Under the pieces are notes generated by a model, which was not told where the DNA came from, did not search any database, and saw only the letters and a list, made by a program, of their open reading frames with translations. From a virus, in IMG/VR virus record IMGVR_UViG_3300025687_000029, positions 31,667-95,666 of that record: a stretch of DNA of 64,000 bases; one strand, written 5' to 3'. Of the stretch, positions 1-64,000 are shown piece by piece. Both the position numbers and the translations under genes were made by a program. How positions within the stretch are numbered: the stretch's first letter is position 1; every line of letters starts with the position of its first letter.

Positions 1-2
1 TC

Positions 3-122
3 AAAGCCAGGCCTGGTCAGGCAGGGGGATTTAAAAACGCTAAACCTCTACCAGAAGTAACTGAATTAACAGTAGCTGAAATATCTAAATTATTAGGAAA
101 AACAGTTAAAATCATTAAATAA
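3..122 (+). CDS. 3' end of hypothetical phage protein (truncated by window edge)
   Basis: Open frame KARPGQAGGFKNAKPLPEVTELTVAEISKLLGKTVKIIK*; the C-terminal ELTVAEISKLLG..VKII tail is common in phage hypotheticals. Confidence 0.7.
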   Translation, partial: KARPGQAGGFKNAKPLPEVTELTVAEISKLLGKTVKIIK

Positions 123-179
123 TTGAGAAGATTAAACTACTCCCTTTATTAACTATTATGAATTTAAACCATAACAACT

Positions 180-428
180 ATGAACATATATCTACTAAAA
201 CAAGACCTTATAACAGGAAAAGATACCTATAACTCAGCAATAGTTATAGCAGATACAATAGAAGAAGCTAAAAGTATTCATCCTGCTAATTATACAGATA
301 AAAACTATTGGTGTGAATATACCTGGCCTTCTAGAGATCAATTAGATCATATCAAAGTAATTCAATTGGGAATTGCTTATGCTCACCTAAAGAAAGGTGT
401 AGTATTATCATCATTAAATATAGATTAA
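180..428 (+). CDS. hypothetical protein
   Basis: 82 aa ORF, A-rich leader, typical phage codon usage. Confidence 0.75.
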   Translation: MNIYLLKQDLITGKDTYNSAIVIADTIEEAKSIHPANYTDKNYWCEYTWPSRDQLDHIKVIQLGIAYAHLKKGVVLSSLNID

Positions 429-445
429 ACTTAAAAAGAACTACT

Positions 446-709
446 ATGAAAGTCCTATTTACAGATACATGTAATATGTTTGAATCAGCTAACCCTGTTG
501 CAAACTTAGTCGAAGTATTTAATACTTCTGAAACTATAATGAAGAAATTAGAATTATCTCAGGTTGGAGTCAGTCGAAGAGGTGGATCTTGGCGTGAAAT
601 AATGGATGATGGAAATATTAAATTTAATCACCTATCTAAAGGTAAAAAAAGTGATTATGATTCTAGTGACTATGATCTAGAGTATAAATTAATTAGTGGA
701 AATTATTAA
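446..709 (+). CDS. hypothetical protein
   Basis: 87 aa ORF in a tightly packed run. Confidence 0.7.
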   Translation: MKVLFTDTCNMFESANPVANLVEVFNTSETIMKKLELSQVGVSRRGGSWREIMDDGNIKFNHLSKGKKSDYDSSDYDLEYKLISGNY

Positions 710-726
710 TTCTAAACTTAAGAATT

Positions 727-978
727 ATGACAATCTCATTAATACTTATAATTATATTATTAAGTTGTATAGCCACATTAGCATTTGTTAAAATAAACAG
801 ATTTATTGTATTATTGATGTGTACATCAGTATTAGTAAATATTCTAACATTGATGGATTATACAACAAAAGAAACCTACCAAAAAGCTCTAACTAATAAC
901 CCTTATGAAATGGTTATATTATATGATATTGAAAAACAACCAGTAGATACAATCTATAAACTAAAGAAAGATGAATAA
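727..978 (+). CDS. small membrane protein (2 TM)
   Basis: Two hydrophobic N-terminal segments. Confidence 0.7.
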   Translation: MTISLILIIILLSCIATLAFVKINRFIVLLMCTSVLVNILTLMDYTTKETYQKALTNNPYEMVILYDIEKQPVDTIYKLKKDE

Positions 979-1030
979 ACTACCAAAATAGTTTGAAAAT
1001 AGATGGTTTTAACTTTAAAAAACTAAAATT

Positions 1031-1204
1031 ATGTATACAGAAGAACAAGCAAAAGAATTAGCTGAAAACTTAGACATTCTTTCTAATGGAAGTGTTCAAT
1101 ATATAGTAGAATTTTTATTATCTAATAAAGATAGAACTATAGAAGAAATGATAGAGCATACTAACTATGCAGTTGATATGCTGATAAACTGTATTGAAGA
1201 ATAA
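1031..1204 (+). CDS. small acidic hypothetical protein (57 aa, not in ORF track)
   Basis: Hand translation MYTEEQAKELAENLDILSNGSVQYIVEFLL...NCIEE*, AAAATT-ATG leader. Confidence 0.7.
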   Translation: MYTEEQAKELAENLDILSNGSVQYIVEFLLSNKDRTIEEMIEHTNYAVDMLINCIEE

Positions 1205-2030
1205 AGTGCCATATTGCACATACTCATCCTAAATGGTTGCCATGCTATAATTATTAGGTATGTGCTGTCAACACTTTAATACAATCTTTTGGTGGTTGGT
1301 TTACGTGGAGAATATGGATTGGGGAAAGTATTGGTGAAAGGCCAATAATTAGATTGTATTTTAAACAATGATAATGTTAGCAAATCGTTGTACCTAAAAA
1401 GGTTTTATAGCTAACGGCAAACTCTAAATTAACACCAAGAGTTATTTTGGTCATAAGTAGATTCATTTCATCTACATTGCGTCCCACTCTGAAAGGAGAT
1501 TAAGCTGAATTGACAGTCTCGCAGTAATTTATTAGAATTTTATAATCAAGATTTAGGAGGTGTTATAGGGGATATAGTAATTAAGTGGAAAATCAGGGTC
1601 TTCATCGTCGCTGTTGTCTGTTCGAGCCAGGCTATCCCCACTAATTAACAATATTCGATAGGGGTATGGAACATCACTATACTAATTCTAGTTAATGCGA
1701 ATTATATAAAATGGAAACCTTTATATACTAGATTTAAAAAGGTGAAAACTTGGTAATAAATTAATCTCCTTTTACCAAGGATCATTATAGATATAGACTT
1801 TGGAGCCATATTAACTTATTTCTATAGATAAATCTAGTGAGTAAGTTTCTAAGTTATTATGGATGATAGAACGATAACTGAAGCTAGTTAAACTAAGAGT
1901 AAAATAAACTCCAAGTAGTTAGTCTACAATTGTCTCAATAAGATGGTTTAGGGTTTAATCCAAATTGAGAACTCTTAGTTTATTTTTAATAAAAAACTAA
2001 TTAACAATTAAATATTCACAAAAAATTTAA
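1205..2030 (+). ncRNA. ORF-free region of consecutive stem-loops; probable small structured RNA cluster
   Basis: Closing stems include GCACATAC 1216/GTATGTGC 1258, AATACAATCT 1278/AGATTGTATT 1351, CTTGGTAA 1749/TTACCAAG 1772 and AACTAAGAGT 1891/ACTCTTAGTT 1971. Confidence 0.5.
1568..1640 (+). tRNA. tRNA-like gene/pseudo-tRNA, anticodon arm degenerate (CAT or TCA readable), no encoded CCA
   Basis: Acceptor GGGGATA/TATCCCC, T-arm GTCTG-TTCGAGC-CAGGC, D-loop GG; anticodon stem does not pair canonically. Confidence 0.65.
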
Positions 2031-2034
2031 AGTT

Positions 2035-2319
2035 ATGAATGTATTTTATTCAATGATATTACTAACACCTAAGCAATTTATTGATAAGTTTAAAATTTAT
2101 GATACAATTGTTTTAGGTGCATTAAATGAAACTAATGTAAAAGGGCTAAGTAATGATTTTTACGTAGATAAAGTCTTACCTAAAGTTAGAGAATCAATAC
2201 CTAATTTAAGTATTGCTGCGAAGCCAATTACTAAAGACAGAACCCTATGGCTTATCTCTACTAAAAATTTAGATAAAGAGAATATAAAACAATTAAATAT
2301 AGTATTAACTAAAATTTAA
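2035..2319 (+). CDS. hypothetical protein
   Basis: 94 aa ORF with long A-rich leader. Confidence 0.7.
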   Translation: MNVFYSMILLTPKQFIDKFKIYDTIVLGALNETNVKGLSNDFYVDKVLPKVRESIPNLSIAAKPITKDRTLWLISTKNLDKENIKQLNIVLTKI

Positions 2320-2326
2320 AGGAGTT

Positions 2327-2785
2327 ATGAAACTTAAATATTACAGAGGAAATATTCTTCCTCCAGAAGATGACAATCTTCCTAAATATTGGGCAGTTGT
2401 TAATGACAATTCTGAATTATATATTAATGTTGTGGTTGGTTATGTGAATAAATATTATGGGGGAGGACATTCTGCATTAAAACCAGAAAATTATTGCAAA
2501 TTTCATGGAAGATTAGATGATTATGGATGCACTAATGGAAGTCATATGAATTATATGAAATCTGAGTTAAAAATTTTATCCATAGAAGAATTCATAAAAC
2601 TTACCCAACCACAAGTTGATTTTGAGATGTTGAAAGGAACGTTACAACATTTAAGACATGATCTACAATATATGATGGTAGAAGATAAATGTATTGATAA
2701 TGTTGAACTATTCTTCCACCTATTATCAACTAAACCAACATTTGCAGCTAAAGCACATGAGGAGTTAAAACGATTAAACAAATAA
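2327..2785 (+). CDS. hypothetical protein
   Basis: 152 aa ORF. Confidence 0.75.
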   Translation: MKLKYYRGNILPPEDDNLPKYWAVVNDNSELYINVVVGYVNKYYGGGHSALKPENYCKFHGRLDDYGCTNGSHMNYMKSELKILSIEEFIKLTQPQVDFEMLKGTLQHLRHDLQYMMVEDKCIDNVELFFHLLSTKPTFAAKAHEELKRLNK

Positions 2786-2787
2786 CT

Positions 2788-2913
2788 ATGAAAAGATATA
2801 CAGTAATAAATAACAAAACAGGTTATAAAAGCAATTATAGTTACTTTATGTGGAATTTAGCTTGGAGTTTGGTGTTTATATTTGGAGTATTAACAGGTAT
2901 ATTTATATCTTAA
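2788..2913 (+). CDS. small membrane protein (41 aa, not in ORF track)
   Basis: MKRYTVINNKTGYKSNYSYFMWNLAWSLVFIFGVLTGIFIS*; fills the gap between neighbours. Confidence 0.6.
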   Translation: MKRYTVINNKTGYKSNYSYFMWNLAWSLVFIFGVLTGIFIS

Positions 2914-2923
2914 ATAAATAACT

Positions 2924-3355
2924 ATGGAACTAGAATTAGTAGACTTTTCTTTAGCCCAGGAGCTAAAAGAAGTTGGGTTTAAGGAATTATGCTTTTATTA
3001 TTATGAAGATGAAAAACTAAAAGAACCTTATTTAGAAAATGGAAGCTCAACAGATACAGACTTTAGAGTTGATTTGGAAGACTTGCGAGACAATTACAAT
3101 TATTTGTCTTATAGATGTAACGCTCCGTATCTCGAAGAAGCTAAAATGTGGTTTAGGGAAGTACATGAGATTGATATATGTATTAATCCACACTATAAAA
3201 CTAACAACGACATAGCAGGATTTATGGTAGATGTTTACATTAGAAAAGTAAAATACAACTCACATAAATACGGTGATGCTAAAGATACCTACAACCAAGC
3301 TCTATCATCAGGATTAAAGGAGGCGTGTAAACTAATTAAGAACCAATTAAGATGA
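2924..3355 (+). CDS. conserved hypothetical Bacteroidota-phage protein
   Basis: FSLAQELKEVGF...AP...WFRE.H.I...TY..AL..GL pattern familiar from Bacteroidota phages. Confidence 0.8.
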   Translation: MELELVDFSLAQELKEVGFKELCFYYYEDEKLKEPYLENGSSTDTDFRVDLEDLRDNYNYLSYRCNAPYLEEAKMWFREVHEIDICINPHYKTNNDIAGFMVDVYIRKVKYNSHKYGDAKDTYNQALSSGLKEACKLIKNQLR

Positions 3356-3525
3356 AAGCAAATAAAACATATCAGGAAAAAGTTGATGATTATGTTAAAC
3401 AACAAGTAGAATTAGCTAAAGAAAATGACGTTACTGGTATAATTGTGATAGACCACTCACATATTATCTCAGATAAAGACAAAGAAGAGTTAATTAAACT
3501 AAGTGAATTAATTAAAACTGATTAA
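3352..3525 (+). CDS. hypothetical protein (57 aa, not in ORF track)
   Basis: MKANKTYQEKVDDYVKQQVELAKENDVTGIIVIDHSH...; ATGA overlap with the upstream stop. Confidence 0.6.
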   Translation: MKANKTYQEKVDDYVKQQVELAKENDVTGIIVIDHSHIISDKDKEELIKLSELIKTD

Positions 3526-3526
3526 G

Positions 3527-4162
3527 ATGAAAGCAAAAGTAATAATGTTGGATAGTAAAACGAGTACTATCCACAAACATCAAAAAGAATTAAAAATTAC
3601 AAAGTTTGAATTAGAAGAAACTGATTTTTTTATACCCCAATATTTATATCTAACCAACCCAAATGCTAAAATTGAAGTTGGAGATTATTTTATTAAAGAT
3701 AAAATGGTTTGTCAATGTAATGAAACTACTCAGAATGAGTTAGGCTGTATTCCCGACAATGAAGTATATTGTAATACTCAAACTTATTTTGATAGAAGAA
3801 ATTGTGTTAAAATAATAGCAACTACTAATTCTTCTTTAAGAATATTATTTGAAGGTCAAGAAGTATTAGAAGAACCTTATCCATTATCAGAACAATCAAT
3901 CAAATTATTAGTAGATTACTACAATAGAAAAGGTAAAATGCCTGATGAGGTTGAGGTTAATTTTGAATACATAAATAAACCAATGAGTGACTTATTTTTA
4001 GACAAAACTATAAAACTAAACTCCAAAGGAGAAGTAGATATTATTATTCCTGAAGAAAAGATGTATAGTAGGGAAGAGGTTGAAACTTTGCTTACTAATA
4101 TGGGTATTGATGCATTATTGCCTGAAGAAGAAGTTGATGAATGGATTAATGAAAACTTATAA
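3527..4162 (+). CDS. hypothetical protein
   Basis: 211 aa ORF; IEVGDYF, KIIATT and MYSREEV motifs typical of Flavobacteria-phage hypotheticals. Confidence 0.8.
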   Translation: MKAKVIMLDSKTSTIHKHQKELKITKFELEETDFFIPQYLYLTNPNAKIEVGDYFIKDKMVCQCNETTQNELGCIPDNEVYCNTQTYFDRRNCVKIIATTNSSLRILFEGQEVLEEPYPLSEQSIKLLVDYYNRKGKMPDEVEVNFEYINKPMSDLFLDKTIKLNSKGEVDIIIPEEKMYSREEVETLLTNMGIDALLPEEEVDEWINENL

Positions 4163-4198
4163 AAACCTAAGAGTAGGTAACTTTTGAATTTTGGAAAT

Positions 4199-4226
4199 AA
4201 GGAGAGTTGTGCGACTCTCCTTTTTA
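4199..4226 (+). terminator. Rho-independent terminator
   Basis: AAGGAGAGT-TGTGCG-ACTCTCCTT followed by a T-run. Confidence 0.85.
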
Positions 4227-4237
4227 ATTTTAAAACT

Positions 4238-4363
4238 ATGAAAAAACTATCACTAAAAGATCTAGAGCTGGAATTATTAGCTATTGCTTTACCGGGGACT
4301 AAAGTAAATGTGCTGTATTACAGTTCTATATTAGATAAAAGAGAAATTATCTATTTAAACTAA
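4238..4363 (+). CDS. small hypothetical protein (41 aa, not in ORF track)
   Basis: MKKLSLKDLELELLAIALPGTKVNVLYYSSILDKREIIYLN*; AAACT-ATG leader. Confidence 0.55.
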   Translation: MKKLSLKDLELELLAIALPGTKVNVLYYSSILDKREIIYLN

Positions 4364-4368
4364 CAATT

Positions 4369-4752
4369 ATGAGAAAAGTATTATTATTGACTATTATCAT
4401 TCTAGGAATGATTAGTTGTGACAAAGAGGAACTAGTACCAATAAAAGAAACTACAACTAGAGACTCATTAATAAATGAGCTTGTAGATTTAAATACAATT
4501 TATACAGGAAGAAGTAAGTACAAATATACAATTAGATTAACAGAACAATGGTCAGATACTTCAGGATTACTTGTAGTAAAAAGATATGGACCTATAACTG
4601 TTAAGGAATATAGAGGATATTTTGATGAAGATTTAAGATTTATAGAATTATATAAAAATCAAGATACAATACTTCAAATAAATAAATTTACTGTTGATAC
4701 ATTATATTTAACATATTATCCAGATATAAATTTAACAAAATTATGGAAGTAA
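4369..4752 (+). CDS. lipoprotein
   Basis: SPII signal MRKVLLLTIIILGMIS-C followed by DKEE. Confidence 0.8.
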   Translation: MRKVLLLTIIILGMISCDKEELVPIKETTTRDSLINELVDLNTIYTGRSKYKYTIRLTEQWSDTSGLLVVKRYGPITVKEYRGYFDEDLRFIELYKNQDTILQINKFTVDTLYLTYYPDINLTKLWK

Positions 4753-4820
4753 TTATAGGAATAGGAATATTAGTTTTTGCAATGATTTTAAGTTATCTGG
4801 TAGGAATTAGATTAACTAAA
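4743..4820 (+). CDS. 25 aa single-TM peptide (not in ORF track)
   Basis: MEVIIGIGILVFAMILSYLVGIRLN*. Confidence 0.45.
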
Positions 4821-4830
4821 ATTGAAGATA

Positions 4831-5007
4831 ATGGAGACACAGAAGCTTAAAGAACAACAAGATAAGATTCATAGTATAATGTTACAATTTTCTAAGGAAG
4901 ATAAGACTTCGGAGATTGATGTTATACTTATGAATCTTATTACAATCTCAAAAGAAATTAACAATTTAATCAATAAATCAATAGTAGGAGATATTGAAGA
5001 TCATTGA
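4831..5007 (+). CDS. hypothetical protein
   Basis: ORF track entry 4822; ATG at 4831 preferred. Confidence 0.55.
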   Translation: METQKLKEQQDKIHSIMLQFSKEDKTSEIDVILMNLITISKEINNLINKSIVGDIEDH

Positions 5008-5104
5008 GAAAAGATAGAGTAGATTAAACTCATCGAAGTATAATGACAATTCTAATACTATTAACAATTAAATCAATATTAATAATTATTAAATTTTAGA
5101 AATT

Positions 5105-5476
5105 ATGAAAACACAAGTAGCAGTAACAGTTAGAGATTTTGTAAATGGTGAAGTAGATAAAAATGGTAAAAGCCCTGTATTATTATATGTATTGGGTGGA
5201 AAATGTCCTAATAGAAATGTATTATCAGGTACATTTGCTGAAAATGAAGGATTTGAAATAGGTAAATCTTATTTAGTTCAAGTAACAGAAAGAGAAGAAG
5301 ATCCTACTTATGGTAGACAGTTTCAATTTACTAAAATAGGTGAATTGAATACTCTGGACCTTATTGGAATAGCGGATAAGCTTGGAGAACCTACAATGAT
5401 AGATGTAACTGTTAAAGCTGAAATATCTGCTCCTGCTGATATTAAAGCAAAGACAACATCTGATGATGTACTTTAA
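5105..5476 (+). CDS. hypothetical protein, possibly OB-fold-like
   Basis: 123 aa beta-rich ORF with long A-rich leader and its own terminator. Confidence 0.75.
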   Translation: MKTQVAVTVRDFVNGEVDKNGKSPVLLYVLGGKCPNRNVLSGTFAENEGFEIGKSYLVQVTEREEDPTYGRQFQFTKIGELNTLDLIGIADKLGEPTMIDVTVKAEISAPADIKAKTTSDDVL

Positions 5477-5487
5477 ATAAAACAATT

Positions 5488-5513
5488 AAGAGGAGTTTAA
5501 TACTCCTCTTTTT
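5488..5513 (+). terminator. Rho-independent terminator
   Basis: AAGAGGAGT-TTAAT-ACTCCTCTT-TTT. Confidence 0.85.
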
Positions 5514-5537
5514 CACAAATATTTACTAAATTTGTGA
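5513..5537 (+). promoter_or_regulatory. Bacteroidota -7 promoter element TAAATTTG (5527-5534) inside an 8-bp inverted repeat
   Basis: TAnnTTTG consensus about 10 nt upstream of the tRNA-like gene; TCACAAAT 5513-5520 / ATTTGTGA 5530-5537. Confidence 0.55.
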
Positions 5538-5543
5538 CATTTT

Positions 5544-5629
5544 GGTCCAGAAGTTCATATGGTAGAATGTTGCCGGGTATACGTTAAATAATTATGGCAG
5601 AGGTATAGGTTCAAATCCTATCTGGACTA
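5544..5629 (+). tRNA. tRNA-like gene with a 21-nt expanded anticodon loop, no encoded CCA
   Basis: Acceptor GGTCCAG/CTGGACT, D-arm GTTC-ATATGGTA-GAAT, anticodon stem TTGCC/GGCAG, T-arm ATAGG-TTCAAAT-CCTAT. Confidence 0.75.
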
Positions 5630-5697
5630 CTAAAAATCACTCATTTTGATTTTCATAATAATGGTTTATATAAGTTTTGATTGATGAGTTGCAGTAT

Positions 5698-5724
5698 AGG
5701 TAGGTTTGAGTGAGCCTACCTTTT
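5698..5724 (+). terminator. Rho-independent terminator
   Basis: AGGTAGGT...GCCTACCT-TTT. Confidence 0.75.
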
Positions 5725-5769
5725 AATAGAAATTTAGCGAACTGTGATGAAACATTTTAGCAAACTGAT

Positions 5770-5830
5770 TGCTAACGATGGGTACATGAAGCGTATGAGG
5801 CACGAATATGATTTATGTACCGTATTAGGT
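5770..5830 (+). repeat. attC-like site 1 (~61 bp)
   Basis: TGCTAAC - GGTACATGAAGCGTAT - GAGGCACGA - ATATGATTTATGTACC - GT - ATTAGGT. Confidence 0.7.
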
Positions 5831-5910
5831 GTCTGTATTTATTTTTTTAAGGGAGGGTTGTTTTATTGGAATGTTATTTGTTTGTTTGTTACAAATTAAA
5901 ATATATAGCA

Positions 5911-6114
5911 ATGGGAAGAAAAATAGGTTCAATAGAAGCATTTGCGCTTCAAAACTTAAAACAAGGACAGTTTTTTTATACGCATAAACAAGACAAAGAT
6001 ATGACTGCAATTGCAGGATATTATAAAGTTAAAATAACAACCGAGAGAATGGTTGCTATTGATACTACAAGGCACGAAAGAATAGAATTTATAACTAAAG
6101 TAACAATACTATGA
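5911..6114 (+). CDS. hypothetical protein (cassette A, gene 1)
   Basis: ATG 5911 (MGRKIGS...) in frame with track ORF 5866. Confidence 0.7.
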   Translation: MGRKIGSIEAFALQNLKQGQFFYTHKQDKDMTAIAGYYKVKITTERMVAIDTTRHERIEFITKVTIL

Positions 6115-6296
6115 AAGATTTTAATTTTAACATCAGACTATTTTGTATATGGAGATGTTTTATGGCTTGTCAGTTTGAATTTACGATACTAAGCATAACA
6201 ATTGGTGAAACCGAAAGGAGTTTATTGTCTTATTTTAAAGACGATAGTAACAAAATACTCGACGTCTGTTTTTTTAGAGTGCGGTGGCAAAAATAA
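6111..6296 (+). CDS. hypothetical protein (cassette A, gene 2)
   Basis: ATGA overlap; stop codon lies in the cassette-end inverted repeat. Confidence 0.6.
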   Translation: MKDFNFNIRLFCIWRCFMACQFEFTILSITIGETERSLLSYFKDDSNKILDVCFFRVRWQK

Positions 6297-6302
6297 ATAT
6301 TG

Positions 6303-6434
6303 CACCTAACGTTTATAAATAATATTAGTAGCGTATGAAAAGAGATAAATATACAATAACCGACTATCTTCGATATGGTAGAAACCTTGCAAATTTGCTG
6401 TGGTGGAAGCTATTAATTTTATTTGGTATTAGGC
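6303..6434 (+). repeat. attC-like site 2 (~130 bp)
   Basis: CACCTAAC; arms AAATAATATTAGTAGC 6317-6332 / GCTATTAATTTTATTT 6409-6424; core ATTAGGC 6428-6434. Confidence 0.7.
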
Positions 6435-6646
6435 GTAGTGCTTCACCAATACCAGAAGGAGTGTACTGTTACGAACCTGATTATGTAGACACAAAAACAT
6501 TTACATATTACGTAAAGCCATGTAAATACTACAAAAACTTAGGGTACGGATGGAATGGATGTAGTTATTTAGGTGTGATTACGGATGATTTTGTATTTAA
6601 TGACCAATGCAAACTATGTAATGAGAATTATTGCAATATACACTAA
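6335..6646 (+). CDS. Cys-rich hypothetical protein starting inside attC-like site 2
   Basis: 103 aa; IPEGVYCY...CKYY...C...DQCKLC putative metal-binding C-terminal module. Confidence 0.75.
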   Translation: MKRDKYTITDYLRYGRNLANLLWWKLLILFGIRRSASPIPEGVYCYEPDYVDTKTFTYYVKPCKYYKNLGYGWNGCSYLGVITDDFVFNDQCKLCNENYCNIH

Positions 6647-6655
6647 CGGAATTAC

Positions 6656-6856
6656 GCCTAACGGTTGGGGTATGGCATGTAATTTTACGAATTTGAAACA
6701 CAAAATTATAATACGATGGAAAAAATAAAAGAAATAGTTGCAGATTTAATGGAATGTTATGATGGAACAGGAACACCAAACCAACATTACATAAAGAACA
6801 AAGTTACCGAGTTGCACAACATAGTTAAAAATATTAATTATGACACTGTGTTAGCA
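6656..6856 (+). repeat. attC-like site 3 (~200 bp, imperfect arms)
   Basis: GCCTAAC 6656-6662 ... GTTAGCA 6850-6856; inner arms pair only partly. Confidence 0.5.
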
Positions 6857-6943
6857 CCTGTTATTTGTGATTGGTGCGAAAAAGACATTACAAACAAAAG
6901 TAAAATTTGTGCAGATTGTGCAGATAGAATGAATGAGCATTAA
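6716..6943 (+). CDS. small protein with C-terminal CxxC..CxxC zinc ribbon, starting inside attC-like site 3
   Basis: CDWC...CADC follows the YDTV|LAPV junction. Confidence 0.75.
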   Translation: MEKIKEIVADLMECYDGTGTPNQHYIKNKVTELHNIVKNINYDTVLAPVICDWCEKDITNKSKICADCADRMNEH

Positions 6944-6995
6944 TGGTTGCTAACTATTATATATTAATAATATCAATAAAATAAATACTTATACT

Positions 6996-7178
6996 ATGAT
7001 AGGAATAATAATTTTTTCAATTATATTTACAATAATCGCTGTATTTATAATTTATGATCTAACTGTTTTTATTAAATATAAAGGCAAGAAAACACTACTA
7101 ATAGGACCCTTCCTATTCTATATTTGTTTAGAGTTAATAATAACTTTAGTATTAATAGATTTAATGAAAAATTTATGA
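6996..7178 (+). CDS. small membrane protein (2 TM)
   Basis: Two hydrophobic stretches. Confidence 0.65.
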   Translation: MIGIIIFSIIFTIIAVFIIYDLTVFIKYKGKKTLLIGPFLFYICLELIITLVLIDLMKNL

Positions 7179-7179
7179 A

Positions 7180-8391
7180 ATGAAAAAGAAAGTAGAAGAT
7201 TTAGATTATCCTGATGTAGTCCATTGTAGGAGTAAGGAAGAATCTGATTTAATAAATAAGTATAATAAGAATGGAGTTTATGATTGGACTGAAAGAGAAC
7301 CTTATTTGTTATTAGGTAAAGCAGGACATAGTAACAGTTCTTATGGTAGAAACTACAATAATTATGATTTCTCAGATATAATATTTCCAGAATCTAAAGA
7401 AAAAGCAGTTCACTGTACTACTCAGGAAGAATGGGATTTTGTATTAGATGTAATTAAAAATCCTTTGTGTTGTAGCAATGATTGGGATGTATATTCTGAA
7501 AACTCTATTTTATATATGAATGATGGGTCCAGATCTAATACTGATTGGGTTAATCAACATAGTAATAAATTTAAATTGTTAACCTTCTCCCAATGGCTTA
7601 AAGAATCAGGTAATGAAGAGAAGTGGGTAGAAATAACTAAATCTGAAGAACCTAAACCTAAATTTAAAGTTGGAGACTGGGTAGTACAAAGACAGTCTCA
7701 ATACTATAATTTTATTGATAATATTACTCAAATAGTTAAAATAAAAAATGACCAGATTTGGGTAAGACAAAAAAGCGGTGTGGGAGGGGTTCTTGGTTTA
7801 AACCGATTTTGTGATGTTTTTAGAGAAGCAACCCAAAAAGAAATAGATTCTGTTACTAAATCCAAACTATCAGAATTAGATCAATGGATTGAGGATAATA
7901 AGGATTTTGAAGGGAGTTTTGAAGAATTTTTAAAACAATTTAATGACAGTGATAGTTATAGTTTAATATCATATGAATTATGGTATAAAGTTCCTGGAGA
8001 TTGGAGTAAAGAAAAAGCCCAATATATTTGGAATAAATGGGGTAGGAGTAAAGGTATTGAGGAACAACTGAAGAGTGGTAAAAAATTAACTTTTGCTAAA
8101 CCTGATGTTCTAGATATTCGGGAAACACTAGGATTGCCAGAATTTGATGCTAAATTTCCTTCAAAGCAAGATAAATATCTAGAAGACAATCAAGAATCTA
8201 TATGTAAATATTGTGAAGATCATATAATTGAAGGTTGTAGCATAACTTCTACTTTTCAATGTGAAGGTAGTTTTTGTGTACAAGCTACAGAATCTTGGTT
8301 AGAAGATAATCCTTTACCAAAACCTCAAGAAACAACTATTGTAGATAAATCTGTTTATTTTCCTAAAACAGATGAAAATGAAATTTATTAA
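7180..8391 (+). CDS. mosaic hypothetical protein with internal repeat
   Basis: VHCRSKEE / VHCTTQEEWD repeated domain, KFKVGDWV motif, Cys-rich tail. Confidence 0.8.
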   Translation: MKKKVEDLDYPDVVHCRSKEESDLINKYNKNGVYDWTEREPYLLLGKAGHSNSSYGRNYNNYDFSDIIFPESKEKAVHCTTQEEWDFVLDVIKNPLCCSNDWDVYSENSILYMNDGSRSNTDWVNQHSNKFKLLTFSQWLKESGNEEKWVEITKSEEPKPKFKVGDWVVQRQSQYYNFIDNITQIVKIKNDQIWVRQKSGVGGVLGLNRFCDVFREATQKEIDSVTKSKLSELDQWIEDNKDFEGSFEEFLKQFNDSDSYSLISYELWYKVPGDWSKEKAQYIWNKWGRSKGIEEQLKSGKKLTFAKPDVLDIRETLGLPEFDAKFPSKQDKYLEDNQESICKYCEDHIIEGCSITSTFQCEGSFCVQATESWLEDNPLPKPQETTIVDKSVYFPKTDENEIY

Positions 8392-8424
8392 TAACTAGTT
8401 ATAAACAATTAAAATTAAATTAAA

Positions 8425-8853
8425 ATGACAAAAGTATCATTTGTACAAAGAGTACTAAGTTTTATTAAAACTGATGATGAGTCAGCAGTAAAAAGCACTC
8501 AAAAGCAAGCTTTAAAGATTTGGAGTAAAGAAGTTAGTCTTGCTGAAAGAGCTATTAGTAGGCTTAAACAAGATTTAGCTGAAGAAGTTGAGTCTAAAGA
8601 AGAGTATATTGCTGAAGCTAAAGAACAACTTGCTAATTCCTATCTTAATATTGATGTTGAGGCAGTTAAAACTGTAGACGATAGAAAGGATTATGTTGAA
8701 AATGTATATCAACAACAAATAGCAAATGCTAAAGCTAAAGTTGAAAGCTTGGAAAAAGAACTTTCTGATCTTAAAGATGAAGTAAATGCTAAAATTGAAA
8801 GAAAAGAAAAAGCAATTGCTATGTATAAAGAGAATATTGAAGCAATTTCATAG
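8425..8853 (+). CDS. coiled-coil hypothetical protein
   Basis: E/K/A-rich helical 142 aa protein followed by a terminator. Confidence 0.8.
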   Translation: MTKVSFVQRVLSFIKTDDESAVKSTQKQALKIWSKEVSLAERAISRLKQDLAEEVESKEEYIAEAKEQLANSYLNIDVEAVKTVDDRKDYVENVYQQQIANAKAKVESLEKELSDLKDEVNAKIERKEKAIAMYKENIEAIS

Positions 8854-8869
8854 TTTTAAGTTTTAATAT

Positions 8870-8895
8870 GAGGGGTGAAAATCCCCTCTTTTTTT
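8870..8895 (+). terminator. Rho-independent terminator
   Basis: GAGGGG-TGAAAAT-CCCCTC-T7. Confidence 0.85.
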
Positions 8896-8899
8896 AATT

Positions 8900-10819
8900 A
8901 TGAAGAAAATATATGTATATGATATTGAAACATATCTTCATTGTTTTTTAGCAGTTTATTATGAAATATATTCCAAAGAAACCAGAATATTTGAGTTATC
9001 TAAAAATAAGAATGATTTAGAAGAACTAAAAAACTTTCTGTATAGTAATAGTGATGAATATTTTGTTGGATATAATAATATTGAATTTGATTATCCTGTA
9101 ATCCATGATATACTTTTAGGTCATTCTAATACAACTGAAGAAATATTTAGTAAAGCCCAAATAGTAATAGATACTGAAGTTAAATGGCAAATAACTATTC
9201 CTGAATGGAAAACTGTAGGTAAGCAAATAGATCTCTTTAAAATTAATCATTTTGATAATGATGCTAAAAGAACTAGCTTGAAAGCTTTAGAAATTGCAAT
9301 GAAAATGAATAATGTAGAAGATCTACCTTATGATATTGAACAACCTCTAAATGAATCTCAAATAAAAGAATTAACTGATTATTGTATTCATGATGTAAGA
9401 GCTACAGCTTTATTCTTTTTTAAGAATCAAAATGAAATTAAACTAAGATTAAATTTATCAAAAGAATATAATCTTAATCTTCTTAATCATAATGATCCTA
9501 AAATAGGTGAAGCTATTTTTATGAAATTTTTATGTGAAGAATTAGATAAACCAAGAAAATACTTTGTTGAGAATAATACTAAAAGACCTTATGTAGATCT
9601 TAAAGATTGTATTCTTGACTATATTACATTTGAAAACAAATCATTTAATGTATTACTTGATTGGTTAAAAGAGCAAAGAGTTTATCAAACCAAAGGGTTT
9701 TTTACAGAGATTCAACATAAAAAACTACATACTTTATTACCATATATGAATAAGAAGCAGAAGAATGGTAATATAGCTAAATTAAACATAATTTATGATG
9801 AAGTTCAGTATGATTTTGGTACTGGGGGATTACATGCTTGTATTGATTCTGGGATTTATAAAGAAGATGATGACTTAACTATTATTGACTTAGATGTTGC
9901 CAGTTACTATCCAAATTTAGCAATTGTTAATGACTTTTACCCAGAACATTTATCAAAGACTTTTTGTAAAATCTATAAAAATATTTATGACAAAAGAAAA
10001 GCTATTCCTAAATCTGATAGTAGAAATTATGGATTAAAGATAGCACTTAATGGTTGTTTTGGTAAAGCTGGAGAAAGTAATTCACCATTCTTTGATATTA
10101 AATTTCTTTTATCAATTACTTTAAATGGTCAATTATTACTTCTAAAGCTTGTTGATATGTTATATTCTCAATTAGATATTAAAATACTTCAAGCAAATAC
10201 AGACGGTATTACATTTAAAGTTAAAAGATCTGATGTAAATAAAGTTCAACAGATTAGAAAAGAATGGGAAGATTTGACCAATTTAGAATTGGAAGATGCT
10301 GTATACAAACAAATGATAATCAGGGATGTAAATAATTATATTGCTGAATATCAAGATACTAAGATCAAACTCAAGGGTATTTTTGAAATAGAAAAAGCTT
10401 GGCATAAAAATCATTCTATGTTAGTTATTCCAATTGCTTTGAAAGAATATTTCATTAATGATATTCCTATTGAAACTACAATTAAGAATCATAAAGATGT
10501 ATATGATTTCTGTCTTAGAGAAAAGTTTAATAAAGGTTTCCAAGGAGAATTTCATTCAATAGATGGTCAAGATATTAAAATAGAGACTACTCAAAAGAAT
10601 GTAAGATATTTAATATCAAATTCAGGTAAATATTTCTATAAAAGAAAACTTGAAACTGATACATTAAGTGTTGTAAATAAGAATACAAGATCTATTGAGA
10701 TGAATAGAATACCAAAAGAATATAATATTGAAGATTATGATATTAATTATCATTGGTATATCAAAGAAGCTTACAAAATTAAAAACACAATAGAAGATGG
10801 ACAATTAAAATTATTTTAA
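8900..10819 (+). CDS. polB: family B DNA polymerase with 3'-5' exonuclease
   Basis: ExoI YDIETY, ExoII YN..FD, ExoIII YC..DV; pol motifs DVASYYP, KIALNGCFG, NTDG. Confidence 0.93.
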   Translation: MKKIYVYDIETYLHCFLAVYYEIYSKETRIFELSKNKNDLEELKNFLYSNSDEYFVGYNNIEFDYPVIHDILLGHSNTTEEIFSKAQIVIDTEVKWQITIPEWKTVGKQIDLFKINHFDNDAKRTSLKALEIAMKMNNVEDLPYDIEQPLNESQIKELTDYCIHDVRATALFFFKNQNEIKLRLNLSKEYNLNLLNHNDPKIGEAIFMKFLCEELDKPRKYFVENNTKRPYVDLKDCILDYITFENKSFNVLLDWLKEQRVYQTKGFFTEIQHKKLHTLLPYMNKKQKNGNIAKLNIIYDEVQYDFGTGGLHACIDSGIYKEDDDLTIIDLDVASYYPNLAIVNDFYPEHLSKTFCKIYKNIYDKRKAIPKSDSRNYGLKIALNGCFGKAGESNSPFFDIKFLLSITLNGQLLLLKLVDMLYSQLDIKILQANTDGITFKVKRSDVNKVQQIRKEWEDLTNLELEDAVYKQMIIRDVNNYIAEYQDTKIKLKGIFEIEKAWHKNHSMLVIPIALKEYFINDIPIETTIKNHKDVYDFCLREKFNKGFQGEFHSIDGQDIKIETTQKNVRYLISNSGKYFYKRKLETDTLSVVNKNTRSIEMNRIPKEYNIEDYDINYHWYIKEAYKIKNTIEDGQLKLF

Positions 10820-10855
10820 TATAAACTTAAAACACTTTAAAAACAATAATAGAAG

Positions 10856-11431
10856 ATGAAAAAATTAAGTACATTATTTAAAAAAGATCCTAATGATTTG
10901 GGAAAAGTAATAAATGAAATTAATCCTGAAAATCAATGGGTATTTGAAAATGAAGGTATACCTACTCGTAAATTTGATGGTACTGCTTGTATGATACAAG
11001 ATAATATTCTTTATAAAAGATATGATTGTAGAATTGATAAAATTACAGGTAAATATAAAAAACCAATACCAGAAGGGGCAATACCATGTCAAGAAGCAGA
11101 TAAATTAAGTGGACATCATCCTCATTGGATTAAATGCGATAGAAATAATCCTTCTGATAAATATCATTGGATAGCTTTTGATGCAGAACAGAGAAATTTA
11201 CCTAACGGTACTTATGAGCTATGTGGCCCTAAAGTTCAAGGTAATCCTGAAAACCTTTCTACTTATCACTTAATTAAACATGGAGAAGTAGAGTTAATAA
11301 TAAATGACCTTTCATTTGAAGGAATTAAGGAATATCTTAAAATTCATAATATTGAAGGTATTGTATTTCACCATGTAGAAGATGATAGGATGTGTAAGAT
11401 CAGAAAGTCTGATTTTGGAATTAAAAGATAA
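10856..11431 (+). CDS. ATP-dependent RNA ligase, DUF5565/RLIG1(C12orf29)-like
   Basis: Motif I TRKFDGT, GTYELCGPKVQGNP, IEGIVFH, terminal KIRKSDF. Confidence 0.8.
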   Translation: MKKLSTLFKKDPNDLGKVINEINPENQWVFENEGIPTRKFDGTACMIQDNILYKRYDCRIDKITGKYKKPIPEGAIPCQEADKLSGHHPHWIKCDRNNPSDKYHWIAFDAEQRNLPNGTYELCGPKVQGNPENLSTYHLIKHGEVELIINDLSFEGIKEYLKIHNIEGIVFHHVEDDRMCKIRKSDFGIKR

Positions 11432-11434
11432 ATA

Positions 11435-12697
11435 ATGAACTTAACACACTTCAAGAACGATAGACCTGAATTTCAGAAATATTGTGAAGATTTATGGTTT
11501 GAAAATGATTGTGTAGGTTCTTTTTTATTAGGTACAGGTACAGGTAAAAGTAAAATTGCTTTAGATTGTTTAAATAGATTGTTTAATAAAAACCAAGATT
11601 TAAGAGTTGTAATTGGAATTCCATTAATCAGATTAAAAGAAGATGTATGGATTAATGAAATGAAGAAATGGGATTATGATTACATGATAGACAAAGTAGA
11701 AATACATTGCTATCAGACTCTTAGATCTTGGAAAACTGAAAAGATTGATCTATTAATAGGAGATGAAATTGATGAATGTATATCTCCTGTTAATCTTAAT
11801 CTGTTTAAAAACAATCAAATAGACAAGAGACTATTATTAACTGCTACTGCATTTGATGAAAAAAGAACTAAACTTGAAGAATTAGCTCCTGTATTATTGG
11901 AACTATCTAGAGAAGATGCTCAAGAATTAGAATTTATTAATTATTCTAATCATTGGATTATTGAATATGAATTATCTACTATAAATAATATACCTGTTAA
12001 ATATCCGAAGAATGGTAAAGAACAAGTATTTTACACTTCTGAGAAGAAACAGTATGATTATTATGATAATTCAATGAAACAATATGGAGCTAAACTTATG
12101 GATAGAGGATTTAAAGTAGGAGCTAACATATTCAAGTTAATAGGATATTTAAAAAGTAAAAAAGATGAGCAATCTAAAGCTTATCTGACTTGGGCTTATA
12201 AATATTCTAATGCAATGAGAGGAAGAAAGAATATTCTTCTAAATAATCAAACCTCAATAAGCTTAACTCATAAGCTAGGTAAAGATATTCTTAATGGTAA
12301 GACTGGAATTAAAGATCCTAAAATTCTAATATTTAGTGAAAGTATAGAGCATATTGAAAAGATATGTAAAAATACTATTCATTCAAATAAAACTTTAGAA
12401 GAAAATAAAGAAGTAATAGAAAACTTATCTAAAGGTAAAATAAGAGCCGCTGGTGCATGTAAAGGACTTACTGTAGGTGTTACTATACCTGGAGTGAATT
12501 GTGGTATATATGCAGGTTATTTTGGTGCTAAAAGAGTATTATCACAAAGAGTTGGTCGAACTATTAGAGATGCTACTGCTGACATAGCAAATAACTACTA
12601 TCTTGTTGCTAAAAATACTCAACAAGAAGAATGGTTAAAGAATATGTTAGAAGATATTGATAAGGAATATATTAAATATTTAGATTATAAACAATGA
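11435..12697 (+). CDS. superfamily 2 helicase
   Basis: GTGTGKS, DEID, LTAT, motif VI QRVGRTIR. Confidence 0.9.
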   Translation: MNLTHFKNDRPEFQKYCEDLWFENDCVGSFLLGTGTGKSKIALDCLNRLFNKNQDLRVVIGIPLIRLKEDVWINEMKKWDYDYMIDKVEIHCYQTLRSWKTEKIDLLIGDEIDECISPVNLNLFKNNQIDKRLLLTATAFDEKRTKLEELAPVLLELSREDAQELEFINYSNHWIIEYELSTINNIPVKYPKNGKEQVFYTSEKKQYDYYDNSMKQYGAKLMDRGFKVGANIFKLIGYLKSKKDEQSKAYLTWAYKYSNAMRGRKNILLNNQTSISLTHKLGKDILNGKTGIKDPKILIFSESIEHIEKICKNTIHSNKTLEENKEVIENLSKGKIRAAGACKGLTVGVTIPGVNCGIYAGYFGAKRVLSQRVGRTIRDATADIANNYYLVAKNTQQEEWLKNMLEDIDKEYIKYLDYKQ

Positions 12698-13263
12698 ATA
12701 TAGAAATAGATGAAAAGAATATTCCTCAAGATATTATGCTTCATGAATATTTTCTTTTATATTTAGTTTACACTAAAGATAAAGAATTAGGTAATATATT
12801 AAAGACACTATCTGAAGATTATCTGGATAAAGTATCAAGTGGACTTGAATATAGATTATACATTAAAAGAACTTGTATTAATCCTGAAGGATGGATATTT
12901 AGAAAGAAAACATTGGATATGTTTAATGGACTAAACTCCGTATCTTCTGTAGATACTCTGGCTGAAAGAATTAGAGATTTATTTCCAAAAGGTCTTAAAT
13001 CAGGAGGATATTTAGTAAAATCTTCTTTAAAAGATATTAAAGATAAACTAAAGAAATTCCAGAAAGATTATAAATATTCTGATGAAGTTATTATTAAAGG
13101 AACTAAAACATATATTACTGAAATGCAAAAAAATGGATATGCCTATATGATGTTAGCTAAATATTTTATTCTTAAACAAGATAAAGGAAGTACTTTAGCA
13201 GATTATTGTGAAATGGTTGAAAATAATGAAATTCCTGATGAAGAATTTGTAGATAGGATGTGA
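12694..13263 (+). CDS. hypothetical replication-associated protein
   Basis: 189 aa, translationally coupled between the two helicases. Confidence 0.7.
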   Translation: MNIEIDEKNIPQDIMLHEYFLLYLVYTKDKELGNILKTLSEDYLDKVSSGLEYRLYIKRTCINPEGWIFRKKTLDMFNGLNSVSSVDTLAERIRDLFPKGLKSGGYLVKSSLKDIKDKLKKFQKDYKYSDEVIIKGTKTYITEMQKNGYAYMMLAKYFILKQDKGSTLADYCEMVENNEIPDEEFVDRM

Positions 13264-14345
13264 TGAACAAGTATTATGAAAAATCCAAAGAATATAGAGA
13301 TAGAGGTAAAAAAGGTGAAAATAAAGGTATTCCGTTAAATTTACCAAAGTTAAAGAAAGTAATACCTAATATACAAAAAGGTAAATATTATTTAATTTCA
13401 ACTGACTCTGGTGTCGGTAAAACCAAACTAACTAACTATCTATTCCTCTATACTCCATTCTTTAAATATATGGAAAATCCTTCTTCATTTGATATTGATA
13501 TTAACTATTATACAGCAGAAATGCCAGAAGAAGAGCTTTTAGCTGAATTGCAGGCATATTGGTTATTTACTAAAAAAGGTATTTTGGTTGATACTGATCA
13601 TATATATTCTCAGGGTGAAAATAAAATATCAGACAAAGTGGATAAATTATTGGATTCCTCTGAATGTATTGAAATGATGGCTCTTTTTGAAGAGAAAGTT
13701 AATATTGTTAATGAAGGCTTTGGATATAAGTATATATACAAAGAACTTATTAAATCTGCAAATAAACATGGTAAGATTGTTTGGGGTAAAGAAGAAGATG
13801 GACAAAAAGGATTTATAGAATCTTATACAGAATATAATCCTAACATGTTTAATATTAACATACTCGATAATTTCCAAAGACTTCAAAGAACAAATGGTGA
13901 GTCTGCAAAACAAACTATAGATGAATTATCTAGAAGGATGGATTGGGCAAGACAGAAGTTTAATCAGATTTGGGTAGGATTACAGCAAATTAACAGAAAT
14001 ACTAAAAACCTTGATAGATATAAACTGGAACAGTTCTTTCCAGGACCAGAATCATTAAAGGACTCTGAGAATCCTTATCACGATTGCCAAATATGCATTG
14101 TGGGTATTTCTCCGGCAGGATTAAGACTAAAGACTTTTGATGGATACAAAGTATTACATGACAAAGAATCTAAAGGTCTACTGGATAGATTAAGACCTAT
14201 CAGAGTTATTAAAAATAGAGGAGGTATATCTAATAAAGTAGGTTATTTAAAGTTTTTTGGAGAGTGTGCTTATTTCTCTGAATTACCGGAACCTGAGAAA
14301 ATAACCAGAGAACATTATAATAATTTCTTTGAAAAATACGGATAA
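13260..14345 (+). CDS. DnaB-like (SF4) replicative helicase
   Basis: DSGVGKT Walker A, AEM, ILDN Walker B, QQINR, KDS, IKNRGG. Confidence 0.85.
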   Translation: MMNKYYEKSKEYRDRGKKGENKGIPLNLPKLKKVIPNIQKGKYYLISTDSGVGKTKLTNYLFLYTPFFKYMENPSSFDIDINYYTAEMPEEELLAELQAYWLFTKKGILVDTDHIYSQGENKISDKVDKLLDSSECIEMMALFEEKVNIVNEGFGYKYIYKELIKSANKHGKIVWGKEEDGQKGFIESYTEYNPNMFNINILDNFQRLQRTNGESAKQTIDELSRRMDWARQKFNQIWVGLQQINRNTKNLDRYKLEQFFPGPESLKDSENPYHDCQICIVGISPAGLRLKTFDGYKVLHDKESKGLLDRLRPIRVIKNRGGISNKVGYLKFFGECAYFSELPEPEKITREHYNNFFEKYG

Positions 14346-14613
14346 TTTCGTATCTTTACAGACTGTTTGCAAATTAAAATTTATGACAAAAGAACAATTT
14401 TTAGAGGTCTTAAATAAAGACCCTACTGAGGTAACTACCCCTGAGATTATAGAAGTATGTCAATATTATATTGACAATTATCCTGTTAATATTAGACAAC
14501 CTATGGGTTATACTAAATCAAAACTACTTGTTAAAATAACAGGAGGTTCACCTGAAAGCTGTATAAAAGCATTTAAAGGATTAAAGAAAAGAATTAATGA
14601 ATTTAAAAATTAA
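14329..14613 (+). CDS. hypothetical protein
   Basis: 94 aa ORF filling the gap; start uncertain. Confidence 0.55.
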   Translation: MKNTDNFVSLQTVCKLKFMTKEQFLEVLNKDPTEVTTPEIIEVCQYYIDNYPVNIRQPMGYTKSKLLVKITGGSPESCIKAFKGLKKRINEFKN

Positions 14614-14616
14614 ATT

Positions 14617-14979
14617 ATGTTCAAAACAAAAACTAAAGTAACAAGAGGAGGTAAATCCTCAAATGAGGAGTATATTGTAATTGCAGATACTCCAACAATT
14701 GCAGAAGCAATTCTAATAAAAGAATTAGAAGGAACTACTGTAGAGAAAACTACTAATGTATCTGAGTTAAAAGTTCAAGATATATTTGAGAATGGAGGAG
14801 GTACTTTCTATGAGATTAAGATTCAATATGAAGATGAGTCAGGTACTAAAACTATTAAAGAAACTTATATCCAAGAAGGAGCTGGTATATTAGATAGTAT
14901 TGATAGATTTAGAAATAGCATAGATTGGGGAGAATTAACAAGTGTAAAAGAATTACCATTTTTAGGAATTTTAAAATAA
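14617..14979 (+). CDS. DUF4494-like protein
   Basis: F.TK.K...EEYIV.A.TPT.AEA and FYEIKI duplicated-domain pattern typical of Bacteroidota and crAss-like phages. Confidence 0.65.
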   Translation: MFKTKTKVTRGGKSSNEEYIVIADTPTIAEAILIKELEGTTVEKTTNVSELKVQDIFENGGGTFYEIKIQYEDESGTKTIKETYIQEGAGILDSIDRFRNSIDWGELTSVKELPFLGILK

Positions 14980-14984
14980 ATCAT

Positions 14985-15296
14985 ATGGAAAAATTTAAAG
15001 AATTGAAAATCTCTAGTGAAAAATTAAGAGATCTAGTTTATGAAAATTACTTAGTGATTGATGATGTTGAATTAGATATTAAAGAAGTTGATTCTTCTTA
15101 TGATGGTTCAGGTAGACATACAGAGTATCATAGTAAAGTATTTTATATTAAAGATACTGATCAATATTTTCAAGTTTCTTACGAGGAATCTGTTAAAGAT
15201 GAAATGGGTTGGTTTGAATGTAATTATGGAGAGGCTGAATTAACTGAAGTAGAGCCTTATACAGAAACAATAACTAAATATAAAATAAAGAAATAA
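14985..15296 (+). CDS. hypothetical protein
   Basis: ATG 14985 in frame with track ORF 14925; ends with ELTEVEPY.ETITKY. Confidence 0.75.
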   Translation: MEKFKELKISSEKLRDLVYENYLVIDDVELDIKEVDSSYDGSGRHTEYHSKVFYIKDTDQYFQVSYEESVKDEMGWFECNYGEAELTEVEPYTETITKYKIKK

Positions 15297-15297
15297 T

Positions 15298-16041
15298 ATG
15301 GAATTACCAATTAAACCAAAAACACCTGCAAGAAAGAATCCTTCTTTTATGATATTATTCAGTAAACCTAAAGCTGGAAAAACTACCGCGTTATCATTAC
15401 TTGAAGATAATCTTATTATAGATTTAGAAAATGGTTCTGACTTTGTAGGAGGATTAACAGTAAAAGCTGATTCAACTTCTGACTTGGTAGAAATTAAGAA
15501 ATCTCTAATTGAGATGAAAGATAAAGGTAAGCAGTATAAGTATATAACGCTTGATACAGCTACAGCTCTTGAAGATATGGTAGGAGATTTAGCTATTAAG
15601 ATATATAAAGAAACTCCTATGGGAGCTAAATATGGTACTAAACCTGGAGAAGATAATATAAAGAAACTTCCTAATGGTGCTGGTTATCTTTATATTAGAG
15701 AAGCTTATGAAAGAGTTATTAACATGCTTAAACAATTTCCAACTGAATGTTTAATCTTAACAGGTCATGTGGCTGATAAGATGATTAATAAAAATGGTGA
15801 AGAAGTTTCTGAAATGCAATTAGATTTATCTGGCAAACTGGGTAGAATTATGTATTCAAGAGCTGATGCTGTTGGGTTTATGTATAGAGAAGGAAATACA
15901 TGCAAACTCAACTTTAACGGAGGAGGAGATATGATTGTTGAAGCAAGAGCTGACCATTTGAGAGGTAAGGAATTTATACTATCTGAGATGGATGATAAAG
16001 GTAAAATTAAAACTTATTGGGATAAAATCTTTATAAAATAA
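15298..16041 (+). CDS. AAA_24/Sak4-like ATPase (recombinase-type)
   Basis: SKPKAGKTT, IDLENG, LDTATALED, GAGY, GH. Confidence 0.85.
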   Translation: MELPIKPKTPARKNPSFMILFSKPKAGKTTALSLLEDNLIIDLENGSDFVGGLTVKADSTSDLVEIKKSLIEMKDKGKQYKYITLDTATALEDMVGDLAIKIYKETPMGAKYGTKPGEDNIKKLPNGAGYLYIREAYERVINMLKQFPTECLILTGHVADKMINKNGEEVSEMQLDLSGKLGRIMYSRADAVGFMYREGNTCKLNFNGGGDMIVEARADHLRGKEFILSEMDDKGKIKTYWDKIFIK

Positions 16042-16045
16042 TATT

Positions 16046-16384
16046 ATGGAAATTAATATAAATAATTTTACAGGAACAGTTCTATTTGAAGAAAATAGAA
16101 TTACTATGACTACTAATGAACTTGAAGTTATATATAAAAAAATAGCTTCACCTACACTAAAAGTAAAAAAGTCTACTGACATACAAACGGATGATAGAAT
16201 TTATTCAGATAATGCTAAAAACTTCAATAACTCAACAAAAGTATGGTTAACTAAAAACGGTATAGATTATAAATTTCAATCTATGGTAAAAGCATCAAAA
16301 GCATTGAAAATTCCGTACAGTAAACTTAGAAATGCTATCAATGGGGATAAAATAAAAATACATGGTTTTAAGATTATAAAATAA
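16046..16384 (+). CDS. protein with C-terminal NUMOD1-like HTH
   Basis: FQSMVKASKALKIPYSKLRNAING. Confidence 0.55.
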   Translation: MEININNFTGTVLFEENRITMTTNELEVIYKKIASPTLKVKKSTDIQTDDRIYSDNAKNFNNSTKVWLTKNGIDYKFQSMVKASKALKIPYSKLRNAINGDKIKIHGFKIIK

Positions 16385-16388
16385 TATT

Positions 16389-16871
16389 ATGGAATTTGGA
16401 AAATTAAAAAAAGCAAGTAAAAGAGTTACTAAAGAAGAGAAGTATGATTATCCTGTTATGACAGTACATACTAAACCAGAAAAAGGATTTTCAAATAAAG
16501 TTAGTTTTAATAAAGCTGCAATTAAAGAATTTGGCTTTGAAGAAGGAGGTAAATTAGCATTTGCCTTTGATGGAGATAGTCTATTCTGTAAGATAGGAGA
16601 AGATGCTTATACAGTAACTAAAACTGAAGGAACAATTAGTGATAAATCTTTATGTGAAGCTTTATGGGAACATTTTGAAGTAGACGGTACAGAAGAAATA
16701 GAATTAGCTATTTATGAAGAAGCTGATAATATTTATGGATTTAACAATATAGATATTCTGGATAATACTTCGGAAGAAAATAATTCTGATAATGACTATT
16801 ATTCAGATATGACAGGCGAAAGTGTGGAAGATTATGAAGAAGAGAGTACAATAACATCAGGAATAATTTAA
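16389..16871 (+). CDS. hypothetical protein with acidic tail
   Basis: 160 aa; SFNKAAIKEFG motif, D/E-rich C-terminus. Confidence 0.75.
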   Translation: MEFGKLKKASKRVTKEEKYDYPVMTVHTKPEKGFSNKVSFNKAAIKEFGFEEGGKLAFAFDGDSLFCKIGEDAYTVTKTEGTISDKSLCEALWEHFEVDGTEEIELAIYEEADNIYGFNNIDILDNTSEENNSDNDYYSDMTGESVEDYEEESTITSGII

Positions 16872-16896
16872 TAATTAATTTTAAAAATATACATAT

Positions 16897-17715
16897 ATGT
16901 TTGATTTAAGTAAAGAAGTTACAGAAAGTAAAGAAGTTGGTGGTGGTAATTTTGTACAAAAAAACTTAGAACCTGGTATTCATAAAGTAACAATTATGGA
17001 TTTTGAGGTTAAGATTGCAAGTACAGGTAAATTTAAAGTAAATGCCTTAGTTGAAACTGCTCCTGTAGAGGCTATTGGAGATAAAGGATTTAAGTATGAT
17101 GGTGTTGGTGGAGAACATGTAGCTAAAGGATTATTTGGTAGAGTAGCTTTGAATAATATATGGTTTGATTTTGATATTAAATCAATGGTTCAGGAGATTG
17201 GTAATGACTTAATCCAATTTGGTACAAAAACAGGCACAATTGATGAATTATCCAAAATTGAAATGTCTACTACAGGCAATCCTCAAGATGATTTAGAAAA
17301 AAACCTAAAGAAAGTAGCTAAAGTATTAAGAGGTGCTTATTTTTATGCTTCTATTAATTCTGAGCAATATATTAATGGTAAAGGTTATCCTGCTGATAAT
17401 ATGTATTTTAACAAAGGATTTATTAAAAATGAATCTGGAGAAAAAGTAAGACATGAAGGTACTAAAATTTATCTAAATACAGCAGCATCGGCTCATTCAG
17501 TAGAAGCTATTAAAGAAGTTATTATTATAGACACTCCTACTGAAGAAGGATTTAATCTTATTGATATTAATGACAAGACTATAAGTACTTGGAGAAAAAA
17601 TAAAGATAAGACAGATAGTTGGAATTTTAAATGGGCAGAACAGCCTGATACTGATGAAGATGATGTAGATTTAGGAGATATGCCTGATCTTGATGATGAT
17701 TTGGGAGGTATTTAA
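16897..17715 (+). CDS. putative single-stranded DNA-binding protein
   Basis: LEPGIHKVTI N-terminal motif, very acidic tail, location between Sak4-like ATPase and primase. Confidence 0.6.
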   Translation: MFDLSKEVTESKEVGGGNFVQKNLEPGIHKVTIMDFEVKIASTGKFKVNALVETAPVEAIGDKGFKYDGVGGEHVAKGLFGRVALNNIWFDFDIKSMVQEIGNDLIQFGTKTGTIDELSKIEMSTTGNPQDDLEKNLKKVAKVLRGAYFYASINSEQYINGKGYPADNMYFNKGFIKNESGEKVRHEGTKIYLNTAASAHSVEAIKEVIIIDTPTEEGFNLIDINDKTISTWRKNKDKTDSWNFKWAEQPDTDEDDVDLGDMPDLDDDLGGI

Positions 17716-18734
17716 TGTTTGAAATAAAACCAAAATTAACTAAAGAGAATATTCTAAATAGAGTGAGAGACAGTGAAATATTTAATTTCTACTGTCCTCA
17801 CTTCAACAAGGGATTTTTCCCTGGAGAATTTAGAATAGGTGAATCAGATAATCATCCATCTGCTAATATCTTCTTAGGAAGAGATGGTAGATGGAGATAT
17901 TCTGATTTTGGTGAAGCAGGGACTTATGACTGCTTTGCTTATGTACAACGAAAGTTTAATTTAGGTTTTAAAGAAGCATTGGATAAGATTAATATGGATA
18001 TGAATTTAGGATTAGGAGGGTTAAATAATAACTCTCCTTCTTCTTACTCTAATTTTCATCCAATTAAGCCTAAGTTATCAACATCAACTACTTCACTATC
18101 TGAAACAATTATTAAAGTTAAAAAGAGACAATACGAATCAAGAGATAAAGACTACTGGTATGGTAAATATTATATACCTCAGAAACTATTTGAATATCAT
18201 AATAATTTTGCTATAAAGACATATTGGATATTCAACAATAAAGAGACTTATCCTATAAGTCCTAAAGATATTACTTATACTCAGAATTATTATAAAGACT
18301 CTACAGGAATATATAGAAGGAAAATATACAGACCTCTCAGTGACTACAAATGGACAAGTAATATTACAGGTTTAGTAGTACAGGGGATAAAACATTTACC
18401 TAAATATGGAGATATTCTTATAATAACAAAGAGCATGAAAGACCTACTAGTATTAAAAGTTCTTGATTTTAAAGCAGTTATAGCAACTAATAATGAAACC
18501 AGTTGGATACCTGATAAAGTTAGATTAGATCTAGAATCCAGATTTAAAAATATATTTATAAACTTTGATAATGATGCTACAGGATTAGAAATGGGTAATT
18601 ATATAGCAAGTCAGTATGGATATACTCCAATATTTACTGAAGATTATGATTATAAAGATCCTTCTGATATGATAGAGAAGTACGGAATTAAATATTGTAA
18701 GGAATTTTTTGAAGAACTTATTTATGCAGAATAA
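17715..18734 (+). CDS. DNA primase (crAss-type DnaG/TOPRIM)
   Basis: D.HPS, DFG, KIYRP, LIITKSMKD, FDND, KDPSD. Confidence 0.88.
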   Translation: MFEIKPKLTKENILNRVRDSEIFNFYCPHFNKGFFPGEFRIGESDNHPSANIFLGRDGRWRYSDFGEAGTYDCFAYVQRKFNLGFKEALDKINMDMNLGLGGLNNNSPSSYSNFHPIKPKLSTSTTSLSETIIKVKKRQYESRDKDYWYGKYYIPQKLFEYHNNFAIKTYWIFNNKETYPISPKDITYTQNYYKDSTGIYRRKIYRPLSDYKWTSNITGLVVQGIKHLPKYGDILIITKSMKDLLVLKVLDFKAVIATNNETSWIPDKVRLDLESRFKNIFINFDNDATGLEMGNYIASQYGYTPIFTEDYDYKDPSDMIEKYGIKYCKEFFEELIYAE

Positions 18735-18948
18735 AAAAGAAAAGAAACTAAGAGTCTTAGTTATAGCTAATGTAGCTGAGAAGACTAAACATGGTAGATA
18801 TAAAGTATCTACTGTATATGAGGCTGATACAGCTAAAGAAGCTATAGAGTTATTTAAAGAAGAATATACTCCAGTTGGAGAGATAAAAACAACTTTTTTA
18901 AAGAATGCTCATATTGATCACTATTTAAACTTTGAAGATAGATTATAA
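18724..18948 (+). CDS. hypothetical protein
   Basis: ATG 18724 in frame with track ORF 18709; TAATG coupling to the next gene. Confidence 0.65.
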   Translation: MQNKKEKKLRVLVIANVAEKTKHGRYKVSTVYEADTAKEAIELFKEEYTPVGEIKTTFLKNAHIDHYLNFEDRL

Positions 18949-19958
18949 TGTCAAATAAATCAACATTTAAAGTAGGACAGATAAAAGGTATCTTAGAAGG
19001 TATCTATAATAATCCTACACTTAGAAGAACTGTAGTTCCTTTATTTATGAGTAATGCTGGAATGGGTAAAACCCACATCATAGAGGAATTTATGAGAGAA
19101 AAGGGTGTTTGGCGACCACCTTTTGTATTATCACAGAGAATGCCATTTGAAGTATCTGGTATGGCTTTAGTAGATAGAGAATTAGATAAAATGAAATATT
19201 ATGACTTTGATTTTCTATTAGATTTAAAAGATGGAGATATACTATTTATTGATGAGGTATATAATGCTAATCCCACTACACTTAATGCATTTTTAACTTT
19301 CTTAGAAAGTAGAATTATGATTTCTGGTAAAAAGCTTCCAGATATTATGATTGTAGGTGCAGGTAATCCTCAAGGCCAAGGTACTTTAACTCCTCAAATT
19401 AAACGTAGATTCTTACAATATGATTTAGAATTTGATACTAATTCCTGGAAAGATTATATGTTTAAGAAATACGGATTAGTCAAATCTATTAGTAGTAAAT
19501 TATGTACTTTAATACAAGGAGAAGATTATACAGGATATAACTTTAATTCTCCTGCTGATATTGATAAAGCAGTAGAAATGGTTATCAATAATATTGATAC
19601 TCCTTATACTATAATAGTAGAGCCTATTCTTAATACTATTATCAAAAATCCTTTAGGTAAATCAATTAAAATAACTGAAGATAGAACTTTAGAAGCTGAA
19701 GAACAGATTTCTTGGTTAGAATTAATTAGATTAAATAAAGGTATTAGATTAGAAGAAGATAAGAAGGTAGAAAAATCCTTAAATGAGTATGAATATGTAA
19801 TTATGGATAAAGATGATAATGTTTTAGGGGAAATTAAGGACATTGAAACATTGAAAAATATGTATTATTTTACTGATGATCAGCTAAATAATCTGGAATT
19901 AGGTAAAAAAACCCCCTCCCGCCGGACCCCCTCCCTTATTTTTCAAAAAAATAATTAA
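18948..19958 (+). CDS. MoxR-like AAA+ ATPase
   Basis: SNAGMGKT Walker A, LFIDE Walker B, AGNP sensor I, KRRF Arg finger. Confidence 0.85.
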   Translation: MSNKSTFKVGQIKGILEGIYNNPTLRRTVVPLFMSNAGMGKTHIIEEFMREKGVWRPPFVLSQRMPFEVSGMALVDRELDKMKYYDFDFLLDLKDGDILFIDEVYNANPTTLNAFLTFLESRIMISGKKLPDIMIVGAGNPQGQGTLTPQIKRRFLQYDLEFDTNSWKDYMFKKYGLVKSISSKLCTLIQGEDYTGYNFNSPADIDKAVEMVINNIDTPYTIIVEPILNTIIKNPLGKSIKITEDRTLEAEEQISWLELIRLNKGIRLEEDKKVEKSLNEYEYVIMDKDDNVLGEIKDIETLKNMYYFTDDQLNNLELGKKTPSRRTPSLIFQKNN

Positions 19959-19963
19959 ATAAT

Positions 19964-20980
19964 ATGGAATTATTAACAAGTAGTAAATTTAAACTACCTT
20001 ATCTGTTTTTTATTACAGATAGAGAAGAGATAAAAGAATTACCCCTAGGTGTTCCTTTTATTTATGGAGATGAAAGTATTAAATCTGATATTATTAGAAT
20101 TTTAGAATATGAAATTTTATATCAGAAAGCTATTTCAACAGGATTACCTTTTGATTTTAGACAAATTCTATTAGATGAGGGTTATACTGGACTTCAAGAT
20201 TGTCATTATGAATTGCCTGCTTATATGGACTGTATTTCAGATGATAATATAGATGAAGATATTTTAGGAGATGATTATGATTTAGGTAAATCTATTAAAG
20301 AAGATCCTACATTATTTAATACTTTTATTAGAGATTCTGCTGTATATGTGAATATACAAAAGATAAAAGAACTTAATGTATTTCCTCTATGGTTTGATAA
20401 ATTAGAAAATGCTATTGAAACGAATATACATAATTTTGCTGTATTCAATGATTATATGTATAATAAGAAATTAGATGGTATGTATGGAGGAGTAGAATTA
20501 TCTTCTCCTAATAGAAATCTAATTATTATTGATATTTCCGGGAGTATTCCAAAAGCTGTATCTTCAACATGTTTAACCCTATCTAAATCTCTAGCTGAGA
20601 CTTTCTATGCTGATTTATTGATTACTGGAACCATATCTACATTATATCCTTATGAAAATCTTCATGAATTGAATGTTCAAACTATTTATAATGAAAATGG
20701 TATGGATAATGATCAGATTTATTTTAAAAAGTTAGTTACAAGTGAAAAAAGAACATATAAAACTTGCATAGCTTTTGGAGATAATCACCACCCAGGATCT
20801 AATTATTGGAAAAATGCTGTAAGTATTAGTGATGAAGATGGTAAAAAGATGTGTTTATGGGAAATAGATAAGTTAATATCTTTTCATACTGAAGGTACAA
20901 AGCATATAGCAGGATATGCAAGATGGTTTGATCCTAAAGAAATTGAAAAGATAGATAATTGGTGTAAATATTTAAAATAA
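19964..20980 (+). CDS. vWA (MIDAS) domain protein, MoxR partner
   Basis: LIIIDISGSI DxSxS motif, later FGD; adjacent to MoxR ATPase. Confidence 0.75.
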   Translation: MELLTSSKFKLPYLFFITDREEIKELPLGVPFIYGDESIKSDIIRILEYEILYQKAISTGLPFDFRQILLDEGYTGLQDCHYELPAYMDCISDDNIDEDILGDDYDLGKSIKEDPTLFNTFIRDSAVYVNIQKIKELNVFPLWFDKLENAIETNIHNFAVFNDYMYNKKLDGMYGGVELSSPNRNLIIIDISGSIPKAVSSTCLTLSKSLAETFYADLLITGTISTLYPYENLHELNVQTIYNENGMDNDQIYFKKLVTSEKRTYKTCIAFGDNHHPGSNYWKNAVSISDEDGKKMCLWEIDKLISFHTEGTKHIAGYARWFDPKEIEKIDNWCKYLK

Positions 20981-21008
20981 TTTAATAAACAATTTAAAAA
21001 AAAGTAAA

Positions 21009-21500
21009 ATGAGTAAATTTTTAGAAAGTAAAGAAGTATTTGTAGTAAAAGGTTATTTATCAAGCAGTAAAGATAAAGTACAACCTATTTATAATGAGGA
21101 ATTTATTAAAGCACAACAAGATGCTGAGTTTATAATTACTTTTGCAAAAAAAGCTAAAGGTAAAGATTTTACGGGTAAAGAAGCTGACTCAATTACTGAT
21201 ATGTTAGCAGAAACTGCTTTAGAATTGTCACAAAAAGATACAAAATATCTAGCAGCTCCTAAAAAAGTAGGTAAGAAACTATCTGAGCAATTAAAAGAAG
21301 AAGCTTTAGCATTTGTTAAGTATAAAGAAGAATCTTCTAAAGTTGATAAAGTAAATGATTATCTTCAAAGATATAATGTAGTTAATGAATTTGAAGAGAT
21401 TGGCTTATTCTTTGAAGATGGTATCTGTAAACTTAATAAGATCTACACTATGAAGGAGATTGTAGATGCTGCTAAAATCTTTATTGAGATTACTGATTAA
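21009..21500 (+). CDS. hypothetical protein
   Basis: 163 aa helical protein with long A-rich leader and downstream terminator. Confidence 0.8.
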   Translation: MSKFLESKEVFVVKGYLSSSKDKVQPIYNEEFIKAQQDAEFIITFAKKAKGKDFTGKEADSITDMLAETALELSQKDTKYLAAPKKVGKKLSEQLKEEALAFVKYKEESSKVDKVNDYLQRYNVVNEFEEIGLFFEDGICKLNKIYTMKEIVDAAKIFIEITD

Positions 21501-21521
21501 TTAATTACTAATTATTAATTT

Positions 21522-21554
21522 AAAGCCTGGATATTAATTTATTCAGGCTTTTTT
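21522..21554 (+). terminator. Rho-independent terminator
   Basis: AAAGCCTGGAT...ATTCAGGCTTT-TTT. Confidence 0.8.
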
Positions 21555-21564
21555 ATTTAAAACT

Positions 21565-22320
21565 ATGAAAGAACATATAGATTACATAATTGAATATTTA
21601 AAGAAACAACCTTTTGTAGATGGCTGTATTACAGGAAGTTGTATGTTAGATGAATATTGGGATGGGATGGATGTAGATTTATTTTTGTATTCAGAAAAAT
21701 CTTTCCAAGCTATTCTTTGGAATTTATACTACAATGAAGATTTTTTAATCTTAGATAAAGCAGAACAATGGAAATTTGAACAGTATGTTACAAAAGATAA
21801 TGGTAAATCTCCTTTTGGAGTTACTAGCTTGAAATTTGTCTATAATACCTGTATTCCTGTAAATATCATATATAAGAGATATTGTAGCAGTATATTTGAT
21901 ATACTTGCTACATTTGATATGAATATTATAGCTAAAGGATATGATATTAAAACTGGACAAATTTTAGATTTATCAGGAGATTCCTTTAAAACTAAAATAG
22001 CTAATCCAAACTCTTGGAATTCTAATTATTATGATCCATCTCTTTGGCAAATTTCCAGAGTATTAAGGCAATTGGAGAGATGTATTAAATATTATAAAAG
22101 AGGATACAATACAGATGCAGTAGTTCTAAAATATATAGAACTTATTGATATTATCCAAAACTATCAGAATATATTTGATTCTCCTACTTTTAATGAAAAA
22201 CTTAAAATAAGAAAAGCTAATACTAAACTTATTAAGCAAATACTAATAGTATGGCTTAATACCCATGAGATTACAGATAAAGAAATTGAATTAATGAAAA
22301 CTAAAATAAAAGAAATATAA
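21565..22320 (+). CDS. Pol-beta superfamily nucleotidyltransferase (tRNA-NTase/poly(A) polymerase head-like)
   Basis: ITGS...DVDLF signature, FD motif (TFDMNII), R.IKYYKRGY. Confidence 0.75.
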   Translation: MKEHIDYIIEYLKKQPFVDGCITGSCMLDEYWDGMDVDLFLYSEKSFQAILWNLYYNEDFLILDKAEQWKFEQYVTKDNGKSPFGVTSLKFVYNTCIPVNIIYKRYCSSIFDILATFDMNIIAKGYDIKTGQILDLSGDSFKTKIANPNSWNSNYYDPSLWQISRVLRQLERCIKYYKRGYNTDAVVLKYIELIDIIQNYQNIFDSPTFNEKLKIRKANTKLIKQILIVWLNTHEITDKEIELMKTKIKEI

Positions 22321-22322
22321 TT

Positions 22323-22481
22323 ATGGCAAGTATAGAAGAATTACTTAATGCTTTACAAAATCCTGAAGGATTAGAAAATACTTTAGAAAACTGGTCTAAA
22401 GTAGCTAGAAAAGAATTAGAACCTTCTGAAATAGAAGAATTTTTAGCAGAACATGGTGATGATTATGAAGATGCACTTTAA
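22323..22481 (+). CDS. small acidic protein (52 aa, not in ORF track)
   Basis: MASIEELLNALQNPEGLENTLENWSKVARKELEPSEIEEFLAEHGDDYEDAL*. Confidence 0.7.
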   Translation: MASIEELLNALQNPEGLENTLENWSKVARKELEPSEIEEFLAEHGDDYEDAL

Positions 22482-22492
22482 AACTAAAAGAT

Positions 22493-22771
22493 ATGAATAA
22501 AATACAACAATTTATAGTAGATAATGATCTTGATTTAGATGATTTAGGTAGTGGTTTAAACGGTGTATGTTTAGCTATTGCAGGATATGCTTGTTATTTA
22601 GAATATGATAATATTGATGATCTTTTAGAGGATATTTGGAAAGATGAGTTTAATGATGGAACTACCTCAGAGTTTGATTCTGAACTAGAAAGAGTATTTG
22701 ATTATGCTTATGAAAATGGATATGAGGATTGGTGGAGTAAACCTGAAGCTAAGAAAATTTATAAGTTTTAG
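22493..22771 (+). CDS. acidic helical protein, PriCT-like
   Basis: GSGLN..CLAIAGYA...ELERVFDYAY resembles primase C-terminal PriCT domains; directly upstream of Prim-Pol. Confidence 0.5.
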   Translation: MNKIQQFIVDNDLDLDDLGSGLNGVCLAIAGYACYLEYDNIDDLLEDIWKDEFNDGTTSEFDSELERVFDYAYENGYEDWWSKPEAKKIYKF

Positions 22772-22774
22772 ATT

Positions 22775-23215
22775 ATGAGAACATTTCTGGTAAGTAAAGA
22801 AAACAAAAGACCTCTTGTTAAATGGGGATCTATACCAGATAATACATTCTATAAAGGAGTTGTACCTAGCAATTATAAGCTAGGTATTTCTCCTACTCCA
22901 GGATATGTTATTGTTGATATAGATAGACATGGTAAAAAGAATGGTTTTGAGCATATTCCTCAACATATTTATTATGAATTAATGACCACTTTTAATTATG
23001 CAACTAAAAATAAAGGTCGTCATTGCTGGTTTAAATATACAGGAAATAAGCCTTTAGGTAATAAAACAAGTAAATATTCTATCGACCTTAGAAATGAACG
23101 AGGGTATGTTGCATATTGGGGAAAAGAACCTATTGAAAATATTACTAAATTAACTAAAGAATCTTCTCCTGAAATGAATAAATGGTTAGAAGAGTTATTT
23201 AGTTATAAAGATTAA
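22775..23215 (+). CDS. stand-alone bifunctional primase-polymerase (Prim-Pol, AEP) domain
   Basis: KRPLVKW, VIVDID, TKNKGRHCWF, IDLR...GYV. Confidence 0.8.
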   Translation: MRTFLVSKENKRPLVKWGSIPDNTFYKGVVPSNYKLGISPTPGYVIVDIDRHGKKNGFEHIPQHIYYELMTTFNYATKNKGRHCWFKYTGNKPLGNKTSKYSIDLRNERGYVAYWGKEPIENITKLTKESSPEMNKWLEELFSYKD

Positions 23216-23218
23216 AAA

Positions 23219-23506
23219 ATGAAAAAACCTGAAGAATATGTAGATTACTTCCAAGGAACTTATATGAGTTCTTGTGGAATAACTGAAGAAGCTAGAAGAG
23301 ATTTAGAAACTGTATTTAAACAAGCCCAAAAAGATACCATAGAATATGCTTTAAATGAAGCTGCTGAGAATGCTGAGATTGGCTATGATTGGGAAACTAA
23401 AGAAGCCCCTAATTGTATGGAATGTGGTAATACAGGTGTTAATAAAAACTCAATCCTATCACTAAAAGATAAATTATTTAAGGAGGTTGATGATGAGTCA
23501 TACTGA
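23219..23506 (+). CDS. hypothetical protein
   Basis: 95 aa; AL.EAAENA...CMECG...VNKNSIL. Confidence 0.7.
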   Translation: MKKPEEYVDYFQGTYMSSCGITEEARRDLETVFKQAQKDTIEYALNEAAENAEIGYDWETKEAPNCMECGNTGVNKNSILSLKDKLFKEVDDESY

Positions 23507-23783
23507 AAAACAAAAATTACAGAAAGCAAGAGCTTGGTTTAAGTTTCAATTATCAGGTTTACATTTAAAAATTAAGTCAACTCATCTTACCAAGTATGAG
23601 AGGGCTATGTTAGCACAGTTATGTGTATATAGAAATATTTTATTAAATGATTTTGATTCTAATTCTAAAAAATTAGGCTTAAATGTACCAAAACATAGAT
23701 GTTGGTGTGGTAGAGAAGGTAAATATGAAGCTGAATATAAACATGATGGATTAGTTTGTTATAAACATAGAAAAAATGAGTAA
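23487..23783 (+). CDS. hypothetical protein with C-terminal Cys/His motif
   Basis: CWCG...CYKH. Confidence 0.65.
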   Translation: MMMSHTEKQKLQKARAWFKFQLSGLHLKIKSTHLTKYERAMLAQLCVYRNILLNDFDSNSKKLGLNVPKHRCWCGREGKYEAEYKHDGLVCYKHRKNE

Positions 23784-24564
23784 AATACTATTAATTGATG
23801 GTGATTTTATTCTTTGGAAAACTGTACCTATATCTGCTTTAAGTGAGACAGAGAAAATGTATGGGGTTTCTAATGAAAAATCACTAGAAGACATTCAAGA
23901 ACATATAGATTGGTATCTTGAAAATAAAATATTTATACCCACAGGTTGTAAAGATTATCTTGCTTTTTTAGGAGGTAAAGGTAATTTTAGGAAAGAGATA
24001 AATACTGGATACAAAGAGAATAGGAAAGATATAGAATACCCTGATTATTTTTCTGAAGCTAAACAATATCTTATAGATAAATATGATTTTCATCCCATAG
24101 ATAATATAGAAGCTGAAGATGCTATAGGTATCTGCATTGATTACTTTCCTAATAATATAATTGTTAGGGAGGATCATGATTTAAACCAACTACCTGGAGT
24201 TCATTATAATCCGACTAAAGAAAAATTTAAAGAAATCTCTTTTAAAGATGCTCAGTATTATAAATACTACCAGTGTTTAACAGGATGTACTTCTGATAAA
24301 GTAGTCGGTATAAAAGGTATTGGAGACGCTAAAGCTAAAAAACTATTAGCTGGAATATCTACAGACTATCTGTTATTTAAAGTTATTGAGGAGTATTATA
24401 AGAAGTATAAACACGAAGGTCTTCAAAAGTTTGAAGAAAACTATAAGTTACTTCATATTTTAAGAACTCTTGATAATTTAAAAGATGCAGGATTGGAAAA
24501 GATAATTGAAGACAAATTACAATTTATTAATAAACAGTCAGAAGACTTAAATTTTGATTTATGA
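23776..24564 (+). CDS. 5'-3' exonuclease (T7 gp6/FEN-like)
   Basis: LLIDGD, FR...YK.NR, EAED, DHDL.Q.PG, SD...GIKGIG H3TH motif. Confidence 0.9.
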   Translation: MSKILLIDGDFILWKTVPISALSETEKMYGVSNEKSLEDIQEHIDWYLENKIFIPTGCKDYLAFLGGKGNFRKEINTGYKENRKDIEYPDYFSEAKQYLIDKYDFHPIDNIEAEDAIGICIDYFPNNIIVREDHDLNQLPGVHYNPTKEKFKEISFKDAQYYKYYQCLTGCTSDKVVGIKGIGDAKAKKLLAGISTDYLLFKVIEEYYKKYKHEGLQKFEENYKLLHILRTLDNLKDAGLEKIIEDKLQFINKQSEDLNFDL

Positions 24565-25337
24565 TAGGAGAAACTATTGAGTATTTAAATCCTGAAAAAA
24601 CCCGGTATATTAAATATACTATGGAGAATGCTATTAAGATTGTATTATCTGGTAGATATACTGTTAATATTGAAGACTTTGATAAAAATAATAATATTAA
24701 GGAGCTTGTTTTGGATGATTTAGTGTTTGAAAATGGTCAGACTATAGAAGTAAAAATCAATGATATTACTTACAATCTACGTATTATAACTATCAAAAAA
24801 AATAAAAATAAATATGAATTATTATTAGAAAACAGAAATAAATCTTCTATATTTGTAGTTCCGTCTCTGGGATATGACAGTACATATTTCAGCTATGACA
24901 AGCTGTTTGTTAATTCATTTCTAGCAAGAAAAGAATTAAAAGAAGAAGTGAGTGAAGTATATTTAGTATATAGATCTACTAAAGCAAATGATTATATTCA
25001 ATTAGATGAAAAATTAAGAAAACATCCTAATTATGTAGATAGTTATGACTTTGGTAATACTGATATATTACTAAGATTTGATATTCCTGAGAAGTATATT
25101 CCAGAAGTAAAGAAATTTGTAGAAGGTAGTTATTCTATGTTCTCAAAGGACTTTAAAATAAGAATCTTAAACTTCTTCAATGGAAGTAGGACTTTAATTG
25201 AAAATCTAAAGATGATATTTAATAAGGATAAACAGTATATAAAGAATAAATATCCTAAGTTAGATGATGAATCTCTAGAAGAAGTAGATGAAGTTTTCTC
25301 CAAAGTAAATATGGAAGATGAGAAAATAAATGTATAA
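24561..25337 (+). CDS. conserved hypothetical protein
   Basis: 258 aa; F.IPE...F.EG.YS.FS motif. Confidence 0.75.
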   Translation: MIGETIEYLNPEKTRYIKYTMENAIKIVLSGRYTVNIEDFDKNNNIKELVLDDLVFENGQTIEVKINDITYNLRIITIKKNKNKYELLLENRNKSSIFVVPSLGYDSTYFSYDKLFVNSFLARKELKEEVSEVYLVYRSTKANDYIQLDEKLRKHPNYVDSYDFGNTDILLRFDIPEKYIPEVKKFVEGSYSMFSKDFKIRILNFFNGSRTLIENLKMIFNKDKQYIKNKYPKLDDESLEEVDEVFSKVNMEDEKINV

Positions 25338-25340
25338 ATT

Positions 25341-26039
25341 ATGTATGAATTATTAGGAAAAGAATGGTATGATGATAAATTTCAAAAGTTAATAAATAGT
25401 GATTATGGAAGATGGTTGGAAAAATTCTTAGTTCATGAATGGGCTAAGAAAACCATTATTCCAAGTAAAGAAGATACTAACCTATTCAGATGCTTTAGGG
25501 AAACTCCTTATAGTAAAGTCAGTGTAGTTATAATAGGAGAATCTCCTTACCCAACATATGTAGTTGAACCTGAAGTTCCTACTTATGATGGATTGGCTTT
25601 TAGTAATGGTAATTCTTTTAAAATATCTCCTTCACTAAGGAATATATTTAAAGAATTAGAGAGATCCTATCAATTACCTCAATCTATGCAGGATTGGGAT
25701 CTAACCAGATGGGCTAAACAAGGAGTATTCTTAATTAATGCTGCTCAAACAGTAATTAAAGGAAATCCTGCAAATAAAGTAGCAGAATACCAAAAAGTAT
25801 GGAATGGGTTTATGAGATATACAATATCAGTATTAAATACTAAAAATGATATTGTTTGGATGTTGTGGGGTAATAAAGCACAGAAGTTTGAAGAATATAT
25901 TAAAAATACTACTCATGCTATTATTAAAGATGGACATCCATCACCTCTCAACACAACAAATCCTTTTATAGGATCTGGTACTTTTTTAAAAGCTAATGAA
26001 GAACTTAAAGCAAGAAATAAACAAGAAATACAATGGTAA
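25341..26039 (+). CDS. ung: uracil-DNA glycosylase, family 1 (GESPY variant)
   Basis: VVIIGESPYP, GLAFS, PSLRNIFKEL, WAKQGVFLIN, MLWG, HPSPL. Confidence 0.88.
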   Translation: MYELLGKEWYDDKFQKLINSDYGRWLEKFLVHEWAKKTIIPSKEDTNLFRCFRETPYSKVSVVIIGESPYPTYVVEPEVPTYDGLAFSNGNSFKISPSLRNIFKELERSYQLPQSMQDWDLTRWAKQGVFLINAAQTVIKGNPANKVAEYQKVWNGFMRYTISVLNTKNDIVWMLWGNKAQKFEEYIKNTTHAIIKDGHPSPLNTTNPFIGSGTFLKANEELKARNKQEIQW

Positions 26040-26209
26040 AACACTTTGATAATTTTATTATAGAATTTGAATTTATAGTAGATAGATATGAAATTAAAGA
26101 TATTCTACCTAAACCTGGAAAACTTATGATAGATGTTCTAAAAGAATTAGAACTAATACTAGCCAGTGATATATTAGAAAATCTTAATAAAGCATCTAAA
26201 ATTAATTAA
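26033..26209 (+). CDS. small hypothetical protein (58 aa, not in ORF track)
   Basis: MVKHFDNFIIEFEFIVDRYEIKDILPKPG...; overlaps the ung stop. Confidence 0.5.
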   Translation: MVKHFDNFIIEFEFIVDRYEIKDILPKPGKLMIDVLKELELILASDILENLNKASKIN

Positions 26210-26214
26210 TAACC

Positions 26215-26293
26215 AAACCTGTAGTACGCAATTAATATGTATTTATAAATACTGTTAAATGATTTCTATTCCCGTAGAATGTACTACAGGTTT
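26215..26293. repeat. intergenic 13-bp perfect inverted repeat enclosing a 14-bp palindrome
   Basis: AAACCTGTAGTAC / GTACTACAGGTTT; GTATTTATAAATAC at 26239-26252. Confidence 0.85.
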
Positions 26294-26307
26294 TAACTTT
26301 TAAAAAA

Positions 26308-26751
26308 ATGTTAAAGAATTTTATTTTTGATACAACTTTTAAAGTATTTTCAATTGACAAAGAAATCTTATTTAATAAAAAAAGAGGATTGGCATGTATT
26401 ATTAAACAGTATTTATGTTACTGGTTAGATACTTATACTAAAATGTCTAATGATGATATAGCTGCAATTTTAGAGTATAATAATAGAGGATCTGTGTCAT
26501 ATAATATAAAAATAATAGCTGATAAAAAACAAAATAATCCTGGATTACTATATGATGAATTTTTTGTAATTGAGAGTGAAATACGACAACATATAGACCT
26601 AGATATAAAGATTTCTGATAAGCTTATGGGCCCATTGAAAGAAGATATTGAAATATTAAAAGCTATACTATTAGAAGTAGGTCCTAGAAAACGTTTAGGT
26701 GTAAAAAGATATGATAAAATAGTAGAAATCTGTAAAAAATATAAATCATGA
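26308..26751 (+). CDS. HTH protein, DnaA C-terminal-domain-like
   Basis: KQYLCYWL...MSNDDIAAILEYNNRGSVSYNIK. Confidence 0.55.
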   Translation: MLKNFIFDTTFKVFSIDKEILFNKKRGLACIIKQYLCYWLDTYTKMSNDDIAAILEYNNRGSVSYNIKIIADKKQNNPGLLYDEFFVIESEIRQHIDLDIKISDKLMGPLKEDIEILKAILLEVGPRKRLGVKRYDKIVEICKKYKS

Positions 26752-26933
26752 CTTATAAAGATATGACTTTCTGTAAAGCAAGTAAAGAATGTAAAAAAGG
26801 TAATAAGTGTGAAAGAGCTTACAATGAAGAACTTAAAGTACAAGCTACTATTTGGTGGGGAGGTCCAAATGCTCCAATAGCTGTTACTGATAAATTTGAT
26901 TGTTTTGAATTAAAAGAAGAAAAAGATGAATGA
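26748..26933 (+). CDS. small Cys-rich protein
   Basis: DMTFC...C....C.R motif. Confidence 0.7.
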   Translation: MTYKDMTFCKASKECKKGNKCERAYNEELKVQATIWWGGPNAPIAVTDKFDCFELKEEKDE

Positions 26934-27228
26934 ACAAGTATATAAAAAGAAAGGTAGAAAATATATACCTATAGGATACTCTGATGGTTTCACAGGATTT
27001 CCTACAGATGGATTCTGGTTAGTTCAGCAGAAAGATGGATCTAAATCATCAGAATGTATTATTAAAATAGATGAACTAGAATCTCTCAGACCTGCTGCTG
27101 ATTTAATCTTAGAGTATAAAAATAAGATTATAAGATATTTAGCAGAAAGTGAAAATTGTAAGGTATATAATGTAAGCTATGATGCTTTTGTATCTAAAAT
27201 GTTAAAAGAAATTACAAACAGTAGATAA
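26926..27228 (+). CDS. hypothetical protein
   Basis: VYKKKGRKYIPI motif; coupled to neighbours. Confidence 0.75.
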   Translation: MNEQVYKKKGRKYIPIGYSDGFTGFPTDGFWLVQQKDGSKSSECIIKIDELESLRPAADLILEYKNKIIRYLAESENCKVYNVSYDAFVSKMLKEITNSR

Positions 27229-27611
27229 TGATAAAAGGAACTAAAAATCAATTATTTAATATTAACAATAATTTCCAAGGAGATTTTAAGAAAGTATTAA
27301 CTGTATGTAGTGCAGGTCTATTGAGATCTGCTACATTACAGAATACTCTTATTAAAGAGTATGGATATAATGTAAGAAACTGTGGTACTGAAGATTATGC
27401 TTTAATACCTATTAGTGAGGCTTTGGTTAAATGGGCTGATGAGATTGTTTTTGTTGAAAAGTATAACTTTAATAGAGTTAAGCCTGATCTAGAGAAATAT
27501 GATGTATTGGATAAGTGTATCATATTAGATATACCTGATATTTATGGATTCTGTGATAAAGAATTAGTTGAAATTTGTAAAGAACAGTATGAAACAAGAA
27601 ACAAGAATTAA
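27228..27611 (+). CDS. low-molecular-weight phosphotyrosine-phosphatase-like protein
   Basis: P-loop VCSAGLLRS (CX5R), WADEIV, LDIPD. Confidence 0.85.
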   Translation: MIKGTKNQLFNINNNFQGDFKKVLTVCSAGLLRSATLQNTLIKEYGYNVRNCGTEDYALIPISEALVKWADEIVFVEKYNFNRVKPDLEKYDVLDKCIILDIPDIYGFCDKELVEICKEQYETRNKN

Positions 27612-27732
27612 ATTAGAAGCTTTGTATGAAGTTCAATCAAGAACTACTCAAGCTAAGTACACTAAAGAAGAGTATGTTAATAAAATTGCTAAAGAAAAAG
27701 ATCTAATTGATAAAAACAGAGATAATGAGTAA
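27589..27732 (+). CDS. small hypothetical protein (47 aa, not in ORF track)
   Basis: MKQETRIKLEALYEVQSRTTQAKYTKEEYVNKIAKEKDLIDKNRDNE*. Confidence 0.5.
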   Translation: MKQETRIKLEALYEVQSRTTQAKYTKEEYVNKIAKEKDLIDKNRDNE

Positions 27733-28747
27733 AATAATTTATTTAAAACAAGAAGTGTCTATTGGAGAAATAATAGACTTTGAAGGAATGAAAGTTACTG
27801 TGAATAGTGAACTTATAAATAATAATCCTGAGTTATTTGAGGTTAAAGAAGAAGTTCCTGAATATGTTAAATACCTAGGTGAGGGTCCGTGGAGTATTTT
27901 TAAAACAAATGAAATATATAAGACCAGTACTGATTTTATATCTAAAAATGCTAATTATAGGTGTTGGGTTAATGCTGACGGATCTTCAGGACAAGTTATA
28001 TATCCAGAAGAAGAAATTTATTTTTCACATAGTTCTAAAGAAGAATTTGAGCGTCAGGAGCTTTTAAAGGAAGCTAAAAGAAGATTTCCTATTGGAAGTA
28101 GGTTTAAAGATATACTTCCTAACAATCCTGAAAAAGGAATACACACTGTAGAAGAATATCACATTAATGACCTTGTTAATGAAATGAACATTTGTGCTAA
28201 AAACAGTAAAAATACTAAAGCAAATAATGTTTATATTTATTGGGATGGTAAATGGGCAACCAAGTTAGAACCTATACTCACTACTGAGGATGGTAAAGAA
28301 ATGTATGACGGTGATGATGTTTATTTTGTATGTAACGATTATAATATAGTTACTCTTAAAAATATAAACATTGCTACAGATGTAATACTAAAAGGTAAAT
28401 TCTTTGCAGACAAGTCTAAAGCTGAACAATGGGTTAAAGATAATAAACCTAAGACTTTAGAGGATTATGAGGATGAATTATTAACTTATAAAACTCCTTT
28501 ATACGTAGAATTAAAAGAGAAAGAACCTAAACTTTATTGGTTAAAAGTTATGAAAATTATAGCTGAAGATCTTAATAAAGGTAATAAAGGTGAATATTTT
28601 ATTGTTTGGGAACAAGATAAATTTGAACCCTGGATGAGATGTGATTCTGATAAATATTCAGAACCTTTATTTGATACTAGCGAAAATGCTCAAAAAGCTA
28701 TAGATATTATGGGTAATAAACTTAATTTAATTTTTGGTAATGAGTGA
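27725..28747 (+). CDS. mosaic hypothetical protein
   Basis: ATG 27725 preferred; LLKEAKRRFPIG and TTEDGKEMYDGD modules. Confidence 0.8.
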   Translation: MSKIIYLKQEVSIGEIIDFEGMKVTVNSELINNNPELFEVKEEVPEYVKYLGEGPWSIFKTNEIYKTSTDFISKNANYRCWVNADGSSGQVIYPEEEIYFSHSSKEEFERQELLKEAKRRFPIGSRFKDILPNNPEKGIHTVEEYHINDLVNEMNICAKNSKNTKANNVYIYWDGKWATKLEPILTTEDGKEMYDGDDVYFVCNDYNIVTLKNINIATDVILKGKFFADKSKAEQWVKDNKPKTLEDYEDELLTYKTPLYVELKEKEPKLYWLKVMKIIAEDLNKGNKGEYFIVWEQDKFEPWMRCDSDKYSEPLFDTSENAQKAIDIMGNKLNLIFGNE

Positions 28748-29039
28748 TAATAAAGAAAAATCAGATAGGTTTAATGAAGGTAAACTTAAATGGTCTTTAG
28801 TACACTATAAATCTCTGGAACCTATGATTAAGGTTCTGGAGATGGGTGCTAAAAAATATAGCCCTGATAATTGGAAGAAGGGTTTAGATCTTAAAGAAGT
28901 TCAAGAATCTATGCAAAGACATTTAGCTTCATTAATGGACGGTGAAACTCATGATAAGGAATCTGGAGAATTACATATGGGTCATATTATGTGTAATGCT
29001 ATGTTTTGGGTATATCATTATAATAAAAATATTAAGTAA
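28740..29039 (+). CDS. dATP/dGTP diphosphohydrolase domain protein (DUF5664-like)
   Basis: RFNEGKLKWSL, GAKKYSPDNW, RH, D.ESG..H..H..CN. Confidence 0.85.
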   Translation: MSDNKEKSDRFNEGKLKWSLVHYKSLEPMIKVLEMGAKKYSPDNWKKGLDLKEVQESMQRHLASLMDGETHDKESGELHMGHIMCNAMFWVYHYNKNIK

Positions 29040-29051
29040 GGAAGGGATTAT

Positions 29052-29702
29052 ATGAACATTGAAACAATAGAAGTATGTGGTTTTCCTGGAGTATTAAAAG
29101 CTCTCAGGAAGCCATTTAAGAAAGAAATGAGGAGTACTTATAATATTGATGTATTCTATGGAGAAAATACAGGACTACAGGACATTATTACTAAATCTAG
29201 TACTATTAGGATTCACCCTGAAGATATTAAACTAATGAGTAAATTAGTTAAAGCTGGTGATGAGCATAGTAAGGCACTCAGAGGATTAATAGTATATGCT
29301 GATTTTGAACTCCCAAGATACATTTGGTCAGAGTTTGATACATATCGTATAGGTAAAGAATGTTTAAGTTCTGAAAGTACTATGCATACTATTCTTAATG
29401 AAGATATTACAGAAAATAATTTTGATGGTATAGATGATAATATTTCAGATATGATTATAGATCAATTTATTGATGCTGTCGATACAATTAAACAATCACA
29501 ATTACCAAATAAAATAAAAAAGTTATCTATTAAATCTATTCTTCCAGAATCATATCTTCAAACTAGAACTTTAATGTTATCTTACCAAGCTTTAAGAAGA
29601 ATATACTTTCAGAGAAGACATCACGAATTACCTATTTGGAAATCAGTATGTAACTGGATAAAAGAATTACCTTATAGTAAAGAACTAATAACAATTGAAT
29701 AA
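29052..29702 (+). CDS. thyX: ThyX-like flavin-dependent thymidylate synthase (divergent phage type)
   Basis: GDEHSKALR, PRYIWSEFDTYR, SESTMH, LPES, R.IY.QRRHH.L..W. Confidence 0.65.
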   Translation: MNIETIEVCGFPGVLKALRKPFKKEMRSTYNIDVFYGENTGLQDIITKSSTIRIHPEDIKLMSKLVKAGDEHSKALRGLIVYADFELPRYIWSEFDTYRIGKECLSSESTMHTILNEDITENNFDGIDDNISDMIIDQFIDAVDTIKQSQLPNKIKKLSIKSILPESYLQTRTLMLSYQALRRIYFQRRHHELPIWKSVCNWIKELPYSKELITIE

Positions 29703-30223
29703 TGAAAGTAAAAATAAAGAAAACACACAAAGATGCAATAATTCCTAAATATGCAAAACCAGGAGATGCTGGGATGGATTTAACTGCTGTAAGTAAGATA
29801 TATGATAAATACGGTAATGTATCTTATGGTACTGGATTAGCTTTTGAAATACCTAAAGGTTATGTAGGATTATTATTTCCTAGAAGTAGTAATTGTAAAA
29901 AAGATTTATTATTAAGTAATTCTGTAGGTATTTTGGATTCTGGATATAGAGGTGAGGTTTTTGTAAAATATAGACCTTCTGCTATGTTTTTTGAAGATGC
30001 ATATGCTCCTGAAAATGATATAGGTACAAACGAGGATTTCTTTGACACAATTGTATTACCTAGAATTGACGAAGGGAATCATCAAGGATATGAAGAATAT
30101 GACGTAGGAGATAGAATATGTCAATTAATAATTATGCCTTATCCTCAAATAGAATTTGAAGAAGTAGATGAATTATCTGACACTGAAAGGTCTACAGGAG
30201 GATTTGGATCAACAGGAAATTAA
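29702..30223 (+). CDS. dut: trimeric dUTPase
   Basis: DAGMDL, PRSS, GILDSGYRGE, RICQ, RSTGGFGSTG. Confidence 0.95.
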   Translation: MKVKIKKTHKDAIIPKYAKPGDAGMDLTAVSKIYDKYGNVSYGTGLAFEIPKGYVGLLFPRSSNCKKDLLLSNSVGILDSGYRGEVFVKYRPSAMFFEDAYAPENDIGTNEDFFDTIVLPRIDEGNHQGYEEYDVGDRICQLIIMPYPQIEFEEVDELSDTERSTGGFGSTGN

Positions 30224-30275
30224 TATCGGCTAATAACCCGATATTTTCAATTATCGTTTAAAAACCCGATATTTT
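30222..30275 (+). terminator. hairpin with T-tail plus 13-bp direct repeat
   Basis: AATATCGG/CCGATATT-TT; AACCCGATATTTT at 30235 and 30263. Confidence 0.5.
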
Positions 30276-31091
30276 ATGAAAACTGTATTAATAACAGGAA
30301 GTGCTGGTAATTTAGCCAGAGAAATAATTAAAGAATTAAAAGGTAAATACTTTACTATTGGTCTTGATATGTTACCAAGTAAGACTGATATTAGTCAAGA
30401 AGTAGTTTTATCTGATTATAATATAGAAGAATTACTACAAACTTATGATCCGGATATAATAATTCATCTTGCAGGTACAAGTAGACCTGTAGACTGTCAG
30501 AAAGATGTTTTATCTGCAATGGATAATAATTTTAAAATAACAGATCAAATTATTAGATATTGTAATAAAACAGATGTTCATCTTATATATCCTTCTTCTA
30601 TTCATGTATTTAGTGATAGTACTGAGGAATATATAGAATCTTCTCATTTAGATCCAATAAACTCTTATGGACTCACCAAAGCATTATCTGAGAAATATAT
30701 TATAAGAAATCTTAAAAAATATACTATTCTTAGACTAGATGGAGTTATTGGAGAAGAATCCAGATTAATTAAAGATACTGTTATAAGAGGTTTAAATGGT
30801 ATTTCTTCAGAAATGTATGTTAATACTATACGAAGCTTTCTAAGAGAAGATGACTTAGCTAAAACTGTTGAATTTATTATAAAAAATAATAAATATGGTA
30901 TCTATAATTTAAGAGGCCCTGAGTCTAAAACAATGTATGAATGGGGAATAAATATAGCTGATAAGTATGGATTTGATAAAGATCTTATAGTAGCTACACA
31001 TTCCAGAAATATTCATGATGTAAAGAGAATTATTCTTAATATTGATAAAGCTAAAGAAGAATTAATGTTTGAACCTAAAAGTATATTGTAA
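30276..31091 (+). CDS. NAD-dependent epimerase/dehydratase (extended SDR, RmlD-like)
   Basis: LITGSAGNLA, PDIIIHLAG, SS..VF, YGLTK catalytic YxxxK, GIYNL. Confidence 0.88.
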   Translation: MKTVLITGSAGNLAREIIKELKGKYFTIGLDMLPSKTDISQEVVLSDYNIEELLQTYDPDIIIHLAGTSRPVDCQKDVLSAMDNNFKITDQIIRYCNKTDVHLIYPSSIHVFSDSTEEYIESSHLDPINSYGLTKALSEKYIIRNLKKYTILRLDGVIGEESRLIKDTVIRGLNGISSEMYVNTIRSFLREDDLAKTVEFIIKNNKYGIYNLRGPESKTMYEWGINIADKYGFDKDLIVATHSRNIHDVKRIILNIDKAKEELMFEPKSIL

Positions 31092-31096
31092 TTATT

Positions 31097-31123
31097 AGGA
31101 GGGATTAACTTCCCTCCTTTTTT
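31097..31123 (+). terminator. terminator at the convergence of the two genome arms
   Basis: AGGAGGGA-TTAACT-TCCCTCCT-T5 between convergent stop codons. Confidence 0.85.
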
Positions 31124-34100
31124 AAAACTTCTCATAATAATCAAAAAAATCTAATATTTCAGACCAAAAAGGTACTTTCTTCATAGTATAGTGACCAAAA
31201 CCGGTCTGATCATTTTTTTTAGTATCCTCATTATACCAAAACCTCTCCTCTCCAAAAGCAGTATCTATAGTTTCATCAAGGGTATTTCCAAGTATATTAC
31301 TAGCATCTTCCAGTAGTCTATAAATTACTAGAGGATTCTGTAATAACTGATCAGCAGAGCCTTTATCATAGAAAAAGGTTAGCTCTAAAGCTGATCTCTT
31401 AACTAATCTATAAGCATATAAAGTAAATAAATTAGTTTCTTCATCATCATCCCATCCTGCAAAGAATCCTAACATTGCAGCAGCAGTAGATAGTATCATT
31501 ATAGTTCTAGCTTCTTGAATAGTAGCTCTAAGCTTTCCTTCCAGCATTGGAATATACCACTCTTTAAATTCATCAAATGTAAATTCTGTTTCAGGATTCT
31601 TTAACATAAATCTTTGATAAGACTTTTCAAGATTTTGCTGATTAATTTCTTTTGAATACATACCAAAAGATAATAACTCACCAGATACTTTACCTAACTC
31701 TTTAAGAGTTGGAATAAATCCATTACCAATTATATCACCCCAAGCTGCTCTAATTCTACCTTCATTATAAGACTCTAAGGTGTTATCATATTTTAGTTTA
31801 CCAAATCTTGACATTGCAGAGCCTGGAATCCACTGTTTGAATTTCATTAATATTCTATAAATTAGAGCAGTGTCCATAATAGAAGTATTTTCTCTATTAG
31901 TAGATCCTTTTATTAAATATGCAATACGTTGTACTTTTGCTCTAAAACTATCAAATTCTTCATTTAGATTTTCAATATTCTTAATCTCTAACTTATCATC
32001 TTTTATAGAAATGCTGTCATAAAGGCTTGGAGCATCTTTATTAATAAGTTTATCAGTCTTTGGATTCTTAATTTTACCATCTGAATCAACTTTATAATGC
32101 CTTACCATTGATAATAATATCTGATTATCAACAGAATTATCACCCCATTCATGTAACTTTAAAGCATTCCTCATGGTAATTGTAGAAACTAATTTAGAAG
32201 CTGACTGCTCTATAGCTTGCTCATAATTAAAGTTTCTTGAAGTAGGCTTAAACAATTCAACTATAGAAACTCCTTTCTTATCTTTGTTAGTGAGTTCTTT
32301 CCTTGAATCTTTAAATCCCATATTAGTAAAAAATATACCTTCTTTACCTACCAATCTTGTATTTATTTTACCATTGACAATGTTGGAACCTGCTAATATT
32401 GGGTCCCAAGTCATAGAAGATAATGTCATATAACTAGACAATATATCATATAATTTATGAATACTATAGGTTATACCTTTATATTTTATTTTACCCTTCT
32501 CGTCTTGTATTTTTTGACCATATATATCCCTTTTAACGTGTTTCTCAAATAAACTGATTAAATCTGTAGGAACTCCAAAGATCTTAGCTACATTCTTCTT
32601 TAAATGGTTTTTAAGTGGAGTATCTCCATCAGATAGAGTAGTTTTAATATTATCATTCTCTCTTAAAGTATAATATGCTATCTGTACTTGATCTTCAATA
32701 GCATTTAACTCTTCAGCTTGATATACTTGTTGAGCAAATATCATTAGATTGGTAGCTAAATCAATACTTTTTAACTCAGCTCCTTTTCTAAACTCTTCTT
32801 GCTTAACTCTTCTATTATATTCATCATCAAAAACTTTAGTATCTTCTTCAAAACCTTCATTAATAAGTTCTTGTTTTATATGAGATAATTCCTTATTGGT
32901 AAGATTATCGTGTAGAGGTGATACTCCATATACAGGTATTCTGTTAATAGGTTTACCATCAGGACCTAATTCACCATAATCTAAATCTGTTGTTTGAGCT
33001 GATAGATTTTGTCTTAAAATCCTACCAATATCTTTAATTCCCATTACTCCATGCTGACCTATTCTATCTACTACATCTTGTCTAAAATTTGAAGTAAAAT
33101 TCCTATTCTTAATTTTATCATAACCTACAGATTCTCTAGCTTTACTTGTAAAGTTTTTATGAAAATCATAAAATGCTTTCAATTCAGGAGTCTTATTGAT
33201 CTCTAAGAATTTAGAAGATTTATAAGTATTCAGTTTTCTGTTAGGACTTATAAATTTATAATCTGCATTTTTATAAGCATTAGGATACTTCTCAACATTG
33301 TATTGTTTTTCCCACTTGGTAAGATCCTCTTTTATAAGAACCTCTCTTCTTTTATTATATTCTTCCTTAGATTCTTCAGGAACATAATCAGCTTTAATGC
33401 CTATAATAGGATCTCTTAAATCCTTCTCATACCTATCTTTAGCTTGTTGATATTTATCTTTTTCAAATATTGTATATTTCTTAAACCATCCGGTATCTTT
33501 CTTTTTTTTAGCATCCTCAAATGCTTCATAATAAGAAGAATCCATTTCAGAGACAATATTCAAATTATCATCCAGAATCCTTTTATATAAAGACATAACA
33601 GAAACACCTTCTCTTTTAGCTAATTGCCTAAGTCCTTCAGTTAATTCATTAATATTTTTATTGAAAATGTCCATCTTTCTAAGAACATTACCTTCAGTTC
33701 TTCTAAGCATCCTATTATACCATTGAAATACAGGATTATCAATATCTGCAATACCATTAAATAACCTATTAAATGTAGAAGGTAATTTACCCATTTCTAG
33801 TTCATCTACACCAACTCTATTAATAGCTCGTTCAAATATTTTATTTTGAATATCTTGTTTTAAAACATCAACTCTTCCTGAGAACTGTCTGAGTTTAGTT
33901 GTAAAGTCTTCTTTTTGAGTTTTAGAGAAAGTATTTAATTCTTTCTCCAGTTGATTTGTTTTTAAAAATACTTCCAAGAAACTAACATAATTAAGTAATT
34001 CATTATCTTCAAGATAACCTTCCTCACCTAACTTCTTATTTAATCTATTTTCAATATCTTTAGTAATGTAATGAATTTGATTCATAAATCCTATAACATC

Positions 34101-37100
34101 TTTTTTTACTAATAATGTCTGTATAGATTTATCAATCTCCTTCATCTTAGCTTCTCTAGCTGAATAAGAAAGTTTTGTATCACTCTTAACTCCTTCTTTT
34201 AATCTAAATAGATCAGTAACAAACTTATCTAATTTTGTCATAGAAGTAGTTTCACTTTCCAAAGGAATTTGTACTAGGTATTTTTCAGGAGTACTATTTA
34301 CAGCTATTTCTAATCCTTGATAACCAACATCTGTCTTGTATCCATAATTAATATTAATAGGTACTATTCTAGCTTGTCTAAACACCGTATTACCAACTTC
34401 TGAATCCAGTATTGACTTATATCCTCCAACAATTCTAAAAGTCTCTAATTCCCTATGTTTTTGGCTTAATTCTTTAACTGATTTATTAATCCTGTCTTTA
34501 CCAAATTTCTTAGCAGAATACTCAAATACTCCAACAGATCCATCACTATATACTGCCATTATATCTGTACTGCCTACAGTATCTATTGAAGAATTATATA
34601 ATTGTTGTCCAGAGAATATTTCTACAGCACCATCAGGATTTAGATTCTTTTGAGTTTCTTTAATCTCTTTAATAATTAATCTAATACCATCTGCTAAATC
34701 TTTAGCTAAAGTAGGATCTAAAGCTACCAATTCCTCAACTGTAATATTTTTCTCTAAAGCTACTTCTCTAAATTGAGGACTTCTTTTAGCAAGTTCTATA
34801 ACATTAGCCTGTATATCTTTATAACTTGTTTTCTTATCATTAATAATGAAATTAGCTATTTGATTACTCCAAAGATGAATACCTGCCTGTTTAACAACTG
34901 TATAAGTAGTTCTATTTTTAGAATAACCATCTTTTCTAGCCTCTGATTCAACTTCTTCAGAGACTATATTTCTAATCTCATTATTTGTAAGTTTATTAAT
35001 CCAACCTTTATCTGTATAATTTATATTAGTTCTCCAGGATTTTAACTTATTAACAATATCCTGTTGAGTAGGTACTCTTGAAGCTCTTTCAGATTGTCTT
35101 TTTTGAAAAGGTAAATCATCATCTGCTTCAAACATTTGTGCTATAGTATTACCTTGAGAGAATTTAACTTGTCTAACTTCACTTCTAATTAAGCTTCTAG
35201 GAAACTTACGATAACCTTCTTTTAAAGCCGCTATCCTAGTATTAATTTCTGCTTGAGTAGTGTATTCTTTAGGTTTAATAAAAATACCTTCTCCAATTTG
35301 TTCATATCCAGCATCTTCTAACTCATTTAGTTCTTCAAAAGATTTTGCAGTATAAACTTGACCCCTGACTTTTTTCTGAACATCCTTAATACTCTCCTTT
35401 AAATTCTCTTTAGTTTGAGTTGGTTGTTTACCTATATTGTCTTTTAATAGTTTATAATATCCGTCAGGAGATTTAGTATATGTATCTCCATTGTGTTTCT
35501 TAACAACTGTAGACTCATCTTCATAAACTACAGTACCCTTTATGGAATTATATTCTTCTTTTGTAATTTTTTGCTGCCCTTCATTTATTTTTTTAATTTT
35601 AATTTCAGGCTCAACTAACTTCCCATATTTCTGATCTAATATGCTATTAATGTTATCAAGTATTTTCTTAGTAGAATAAGGTACTCCTTCATCATATTCT
35701 AAACGAAAATTACTACCAGTAAGTTCAATACCTAATTCATTATGATGATGTGCTAAATTATCAATTATATCAGCTAAATTAGGTTGTACTGAATTGATAT
35801 TATTTAATGATGGACTCTTAGTATAACTAACTCCAATAATCTCAGACTTCTTATCTTTATTAACTTTTTCAGAAGCATCCCATACACTGCCAGAATATAC
35901 ATCATCATTAGCAGCCCATTTAATATCTTCTGATTTAGGGAATATTTTAAACTTAATTTTACCTCCTCCACCTTCTAAATGGCCTATTTTTCTATCAACA
36001 GGCTTAGTAAATGCAGATATAGTAAACTCACCACCAGATTTTTTATTATCTTCAATATGTGCTAGTAGGTTTTGAAACATTAACTCTACATCAAAATCAC
36101 TATAAGCTCCAACTACAGAATAAAATCCTTGACCTCTACTATATACTTCTTCTGGGTCATATTTAATATCATTAACTTTCTTCCACTCTTCTATAATTTC
36201 TTTAGATTGCTCATATTCTTTATTTTTTTCTATAAACTCATTTAATGGGTTTGAAGAAATTTCTCCAGTAACTTCTAAATTCTTAACTTTATATTCAAAT
36301 TGTAAATGTGTTGGGATTTGAGTATGTAAATAAGAAAAAGCCTCTGCATATGTTTTAAAACTTTTGATAATATTATTATGCTTTGTATTATATACAACAA
36401 AAGGGTATTCGTTAATATCTTTTTTAATGTTTATACTTGTTTTACCTAAATCAACCTCTCCTAACTTAGTCAACTCACTAATATGATTACTAGCTTCTTG
36501 ATAAGTTTTAAAAGTTTGATTATCAGGTGTAGTATAAATTACTTCATTTCCAGGTAATATAAGTTTACTATTAGAATAAGCTAATAAATCAGCTATATCA
36601 CCTAAAGTCATATTATCAGGTAATTTATCTATCTCAACTTCTTTAGCTTTAAATAAAGACTTCATATAAGCCTTCATTTCTTTTAAAAGTCTTTTGAGTA
36701 ATGATATTAATTTACCATCCTTAACTTTATCTAATCTATCAGCAGTATATAAACCTAATAATTCTACAATAGTTTCTTCCTGTTGTTCTTCTAAGGTATA
36801 TGGAATTTGCTCATTTCCATAAACTGATTTTGAAATATAATGATAACCAGCCTCCCCTGCTTCAGAAACTAAAGTATCGGCTTCTTCTTTAGTTAAATTA
36901 CTTTTAAATAAAGTATTATATTCATTATCATATACTTCATAAAAATCTATATTTTTACTAGACTTAACAGTTTTATACTGATAATCCTTCTTAACCCTAT
37001 CTAAGACTTCTTTACCTTTACCATATTCAAGTTCTTTGAGTAGGTTTTGGTATAATTGTTTATTTTGAGCAGTACCAGTTTTTAAAGCCCTAATAATAGG

Positions 37101-37820
37101 ATGCCCTAATATTTCATGGATTGGCGTGTCTAAAGTAGCATATGCTAAATTAATTACAGCAGTATCGCCTTCTAATTTACCTTTATAATCCTTGGTTCTA
37201 TCAGATTCATATTTAACTTTTAAGCCTATTCTATCAGCCATTCTAGCAGCTAAATCTCTAATAGTTTTTTCAGAAGCTATATACTCTTCATCAGATTGAT
37301 TAGTATTATTTTGATAAAAAACTTGATTAATGAGATTATCTCTTTTTTGTTCTCTCATCTCTCTAAGCTTAGCTTCTCTTCTATCTCTATCAGTTATAGG
37401 TGGAGCTAGAGGTTCTTGCAATATAACCTCATCTGGAAACATATTACCTACCCAAGCTGGAGGATTTTTACCAAATTCTCTTCTAATAGCATCTCTCAAT
37501 TCTTGATTTTTCCTATTAACAGGAAGATAGTTAGGTACTAATCTAAACTTATAAGTTAAAGATTCTCCTACCTGTTCAGGTACTACAAAATGAGAAGTTT
37601 TATTTCTTTTATTATAATTTCTAATTAATCTAAAAACATTTAATTTATTAGATTCAGATGCTTTATAAGGAACCCCCATAGCAGCTTTTAAAGCACTATT
37701 ACTCATTTGTGTAGGAGGAAAGTTATCTTTATAAGCAACCCAGGTTTTCTTAGCTAAATCTAAACCTACTTGTTTTACTAATTTATCCCAATTAGGATTA
37801 TTTGTTTTTGGACATCCCAT
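31122..37820 (-). CDS. giant virion ejection protein (crAss-like) with zincin-like and PD-(D/E)xK-like domains
   Basis: 2232 aa; N-terminal CP..N...W..L, PIHEILGH, GSTDIMAV..DGS; directly downstream of the vRNAP gene. Confidence 0.8.
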   Translation of the reverse strand: MGCPKTNNPNWDKLVKQVGLDLAKKTWVAYKDNFPPTQMSNSALKAAMGVPYKASESNKLNVFRLIRNYNKRNKTSHFVVPEQVGESLTYKFRLVPNYLPVNRKNQELRDAIRREFGKNPPAWVGNMFPDEVILQEPLAPPITDRDRREAKLREMREQKRDNLINQVFYQNNTNQSDEEYIASEKTIRDLAARMADRIGLKVKYESDRTKDYKGKLEGDTAVINLAYATLDTPIHEILGHPIIRALKTGTAQNKQLYQNLLKELEYGKGKEVLDRVKKDYQYKTVKSSKNIDFYEVYDNEYNTLFKSNLTKEEADTLVSEAGEAGYHYISKSVYGNEQIPYTLEEQQEETIVELLGLYTADRLDKVKDGKLISLLKRLLKEMKAYMKSLFKAKEVEIDKLPDNMTLGDIADLLAYSNSKLILPGNEVIYTTPDNQTFKTYQEASNHISELTKLGEVDLGKTSINIKKDINEYPFVVYNTKHNNIIKSFKTYAEAFSYLHTQIPTHLQFEYKVKNLEVTGEISSNPLNEFIEKNKEYEQSKEIIEEWKKVNDIKYDPEEVYSRGQGFYSVVGAYSDFDVELMFQNLLAHIEDNKKSGGEFTISAFTKPVDRKIGHLEGGGGKIKFKIFPKSEDIKWAANDDVYSGSVWDASEKVNKDKKSEIIGVSYTKSPSLNNINSVQPNLADIIDNLAHHHNELGIELTGSNFRLEYDEGVPYSTKKILDNINSILDQKYGKLVEPEIKIKKINEGQQKITKEEYNSIKGTVVYEDESTVVKKHNGDTYTKSPDGYYKLLKDNIGKQPTQTKENLKESIKDVQKKVRGQVYTAKSFEELNELEDAGYEQIGEGIFIKPKEYTTQAEINTRIAALKEGYRKFPRSLIRSEVRQVKFSQGNTIAQMFEADDDLPFQKRQSERASRVPTQQDIVNKLKSWRTNINYTDKGWINKLTNNEIRNIVSEEVESEARKDGYSKNRTTYTVVKQAGIHLWSNQIANFIINDKKTSYKDIQANVIELAKRSPQFREVALEKNITVEELVALDPTLAKDLADGIRLIIKEIKETQKNLNPDGAVEIFSGQQLYNSSIDTVGSTDIMAVYSDGSVGVFEYSAKKFGKDRINKSVKELSQKHRELETFRIVGGYKSILDSEVGNTVFRQARIVPININYGYKTDVGYQGLEIAVNSTPEKYLVQIPLESETTSMTKLDKFVTDLFRLKEGVKSDTKLSYSAREAKMKEIDKSIQTLLVKKDVIGFMNQIHYITKDIENRLNKKLGEEGYLEDNELLNYVSFLEVFLKTNQLEKELNTFSKTQKEDFTTKLRQFSGRVDVLKQDIQNKIFERAINRVGVDELEMGKLPSTFNRLFNGIADIDNPVFQWYNRMLRRTEGNVLRKMDIFNKNINELTEGLRQLAKREGVSVMSLYKRILDDNLNIVSEMDSSYYEAFEDAKKKKDTGWFKKYTIFEKDKYQQAKDRYEKDLRDPIIGIKADYVPEESKEEYNKRREVLIKEDLTKWEKQYNVEKYPNAYKNADYKFISPNRKLNTYKSSKFLEINKTPELKAFYDFHKNFTSKARESVGYDKIKNRNFTSNFRQDVVDRIGQHGVMGIKDIGRILRQNLSAQTTDLDYGELGPDGKPINRIPVYGVSPLHDNLTNKELSHIKQELINEGFEEDTKVFDDEYNRRVKQEEFRKGAELKSIDLATNLMIFAQQVYQAEELNAIEDQVQIAYYTLRENDNIKTTLSDGDTPLKNHLKKNVAKIFGVPTDLISLFEKHVKRDIYGQKIQDEKGKIKYKGITYSIHKLYDILSSYMTLSSMTWDPILAGSNIVNGKINTRLVGKEGIFFTNMGFKDSRKELTNKDKKGVSIVELFKPTSRNFNYEQAIEQSASKLVSTITMRNALKLHEWGDNSVDNQILLSMVRHYKVDSDGKIKNPKTDKLINKDAPSLYDSISIKDDKLEIKNIENLNEEFDSFRAKVQRIAYLIKGSTNRENTSIMDTALIYRILMKFKQWIPGSAMSRFGKLKYDNTLESYNEGRIRAAWGDIIGNGFIPTLKELGKVSGELLSFGMYSKEINQQNLEKSYQRFMLKNPETEFTFDEFKEWYIPMLEGKLRATIQEARTIMILSTAAAMLGFFAGWDDDEETNLFTLYAYRLVKRSALELTFFYDKGSADQLLQNPLVIYRLLEDASNILGNTLDETIDTAFGEERFWYNEDTKKNDQTGFGHYTMKKVPFWSEILDFFDYYEKF

Positions 37821-40800
37821 TATAAATCTAATTCTGTTAAATTACAATTATCTAAATTTTCATCTACTTCTTCATCAGAAGGTATATCTGTTACAGTAGG
37901 TTCATCTTCTGTAAATTTAATTTCATTTTCTTGTTGAGTTTTAATTCCTCTTAATTCTTGTACAGCCTCATCTTCTATTAATTCTCTATAAACCCTATTC
38001 AATTTAATTTCAATAGGATCATTTACTCTATTTGAATTAGTTATTTCTTCTCCTCTATAATCAACAACAGATTTAAATTCAAAGAATTTCTTAATACCTT
38101 TTGGTTGGAAATTAGTACCTGGCATAGTACCAAATCCCCAATCTTCATTTGGTTCAACAAACCAATCATTTAATTTAGCACTCCACTTCTTAAAGAAAGG
38201 TAATGAATCAACAGCAAAATTCTTAGGAACTATTGAATGATCTCTATAGTTATTACTATAAAAGTCATTAATAAAACTATCCAGAGGTAAATTTTTAATA
38301 TTTTCTATAGCATTCGTCATTCTTTCTAAGAAGAGTTCTCCAGGTACAAAGCTAAGAAAATTCATTGGACTTTCCAATTTACCTGATTGGAGAATTATAA
38401 AGTCTAGCAGATCTTCTCCTAGAGGATTTGCCTGAGTATCTGAATCAAGTAGTTCATTCCATCCTGTTACAAGGGATTCTTCAGTAATCTTATCAGTATA
38501 TCTATAAAGCATAGTGATATTACTAATCTCATTTTCCCCTCTAATAACAGGAATTAATACTTTAATTAATGGATTATTTTTATATTTAGCATCAGACTGA
38601 GCTTCTTTTAATCTTCTAGGTACTGATTTATTTCCTGTAAATAACTCTGCATATCTAGATTTCAATGCAGGTTTAATAATATTATCCTGCTCATCTACAA
38701 TATCTTGAGTACCTTCAATTAAACTATAAGTATAATATTCAGTAATGAGTTTATCTAAAGCTTTGATCTTATCATCATATGACATCTTTACAGATGGGTG
38801 ACTATACATAGATATAAATGAATCAAGGGTATCTTTCAGTATTGGATTTCTCAATGCATATATAAAAGGTGTATATGCAGACTCTAATTCTTTGAATATA
38901 TTCTTATAACCTTCCAAGAAGCTACCCTCAGATATTAATTTATCAGCATTTATAAAATCTGTAGATCTCATTACTTTATCAGTAACTACATTCTTATATA
39001 ATAAATCTGAAGTATTCTTAGGAGGTTTAGTATCATAAGAAGTAGCAGTAACAAGTTCTTTAACTTTGTCAGCAGCTAATTCATATCTTAGATAATCTTG
39101 AAGTATTAATGTTTGTAACCTCTTTTGAGTATTATTTAATTTAGATGTAGAGATCATATCTTCTAATTGATCATTAGTAAATAAATCTCTATCATTAATC
39201 TGAGCATTTTCTAATTCAAAATCAGTAGGTCCTCCGTATTTCTCAATTAATCGCTGAACAACTTCCTTCTTATATCTAATATCTCCTGCTTGTCTGGTAG
39301 TATCATATGATAAAGAACCTAGATTTTCCAATTGAGACTGCATATCTCTAATTATAGGCTGATTCATAAATAATCCTACAGTTTTTAGAGGTATTCCTGC
39401 TCTTAATAGATATATAAATAAATTGGCTGTTTTTGGACCTGCATTAATAGTAAATACATAAGGATCTTTAGCAGCATCTACATAAGAAGATATTAATTCA
39501 TTAAATAGATTTTGTATATTTTCATTTGCTTTATTAGTATTTTTACTTAGTGGAATAGATCCATCTTCAGTACTGTTACTTTCTAAGAATAGTTTAGTAC
39601 TTATTGGTAAAAACTTTCTACCTACTTTAGCAGTAATAACGCTTTCTATTCCTAGACCTGCATGTACAAAGTTTATATGAGAAGTAGATGCATTGGCTGC
39701 AATACCTACTCCAGATTTAGCACCTAATAATTCAGCAGCTTTATCTAAAGAATTGACTAATCCAAATGCTTGTGTCCAAGTAACTTCTTTAATCCTCTTA
39801 TAGTCCTTTAATTCTCCTGGTTTACCTTCTTGTAACCAAGAAATATAATCAGCCAATCCTTCCATATTATCAGCAGCAATAGGACTAATTAATCTTTCAA
39901 AGTTTTGAGGAGAAGTAACTATCTTATGTTTAAGTTCTACAAGCTTATTTTCTACCTTTTGCAGTTCAAACTTAGACCTATTCATAGGATTTTTAACTCT
40001 ATCCTTATAAGTCTCATAATCACCTTCTAGATATACAGGGTTATTATCAAAATCATAATAAACATTAGGAGTATAAATATTTAATTTATCAATATCAAAG
40101 TCACTACCAGCTTTAGCTACAATCTCTGAAGGAAGTATTATAATATCTCCGGCTTCTTCTGGTAAAAAATCTTTAATTATTAAAGATTCAATTGAATTTA
40201 ATCCTTGTGTGGGAATCCTAAAACCCAGTATTTCTAATAATCTTGGATCTGTTATTTCACCAATTTCAATACCTTTCTTCTTAAAATAAGAAGGTATGTA
40301 CACTTCAGCTTGCTCAACAAACTTTAATTCTCTGCCTTTAGAATCTCTTCTTGTGTAGAATTTCAAATCAGCAGCTTGGAATTTCTTATCTCCAACTTCT
40401 ATCTTATCTACAGCATTTTTATAACCTTCCATCATAGACACAGATACTTGTATTTTCATACCTCCTGTTCTCTTTTGTCTTATAGAAGATTTATCAGCAA
40501 TTGAGTATAATATAGATTCTAACTGAGTTCTATTGGATAAAACATCAATACCAATATTGTTAATTTTATCAACCATATTGATTCTATCTTCAATAGTACC
40601 TCTAGATAGTAATTCGTCTTTAATCAGCTCTTTAAAGGCAGTAAAATTATCTTTAGATTCATACTTACCATCAACAAGCTTTAACCCTAGCCTATCAAGT
40701 AAATTATCAAAACCTAACTGTATTCTTTGATTATTAAGGCTTATATATTCATTATAGATCTCTTCAGTAGTAGCTTTAGTATCTCTAAAGGTCATTTCTT

Positions 40801-43800
40801 TAAAGTTACCATTATCATCTCTAAGAGCATCTATAATATGCTTCATTTCTTGAGTACCTGTAGTAACTGTATCTTTAACCTTCTGTTCTATATTAACTTG
40901 AATACCCCATTCTCCAGTATAAGTATTTTGAGTTAATGCTCCTTCTAAATCAGCAATACTAAAATCTTCATTAAATATATTCTGAGGATTTCCCCCTAAT
41001 TCAGTTACTTTAGCTCCAATTTTATTAGCAGATTCAAATACAGCAATACCTATTTGCTTAGAGGTCATATACTGCATAAGCTTCTCCATTTCAGTATCTT
41101 GAGCTACAGATGGAATAATGGGAGCTAGAGATAATTTATAGAATGCAGGAATAAATTCACTTTCTTTTAAAGGAGCAAAATATTGAAACTTTTGAGGATT
41201 AAATACTCCTTCAGGCTTTGATTCTAATAATTTAACTCTTTGTTCAGGAGAAGCTTCTTGATATTTAATTTCCCATTGATATAAAGGCTCTTGAATATCC
41301 ATATCCCACTTACCCATTCTAAATAATAGATCTCTATATTCATCAAGTGAGATATATCCCTGACCATCACCTTCATTCATGTGATAAATCTTATTACCTT
41401 TTTTATCTATATGATACCCATAGTATCTATCAGCAACATCCTCACCTAAGACTTTTCTATATTCTTCTAAGTATCTTGAAGGTACTTTCTTATCTCCAAA
41501 AGTCATAGTAGTAATACTAGGAACATCTATATCATTAATTTTACCATCAAGTCTTTTAAAGTTAGTATTAATCCAGTTATTTAGATTTCTACTTGTGTTA
41601 GGTAATTCTTTTGTTCCAATAGGGCCGGATAATCTTTTAAAGAAATTATCTGTATTCTTATAATATGCAGGTGATCCAAAGAAGAATTTTGTCTGTTCAA
41701 TATTACCAATGAAATCTCTAGCTGAATACTCTGCCATAAATTCATTGAGTTTATCTTCTGACATCTTCTTGCCTAGATAATTATAATAATCCTTTTGTTT
41801 TGTTATAGTTCCAATTCTAAGAAACTCATCTATATTCTTTTTCTGTCTAACATCTAAGAATAATTCCATAAGTTTCCTTAAAGACAACTCATTACCACTA
41901 CTAATAAAAGAATCTGTATTAAACTCTTCAATGAAAGATTTAACATCTTCTCTAGTTCCATCCATAGCTTCATTGAATGCTACTATAAGTTCCTCATTAC
42001 CAGAATTCTTAACAATATCTATCATTGGACCTGAATTGAGTTTATCTTCATATTGATAAAACTCAGTTCTATCCTTTAAAGATACCCATTTGATCATTTC
42101 ATCCTCTAAATAACCAACCAACTGATCAAGAATTGTTCCTTTATCATTAGTAAATACTCCAGGCATACTTATAACTCTGAATAGTTTATTGTCAGAAGCT
42201 CTTAACATAGGATATTTATCCTTCATTGTAGATTCAATGTACATAACCCCTTTATCAGAAGGAGCTAAACTTTCAAATAAATCTCCTTGATTATCTCCAA
42301 ATGTAGAGAAATCTTCATATATCTCTACAGCTACATCAGTATTTACATTAGATCTCTTATTTCCATCCTCGTCAAATATAGCTCCACCATTTCTTAATAA
42401 CTCTGAATTATTTAAAGACTTATCTGCAAAATGAGGATATAATTTAAGCAACTCATCTTTGGTTGAAACAGCATTTAAAACACTGGATGTTTTAGACATA
42501 TTACTATGTAGAGAGATATTATATAACTTATCACCCTCTCTGTTTCTATGGGAATTTTCTACAATATTAATAGAAGTTAATGCTTCTAATCTCTCATAGA
42601 ATTTTCTCGCTTCATCATTTATAGATAAATTATCATTAAATAGATTCTTAGTCTTACCTTCTTTTATATTTTTATATACAGAATTAGTAAGAGTTTTAAA
42701 TCTACTAGCATTCATTTCATCAGGTAATGATCTAAACTGTTTAGGAGTACCTGTAAAATTAGTAAATTCAATACCTAAGTTCTTTAAAAATATAATTTTA
42801 TCTTCAATAGTATCTCCAGGTTGCTCTAAAGAATCTACAAATTTATCAGAATATACAGCTCCTTCATCAGATACTTTCATCTTAGAAGTTCCATTTATAT
42901 TAGAACTCCAAGTGGTTTGAGCAGTCTTCATTCTACTTTGAAGAGTAGGATCTAAATGAACTGCTTGATTTCTATCAGAATCTATTTTTACTCCGGTATA
43001 TTTTATATTTTGTTTATTAAATGTATTATAAAATTTATTTAATATAATTCTATCATCAACATTTAAGTTATCTTCTCCTACTTTAAAATAGTTAATAACA
43101 GGCCCAACTTCAGGATTAACTTGTTTAAGTTCAATCATCCTAACTAACATATCTTCTTCAGAAACTGCATCTGCTAATTTGTTGAATAACATGTTAGATA
43201 TAGTATTATAATCAATAGCTCTAGGTGTACCAAAACTTGTATAAGCATTGGCAATCTGCCCATTACCTAATTTTTCAGCAGCAGGAATAGCAGACAATAT
43301 AGTCTTCACTTCTGTAGTAGCTGTATCTTTAGCTGATACTTTGATAGATACTTCAGCCCAATGATTACCCGCTGAATCTCTACCTTTATCAGGATCTTCA
43401 TTAAACATTTCTTCTAAATCAATAGTAATACCCATCTGACGCAAATGTTCAGTATGAATATCAACTATAGAGTCTTTAGAGCTACTATTATTCAATGATT
43501 TTATAATAGTAGATATATTCTGTATATTATTAATTAATTGTTGTTTTTGAGCTTCTGTAGTAGCTATTTTAAGATCTTCTCCATACTTTCTAATATATCC
43601 TCCTAAAGTTTCTTTAACTCTACCATATACAGTTTGTAATTCAGGACCGGACATCTTTTTAAATTGTTTAAATGTCTTACCCATGTTATCAGGATGGAAT
43701 ATTTCTCTAAAGAATAGATAATTAATACTATTTAAAGCTTCATTTGTAAATGATTGAGAAGTTCCCGGTATTACTCTATATAGTTCTTGGGTACTTGTAT

Positions 43801-46800
43801 TTACTGGATTTCTATACTTAAAATATCCATTATCAATAGCTTTAAATAAGTCTAAAGGAGTTTCGGTACTAAATTTCCTAAACTTGTTAATAAATGCTTT
43901 TATTGCTTTAAATACTCTACCAATAAAACCTTTTGGTTGTTTTAGAGAATTTACATATTTTCTATATTCTTCAGCAAGTTTTTCTTCAACTTTCGCATCA
44001 GATAAATCAGAATCATTCTCTTCTCTCCAAGTATCATATAACTGTTTTCTTTGTGTATCAGTTAGATACAATTTACTGACAATATGAAATGCTTCATGAT
44101 ATACAGTATCAGTAGATGCTATATCTGATAATTCTACTCCTGCCTTAGTAAATTTACCCCAGGCTTTATTATCTATAAGACCTTTAACTACTTTTAATTC
44201 AGTATCTCCAAATCTAGAGTTTAAATATCTTTGTGCAGCCTCTACATCTAACTTGGATACTTTATTTTCTTCAGGAGCTAATCTATAATCAAGCTCTGTT
44301 AATTTAGTATCATCAGCTTCAAAATCATTAGCAAGTTTAGCATCAGTACTAAACTCATTTATAAGATCTTGTATATCATCAGTATTAGTAACAATATCAT
44401 CTTTGGTTGGCTGATCTTCTTGAGGAATTGTTTCAGCTTCTTCTATAGGAGCTAATGATTCTCTGTGAGTTCTATCATAGATTAAATATTGATTCTTAAA
44501 TCTAGGTTCTGATATTTCTAAGGTTTTATCTCCAACTTCAGTTGTTATTGTTTTATTAGTTAAAGATGTTACAAGAACATTATCATATAAATACTTCTTA
44601 TACCCTCCATCTCTAACTTTAAATGTTTTTATTTTAGGTTTACCATTTTTATCAAAAGATTCAATTAATTTAAAGTCTTTACCTCCATATCTTTCCAGTA
44701 TTTTATTAGAAACTTGATGGTATGAAGTTCTTAAATAATCATTTAAAGCATCTTCTAATTCAGGATTTAATCTTAGTTCTCCTTCAAGTGAAGCAGGATC
44801 AATTATATCTATAGGAGATTCAGTATTCTTATTTAGAATAATAGCTCCTCCAGTATTATTATTAACTCTATAGAAATTGCTAATAGCATCATCTCCAGTA
44901 AAATAAACAATACTTTTCAAGTAATCATAAATATTCTGTCCTTGTATTTCTACAGTTTTTACTTTTACTTGAGGAGTTTTATATCTCTTATCTACAGATT
45001 GTTGAGATACCCAATATTTAAAAGTATCTATGATATTCTGTCTTTCATTATCATTAAGAACTCTACTATTAACAAAATGAATATTACCTGTAGTTTCATT
45101 AAATATATAAGGAAATCCCGGTTTACCTTGAATAGTTTCTCCGTTAGGTAATTCTATTTTATTATTTGTTGCTACATATAACTGAGAATTACCAGGCTTT
45201 GCTATCTCAGTAACAGGTCTGGTTTCTAATAATCCTGACTCATTGAATGAATATACTTGAATACCTCTACTCTTATTAGTAATTTGAGATACAAAAGATT
45301 CTCCTTTTTGTAGTTTTTCAATAAGAGCAGTTTTATCTTTATAATACTGTTTTGTTTGCTCCTGAAATAACTCATCAGCTTCTTGTTCAGTAATACCTTC
45401 AGGAGTATAATAAGTCTTACCAAACTCATTACTTTCTTTAGGATTAGTCATATAAGTAACTATGCCTTTTTCTCCTACTTCACTAAATTCTATAGCATTA
45501 CCATTAACATCAACAGGTGTAAATTCGCCTTTGGAATATGTACCAATAGTTAAGAATACATCTCCTTCAGAACTAGCTTCAGGTAATTCTATTCCTGGAA
45601 CTGATAATGAATATCTAACATGATATTTAGTAACATCTTGTTTATCAGTAAATTCTGCTAATCTTAAAGCTTCAGGATTATTTGTTAATACATCTCTACC
45701 TTCTTCAGTAAAATGAGATCTGACAGAAGTACCATTAGCTGTATTGGCAATACTTCGCTTAACAGTTTTAAAATCCTCATCCTCAAATTTATTCTCTATA
45801 GTTTCTACATCATTTGTAGATTTTTCTTTAGTTATATCTTCTTTAGTTTCAGCTTCAACTTTTTTAGCCTTCTTAACTTCTTGTTCTGCAAAAACTTTTT
45901 CTAAAGGATCAACAATCTTAGATTCATCATATATAACTCCTTGTTCTGGGCTAATTGGAGTATACTGATTTAATTCTTCAGGGGAATTAAGCTTAATTTT
46001 TTTATTTGGATTCTTAATATCCTTTAAAACAGTATTACCTATTTTATCTTTAGTAGTAATATAAAAGTTTCCAGAATCATCTTTTAAATATTGACCTTCT
46101 GGAATACTATCCATTTTAGCCTTACTTTTAATATTTTCACCCTCTTTATCTACTTTATCATCAATACTGTTCTTTTGATTGAATTGTTTTCTAAGATAAT
46201 CATTATCATTAAGTTTGGATTGTCTCTCTCTACTTTTAACAATATCTTTTCTATAAGTATCTAAAGTATCAGCTTTTTTATTAAGATCTGTTTTTTCAGA
46301 ATCAGTAAGACTCTCATTATTACTAATAGAATCTTTAGTAGCTTTAATATCTACCTTACCTTCTTCATTATATTTTAAATCAGATCCTATATCATTCCTT
46401 AATTCTTCAGATTTATTAATTAGAAACTTTTGATTTAAAGATTCTGTAATTCTATTATTTAGAACAAGATTAGAAAAATTACCAATCTTTTGTATATCAT
46501 CAGTTTCTTTAACTTGAAAATTACCAAAGTTTGCTACATGATCTTTATTTGCAGTTTCTACAATTTTCTTATACTCAGGTATTTTATTTAATAGATCTTG
46601 TTCAACATTATCAAAGTATTCTTGAGGAATACCTGCATTAGTACCTTCTTCTTTTTGTTTTGCTGCATATTCTCTAATATAAGTTTCTATCTGCTCTTGA
46701 CTATATCCTTCTTTAATAGCAGGATATATAACATTAAAGTCTTTTATATTCTTTACATAATCAAAAGCTTCTCTATTGTTATTCATAGCAGCAGCATCAA

Positions 46801-48154
46801 GTATCTGAGTATCATGTAGATTATTCAGTTCTTGATTAATATATTCAGTAGCTTTTGAGACACTGATTGTAGGATTTCCTTGAGTATCTTCTCCAAGAAT
46901 ATCAGTAATAGATTGATAGTTATTAACTACATTATTCTTTACTAATGCAACATCTTTATTAGTTTTAATATCACTTTTAATTGATGATCTAGCTTGCATA
47001 CCACTACCTAAGATAGCTCCTAATGCTACAGATGTTTGAAAATCAACATCATCCATGCTATTAAGATATGTATCTACAATACCTTGAAAATCTGATGCAT
47101 ATTCTTTGGTTTTACCTAAAGCCTTATCTTCATAGTATTTACCAATAGAAAACTGAGAGCCTTCTTCCCAAAATCCTTCTTTAGCTACACCAGTGGGAAT
47201 TTGCATAGCAGCTCTACCTCCTATTTCCTTTAATCCTCTAGTTTTATGAGCAGACTTCATTAAATCAAATCCTCCAAATAAAGTAACTCTATCCATAAGA
47301 TTTGATACAGCAAGTACTCCTAGATTAGCTTTAAATACTCCAGCAGCAGCATCTCCTGCTTTTTGTTTATCACCTGTTTTAGCAAGAATATTATTATATA
47401 TTTCCCTGCCTTCAGATATAGCTTCTATATAAGTATTTGCAGCCGTAGCTATAGCATCATCTGTATACACTCCTGCTTTAGTTGGTAGATTAGCGTATTT
47501 GGCTAATCTAGCGCCCGGCTGTAGTCCTGCAAAACCTTTTATCTTACTAGTTACCTGTACTCCCCTTGCTAATTGACCTGCCTTTCCAATACCTTTAAGT
47601 AATGCTCCAGGAACAAACATTGCAGCTATAAATCCAATACCATCAGCTCCTTCATTAGCCCAAAATTCACCTGATGTTAATTTATCAGTTAAAGTTCCAT
47701 TAGCTACAGATTCTTTAACATATACAGGCATTACTTCTTGCTTCATATATTGTTCAGCCTGATCAATATTTTCTAACCAAGCATTATTTAAAGCAGAATC
47801 TATTTTCTCTTTATCAAAACCTGTAGTGGCCCAATCACCTAATCCAACTAAATATCCGGGTAATTTAACTACTTCAGCTACAGCTTTAGTTGCTGCTCTT
47901 AAAGGAACAGCTCCAACTTCAAATATAGGACCTTGTCTTTCAGCCCTTCTTTGAGTTAGTTTCTCAGGAGTATCAATCTCTCTAGGATAATACCCTGGAT
48001 CATCAAACATTGATTCTCCAAAGTCATCTGTATATATAGATCCAAATACATCTACAGGAGCTGTCTCATCTATACTACCATATGAAGTAACAGGCTGTAC
48101 CTTACCTGATGAAACAGCTTGTTCCATATCTTCTTTCAATCTTTCCTTACTCAT
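37820..48154 (-). CDS. virion-packaged DNA-dependent RNA polymerase (phi14:2 gp66-like) with zincin domain
   Basis: 3444 aa; GSDFDIDKL catalytic loop (~40082-40108), FRIPTQ, YVDAAKDP, HEAFH (44084-44098). Confidence 0.92.
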   Translation of the reverse strand: MSKERLKEDMEQAVSSGKVQPVTSYGSIDETAPVDVFGSIYTDDFGESMFDDPGYYPREIDTPEKLTQRRAERQGPIFEVGAVPLRAATKAVAEVVKLPGYLVGLGDWATTGFDKEKIDSALNNAWLENIDQAEQYMKQEVMPVYVKESVANGTLTDKLTSGEFWANEGADGIGFIAAMFVPGALLKGIGKAGQLARGVQVTSKIKGFAGLQPGARLAKYANLPTKAGVYTDDAIATAANTYIEAISEGREIYNNILAKTGDKQKAGDAAAGVFKANLGVLAVSNLMDRVTLFGGFDLMKSAHKTRGLKEIGGRAAMQIPTGVAKEGFWEEGSQFSIGKYYEDKALGKTKEYASDFQGIVDTYLNSMDDVDFQTSVALGAILGSGMQARSSIKSDIKTNKDVALVKNNVVNNYQSITDILGEDTQGNPTISVSKATEYINQELNNLHDTQILDAAAMNNNREAFDYVKNIKDFNVIYPAIKEGYSQEQIETYIREYAAKQKEEGTNAGIPQEYFDNVEQDLLNKIPEYKKIVETANKDHVANFGNFQVKETDDIQKIGNFSNLVLNNRITESLNQKFLINKSEELRNDIGSDLKYNEEGKVDIKATKDSISNNESLTDSEKTDLNKKADTLDTYRKDIVKSRERQSKLNDNDYLRKQFNQKNSIDDKVDKEGENIKSKAKMDSIPEGQYLKDDSGNFYITTKDKIGNTVLKDIKNPNKKIKLNSPEELNQYTPISPEQGVIYDESKIVDPLEKVFAEQEVKKAKKVEAETKEDITKEKSTNDVETIENKFEDEDFKTVKRSIANTANGTSVRSHFTEEGRDVLTNNPEALRLAEFTDKQDVTKYHVRYSLSVPGIELPEASSEGDVFLTIGTYSKGEFTPVDVNGNAIEFSEVGEKGIVTYMTNPKESNEFGKTYYTPEGITEQEADELFQEQTKQYYKDKTALIEKLQKGESFVSQITNKSRGIQVYSFNESGLLETRPVTEIAKPGNSQLYVATNNKIELPNGETIQGKPGFPYIFNETTGNIHFVNSRVLNDNERQNIIDTFKYWVSQQSVDKRYKTPQVKVKTVEIQGQNIYDYLKSIVYFTGDDAISNFYRVNNNTGGAIILNKNTESPIDIIDPASLEGELRLNPELEDALNDYLRTSYHQVSNKILERYGGKDFKLIESFDKNGKPKIKTFKVRDGGYKKYLYDNVLVTSLTNKTITTEVGDKTLEISEPRFKNQYLIYDRTHRESLAPIEEAETIPQEDQPTKDDIVTNTDDIQDLINEFSTDAKLANDFEADDTKLTELDYRLAPEENKVSKLDVEAAQRYLNSRFGDTELKVVKGLIDNKAWGKFTKAGVELSDIASTDTVYHEAFHIVSKLYLTDTQRKQLYDTWREENDSDLSDAKVEEKLAEEYRKYVNSLKQPKGFIGRVFKAIKAFINKFRKFSTETPLDLFKAIDNGYFKYRNPVNTSTQELYRVIPGTSQSFTNEALNSINYLFFREIFHPDNMGKTFKQFKKMSGPELQTVYGRVKETLGGYIRKYGEDLKIATTEAQKQQLINNIQNISTIIKSLNNSSSKDSIVDIHTEHLRQMGITIDLEEMFNEDPDKGRDSAGNHWAEVSIKVSAKDTATTEVKTILSAIPAAEKLGNGQIANAYTSFGTPRAIDYNTISNMLFNKLADAVSEEDMLVRMIELKQVNPEVGPVINYFKVGEDNLNVDDRIILNKFYNTFNKQNIKYTGVKIDSDRNQAVHLDPTLQSRMKTAQTTWSSNINGTSKMKVSDEGAVYSDKFVDSLEQPGDTIEDKIIFLKNLGIEFTNFTGTPKQFRSLPDEMNASRFKTLTNSVYKNIKEGKTKNLFNDNLSINDEARKFYERLEALTSINIVENSHRNREGDKLYNISLHSNMSKTSSVLNAVSTKDELLKLYPHFADKSLNNSELLRNGGAIFDEDGNKRSNVNTDVAVEIYEDFSTFGDNQGDLFESLAPSDKGVMYIESTMKDKYPMLRASDNKLFRVISMPGVFTNDKGTILDQLVGYLEDEMIKWVSLKDRTEFYQYEDKLNSGPMIDIVKNSGNEELIVAFNEAMDGTREDVKSFIEEFNTDSFISSGNELSLRKLMELFLDVRQKKNIDEFLRIGTITKQKDYYNYLGKKMSEDKLNEFMAEYSARDFIGNIEQTKFFFGSPAYYKNTDNFFKRLSGPIGTKELPNTSRNLNNWINTNFKRLDGKINDIDVPSITTMTFGDKKVPSRYLEEYRKVLGEDVADRYYGYHIDKKGNKIYHMNEGDGQGYISLDEYRDLLFRMGKWDMDIQEPLYQWEIKYQEASPEQRVKLLESKPEGVFNPQKFQYFAPLKESEFIPAFYKLSLAPIIPSVAQDTEMEKLMQYMTSKQIGIAVFESANKIGAKVTELGGNPQNIFNEDFSIADLEGALTQNTYTGEWGIQVNIEQKVKDTVTTGTQEMKHIIDALRDDNGNFKEMTFRDTKATTEEIYNEYISLNNQRIQLGFDNLLDRLGLKLVDGKYESKDNFTAFKELIKDELLSRGTIEDRINMVDKINNIGIDVLSNRTQLESILYSIADKSSIRQKRTGGMKIQVSVSMMEGYKNAVDKIEVGDKKFQAADLKFYTRRDSKGRELKFVEQAEVYIPSYFKKKGIEIGEITDPRLLEILGFRIPTQGLNSIESLIIKDFLPEEAGDIIILPSEIVAKAGSDFDIDKLNIYTPNVYYDFDNNPVYLEGDYETYKDRVKNPMNRSKFELQKVENKLVELKHKIVTSPQNFERLISPIAADNMEGLADYISWLQEGKPGELKDYKRIKEVTWTQAFGLVNSLDKAAELLGAKSGVGIAANASTSHINFVHAGLGIESVITAKVGRKFLPISTKLFLESNSTEDGSIPLSKNTNKANENIQNLFNELISSYVDAAKDPYVFTINAGPKTANLFIYLLRAGIPLKTVGLFMNQPIIRDMQSQLENLGSLSYDTTRQAGDIRYKKEVVQRLIEKYGGPTDFELENAQINDRDLFTNDQLEDMISTSKLNNTQKRLQTLILQDYLRYELAADKVKELVTATSYDTKPPKNTSDLLYKNVVTDKVMRSTDFINADKLISEGSFLEGYKNIFKELESAYTPFIYALRNPILKDTLDSFISMYSHPSVKMSYDDKIKALDKLITEYYTYSLIEGTQDIVDEQDNIIKPALKSRYAELFTGNKSVPRRLKEAQSDAKYKNNPLIKVLIPVIRGENEISNITMLYRYTDKITEESLVTGWNELLDSDTQANPLGEDLLDFIILQSGKLESPMNFLSFVPGELFLERMTNAIENIKNLPLDSFINDFYSNNYRDHSIVPKNFAVDSLPFFKKWSAKLNDWFVEPNEDWGFGTMPGTNFQPKGIKKFFEFKSVVDYRGEEITNSNRVNDPIEIKLNRVYRELIEDEAVQELRGIKTQQENEIKFTEDEPTVTDIPSDEEVDENLDNCNLTELDL

Positions 48155-50289
48155 TATAATCCAGTTTGTGATTTTGATTCAGAGCCTCTTTTTTCTATAG
48201 GCATACTTCCTTTTGAATTAACTAAAGCGTTATAGTAGATGGAAGGGTCAGCTAAAACAGCTCCTTCTTGAGTTAATTCATTAATAATCTGATTAGATGT
48301 ATTACCTCTGGAATACATATTAGATATTCTATTATTTAATTGTTGTGCAGTCATATTAGGATGTTCCATAACTACAGGCCCTTGTTTAGTTCTTAAATGA
48401 GCAACAGGTCCTTTTAATCCACTTGTAATTTTAAATAAATTCCAACTTGTATTACCATTAGGATCAACTGTTTTAGTAATAGGTTGTCTAATTTCCTGAG
48501 AAGCTAATTCAAACTTGCCAATATTATCTAATCCTCTTGAGATGTTAGCTGACATTGGTATAAATAAGTCATCCTTTCCATTGGTTGTAAATAAACCGAA
48601 GCCTTTATTTGCATCATATCTTATTTTGAATTGGGGATCCGGTTTATAGAATTCTTTACCTACATCAGTATAATCATCACCTTCTACAACTTTCCACTCC
48701 CCTGAATTAGCATCTCTTGTATAAACTGTTCCTTCAGATCCTACATTTGATAGATTTCTTCCTTCTTTATCATTTAATAAATTCTCAGAGTTTTTAAATA
48801 CTACATCTGAGTACATAGGAGATAATTCTATTGGTCTTGTTCCAGTTTGAATTAAAGGATTAACGTTATCAACTAATGTTCTAGCATCCATATCTGCAAA
48901 TGAATCATCTATTAATTTATAAACATCTAAACTTTCTGCTGCTTTATTACTTTCTTTTCTAAACTTAGCCAGGTTAAAATTAGAATCTTCCATAGCAGTT
49001 GTTAGTTCACTTTTAACTTTAGCTTTATATTCAGCCCAGTCATCAGTAGACATATCTTCAGGTTTAGTTTTCATACCTGAATTTATAATATTATCTGCGA
49101 AAGATCTATAGTCTGAAGTATCCATTTTACCAAGTTCTGATTTCAAGTTATCACCTGTCACCAATTCCATTGTAGTACGTAAAATATTAAACGGATTATT
49201 CCAAATTGCATCTAAATTACTACCAACAAAAGCCTCTACAGGTCCCATAGAAGCTCCGGATTTAAGCGAAAAACTAGATAAAGTATTATCATCTATAGCC
49301 TTACTCAGATTAGGATATTTAGTATCAAATTCAACTAATTTACCTGACTTATCAATAAAGTTATCAGGAATACCTAACTTCTTAGCTCCTGTCTCAGTTG
49401 ATGGATAATTTGTTGTATCTAAATAACCCATAAAGTTGTTTTTACTTCCTTGTGTTTCTTTAGGAGCAAACATAGGTTTAACATTCTGTTCACTGAATCT
49501 ATATTGATCAGCTACATTACCAGCCATTCCTTGAAGCATTTCATAAGCACCTTCACCATATCTACCTTGCAATTGTTTCCATTCAGGAGTAGTCATATAA
49601 TTTTCTATTACTCCCTGCATAGCTATATCTATATTAGCATTATTAGATCTAGTAGTTCCATATTGAATATAATTACCCATCATTTGAGCAACTTCCCCCT
49701 CGGTGACCGGTCTACCTAAAACACTACTCATATTAGCTTTAATAGAACCAAATGCTTCTCTAAGAGGAGCTTCATAGTTTAATTGTTTAGTTGCCATTAT
49801 ATCATAGTCTGTAAGAGGTCTATAATTACCAAACTCATCTGTAAGAGATCCAAATCTCTGATCTAAATCTGTAATATATTCCCCTGTAGCTGTTTGATAT
49901 AGTGGAGACTGTCCTTGTAAAGCCATCTTTTGTCCAGCTTCCATAGCTCTTTGATAACCCTCTGTTCTAGCTTTATCAGCTTGCCAATAAGGATCTTTTC
50001 TATTCTGAACTATAAGATCCATTATATCATCCCTAGCATCAGATAGATTTCCTTGGTATCTTTCATTCATAGAGAAGAAATCATCTCTTAAACTATCCAA
50101 TCTTCTCTGTTTTTCTACAGGATCTAAAGTTGGACTATCCATAATGTTAGAGACGTATTTATTATAGCTTGCTATAGCAGATTCATGTCTCTGACTCCTG
50201 GCATCATAACCTTGAAAGATTCTATCTAAGTTGGTAGGATCAGTCTTAAAATCCCTAAATGCTAATAATTGAGGTCCGTATGTTGGCAT
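48154..50289 (-). CDS. virion ejection protein (putative)
   Basis: 711 aa, upstream of the vRNAP gene with TAATG coupling; crAss-like synteny. Confidence 0.65.
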   Translation of the reverse strand: MPTYGPQLLAFRDFKTDPTNLDRIFQGYDARSQRHESAIASYNKYVSNIMDSPTLDPVEKQRRLDSLRDDFFSMNERYQGNLSDARDDIMDLIVQNRKDPYWQADKARTEGYQRAMEAGQKMALQGQSPLYQTATGEYITDLDQRFGSLTDEFGNYRPLTDYDIMATKQLNYEAPLREAFGSIKANMSSVLGRPVTEGEVAQMMGNYIQYGTTRSNNANIDIAMQGVIENYMTTPEWKQLQGRYGEGAYEMLQGMAGNVADQYRFSEQNVKPMFAPKETQGSKNNFMGYLDTTNYPSTETGAKKLGIPDNFIDKSGKLVEFDTKYPNLSKAIDDNTLSSFSLKSGASMGPVEAFVGSNLDAIWNNPFNILRTTMELVTGDNLKSELGKMDTSDYRSFADNIINSGMKTKPEDMSTDDWAEYKAKVKSELTTAMEDSNFNLAKFRKESNKAAESLDVYKLIDDSFADMDARTLVDNVNPLIQTGTRPIELSPMYSDVVFKNSENLLNDKEGRNLSNVGSEGTVYTRDANSGEWKVVEGDDYTDVGKEFYKPDPQFKIRYDANKGFGLFTTNGKDDLFIPMSANISRGLDNIGKFELASQEIRQPITKTVDPNGNTSWNLFKITSGLKGPVAHLRTKQGPVVMEHPNMTAQQLNNRISNMYSRGNTSNQIINELTQEGAVLADPSIYYNALVNSKGSMPIEKRGSESKSQTGL

Positions 50290-51887
50290 TATTTTCTCTT
50301 TTTTAATTTACCTCCACATCTAAATACATATCCTTTATCTTTATAATATGAAGTTAGATTTGGATCTATTCTTTCGGGGAATTGGTTAAATGGGTCAAAT
50401 GATTGCATTGGATCAGGATCATAAGGTAATACTCCAGTAGCTTCTGACGGTGTAATGCGCCAGGATCTACCAACAAAACCTGGTTTAAGAGGACTGTTTA
50501 AATCATTAAGATTATTATCAATTAGCGGTTTTGCATTTCCATCTTTTCGGACAGGAGTTTCATCATACGGTCTTATATTTTTCTCAAAATCTGATCTCTC
50601 ATATACATATGGATTTTCATCATACGTTGCTAATTGTCCAGTTGTTTGAGTAGTTGGTGATGAAGGAATACTCTGCTTGCTTCTTCTGGCTACATACTTA
50701 CCGTCTTTGTTAAACATATAATCAGGATTATAAGATTGCATTTCTAATTCTAACATTTCGTTTTGCTTCAACCTATCTATTAAATTCCCAACATTCCTAC
50801 CTATAGTAGAAGCTGTTTGAAAGTTACCTTCATCAACATATCTTCTGTCTTCATAGTTTTGAAGATCTTCCCTTAATCCTATATTAGCTTTAGCTATTTG
50901 ATTCTGACCAAATATAGCAGCATTTCTATTAGCTTCTGCTTCTTGAGATGCAGCTAAATTTCTATCCAGATTAGATTGTAATCCCGTTTGCATAGCTAAA
51001 GCATTTGCAGCAGCTTGACCAGATCCACTAGATATATTCTTTAGATTTTGCAAACCTACATTTCTAGCTACGGTAGCGTCTCTTCTAGCTTGCTCTCTTT
51101 GATTCTCATAACTAACATAACCTGGAGCTGGTCTATCAAATGTTAATGGATCTTCTTTAAATTTATGTGCTAATAGAGGTGCTGTAGTTGCAGCAGTGGC
51201 TCCTATATCATACATAGGATTAATTTGATAAGGATCTATTTGATTCTCTACAGTTTGCCATTGACCTTGTTGTGCTGGTTTAGCTTGCACTACAGGTTCT
51301 CCTTTAGGTCCTGTAATATCAAAAGTAGTTCCAGCAAATCTTCTACCAAAATACTGAGGGAGATTACTTCCCGTATCAGTATCACCTGAACCAAAAGACT
51401 GAGCTAGTATCTCATATTTATCAGCAACTCCTGTTAATGTATCATATGCCCCTTGTAGTTCTTTATATTGTTCAGGGGTTAATGCTCTTTTAATTTCTAA
51501 ATCAGTTAAATCTCCTTCTTTATTTCTTATAGCTGCTAATATTCCTTGGTATTTCTCAAATACTAGGTCAGCTTCTCTAGCTTTATTAGCATCTGCCTCT
51601 TCAATTTCTACCGTTTGTTCTGATAAATTATTAGGATCTTCAGAAGTAGCTCCGTAATATCTAAAAGTATAACCACCCTTTTCATACTTTCTTCTCATAC
51701 TACCACCATACTTAAATTGATTAGTGGGAATTTGTTGAGCTTTAATAGTTTCTTGTTGATCTCTAAGTCTGGATAATTCTCTCTTCATTGAAGAAATTGC
51801 TATTCTATCACCTTTATCAACTCTAGCTTTATACTTATTCTTTATTTCTTTTGCCTTATCAGCAAATGTTATTTGTTTTTTAGCCAT
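50289..51887 (-). CDS. virion cargo/ejection protein with xxGG motifs
   Basis: ATG 51887 (MAKKQITFADKAK); FKYGG, YEKGG, FRCGG motifs; A/Q/N-rich helix. Confidence 0.7.
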   Translation of the reverse strand: MAKKQITFADKAKEIKNKYKARVDKGDRIAISSMKRELSRLRDQQETIKAQQIPTNQFKYGGSMRRKYEKGGYTFRYYGATSEDPNNLSEQTVEIEEADANKAREADLVFEKYQGILAAIRNKEGDLTDLEIKRALTPEQYKELQGAYDTLTGVADKYEILAQSFGSGDTDTGSNLPQYFGRRFAGTTFDITGPKGEPVVQAKPAQQGQWQTVENQIDPYQINPMYDIGATAATTAPLLAHKFKEDPLTFDRPAPGYVSYENQREQARRDATVARNVGLQNLKNISSGSGQAAANALAMQTGLQSNLDRNLAASQEAEANRNAAIFGQNQIAKANIGLREDLQNYEDRRYVDEGNFQTASTIGRNVGNLIDRLKQNEMLELEMQSYNPDYMFNKDGKYVARRSKQSIPSSPTTQTTGQLATYDENPYVYERSDFEKNIRPYDETPVRKDGNAKPLIDNNLNDLNSPLKPGFVGRSWRITPSEATGVLPYDPDPMQSFDPFNQFPERIDPNLTSYYKDKGYVFRCGGKLKKRK

Positions 51888-52839
51888 TATATGCAATTTT
51901 ATCAGAGAATATATAATCGTCCAATTTAACTTCTCCTCCTTCAACTTCAGTATTTGAACCTATAGGAATACCTCCTTGATTATGATCAGGTCCATAATAA
52001 TCTATAGTATTTACAGGATTAGTTAAAGAAGTTCCTGGAATATCTTTCTGTATATTACCTCCCTCTGCATATGACATCTTACCTCCATTCTTCAATTGAA
52101 AGGTATTACCATAAGCAGATTGATTATATTGATTACTATTAAAGAAATTATAATTCTGATCAAAGAGTTTTTGTCTTCTTGCTGCTTCTAATTGATTAAC
52201 TCTGGCAGCTTCTGCCTCTTCTAAGTTTTCTTGATATACAGCTCCTTGAATTGCAGTACCTACACCAGGACCTAATAGCATACCAATAATACTTGCAGCT
52301 TTATCACCGGAATCAGAGTATTCATTTTCTAATGAAGATACTCCAGAATAAAAAGGATCAAATAATGAACCCACATATCCTCCAGCAGTAGCAGCTCCTA
52401 TATCTTCATACTTACCTGTATTCTCATTAATAGCTTCAGCTTCTTGTCTAATAGGACCGCCTATAGCATGACCTAAACCAGAAACACCACTTATTACTCC
52501 TCCAACAGGTCCAGCCATACCTACAGCACCCATAACAGCATCATAGGTAGCATCTTGAGGTTGTTGTTGATAACCACTAATAGAGTCAATTGCAGAACCT
52601 GCTAATCCGGCATAAGCCCCAATAGTACCCATAGTATTGGTAGTATTCTGACCATAACCGGAAGAATCTAAAGCTGTAGGTTGTTTTGCAGCAGTATTAA
52701 GAGTTTCATTATATTGCAAACCTACTCCTCCAATATTAGATGTAATCTCTAAAGGTTCCATCTGGAATCCTCCACCCTTATTAAACTTTTTTCTTTGATT
52801 ATATTCTTTATATTTTCTAAAAGTTTCCGCGTAACTCAT
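51880..52839 (-). CDS. Gly/Ala-rich virion cargo protein
   Basis: Glycine-zipper-like segments; GPDHNQGGI...EVEGGE...YIFSD C-terminal motif. Confidence 0.75.
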   Translation of the reverse strand: MSYAETFRKYKEYNQRKKFNKGGGFQMEPLEITSNIGGVGLQYNETLNTAAKQPTALDSSGYGQNTTNTMGTIGAYAGLAGSAIDSISGYQQQPQDATYDAVMGAVGMAGPVGGVISGVSGLGHAIGGPIRQEAEAINENTGKYEDIGAATAGGYVGSLFDPFYSGVSSLENEYSDSGDKAASIIGMLLGPGVGTAIQGAVYQENLEEAEAARVNQLEAARRQKLFDQNYNFFNSNQYNQSAYGNTFQLKNGGKMSYAEGGNIQKDIPGTSLTNPVNTIDYYGPDHNQGGIPIGSNTEVEGGEVKLDDYIFSDKIAYNG

Positions 52840-52843
52840 AATA

Positions 52844-52851
52844 CAAAAATA
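52844..52851 (-). promoter_or_regulatory. Bacteroidota -7 element TATTTTTG upstream of the cargo/vRNAP operon
   Basis: TAnnTTTG on the - strand, in one of the few intergenic gaps of the late arm, 4 nt before ATG 52839. Confidence 0.55.
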
Positions 52852-52868
52852 AATAAACTTTTTAATAA

Positions 52869-55800
52869 TTACAATTGAGTAGTTCTAATATCTCTCAAAT
52901 AACTGTTTATATTTCCTAATTCAAAATATCTAGGTACAGAGGGACTACTTGGTAAAACACTACTGTCAAAGGTTAATTCAATAATAAAATAATAATTCCT
53001 TAATCTTGAATCTCTTTGATTGGTAGATCTAGTATCTCTAAAATAATTATATCTCCATTGTCGGACCTTTCTAACAATCCATCTTCTACCTCTAGCTGTA
53101 TTAGTAGTTAGGTTAATAGTTCCTGTATCATGAAGATCATCATAAGCTCTAATAGATGTAATAGTTTCATCTTGAATAATCTTATCAAATATATCTGATA
53201 CTGAAGGATCTTCAACTCTAGAATTAAATTCTATACTGTCTAATATAGTAGTTCTATCTTTAAATGGATTGACAACTAGTGTCAATTTCAACGGATTATA
53301 AAAATCATAGAAAGTATTTTGATCCCCTACATCTTCAACATATAACTCTTCTGTAGGTAAATATCCATCTGCTCTAGGAGTACTTAAAGTAATTTGATTA
53401 CCTGGAAAATACATAAAAGGAACTGAATAATTACTACCATTTAAATTTGTTATAGATGTAAATGCTTTAATCTTATCATTTAATCTAATTACAAAAGCTT
53501 GATTGCTAATATCTGAAACTCCATCAATAGTAAACTGAAATGCCATTTCAGCTTCTCTATATTTATGATTATATACAGAATCTACTCCAACTAATAAATC
53601 ATTACCTGATGATGCAATATTAAAGTTTATATCTGAAAAATAAGAAAATAATCCTTTTATATCACTGATTCCTCCATTAGCATTTGATATATAATTAATA
53701 GTATTATTATTCCTATCATAATAATAAATAGTTTCAGGAGTTGATACTACAGACCATTTATGTAATGTACCTGAGTTTTTAGTTATATAAGTTGAATAAG
53801 GTAATACTCCTCCTGTTCCTAATACTATTGATTGTCCTGTATCATCTTGTACAGTAGATTTCTCATTTACTGCTAATCTACTAATGCCATCATTTTGAAA
53901 TGCATACACATGATCTCTATGGGTTATTAGTCTAGTTAATTCTCCTGATACAGTATCTAGATCAAGAAATTCATTTGCTCCAAATTTAGTCCAAGAATCA
54001 GCAAATTCTCCTAAAAATTTCTTCTGAGACGCTAAAACTCTAGATGTAAACTCTCTACCTAGATTTTCATTTGTTGCTACTGATTGAGATATATAAGTAC
54101 TATCAGACTTACTAAAGACAGTATTATATAGGTATAAGTCTTCTAACTGAATTATACCTCCAGTATAACAAGTAGTTCCTGGATTTGCTGCTTGACGAGC
54201 TTCTGCAAACAAGTTTATATTATATTCATCTGAATATGTTGGAATATAGGAATCATGTCTAAGATTAGTATTAACAGTTGATTCACATGGAAATGTTATA
54301 AGATTTGTATAAGATAATGGATTTCCTGTGACTGCTACACTTTTATCTGATTCAGACTTAGGTAGTGTTACTTTTATATGCTGATATAAATTAATAAATG
54401 TATCTCCTCCAAAAACTGTTTTTCCTAGAGTTATTGTAGTATTGTTTAATCCTCTGGTTACTGTATATGCAGAAAAATATTGATTATCTGTGTGTTCATC
54501 TATACTAATATAATTATCACAAAACTGATAGGTATTTAATTCTCTTGCAGTGGTTTCTACTCCTCCATATGGAATAGTAGCTCTTACATAGTCTGATAGA
54601 ATTAGATATGTACCATCTGTAGCATTTAAAGTATTAAGAGGTATATCATCCAATCTCATATAAAAAGACTTAGCATTTAGATTGTATATATCTCCTCCTG
54701 TAGAAGAGGACCAAGCAACAAAATCATTTTGATTACTAAAATAAGTACCCCCTGATGAAATTAAGGCTCCGTCTTCAACATTAGAATTTTTTGTTAATAG
54801 ATCTGTATATAATGTAGGAGTGCCTCCAAAATCAGAATAAATTGAACTGAACGAACTTATAAATTGTTTACCTACATATAGATAAGATGTTGGATTAGAT
54901 ATAACAGTTTTTGATAATTGACAAGTATCTAACGCTACAGATGGAAGCCAGTTTTCTCCAGTAGTAGTATTTAACCATCTTACATGAGTCATTAAGTCAA
55001 AATTAACAGCATTTCCTACTCTTTCAACAACACCAACAGGCTGTACAAAAGAATCATTAAACAGCTTTAAGTTATCATTAAATGAAGCTTCAGGACTAAT
55101 CCACTCATAGTTAGTATAATCCCTGTAATCCCAATTAGAATTTACAGCAGGATCAATTACTCCTGAATAAACATATAGAGAGTTTATATTAGCTTTGACC
55201 CCATCAAAAGATTTACAGATCTTACCTTGATCACCAGCTCCTGCACCTCCTTCTTTAGAAGCTCCGGCAGTAGTAAATGACCTTAATGTATTTAAAAGAC
55301 CTTGACCTAAATTGATTCTATCTACCCCACGTTCACACCTTACAATTGCATATCCTTGTATCTCATCCTCAACATCAGAGCCATTAAAATCTATATTAAA
55401 ATCTATACCTAAAGCATTTGCAGTAGATATAACAGGATCTGAAGTTGAAGTACCCCCTGATAATTCAACTATTTCAAAATCATTATTTGTAGTTCCTCCA
55501 ATTCCATTAGTACCCATTACAGGAGTTCTAATATCTCCTATCCATTTAGGTTTTGAAGGAACTCCTTTTTTATCAAATACTACTAAAGCAAATCTGTATA
55601 TTTCATTTCTTTTATACTGCTTATAATAAGCAGAATTATAAGGAGAGGAATAACTGGAAGGACCAATACCTAACTCATCTTTATTTGCCTTGGTATCTAT
55701 TATATGACTTGTAGGTATTCCAGATAAACTGTCATATGCTAAATATGCAGTTGTAAATGGAGCTGTAGTACCTGGAGTATATATTCTCTCATCAATTATT

Positions 55801-57392
55801 AATTCTTTATTTGTGAATTTATATTTGACATTAGGACCTTCACCTCCTACAGTAGTACCATCTGATTGATACATGAATCCATAATTGCCTGGAGTTGATT
55901 GATTAGGTACTAAATCTAAATTATTAAATCTATTACATGAATTGTAATCTTGATAGTCTTCTATAGGACTTCCTGAAGTAACTAAACCTCCATCAATCCT
56001 TCTAACATCACTAAATGTTGATCCTAATAATCCAACTATTAATTGATCATCAGTATCATAGGCTGTATCTTCACTAAAGTCCTTATATATTCTCATTATA
56101 CCTGAACTGTCAAATCTAAAAGCTCTTGTTTCAAAACTTTCCCAAGCATCTGAATTATAGAATTTTTCAGTTATATTACCTACAAATAAGATATTATCTT
56201 TTATAGCTAGAGTTTTAGGAATAAAATCTATATTAAATAACCTATATTCAGCTAGAGTATATGTATTTAATACTGTGCTTCCAAAATCAGTAAATGTAAA
56301 TTCACTTCCTGTAAATTTTCCTTGGTATATTGAAGTAATAACAGGATCACTATTTAATTGACTATAGTATATGGATATAAGTTCTACATATTCATAATTT
56401 GTATCTAAATCTTTTATCTGTACAGTTACAGATTTATTTGCTGATTTTGGTTCAACAGTCTCAATTATATTGTCTTCATCTATGGTAGTTACTAATCTAT
56501 TACTACCTCTATAATATCTACCTGCATCACCTGATTTTTCATCTGAATCTGTTAAATGTATTAGAGGAGAAGGTAAACTGAAGAATGTTTGCTGTCCATT
56601 GGGTATATAATATCTATATGCATACTGAATATGTCCAACCTGTAATTGACCATTTGAATTTATATCAACAAAATCAGGAGGTGTAATTTTAGCTTCAGGA
56701 ATAACATCTAACAGCGCAGAGCTTTTAATAAATACTTCAGGTTCTGCTATATTAAGTTTTCTTAAAGAATTATATTCATCAAGCCAATAGATATTTTGTA
56801 TTCTATCAGTTTCATAATATCCTACAGCATCAATCTTAACTTCATTATTCTTCCAATAAACCTCATCAATAGTAGAAATATATATTATATTCAGATAGTA
56901 TCTTTTACCCTTAATATCAAATCTTGAAGTACTTCCTCTAGGTGAAGTGGTTAGTTTCCAAATACCTAAACTCTCAGCACCTCCTACAGAATCAATTAAT
57001 CTGGTAAATATAATAATATCATTATTAATACTACAGGAACCTATTGGATAACATTCATCCCAGTCGTTTAAAGTACTGTCTATTCTAGTTTTAATATCAC
57101 CAAAATAAGTAGATCTAGCTGTACCATCTTCAATAGCTTCAGCAGTAAAAAATTGTTTATCTCCACCTCCTGCTGAATTAGCTGATAGTTCAGCTTTTGT
57201 AGGAAATGTTACTGATAAGTTTCCAGGTAATATATGATCATTACCTTTGATTGTACTTATAGCACCATTACTCAAATCACTATCATTAAGTAATCTACCA
57301 CATGATAGATCAAAATATGCTCCTTGAGGATAAGCTTCTTTAGATGAATCTTGATTTATTCCTTTACCGTATAATGATTTAAATTGTGGCAT
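52869..57392 (-). CDS. tail muzzle/stabilisation protein
   Basis: 1507 aa; KGINQDSS, YETDRIQNIYWLD, YKRNEIYRFAL, FGGDTFI, DSWTKF, G..HKWSV motifs of crAss-like muzzle proteins. Confidence 0.85.
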   Translation of the reverse strand: MPQFKSLYGKGINQDSSKEAYPQGAYFDLSCGRLLNDSDLSNGAISTIKGNDHILPGNLSVTFPTKAELSANSAGGGDKQFFTAEAIEDGTARSTYFGDIKTRIDSTLNDWDECYPIGSCSINNDIIIFTRLIDSVGGAESLGIWKLTTSPRGSTSRFDIKGKRYYLNIIYISTIDEVYWKNNEVKIDAVGYYETDRIQNIYWLDEYNSLRKLNIAEPEVFIKSSALLDVIPEAKITPPDFVDINSNGQLQVGHIQYAYRYYIPNGQQTFFSLPSPLIHLTDSDEKSGDAGRYYRGSNRLVTTIDEDNIIETVEPKSANKSVTVQIKDLDTNYEYVELISIYYSQLNSDPVITSIYQGKFTGSEFTFTDFGSTVLNTYTLAEYRLFNIDFIPKTLAIKDNILFVGNITEKFYNSDAWESFETRAFRFDSSGIMRIYKDFSEDTAYDTDDQLIVGLLGSTFSDVRRIDGGLVTSGSPIEDYQDYNSCNRFNNLDLVPNQSTPGNYGFMYQSDGTTVGGEGPNVKYKFTNKELIIDERIYTPGTTAPFTTAYLAYDSLSGIPTSHIIDTKANKDELGIGPSSYSSPYNSAYYKQYKRNEIYRFALVVFDKKGVPSKPKWIGDIRTPVMGTNGIGGTTNNDFEIVELSGGTSTSDPVISTANALGIDFNIDFNGSDVEDEIQGYAIVRCERGVDRINLGQGLLNTLRSFTTAGASKEGGAGAGDQGKICKSFDGVKANINSLYVYSGVIDPAVNSNWDYRDYTNYEWISPEASFNDNLKLFNDSFVQPVGVVERVGNAVNFDLMTHVRWLNTTTGENWLPSVALDTCQLSKTVISNPTSYLYVGKQFISSFSSIYSDFGGTPTLYTDLLTKNSNVEDGALISSGGTYFSNQNDFVAWSSSTGGDIYNLNAKSFYMRLDDIPLNTLNATDGTYLILSDYVRATIPYGGVETTARELNTYQFCDNYISIDEHTDNQYFSAYTVTRGLNNTTITLGKTVFGGDTFINLYQHIKVTLPKSESDKSVAVTGNPLSYTNLITFPCESTVNTNLRHDSYIPTYSDEYNINLFAEARQAANPGTTCYTGGIIQLEDLYLYNTVFSKSDSTYISQSVATNENLGREFTSRVLASQKKFLGEFADSWTKFGANEFLDLDTVSGELTRLITHRDHVYAFQNDGISRLAVNEKSTVQDDTGQSIVLGTGGVLPYSTYITKNSGTLHKWSVVSTPETIYYYDRNNNTINYISNANGGISDIKGLFSYFSDINFNIASSGNDLLVGVDSVYNHKYREAEMAFQFTIDGVSDISNQAFVIRLNDKIKAFTSITNLNGSNYSVPFMYFPGNQITLSTPRADGYLPTEELYVEDVGDQNTFYDFYNPLKLTLVVNPFKDRTTILDSIEFNSRVEDPSVSDIFDKIIQDETITSIRAYDDLHDTGTINLTTNTARGRRWIVRKVRQWRYNYFRDTRSTNQRDSRLRNYYFIIELTFDSSVLPSSPSVPRYFELGNINSYLRDIRTTQL

Positions 57393-58126
57393 TATCTTCC
57401 TCTATTACCTTTATATTTATAATTGTATTTATGATCTAATAAACTACTTCCAATCTTAATATGATGGTTAGCTATATTGTAAGCATCTTCTTGATTTGGC
57501 ATTTGTAGTTTACTGCAAGCTTTTCTAAAAGCATTATCATACTGAGCTTTACTTTCCATATAGATAGAACTATTTAACTGTCCCAATCTAAGTAACATAT
57601 AGTCAATCTTATGAGCTATATATTTAACTGCGGCATCAATAACTTGTTCTACATCAGGTACTAATGGCTTACCATTTTCATCTAAAGGAACAGCTATATA
57701 AGCTAATTCAACTTCTCCTTCTTCAAAGTTAGTATGAAGGATTTTGTTTTTTATATGATATTGTTTAATATGATCTTCCCCTAAATTATCAATACTACTA
57801 TCATTGCCTACAATAAACAAATCAGTAGATTTTTTCATAGTTATTTTACAGGTAGTATCATTTTGACTAACTAATCTAGCTTGTATTAATTCTTTAAAAT
57901 CACAAGGTAAATCAGCTCTATAATTTGATACTACAATATTAGGATTACCTTTATCTGTACAATTGGTAACTTTTTCTATATGCCTTTGTTTGTTTGGAAG
58001 AAGTTCTAGAAAGTCTCCTATCCATTCTGTCATATCTGTAACATTAGTATATTTATCATCATAGGGAAATTCTCTTTTTAACCTATCAAATATATAATCT
58101 ACACTTACATAATTTACTATATCCAT
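57392..58126 (-). CDS. tail ring (tubular) protein
   Basis: YVS.D, LPCDF, NFEEGEV.LAY...P.DENG.PLVPD. Confidence 0.8.
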   Translation of the reverse strand: MDIVNYVSVDYIFDRLKREFPYDDKYTNVTDMTEWIGDFLELLPNKQRHIEKVTNCTDKGNPNIVVSNYRADLPCDFKELIQARLVSQNDTTCKITMKKSTDLFIVGNDSSIDNLGEDHIKQYHIKNKILHTNFEEGEVELAYIAVPLDENGKPLVPDVEQVIDAAVKYIAHKIDYMLLRLGQLNSSIYMESKAQYDNAFRKACSKLQMPNQEDAYNIANHHIKIGSSLLDHKYNYKYKGNRGR

Positions 58127-58635
58127 TATTTATAAAAATAAGTTTGACCTTCTACTAAGTATTTAAATATTTTTTGCTTTACACATACAGAAGGATAGAA
58201 TGCATATAATCTTCTTTTTAAGAAATACCAAGCTGACTTTTTAGTATTTTTAAATCTACTCATCCAACACATTTGTGCATAGTCTTTATCATAATCATAT
58301 ACTACAGGTTTATTATTATGTTTTTTCCATTCAGACCTGTCAGTACCATATTTCTTTATCCAGATTTCTTTACTTTTAGCCCAGTTAGGAACTCCATTTT
58401 TAGCTTCTGTCATTCTAACACCAAATCTCCCACTTACATATAAAGGATATATCTCTATATCCTCTTTAATTGCAACAGTAACAATACCTCTAACTAAATC
58501 ATTAAGAGGTTTATGAAAGTCTTCTCTGCCTATTTTAGATCCTCCAAGATCTTTATAAGCATAGTAATAATCTATAGTACCTACAGTTTTATGCTTTCTG
58601 TAAGTTTTCCTGGGTTGAAGTTGCTTCACCGTCAT
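58126..58635 (-). CDS. basic IHF/HU-like protein of the crAss tail module
   Basis: K/R-rich, G.FGV...PNW.KS..W; located between ring genes. Confidence 0.55.
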   Translation of the reverse strand: MTVKQLQPRKTYRKHKTVGTIDYYYAYKDLGGSKIGREDFHKPLNDLVRGIVTVAIKEDIEIYPLYVSGRFGVRMTEAKNGVPNWAKSKEIWIKKYGTDRSEWKKHNNKPVVYDYDKDYAQMCWMSRFKNTKKSAWYFLKRRLYAFYPSVCVKQKIFKYLVEGQTYFYK

Positions 58636-59314
58636 TCTCTTTATCTTCAGGAGTTCTTAATAGAATATTTAGATCTTTTGTTAATATCTCTTGTTTAATA
58701 ATATCTACCATCCACTGTTCAATTGGATAGTTATCATTATCAGAATAACAAGAAGTTCCATCACAATCATTAATACTTTGTAAAGATTCAGGATTATCAA
58801 ATATACCTTCTACATATAAATACTTACCGAGTCTTGTTTGCAGATTGGCATTATTACTTTTTACATATAAATAGTTACCTGTTCTGTCTTCAACAATGGT
58901 AGCATATATATCATCTTTATTATATCTACTATTACCTGAAACTACCCATGATTCATGAGAAACAAAATTAAACTTACTTTGAGATACATCTATAGGTCTA
59001 ACTATTAAATCTCTTTTATTTTTAGTAGCTAATAATTCAGGAATTTGTATAGTACTTCTAAGAACTTTACAACCTACAGAAAGGCCGGTACAACAATCTG
59101 ATAGAGCTTTATCAACAAGTTCTAACTCTAAACATGGAATTACTTGGGTATAGTTTGATCTATTCAGAGTTCCTCTGTCTAATCTTTGTTTTATTAAAGT
59201 AGCTCTTTTATTTCTTATCCACCATTTAATCTGTCTTTCATCCAGGTTATTATCATCTGAATTTAGATTAACTGTAGCATATATATCATCAACAATTTGT
59301 TTTAAAGTAGGCAT
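58589..59314 (-). CDS. tail ring protein
   Basis: TLKQIVDD, RQIKWW...RA.LIKQ, CLELELVD, GIFDNP, YPI. Confidence 0.8.
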   Translation of the reverse strand: MPTLKQIVDDIYATVNLNSDDNNLDERQIKWWIRNKRATLIKQRLDRGTLNRSNYTQVIPCLELELVDKALSDCCTGLSVGCKVLRSTIQIPELLATKNKRDLIVRPIDVSQSKFNFVSHESWVVSGNSRYNKDDIYATIVEDRTGNYLYVKSNNANLQTRLGKYLYVEGIFDNPESLQSINDCDGTSCYSDNDNYPIEQWMVDIIKQEILTKDLNILLRTPEDKENDGEATSTQENLQKA

Positions 59315-59724
59315 TTTAATATAATTATTAGTATTCCTGTTTCTGCTGCAAAGAGTAGTTTAAAGGTATTCTTTCTTCTCTTTAACTTCTTTATTTTAAT
59401 ATCTTTTTGAGTAACTACACTACTCAAACTATCAGTATTATTAATAAGAATAGTATTGGCACTATTTAACTGATTTATTTGCAAATCGCGATATGCGATA
59501 CTACCTTCATAATCTTTAAGCAAACTATCAACAATCTCAAGTTCATCAAGACATTGCAACCTTTCAATATTATGAGAAGCTATAACCTCTCTTTGTTCTC
59601 TAGTATAGCATCTTGTACCGTCATCTTGGCTCCATAAATATAAGGGAATCCAAAGAATCATTAGAATACTTAGGAATCTCTTTTTGTATATATTTATACT
59701 TGATAATAGTTTTAATTCTTTCAT
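59302..59724 (-). CDS. spanin-like coiled-coil protein
   Basis: Signal-like N-terminus, coiled coil, C-terminal hydrophobic segment; overlaps the upstream gene in the lysis cassette. Confidence 0.5.
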   Translation of the reverse strand: MKELKLLSSINIYKKRFLSILMILWIPLYLWSQDDGTRCYTREQREVIASHNIERLQCLDELEIVDSLLKDYEGSIAYRDLQINQLNSANTILINNTDSLSSVVTQKDIKIKKLKRRKNTFKLLFAAETGILIIILKCLL

Positions 59725-59923
59725 CTTTCTTCTTATTTATCTGAATTTCAAGACTATCCTTGATTCTATTTAATATTTTTATACTATCACGTTGTTTGAT
59801 AATCAGTTCTTCTCCTACAGGCTTTTCTTGAATAATAATTTCAGGTCCTCTCAAAGATAAGATAATTATTACAATTATCAAAATAGCTATAATACCTATC
59901 TGAGCATATTGTTTATTCTTCAT
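59621..59923 (-). CDS. i-spanin-like protein
   Basis: N-terminal TM then coiled coil; follows the holin. Confidence 0.5.
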   Translation of the reverse strand: MKNKQYAQIGIIAILIIVIIILSLRGPEIIIQEKPVGEELIIKQRDSIKILNRIKDSLEIQINKKKDERIKTIIKYKYIQKEIPKYSNDSLDSLIFMEPR

Positions 59924-60155
59924 CTTTCTTTTTAGATTTATTAAATAACCCTTCAAAAATACAAATACCTAATAACGAACTTCCAGTATATATAAAAGTC
60001 TTATGAAGATCTGTAATATTATCAGATAGATCAATTGCAAAATAACTACATATATTTACTGTAATTAAAGTAATTATTAGAATCAGGAATCCCATTACTC
60101 TTTTAGAAGATACTCCTGCCTTACTCTGTAACATTCTTAATAAAAACTGTTTCAT
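59913..60155 (-). CDS. holin (2 TM)
   Basis: GVSSKRV motif, two TM segments, charged tail; next to the endolysin. Confidence 0.7.
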   Translation of the reverse strand: MKQFLLRMLQSKAGVSSKRVMGFLILIITLITVNICSYFAIDLSDNITDLHKTFIYTGSSLLGICIFEGLFNKSKKKDEE

Positions 60156-60667
60156 AGACTATCAATTAATTTAGTTAATTCTCCTATAAATTGTGTACGG
60201 TTCTTTCTATAAGCTGTTACATCCTTCATATTATCTATAAAGAAGGGTTCCAATATAATACAAGGAGCATTTGTATATTTTAATAAATGACCTCCTCTAT
60301 CATAGAGAGTTCTTGATTTAATACCTCTATCAGGTAAACCTAAAGTATTAACAATAACTCTTTGAAATTTATATGCTAGTTCTTTACCTTTAATAGATCC
60401 CTTATAATATAAAACTTCACTACCTGAAGCATTATGTAACATTGAAGCATTACAATGAAATGATATTATATATTCAGGATTTAACTTATTTATCTTTTCA
60501 GGAAGTTTTTTATAAGTATCCCTATAAATAATTTCTATATCTTTTCTATTACTTAGAGTTTTAATAATATTAACTATTTCATTATTAAGGTAAAACTCAT
60601 TCAACCCTGCTTTATTATTAATTGCTCCGGGAGAATCCTCAGTATGTCCAACTACAAGTGCTATCAT
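60152..60667 (-). CDS. endolysin, N-acetylmuramoyl-L-alanine amidase (Amidase_3)
   Basis: VGH, NE, SFHCNA, GSEV, DRG, ILEPFFIDN. Confidence 0.92.
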   Translation of the reverse strand: MIALVVGHTEDSPGAINNKAGLNEFYLNNEIVNIIKTLSNRKDIEIIYRDTYKKLPEKINKLNPEYIISFHCNASMLHNASGSEVLYYKGSIKGKELAYKFQRVIVNTLGLPDRGIKSRTLYDRGGHLLKYTNAPCIILEPFFIDNMKDVTAYRKNRTQFIGELTKLIDSL

Positions 60668-61137
60668 TTTTTAACTATTTCAGTTTTAACTTTAATTTTA
60701 TCAGGTTTAATATAATCACCTATCTTTTCAATAGTACCCCAGACACCTGCTATAGCAATTATAACAGTTCCAAGTATTGTGGCAGTAGCTATCTTTTTAT
60801 TTTTACCAAAAAACCTAACTACTTCTGTTTCTTTTTTTATTGTCTCAATATCATTTCTAACACAAGTAAATTCTTCTTTATAATCAGTAACTCCTGTTTT
60901 ATAAAACTCCTTCAAAGTTTCCATCTCCCTATCATGAGTATTTACTCTACCATTAGTTTTAATAGCTTGTTCCTTAGTTTCATTGACAACTTTTAATACT
61001 TCTGAAATTAAAGCATACATTTTATCATTATCTGCTCTATTTTCCTTCTTATGTTCTCTAAATTCAGAAACTAGATATGAAATTCTCTCTCTATTATATG
61101 ACTCACCTCCTTTTAAGTGTGGCTCTAATTCACTCAT
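60664..61137 (-). CDS. coiled-coil protein with C-terminal TM (lysis-associated)
   Basis: KTNGRV motif, single TM near the C-terminus. Confidence 0.6.
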   Translation of the reverse strand: MSELEPHLKGGESYNRERISYLVSEFREHKKENRADNDKMYALISEVLKVVNETKEQAIKTNGRVNTHDREMETLKEFYKTGVTDYKEEFTCVRNDIETIKKETEVVRFFGKNKKIATATILGTVIIAIAGVWGTIEKIGDYIKPDKIKVKTEIVKK

Positions 61138-61772
61138 AACGTTGAAGCTATTCTAATATTAACATTATCTTTATTTACTATTTTAGTCTTATTCATATCA
61201 ATAAACATCGGGTCTACGATAACATATGAATTTACATCAATCTGATTAAGATGTACAACAACACCATTAAACATTACCACGATAGATCCTCCAAACCACG
61301 TTGCATTATCTAATTCAATACCCACATTACTATAACTTACTGATGACTCTGTACATTGTATTACACCTCCATTGCCTACAATTGCTTTATCAACACCTTC
61401 CACATCGCAATTGAAAATTTGCAATAATGTATCTTTATTACTCTTCACTGCTATATCACCAGATTCAATTTTTACATCATCTAATCTTGACATTCCTGTG
61501 ATTGATTCAAATATAGTTAATCCTTCTTTTGACTTCTTAACATAGCAATTTAGTACTTTATTGTTATTTAATCTAAACAAATAACTATCACCAACAGCTT
61601 CTATATGAGAATAATTAAAATCAACAACTGCACCATCTGGTAAATCAATATCTCCAATCTTATAATAACCATTCTCAATTGAAATAAGAACAGGCTCATC
61701 AGATTTAGGTTTTGAATTTATTTCTTCAATAACCTTACTTATAGGATTGTTATAGTTTACTGTATATTTCAT
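61134..61772 (-). CDS. beta-helix (pectin-lyase-like) protein, putative tail spike component
   Basis: IENGYYKI then repetitive I/V/N/G beta-strand pattern. Confidence 0.55.
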   Translation of the reverse strand: MKYTVNYNNPISKVIEEINSKPKSDEPVLISIENGYYKIGDIDLPDGAVVDFNYSHIEAVGDSYLFRLNNNKVLNCYVKKSKEGLTIFESITGMSRLDDVKIESGDIAVKSNKDTLLQIFNCDVEGVDKAIVGNGGVIQCTESSVSYSNVGIELDNATWFGGSIVVMFNGVVVHLNQIDVNSYVIVDPMFIDMNKTKIVNKDNVNIRIASTL

Positions 61773-62380
61773 TACTTAATATATTCTTGTCTACTACCAT
61801 TTTGATCTCTTTGATGATGCCCATCAAAAAAATCTATATATACTCGACCTGCATATTCATTAGCACTTGCAGCTATCCTTGTTAGCTTCAGCTTATATAG
61901 TGTACTCACAGTCGTATTTACACCGGGAATATCGGCTAAATCAAATAATTTATGATTACCTGTAAAATTACCGTTCATAGTGTTTTCAGCAGTAAAGGGA
62001 CTTCCTGCAGGAACTGCCCAAGCTTCATTTACCCCTGCTGCAATAACATCTACTTGAAATTGAAAATTATCTCCTGTACCATCAGAAGGTACAGAATAAT
62101 GAATGTGTTGATCTAATACAGTTTCAAGCTTCATAGCGTGAGGTGATTGGATAACAGCATAAACATACTCTCCAATATCAAAACCAAGTGTAGGGAACGT
62201 TACACCTCCACCTATATTATGATTCCAAAATATTTCTGCTGGAGCATTTGAAGGTGGTAGTTTTACATTAATTATAGAGGTTGGTATATCATCATATACT
62301 GTATTTTGTTTCGGTTGATTGTCCAAACCTTCATCCATATCTCTTTGTACCTCTGCTGTTGATTTATCTAGTTTACTCAT
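61772..62380 (-). CDS. putative tail fibre/receptor-binding protein
   Basis: Beta-rich; Q.PH, H.H and D.H..RD..GSR.EY motifs. Confidence 0.6.
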   Translation of the reverse strand: MSKLDKSTAEVQRDMDEGLDNQPKQNTVYDDIPTSIINVKLPPSNAPAEIFWNHNIGGGVTFPTLGFDIGEYVYAVIQSPHAMKLETVLDQHIHYSVPSDGTGDNFQFQVDVIAAGVNEAWAVPAGSPFTAENTMNGNFTGNHKLFDLADIPGVNTTVSTLYKLKLTRIAASANEYAGRVYIDFFDGHHQRDQNGSRQEYIK

Positions 62381-62383
62381 ATC

Positions 62384-62908
62384 TTATGTTCTATATATTA
62401 CGTGAAACGGAACACTTATAGTGCCGCTATTTTCAAATTCTAAAGTGAAATACACTCCATTGTTCTTTGCATCAAACCCTGCATCATCACCAAAAAACCA
62501 AGTACCTACAATTGAAACTAAATCAGATCCTTTTTGTCTAACATTATATGTTCGGATTAGTGGGTCTGTTGCAAAATCTCTAGTTCCCGACTCGTCAATA
62601 TATATTCGCATTGTAACTCCACCTTCATTTCCTGAACTTGGAGTGAAATAAGGAGATATATCAATGACATATGTTGGACTATCAAGTTCTTCAGGCATAG
62701 ATATTTTACTCAGAGTCTTATTCCATCGACTTGTTATGTATGCAGGAGAAGTAACCTTGACCTCAGTTAATCCGTTGTTAATAAATAGAAACTCACTTTC
62801 ACCTGTAACAGCGATAGTGTTATCGCCAATTACAGATTCTTTAAAATTGTTGTATCTGCCGTCAAGAAGATTATTAATTTCTTCTGTTGTAAAATCTAAC
62901 TTTCCCAT
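62384..62908 (-). CDS. putative tail fibre protein
   Basis: KLDFTTEEINNLL N-terminal motif followed by a beta-rich domain. Confidence 0.55.
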   Translation of the reverse strand: MGKLDFTTEEINNLLDGRYNNFKESVIGDNTIAVTGESEFLFINNGLTEVKVTSPAYITSRWNKTLSKISMPEELDSPTYVIDISPYFTPSSGNEGGVTMRIYIDESGTRDFATDPLIRTYNVRQKGSDLVSIVGTWFFGDDAGFDAKNNGVYFTLEFENSGTISVPFHVIYRT

Positions 62909-63999
62909 TATATAATATCTCCTAATGTTATCATATATTCTACATCATTATCTAGAATATATTCATCATTTACATCTTTTAGAGCATACCTTAACCATCC
63001 ATATAAATCAACAATAGTGTTAAAGTCATTACCTTTAGGCCCAAATTCATTTGCCACTATTCCTATCATTGAGGCATCTTCGTCTTGTAGGTTTCTGTAG
63101 CTAAATCTGAAATCCGATGTATATTTAAATAATTCATTTCCGTTTATGTAAGAGCTTATCCATTCACCAGATTCCATTTGAAATAAAGCTTGGAAGTTTG
63201 AGAATAATATTCCATCTCTAATTCCAATATTAGCCACAACTCCTATATAACTGGAAAAATCAGAATTATACTCATGTATAACCTCATCAGGTTGATTTAA
63301 TACATACCAATTACCGTTTGCTATTTGAACCAACCCAACGCATTGTGTTATCTGTGCTGATACATCGTGTGTAGCAATATATGTACCTATATTCTCATTC
63401 CATGTACCTGTACCTGCACCTAATGAATATTCATATATAGTTCCTGAATTGTCTATTGAAACTAATATATTTCCATTGTCTCTTTGCCATATCGCTTCAA
63501 AACCATCTGTACCTGTTTCAGTGATACAATCTATGTTGTATCCTTTATAGTTCCAGTCCTTATCAAAAAACCAAATCTTTTTCTGAGCTGCGTAATTAGC
63601 AGGAATTGCATATCCACCATCTGAAGTTTTACAAACAGCTCTACCTGATAGTCTATCATCTGCATTTGGCAAGTTTAACTGATAGTCACCATTTTCATCA
63701 ACATTTACTCTAGGAGCCATTTCTATTGACTCTACCAATTCAAAATACCTATCATATTTATACATATAGCCAGTGACATATCCGATAGCCCAAAACTCTT
63801 CTGTATTTCTGTAAATGATATGGTCAGTTGTTCCTATGATAGTTGTTCCATCAATATCATAAACCAATTTATAGAAGTGTCTCTCTCCATCTATATCAGG
63901 TTTACTATTAAAATTCCAAGTTGATAAACTCGAATCTACTTCTTCTAACTGTCCTCCATTTGTAAAATCTATAACAGCTCCTACAGGAATGTATTCATC
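62908..63999 (-). CDS. beta-propeller-like structural protein, 5' end truncated by window edge
   Basis: Frame stays open upstream of track start 63867 to the window end (DEYIPVGAVIDF...); repeated YKYD/YEYS/HEYN blades. Confidence 0.65.
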   Translation of the reverse strand, partial: DEYIPVGAVIDFTNGGQLEEVDSSLSTWNFNSKPDIDGERHFYKLVYDIDGTTIIGTTDHIIYRNTEEFWAIGYVTGYMYKYDRYFELVESIEMAPRVNVDENGDYQLNLPNADDRLSGRAVCKTSDGGYAIPANYAAQKKIWFFDKDWNYKGYNIDCITETGTDGFEAIWQRDNGNILVSIDNSGTIYEYSLGAGTGTWNENIGTYIATHDVSAQITQCVGLVQIANGNWYVLNQPDEVIHEYNSDFSSYIGVVANIGIRDGILFSNFQALFQMESGEWISSYINGNELFKYTSDFRFSYRNLQDEDASMIGIVANEFGPKGNDFNTIVDLYGWLRYALKDVNDEYILDNDVEYMITLGDII

Positions 64000-64000
64000 A

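Follow-up and report, generated by a model that had tools for sequence, protein, structure and literature searches.

A short tract in the genome of a crAss-like phage (95.7 kb, completeness rating 94%), with replication genes adjoining it, carries small genes enclosed by inverted repeats, raising the question of whether a virus here holds gene cassettes of the kind known from integrons and, if so, by what enzyme and at what sites they move. The capture and shuffling of genes is textbook integron biology, and integrons are regarded as bacterial and bound to a single enzyme family (IntI) and a single type of site (attC). The integrase is a tyrosine recombinase of about 320-340 residues with an IntI-specific additional domain; attC is a compact imperfect palindrome of 57-141 nt (R''-L''...L'-R') with extrahelical bases, recombined as a folded bottom strand. 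Crossover occurs at G↓TT of R' (the arrow marks a border or point of exchange, here and below), and cassettes begin TTRRRY; the array adjoins the integrase gene by way of an attI site, at which new cassettes enter. The original prediction, made for a window of 64,000 nt from this genome (the whole stretch analyzed, whose coordinates are used throughout), had proposed an array of such cassettes. Its central idea, mobile-type gene cassettes in tandem, is borne out by the anatomy of a wider family and by homology bounded at the word TAAC; the sites and the enzyme associated with that family are of another kind.

Composition sets the tract apart from its surroundings. A stub and three cassettes, each closed by TAAC, form a block of about 1.2 kb (5749-6954) in which the observed/expected ratio of CpG is 1.07 (30 CpG in 1206 nt), compared with 0.14-0.25 in the flanks and 0.21 in the window, so that the description of the block as "CG-richer" is accurate for the CpG dinucleotide. 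No other part of the genome, which is otherwise CpG-starved, reaches this ratio, and because the block is the strongest CpG island of such a genome we take it to be imported DNA; loci of the donor type have ratios of 0.7-1.2. CpG density climbs from 5738, nothing similar to cassette DNA lies upstream of 5749, and the word CTAACG, found nine times in 95.7 kb, occurs four times inside 5772-6658. Just left of the block is a terminator-like hairpin (5700-5727), 3' of a tRNA-like gene on the + strand (5544-5629) that scores 46.6 bits with the Rfam tRNA model, has 21 nt in place of the 7-nt anticodon loop and is not predicted by ARAGORN. Reads and contigs from four freshwater runs represent the same strain with an identical arrangement across the block; in these runs no alternative or strand-changing joint is supported, those listed having sides of 21 letters and not being credible. 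The block, used as a blastn query, matched no GenBank phage, and the relatives retrieved for the 639-aa DNA polymerase and 403-aa protein on its flanks included no syntenic crAss-like genome. We conclude that the block is an imported, recently acquired piece of a phage gene-cassette array of a type that many flavobacterial-type phages possess.

At least 25 further phage contigs, and two cultured Cellulophaga phages, phi46:3 and Ingeline, contain cassettes of the same design, in which an internal segment of about 38 nt is reverse-complementary to the junction that would join the 3' end of that cassette to its own 5' end. In the model that we propose, the unit would extend from just past one TAAC up to the next, and the internal segment, here called the guide, would comprise an Lmotif and a left arm of the form T-GTTA-N6-GT-NN, together mirroring the 3' end (the right arm, NN-AT-N6'-TAAC) joined to the 5' start (S). 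The strict pattern GTTA-N6-GT...AT-N6'-TAAC occurs nine times in one contig (L008), on the gene strand only, and never in shuffled sequence. Across 47 distinct units T-GTTA, a G at arm position 11 opposite T, and TAAC are invariant, and phi46:3 contains a compensatory GTTG/CAAC pair. Pairing of the Lmotif with the start of the cassette that contains it amounts to -19.3 kcal/mol, compared with -7.6 for the next cassette and -7.8 for a random cassette (n=51, p 9e-9), and the guide-junction duplex, 15% of whose pairs are G.T, is more stable on the coding strand in 56 of 56 cassettes (-37.2 versus -26.6 on the other strand). The pairing is thus specific to each cassette and covaries, and the guide is under constraint at the nucleotide level, with synonymous sites frozen. 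Readings of the left motif as a promoter, or of its encoded Val-x-x-Ser as a protein motif, were dropped because its bases change in concert with the cassette start and are kept even where the amino acids are not. Throughout the family the right arm overlaps the stop codon or directly follows it, and most or all of the ORF lies in the loop of 40-870 nt between the arms.

Within the window, the inverted repeats originally noticed at the ends of three units are present where they had been placed, and stop codons at 6296, 6646 and 6943 fall just before or inside the right-hand copies. The cassette borders had been put at G↓TT of the left repeats; they lie instead at TAAC↓ after the stop codons, the left repeats being within the genes. 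Endings of the family form NN-AT-N6'-TAAC stand at 6297-6310, 6649-6662 and 6941-6954, and at the end of the leading stub (5767-5776). All parts are on the + strand, and the small genes probably ride on + strand transcription of the region. The stub (5749-5776), which ends in GATTGCTAAC and forms the left limit of the import, comprises the final 28 nt of a truncated cassette: it is 94% identical over 34 nt to a cassette 3' end in contig L037 (8787-8820), and 21 of 21 positions match 2931-2951 of the related contig L036. The base following TAAC is G after the stub and after cassettes A and B, and T at the last junction.

Cassette A (5777-6310) has S at 5777-5800, a guide at 5800-5837 (the Lmotif plus left arm ATTAGGTGTCTGTA), and a right arm at 6297-6310 ending in TAAC; its inverted repeats are ATTAGGTG..TATTTATTTTT (5824-5846) and AAAAATAAATA..CACCTAAC (6289-6310). 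Over its first 40 nt it shares 85% identity with a cassette start in L036/L037, and one of the differences in the S:Lmotif helix is compensatory. It encodes ORFs of 67 aa (5911-6114) and 61 aa (6111-6296). Relatives of the 67-aa gene, at 59-94% identity, are located outside cassettes. Cassette B (6311-6662; S 6311-6334, guide 6404-6441, right arm 6649-6662 ending in TAAC) carries one ORF of 103 aa (6335-6646) with a hydrophobic N-terminus and five invariant Cys. Its repeats are ATTAGGCGTAGT (6428-6439) and ATTACGCCTAAC (6651-6662), and its guide lies inside the ORF, where I-R-R-S is the translation of the left arm ATTAGGCGTAGTGC; the third position is variable in 2 of 12 guide codons and in 50 of 63 codons elsewhere. 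Homology among the relatives of this cassette (19 proteins; 16 viral loci) begins directly after the upstream TAAC and stops at the downstream one. The guides of A and B pair with their own junctions at -28.1 and -28.9 kcal/mol, respectively (shuffled, -12.4 +/- 3.0 and -10.1 +/- 2.8; guide A with the starts of other cassettes, -20). These energies, 5-7 standard deviations beyond shuffles, uphold the proposal that complementarity of the ends is completed on circularization; both guides are specific for their own start, and the duplexes of the other strand reach only -18.9 and -21.9 kcal/mol. Both left arms have ATTA in place of the GTTA shared by 47 of 47 family members; A and B have thus kept the fold and lost the invariant G.

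Cassette C (6663-6954; S 6663-6686) has its arms, 6850-6863 and 6941-6954, the latter ending in TAAC, in the family register, with repeats GTTAGCACC (6850) and GGTTGCTAAC (6945-6954). S:Lmotif pairing is absent (-2.2 kcal/mol) and guide-junction pairing, about -15 kcal/mol, is no better than in shuffles. Its start (6659-6730) is 79% identical to that of a different cassette in contig L035 (3890-3963), and the cassette is degenerate or chimeric. The encoded protein (6716-6943, 75 aa, zinc-ribbon-like CxxC..CxxC) weakly matches Pfam DZR_2 and had no relative in the viral contigs searched. Past the last TAAC, TATTATATAT follows as the core of an attI-like junction (6955-6995) of the type found next to recombinase genes in complete arrays, here without such a gene: a 60-aa hydrophobic ORF begins 41 nt past TAAC in its place. 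The sequence TAACTATTATAT is unique in the 95.7-kb genome, both strands having been searched.

Evidence that cassettes move comes from related phages. L036 and L037 have backbones 99.4% identical and differ by blocks of 7.0 kb and 2.5 kb, whose breakpoints fall within GCTAAC↓GGT and within TAAC alone (4 nt shared); the 2.5-kb block, specific to L037, adjoins the recombinase gene at the array-end junction. The comparison of related phages that had been called for shows gain and loss exactly at an AAC boundary and not at G↓TT. Similarly, the 103-aa cassette has different upstream neighbors in at least six loci and different downstream neighbors in at least nine, homology stopping at TAAC. Cassette circles or recombination joints were not seen in the data examined.

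A candidate enzyme is encoded at the end of such arrays. In five of them (G001, L036/L037, G011, G012 and G013) a tyrosine recombinase gene starts 36-51 nt past the last TAAC; the proteins, of 266-277 aa, share 28-66% identity. In G013, G016 and G012 the stretch that separates the final cassette from the start codon of the recombinase matches TAAC↓TATTATATAT; in G016 the gene is 135 nt past the junction, and in L036 the first six bases of TATTATATAT match. A 428-aa tyrosine recombinase (gp034) encoded after the phi46:3 array was not counted as an adjacent recombinase because it is outside this short family. The array-adjacent enzyme is best matched by a XerA-type model, below its cut-off, and the integron-integrase model TIGR02249 aligns with residues 22-180 only, at 74 bits (cut-off 265). 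The original prediction supposed an IntI-type recombinase borrowed from the host or encoded beyond the window: a search of the whole 95.7-kb genome with PF00589 indeed found no tyrosine recombinase, and the enzyme next to related arrays is Xer-like rather than IntI-type. A tyrosine recombinase is likewise absent from 12 of 20 other unit-bearing records, most of them fragments and two rated 100% complete. When the recombinase alignment was searched against one genome per prokaryote species, only a Psychromonas gene with 29% identity was retrieved, and no host was found. The source phages are related to the cultured Cellulophaga phages and are therefore probably phages of Bacteroidota.

From these observations we favor, as the more probable account, that the block is a horizontally acquired fragment (a truncated cassette, three whole ones and a recombinase-proximal junction) of a recombinase-linked phage cassette array that would operate as follows. 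Because the guide is complementary to the end-start junction, it would splint both borders of the cassette on the coding strand; in the circular cassette, guide and junction would make up a single uninterrupted hairpin, the crossover TAAC↓G lying mid-helix. The recombinase would exchange strands at TAAC↓G to excise the cassette, and excised cassettes would be inserted at the TAAC↓TATTAT site beside the recombinase gene, as in an integron. Observed in the family are the pairing structure with its covariation, the bias toward one strand, cassette borders and indels that fall at TAAC, and a recombinase gene alongside; from these features we infer a single-stranded DNA substrate, catalysis by the adjacent enzyme and the existence of circles. 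Since no recombinase is present, the cassettes in the crAss-like phage either are a relic or could be moved in trans alone. Four points run contrary to this account: unit-bearing records, this genome among them, do not always have a recombinase; neither circles nor joints were seen; the window copies are damaged (ATTA for GTTA in A and B, no S:Lmotif pairing in C); and a wobble-rich helix that without exception favors the sense strand and is linked to stop codons has the look expected of RNA structure.

That last point leads to a reading at the RNA level, in which the guide pairs with both ends of its cistron in a polycistronic transcript and serves processing, stabilization or translational control, the shuffling of cassettes being due solely to TAAC-G, a short conserved word at each gene end, acting as an ordinary recombination hotspot; recombination of that sort at a repeated motif has been proposed for the promoter/stem-loop cassettes of T4-type phages. 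The share of G.T pairs, the greater stability of the sense strand in all cassettes, the invariable placement of units on the gene strand, the position of the right arm at the stop codon and the many unit-bearing records without a recombinase would all be expected of it. It leaves unexplained, however, why pairing is with the cassette's own circular junction and not with a neighboring cistron, why TAAC↓TATTAT precedes a recombinase of one family in five lineages, and why one indel shares just 4 nt at its ends and adjoins the recombinase gene; a scan of four array loci with Rfam matched no family. We consider it a real but minor contender. The inverted site pairs with a pair-specific central N6, flanking 3' parts of genes near a tyrosine recombinase, also recall the spacer variants of lox or FRT, and might represent a many-switch shufflon in which each pair has a private 6-bp spacer and a recombinase flips the 3' part of every gene independently. 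Yet the units examined all show the same state (G at left-arm position 11, the matching A in the right arm) with no flipped form, strand-changing joints are lacking in the four runs, both fixed asymmetries are wobble-compatible, as base-pairing requires, and the pairing of the Lmotif with the cassette start is left without explanation, making inversion improbable.

We attach slightly less weight still to a remnant of a canonical integron (a CALIN), in which the imperfect fold-backs between units (5770-5830, 6303-6434 and 6656-6856) would be true attC sites recombined by IntI at G↓TT. The fold-backs are real, the first 24 nt or so after CTAAC pairing with about 24 nt before the next (G/A)TTAG; RYYYAAC-like and GTTRRRY-like words are rightly placed, and virulent phages are known to harbor CALINs whose attC sites are functional (Qi et al. 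2023, PMC9892861). The bottom-strand folding that had been proposed as a check nevertheless gave z-scores of -0.04, -0.02 and +0.86, no better than shuffles. With z near 0, the energy of simple single-strand folding would not by itself have revealed the pairing; it was the comparative data that did so, and for the top strand such scores do not signify a lack of structure once the partner segments are taken into account. The would-be sites are 61, 132 and 201 nt long and overlap coding sequence that is conserved, ATT stands for GTT in two of the three R' words, homology units and indels end on the TAAC side, the bias is to the top strand, and the enzyme beside complete arrays falls far short of the integrase cut-off over a partial alignment. 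Identification of the sites as attC of the IntI type thus fails on the side of GTTA/TAAC at which crossover falls, on the favored strand and on a loop of 40-870 nt. Least credible of all is chance, with repeats arising fortuitously in AT-rich DNA beside unremarkable small accessory genes that have no element in common. A repeat search did find 82 inverted pairs in 1.7 kb; the 25 listed of these are all at least as long as the exact repeats first noticed, none of which is among them, and the near-zero fold scores point the same way. This reading is already contradicted by the family pattern, with the same register, invariant bases and covariation in at least 47 units elsewhere, by own-cassette pairing and the guide-junction energies of A and B, and by the single occurrence in the genome of the conserved TAAC↓TATTATATAT end.

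The recombinase-linked cassette array that we favor resembles integrons, especially sedentary chromosomal ones, in its tandem, mostly single-gene cassettes on one strand; in a tyrosine recombinase gene abutting one end via a special junction; in a site hairpin complete only in the circular cassette, with crossover within one arm; in a cassette-specific, covarying inner stem of which one strand folds better; and in gain and loss of whole cassettes at a fixed short AAC-containing word, with a polymorphic block beside the enzyme gene. By analogy, TAAC↓TATTAT and the L037 block found there give related phages an attI-like arrangement, of which the window retains the junction without the gene. Unlike an integron integrase, the enzyme is short (266-277 aa) and Xer-like, aligning with the integrase model over its N-terminal half only and far below the cut-off. 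The phage site is split, a 5' arm of about 38 nt lying in or before the ORF and the 3' arm consisting of cassette end plus start, and its loop holds the ORF. GTTA/TAAC lies on the loop side of the crossover, outermost in the cassette-specific stem, with crossover inside the helix of about 38 bp, whereas the AAC/GTT of attC bounds the outermost (R) box on its inner side. The phage stem is fully paired with fixed G.T wobbles where attC has extrahelical bases, the coding strand is favored in place of the bottom strand, and cassette genes point toward the recombinase gene.

Other systems share single features. In the attP of CTX-phi, a Xer enzyme acts on a site formed on one strand by long-range pairing of inverted segments, an analogy to the present arrays; there, however, host XerCD integrates a whole genome at dif through one site, whereas here the enzyme is phage-encoded and the array contains many cassette-specific sites. 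The pdif modules of Acinetobacter plasmids are likewise discrete gene modules between Xer-type sites in alternating inverted orientation, but those sites are 28-bp, double-stranded and of one consensus, and have neither the cassette-specific pairing and strand bias nor the dedicated adjacent recombinase of the phage arrays. The PeSL (promoter-early stem-loop) cassettes in hyperplastic regions of T4-type phages, reportedly described by Arbiol and colleagues in 2010 and said to form circles, are also small phage genes bounded by a repeated structured motif and shuffled among relatives; they are said to consist of a generic promoter and local hairpin recombined by homology, whereas the pairing described here is long-range, differs from cassette to cassette and is associated with a tyrosine recombinase. 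The state of the window, a short recombinase-less cassette cluster in a virulent-type phage genome, is also that of the CALINs of phage genomes, whose attC sites are canonical, were detected with IntegronFinder and are substrates of IntI1 (Qi et al. 2023, PMC9892861), and differs from them in sites of another geometry, recognized by a route other than an attC model. We found no published description or name of this class of cassette in the literature.

Since the cultured Cellulophaga phages phi46:3 (grown on C. baltica NN016046), which has the longer array, and Ingeline (grown on Cellulophaga sp. HaHaR_3_176), which has the short recombinase, carry the element, its mechanism is directly testable. 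We tentatively raise the further possibility that phages related to those of Cellulophaga own a second, independently built kind of integron, with a short Xer-like recombinase, a cassette-wide hairpin of the coding strand and the gene in its loop, and that copies lacking a recombinase are still mobilized in trans during co-infection, the cassettes thereby forming a gene pool common to unrelated phage families. The arrays carry DNA methyltransferases and many small unknown genes, and the small cargo genes may act against host defenses. The block in the crAss-like genome, where CpG depletion exposes the import, indicates that cassettes cross between unrelated phage lineages, that they are able to persist without the enzyme and that the recombinase-proximal junction travels along with them. 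In the source arrays, the logic of the integron would have been rebuilt within phage genomes with another recombinase and another site geometry.

The block at 5749-6954 departs from a strongly CpG-depleted genome (observed/expected about 0.21) in carrying 30 CpG in 1206 nt, the genome maximum (1.07, against 0.14-0.25 in its flanks), and the original observation that it is CG-richer than its surroundings holds in this form. CTAACG occurs nine times genome-wide, four of them inside 900 nt at the block, and neither this clustering nor the CpG peak is due to chance. Further CpG-rich patches lie at 1304-1698, 50154-50759 and 62137-62860, and at genome bases 1-3600, ahead of the window. On one side the block is flanked by a tRNA-like gene and a terminator hairpin, on the other by replication genes (DNA polymerase, 8900-10819, with helicase and primase next). 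The tRNA-like gene (5544-5629, + strand; Rfam tRNA, 46.6 bits) has intact acceptor, D and T arms and an anticodon loop of 21 nt instead of 7; ARAGORN called no tRNA over the whole window. The IMG/VR virus record (95.7 kb, completeness rating 94%; the window is its bases 31667-95666) encodes a 2232-aa protein matching the crAss-like phage cr108_1 over 1169 residues (E 2e-79). The same sequence is present in freshwater metagenomes, and sequencing runs covering the block display an identical arrangement, with no difference.

The 103-aa ORF at 6335-6646 is a real, conserved gene, with 19 protein relatives and 16 viral loci. In these loci similarity starts straight after an upstream TAAC and stops at CATTACGCCTAAC, just past the stop codon, while neighbouring genes differ from locus to locus. 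One related phage locus (L008) carries at least 11 consecutive small genes, each bearing a left arm of the form GTTA-N6-GT-NN together with a right arm, NN-AT-N6'-TAAC, located at its stop codon, with N6 varying from gene to gene and complementary inside each gene; the strict pattern occurs nine times there on the gene strand, and never on the opposite strand or in shuffles. Across 47 distinct units T-GTTA and TAAC never vary, and arm position 11 is a G facing a T in every case. A pattern scan of IMG/VR retrieved real units in at least 17 loci (17 of 80 among the matches listed), and among the matches listed were arrays of 4-12 units on contigs of up to 246 kb. Cargo of related arrays includes DNA methyltransferases (L008, 4653-5315; L010, 2331-2945; PHROG 56 and 757). 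At L013 (2182-2844) a single N6, GCATTA, is common to three left and two right arms; these are tandem paralogous cassettes, with mispairing possible. The element is also present in cultured Cellulophaga phages: phi46:3 (NC_021792; 12927-14243 of L158) has at least four units among gp029-gp032, and Ingeline_1 (NC_062749; 8700-8872 of L163) an ORF-less unit whose TAAC end lies 46 nt before a short integrase, gp28, a second and longer integrase being gp11.

Lmotif, a segment of about 22 nt ahead of the left arm, base-pairs with S, the opening ~24 nt of its own cassette, at -19.3 kcal/mol, compared with -7.6 for the start of the next cassette and -7.8 for a random start (n=51, p 9e-9). Lmotif and the left arm form a contiguous guide of about 38 nt, which is therefore the reverse complement of the junction between the 3' and 5' ends of the same cassette, and the predicted completion of complementarity on circularisation is upheld. 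Its pairs are wobble-rich (15% G.T), and the coding strand is favoured in 56 of 56 cassettes (-37.2 versus -26.6). Third codon positions of the 103-aa gene vary in two of 12 guide codons as against 50 of 63 codons elsewhere, and in phi46:3 GTTG...CAAC represents a compensatory change within the conserved word. We lean towards a reading in which the guide pairs in single-stranded DNA; that it acts in RNA instead we consider unlikely.

The block opens with a stub (5749-5776), the final 28 nt of a cassette also seen in L036 and L037, two other phage loci. Cassettes A (5777-6310), B (6311-6662) and C (6663-6954) follow. A contains two ORFs, both downstream of its guide; in B the guide falls within the 103-aa gene, where it encodes G-I-R-R-S. 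The family fold is retained in A (-28.1 kcal/mol) and B (-28.9 kcal/mol), 5-7 sd past shuffles and specific for the own start, and B differs from its homologues by a compensatory change. GTTA, present in every other unit, is replaced by ATTA in A and B; C combines the start of one cassette type with the arms of another, and its S:Lmotif pairing is absent. The 67-aa gene of A has relatives (59-94% identity) in JGI metagenome contigs (L164-L166), in surroundings without cassette arms, and therefore occurs both inside and outside cassettes. Two copies of CTAACGG lie within 6640-6664, at 6643 and, 15 nt further on, at 6658; the 103-aa gene has its stop codon in the first of them, and a short stretch of the cassette end may have been duplicated here.

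Recombination is supported by L036 and L037, from different samples, whose backbones are 99.4% identical, a 271-aa tyrosine recombinase included. Their arrays differ by two blocks, of 7.0 kb and 2.5 kb, the latter directly adjoining the recombinase gene, with breakpoints inside GCTAAC|GGT and inside TAAC alone; whole-block differences between related phages were found as anticipated, at a TAAC border unlike that of attC/IntI. Recombinases of one family (266-277 aa; mutual identity 28-66%) start 36-51 nt past the last TAAC in L036/L037 and in contig records G001, G011, G012 and G013, and 135 nt past the TAAC|TATTATATAT junction in G016; TATTATATAT or TATTATTAAA is conserved after this recombinase-proximal TAAC. 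G011 (L159 plus L074, 100001-122591) bears two arrays on one phage contig, one of seven units that stops 36 nt short of a 268-aa recombinase gene, the other of at least 12 units running from about 8 kb downstream to the contig end. Of 20 other unit-bearing records searched, 12 yielded no tyrosine recombinase; these 12 are mostly fragments, with two rated complete.

The cassette idea survives, as do the three reverse-complementary end pairs, the CTAAC...(G/A)TTAG fold-backs and the stop codons, all located as described, the lengths of the ends being unremarkable for such AT-rich DNA. Folded as single strands, the fold-backs gave z-scores near zero, contrary to an attC-type fold, and we reject attC/IntI identity because the geometry of the sites, the strand that is favoured, the place of the borders and the enzyme are all different. 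Full-text literature searches returned canonical integrons and phage CALINs of canonical type (Qi et al. 2023, PMC9892861) alone, and nothing on a split guide/TAAC cassette design. The absence of a recombinase likewise holds, a PF00589 search of the whole genome giving no match. A very hydrophobic 60-aa ORF (6996-7178, + strand) begins 41 nt past TAAC|TATTATATAT, at the position of the recombinase gene in complete arrays. The genome contains TAACTATTATAT a single time, and the window reads TATTATATAT past its last TAAC, as in the recombinase-proximal junctions of G012, G013 and G016. The block was acquired laterally, as a piece of a phage cassette array that derives from the recombinase-proximal end and is truncated on its left side.

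Follow-up and report, generated by a model that had tools for sequence, protein, structure and literature searches.

A putative integron-like cassette array in a crAss-like phage, with start codons inside its hairpin sites

Two small open reading frames in a phage genome begin inside sequences that look like integron recombination sites, and the question raised by this locus is what such sites would move: whole genes, or parts of genes. The window analysed here is a 64,000-nt stretch, bases 31667-95666 of a 95.7-kb IMG/VR record that is about 94% complete and has 29% G+C. As the preliminary description had it, the ORFs at 6335-6646 and 6716-6943 start between RYYYAAC and GTTRRRY boxes and read through the latter, each in a different frame. 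It went on to place the crossover at the internal G/TTRRRY box, so that a hairpin and the N-terminal half of the next gene would belong to the upstream cassette, and saw in this a dedicated domain-shuffling system.

Some context for the locus comes from the rest of the genome. A 3444-aa ORF (window 37823-48154, minus strand) resembles, over residues 2081-2714, the gp66 virion RNA polymerase of Cellulophaga phage phi14:2 (6VR4, E 3.7e-30), and because phi14:2 is crAss-like we regard the present phage as crAss-like too. The adjoining 2232-aa ORF (window 31125-37820, minus strand) has no match among PDB sequences or PHROGs. The box region is surrounded by small rightward genes, with a tRNA-like element upstream and replication genes downstream. 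The tRNA-like element (5544-5629, plus strand), about 140 nt upstream of the first hairpin site, matches the Rfam tRNA model at 46.6 bits (E 2.5e-8); despite this match, ARAGORN found no tRNA anywhere in the window. The motif [CG]CTAAC occurs four times in the roughly 1.2 kb of 5771-6954, as against 19 times in all 64 kb. A blastn search of the box region against isolated phages gave no match, Rfam holds no family for the hairpins of the window or of six related loci, and profile searches of the 95.7-kb genome for tyrosine recombinases (PF00589) and resolvases (PF00239) gave no match either. The features of the region are as follows.

5766-5776, plus strand: terminal-type box opening site 1, TGATTGCTAA/C, with a putative crossover at 5775/5776; the box is of the type seen in 29 partnered units of relatives
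5780-5821, plus strand: site 1 hairpin, with arms 5780-5787 and 5815-5821 and a 27-nt loop in which no ORF starts
5822-5834, plus strand: internal box of unit alpha, G-TATTAGGTG, whose ATTAGGTG is complementary to CACCTAA at 6303-6309
5911-6296, plus strand: two ORFs of 67 aa (5911-6114) and 61 aa (6111-6296), the cargo of unit alpha
6299-6310, plus strand: box that is terminal in unit alpha and forms the 5' box of site 2, ATTGCACCTAA/C, putative crossover 6309/6310, PWM score 15.3
6318-6423, plus strand: site 2 hairpin arms, A at 6318-6332 and A' at 6409-6423, with ATG 6335 and the first 24 codons in the loop
6335-6646, plus strand: ORF1, 103 aa, a hydrophobic N-terminal part followed by a Cys-rich body, wholly inside unit beta (6310-6661)
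6428-6441, plus strand: internal box of unit beta, ATTAGGCGTAGTGC, read I-R-R-S-A; its first base is A where the consensus has G
6651-6662, plus strand: box that is terminal in unit beta and forms the 5' box of site 3, ATTACGCCTAAC, that is ATTACGCCTAA/C, putative crossover 6661/6662, PWM score 18.8
6716-6943, plus strand: ORF2, 75 aa, whose head (residues 1-45) is a helical hairpin and whose tail has the pattern CxxC-x13-CxxC
6850-6862, plus strand: internal box of unit gamma, beginning G/TTAGCACC; GTTAGCACC at 6850-6858 is read (V)-L-A-P
6945-6954, plus strand: terminal box of unit gamma, GGTTGCTAA/C = GGTTGCTAAC, 2 nt past the ORF2 stop

The four 5' boxes of the window (GCTAAC, CCTAAC, CCTAAC and GCTAAC) all fit RYYYAAC. 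Of the 3' boxes, GTTAGCA fits GTTRRRY; the other two, ATTAGGC and ATTAGGT, begin with A instead of G. The CCTAAC at 6305-6310 lies 25 nt before the ATG of ORF1; the ATTACGCCTAAC box at 6651-6662 begins 5 nt past the ORF1 stop, and ORF2 begins 54 nt past that box. Each unit's internal box can pair with its own terminal box: in unit beta, 6429-6441 pairs with 6649-6661 at 12 of 13 positions, one G.T included, and in unit gamma GGTTGCTAA at 6945-6953 complements the internal box once a 1-nt bulge is allowed. The pairing in unit alpha, just 7-8 nt long, is for that reason weak when taken singly. The two ORFs of unit alpha belong to no family in Pfam or PHROGs.

Folding of the window by itself is less telling. 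As free hairpins the three sites have z-scores of -1.7, +0.3 and -0.2, no better than shuffled sequence. The plus strand of site 1 folds as DNA at -7.2 kcal/mol (z -1.66) and the minus strand does not fold (z 0.02); the minimum free energy fold of the window includes arms A and A' of site 2, yet its z is +0.3; and the arms of site 3 are largely decayed in comparison with a related site, L007:3882. The sites measure about 68 nt (site 1), 143 nt (site 2) and 200-210 nt (site 3), against an attC range of about 57-141 nt. Our own strict hairpin scan recovered none of the three; the home-made scanner proved too permissive in this AT-rich DNA, with 109 matches against about 73 in shuffles, and was dropped. 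The three putative sites within 1.2 kb, beside which no integrase was found, were called from boxes and relatives. We take the sites as real because of the comparison with relatives, not because of the window alone; the earlier proposal that they are genuine integron-like hairpin sites stands, on the covariation of relatives and not on the window folds.

The ORF1 unit was found in 16 viral contigs, in Cellulophaga phage phi46:3, in Winogradskyella thalassocola and in a Saprospiraceae MAG. Its neighbours are unrelated between genomes, and the blocks of homology end 0-5 nt from boxes. In these relatives the boxes form arrays of a single orientation, with terminal boxes 0-12 nt past stop codons (arrays of L003, L007, L016, L002, L005 and phi46:3) and a second box of the ATTACGCCTAAC type 40-55 nt upstream of the start codon; L007 has about 10 boxes, each directly 3' of a stop codon. 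The units of 18 related phage and bacterial loci combine a terminal box close to the stop with a complementary 13-nt internal box. Among 58 terminal boxes, 29 have an upstream inverted 13-mer partner with at most two mismatches, as against 1.9% in controls. The partner is always G-TTRRRY plus 6 nt and is particular to its unit (AGGCG with CGCCT, AGCGG with CCGCT, ATGCCCC with GGGGCAT, GTAGG with CCTAC), and at ORF1-type units the pair changes in concert (AGG/CCT, ATG/CAT, GTG/CAC), the internal boxes including GTTAGGC, GTTATGC and GTTGTGC. These unit-specific pairs are covariation across many independent units.

A second helix links the leader with codons at about 20-30, and the start codon lies inside its loop. 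In an alignment of 12 ORF1-type sites (A3) this arm helix is 96% paired, with four pairs changed on both sides, where slid controls are 36-61% paired; one of its G.U pairs is invariant in all 12 sequences. Sites of relatives span 57-250 nt with loops of 30-190 nt, fold strongly against shuffles (z -5.7, -4.9, -3.7 and -3.2), and in their minimum free energy folds show R box, bubble, long arm and loop. In both helices the wobbles read G.T on the coding strand, and it is thus this strand, or the mRNA, that folds better. In attC the choice of strand is set by extrahelical bases; a bulged G or T of this kind was not identified in conserved form, and the G.T wobbles, though they favour the coding strand, are not that canonical feature. 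Both helices also place TAGT opposite ATTA (in the window, 6436-6439 with 6651-6654 and 6326-6329 with 6412-6415, for example); the G.T wobble of this motif is never repaired to G-C or A-T, and its AGT is a serine codon in most units, giving peptides of the V-x-x-S type.

What, then, moves as a unit? The preliminary description took ORF1 for a chimera and named homologues that are always collinear across the junction as the finding that would speak against it. Full-length collinearity across LFG(V/I)RRS, where conservation is highest, holds for each of the 19 protein homologues and for about 14 DNA loci, so the claim falls by its own measure. At least 10 loci give blastn blocks whose right ends lie 0-3 nt from the terminal box and whose left starts fall in the leader or 1-5 nt past the upstream box; none of them begins at the internal box. 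Past the terminal box, sequence differs between genomes whose ORF1 units are 91-97% identical. On the other flank, a metagenome contig (X7, 93% identical) tracks the window from 5855 to 6311 and then diverges immediately past CCTAACG, and the block shared with the Saprospiraceae locus L018 begins at 6312, next to the 5' box of site 2. The hairpin, leader and N-terminal half of ORF1 stay with its C-terminal half instead of riding with the upstream cassette, and both neighbours change at RYYYAA/C. Because homology ends at this box past the stop and not at the internal box, ORF1 and its hairpin form one cassette, and the main crossover is better placed at what the preliminary description called the inverse core, with a complete gene inside one unit.

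Codon-position differences in the ORF1 body (0.16/0.10/0.36) follow a coding pattern; in the N-terminal part they are 0.14/0.02/0.12, with the third position constrained, which fits a nucleic-acid structure overlapping the reading frame. In L003 and L008 the leaders have been replaced inside the loop and not at a box. In L018:10001-10483 (the Saprospiraceae MAG) and in protein P0003, the ORF1 body, with neither a stop codon nor a terminal box of its own, runs 55 residues further in frame into what appears to be the tail of another unit; the join is at the internal-box-like GGTGATTTTAACGGTAGT, and the fusion ends in a terminal box of its own, GCATTACCGCTAA. The AlphaFold model of ORF1 is too poor for use (pLDDT 53), and sub-threshold zinc-ribbon matches aside, neither ORF1 nor ORF2 belongs to a family in Pfam or PHROGs. 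Judged by these sequence comparisons, ORF1 is a whole-gene cassette and not a chimera.

ORF2 behaves differently. Its first 45 residues are 83-98% identical in proteins P0021 and P0023, while the tails past T-V-L-A are unrelated by protein comparison, and P0022 and P0024 have the same pattern of common head and unrelated tail. A second head type, 43-52% identical to that of the window and ending I-P-C-C, is joined, in nearly identical copies, to at least five tails that are unrelated to one another (P0029/38/39, P0030, P0036, P0037 and P0041, with P0040 perhaps distant kin of P0030), and a third, ending H-D-V-S, has two tails. There are 4-5 unrelated tails on close heads and 11-12 family-wide, and the switch points are TVLA, PCC/E and DVS. 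The predicted structure of ORF2 (pLDDT 75.8) would be a helical hairpin with a small zinc-ribbon-like tail, the low-confidence linker (residues 41-50) falling at the junction; Foldseek gave no match for it at E <= 0.001, and the DksA-type top rows, at E about 2, were not counted. The zinc-ribbon domain has indeed no start of its own, as had been noted: the CxxC-x13-CxxC tail lies wholly past 6850, and the sole in-frame ATG there is close to the stop.

For the tail, the evidence is a single contig. Contig 12 of X5, from another run, is 163 nt long and of low depth; it matches 6849-6979 at 100%, its first 21 nt being unlike the window, and so would appear to join the same ORF2 tail, from 6849 on, to other DNA upstream. 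Searches of viral and metagenome contigs for related loci of the ORF2 family found none, and tblastn of the variable tails against the related loci returned noise only. Taken together, the protein and contig comparisons support the view that ORF2 head and tail may assort separately at the GTTRRRY box. The expectation that each half would be found joined to different partners at the box is thus borne out for the ORF2 head and fails for ORF1, and for the ORF2 tail it has this one short contig. Within single arrays, L003 has two units that are common from ATG-10 through the internal box and different beyond it, and in L016 two adjacent units have only boxes and arms in common.

A published phage provides a point of comparison. 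Qi et al. (2023, Front Microbiol; PMC9892861) found clusters of attC sites without an integrase in virulent phages; among these is Polaribacter phage P12002L, whose attC2 was recombined with attI1 by IntI1, with the junction verified, while attC1 was not; attC2 recombined when delivered as the bottom strand, and top-strand events occurred at lower frequency. We mapped the published oligonucleotides onto the P12002L genome. There attC1, a hairpin of 57 nt (TGCTAAC...GTTAGGC), separates two methyltransferase genes and lies on the gene strand; its internal box complements the one past the gp35 stop, and the GTTAGGC core of attC2 is the reverse complement of GCCTAA/C directly past that stop, its bottom strand being the gene strand. 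On the gene strand P12002L has the same box grammar as the window family, which would make the window sites part of a family in which one member is active by experiment and has its crossover past the stop codon. Like the window, this lytic Bacteroidota phage has several attC-like hairpins between small co-oriented genes and no integrase. The two accounts differ in that the paper treats the sites as ordinary attC between complete genes, with divergent site directions, and lacks the 13-nt complementarity within units, the placing of genes on the folding strand, and the start codons and N-termini inside the site; the term 'crAss' does not occur in it and no crAss-like phage is listed (PMC9892861). 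In the literature searched we found no description of gene starts encoded by a site, this CALIN report being the sole related match. The box pair GTTAGGCACTTTTA with TAATTGTGCCTAAC is common to L003:3280/3953 (an uncultured phage contig) and P12002L (L029, about 30010/29243), with different cargo; in P12002L the cargo between the two is the methyltransferase gp35.

We consider it probable, if not strongly so, that three integron-like cassettes, in part decayed and with no integrase, make up a short array at 5766-6954, with a fold on the coding strand, whole-gene cassettes and shared heads. Clusters of attC sites lacking an integron integrase are known as CALINs, and this array would be one of them. 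Read on the coding strand, a unit would consist of C, spacer, arm A, loop, arm A', spacer, internal G-TTRRRY plus 6 nt, body, stop, and terminal 6 nt plus RYYYAA; an attC-like site would be put together from one unit's terminal box and the next unit's hairpin and internal box. It would be the coding strand that folds, and the usual crossover would fall at RYYYAA/C just past the stop codon, in which case hairpin, start codon, N-terminal residues and body would travel together as a whole-gene cassette. From the hairpin module, unrelated tails would get their start codon and, in the ORF2 family, a helical domain of 45 aa as well; we regard this module as a shared head on unrelated cargo because it is conserved between cassettes, as attC is within chromosomal integrons. 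With the box grammar, the covariation, the junction positions and the head/tail mosaic as observed, the agent would be a tyrosine recombinase, not encoded by the window phage, acting on the folded strand. Several findings count against the array: the window hairpins fold about as well as shuffled sequence, two internal boxes start with A, site 3 measures about 200 nt, and recombinases are missing not only from the window genome but, in the form of IntI-class integrases, from the two bacterial genomes that carry ORF1 (searches of the Winogradskyella and Saprospiraceae genomes with TIGR02249 gave nothing above the cut-off).

Crossover at the terminal box does not by itself account for the junctions at internal boxes, which are seen in the ORF2 family, the X5 contig and the L018 fusion. 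These rarer junctions may have come from a site folded on the other strand, or from homologous or microhomology recombination within heads. A bolder version of the first of these, which we hold only tentatively and think rather doubtful, is that the same hairpin site recombines on either strand: the coding-strand fold would be cut at RYYYAA/C and move whole genes, and the rarer other-strand fold would be cut at G/TT and swap N-terminal domains in a fixed frame, so that the system would also generate small fusion proteins in Bacteroidota phages.

The hairpins might instead work at the level of mRNA, where they would affect how small early genes are translated or how their transcripts are processed or stabilised. 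The mosaic would then be a product of homologous or microhomology recombination, a route also proposed for T4-type phages and their promoter-stem-loop cassettes, with no site-specific recombinase. We think this unlikely, although a role in RNA alone remains a serious rival to the reading as DNA sites. The invariant G.U (12 of 12 sequences, like the other wobbles G.U on the coding strand) and the strict co-orientation of the elements with genes fit an RNA role equally well; the start codon is always in the loop, the phage has no recombinase, the leaders of L003 and L008 were swapped inside the loop and not at a box, and the L018 fusion resembles a GGTG microhomology event. An RNA role leaves unexplained, however, the RYYYAAC/GTTRRRY consensus with its attC-like layout of box, bubble, arm and loop, and the precision of junctions that fall 0-3 nt from a box with only 5-7 nt conserved. 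Nor does it explain why a member of the family is an IntI1 substrate (PMC9892861), and the hairpins match no Rfam family.

The domain-shuffling model of the preliminary description, with its crossover at the internal box, we find improbable. It does draw on real observations, namely the closely similar heads with unrelated tails of the ORF2 family, the contig that matches the window perfectly over 6849-6979 behind 21 nt of different sequence, and the in-frame fusion of the ORF1 body to another tail in L018 and P0003; its polarity also agrees with the pairing of the two boxes inside one unit. Yet the ORF1 head stays with its body at every locus while sequence past the terminal box varies, the X7 contig breaks at the terminal box, the G.T wobbles favour folding of the coding strand and hence cleavage at RYYYAA/C, and the P12002L site on which IntI1 is active crosses over at the box past the stop codon. 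A shared head on varied cargo, moreover, is equally expected if cassettes share one attC type.

That the window holds inert relics, two ordinary fixed genes keeping decayed boxes in a phage where recombination has ended, is very improbable: the near-zero z of the window sites, the A for G in two internal boxes, the largely decayed site 3 arms, the failure of the strict scan on all three sites and the absent recombinase would suit it, but the P0021-P0023 heads carry other tails, and the breaks of metagenome contigs of other samples, at 6311 and 6849, show that close relatives did exchange DNA at both points. Two further candidates were rejected. A repeated crAss-type early promoter does not agree with the study of phi14:2, in which early transcripts had no common upstream motif, nor with the presence of the element in a siphovirus and in bacterial chromosomes; and at a Xer/dif-like site, for which ATTGCGCATAA resembles a XerC arm, a second arm at the right spacing was not seen.

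Returning to the cassette array, the next comparison is with integrons. An integron attC is an imperfect palindrome, RYYYAAC...GTTRRRY, with unpaired spacer and variable loop, and the sites of one array are highly similar. The first bases of an integron cassette are complementary to its own far box, the stop codon lies beside or inside the box, and whole units are exchanged at the box; the sites are usually described as non-coding hairpins behind complete genes. The window family has in common with classical and sedentary chromosomal integrons the palindrome layout, the self-complementary cassette ends, the stop near the box, a similar site on unrelated cargo and the exchange of whole units. 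It differs in having neither IntI nor attI, loops of 30-190 nt that hold a start codon, and a closing stem of up to 13 nt with a conserved G.T; and because its genes are on the folding strand, the site stands ahead of its gene, unlike in classical integrons.

Two other systems are worth comparing. Promoter-early stem-loops (PeSLs) join a promoter to a stem-loop, and homologous recombination has been proposed for their exchange; Arbiol and colleagues reportedly described them in 2010 as mobile regulatory cassettes of T4-type phages. They too are conserved intergenic stem-loop modules ahead of small accessory genes, in plastic phage regions where genes are shuffled, but they lack RYYYAAC/GTTRRRY boxes and complementarity within units, and do not encode an N-terminus. 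In class 1 integrons, ORF-11 at attI1 is a known case of a borrowed start, and aacA4 cassettes borrow a start codon from upstream sequence. There, as in the window family, start codon and first residues come from site or neighbouring DNA and one cargo can have varied N-termini; those cases, however, are sporadic by-products at attI or in fused cassettes, whereas the window family has a recurrent module with a folded 45-aa domain in a fixed frame. What sets these elements apart is the placing of the site ahead of its gene, on the coding strand, with the start codon inside it; in one family the site also encodes a folded 45-aa domain common to unrelated cargo.

The window copy is a degenerate, recombinase-less example of a largely undescribed integron-like cassette variant. 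For the window itself the consequence is a correction: the main cassette boundary would lie past the stop codon. If the array reading is right, small accessory genes of Bacteroidota phages, crAss-like ones included, travel by a cassette system from one phage to very different ones and also into the chromosomes of hosts, and the same system could reuse one N-terminal module on many tails. It would also offer a tractable model for how integron cassettes arise and are expressed, with phi46:3 and P12002L as cultured relatives.

Two of the related loci have features of their own. At the end of a Winogradskyella thalassocola contig (L019:7000-10411) the ORF1 cassette sits in a bacterial chromosome beside an AAA_15/AAA_21 ATPase with matches to AbiEii-like families, and at least three more terminal boxes are present; the contig stops about 100 nt past the cassette, as is common for assemblies at repeats. 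In phi46:3, the gap between gp030 and gp031 (L020:3487-3560) holds a compact hairpin of opposite polarity, GTTAGC...GCTAAC, which looks like a unit without cargo; its bubble measures 5 nt, its inner stem 7 bp and its loop 27 nt. Relatives of the phi46:3 recombinase were found in none of the related loci; in phi46:3 itself this tyrosine recombinase gene, gp034, lies about 1 kb downstream of the hairpin.
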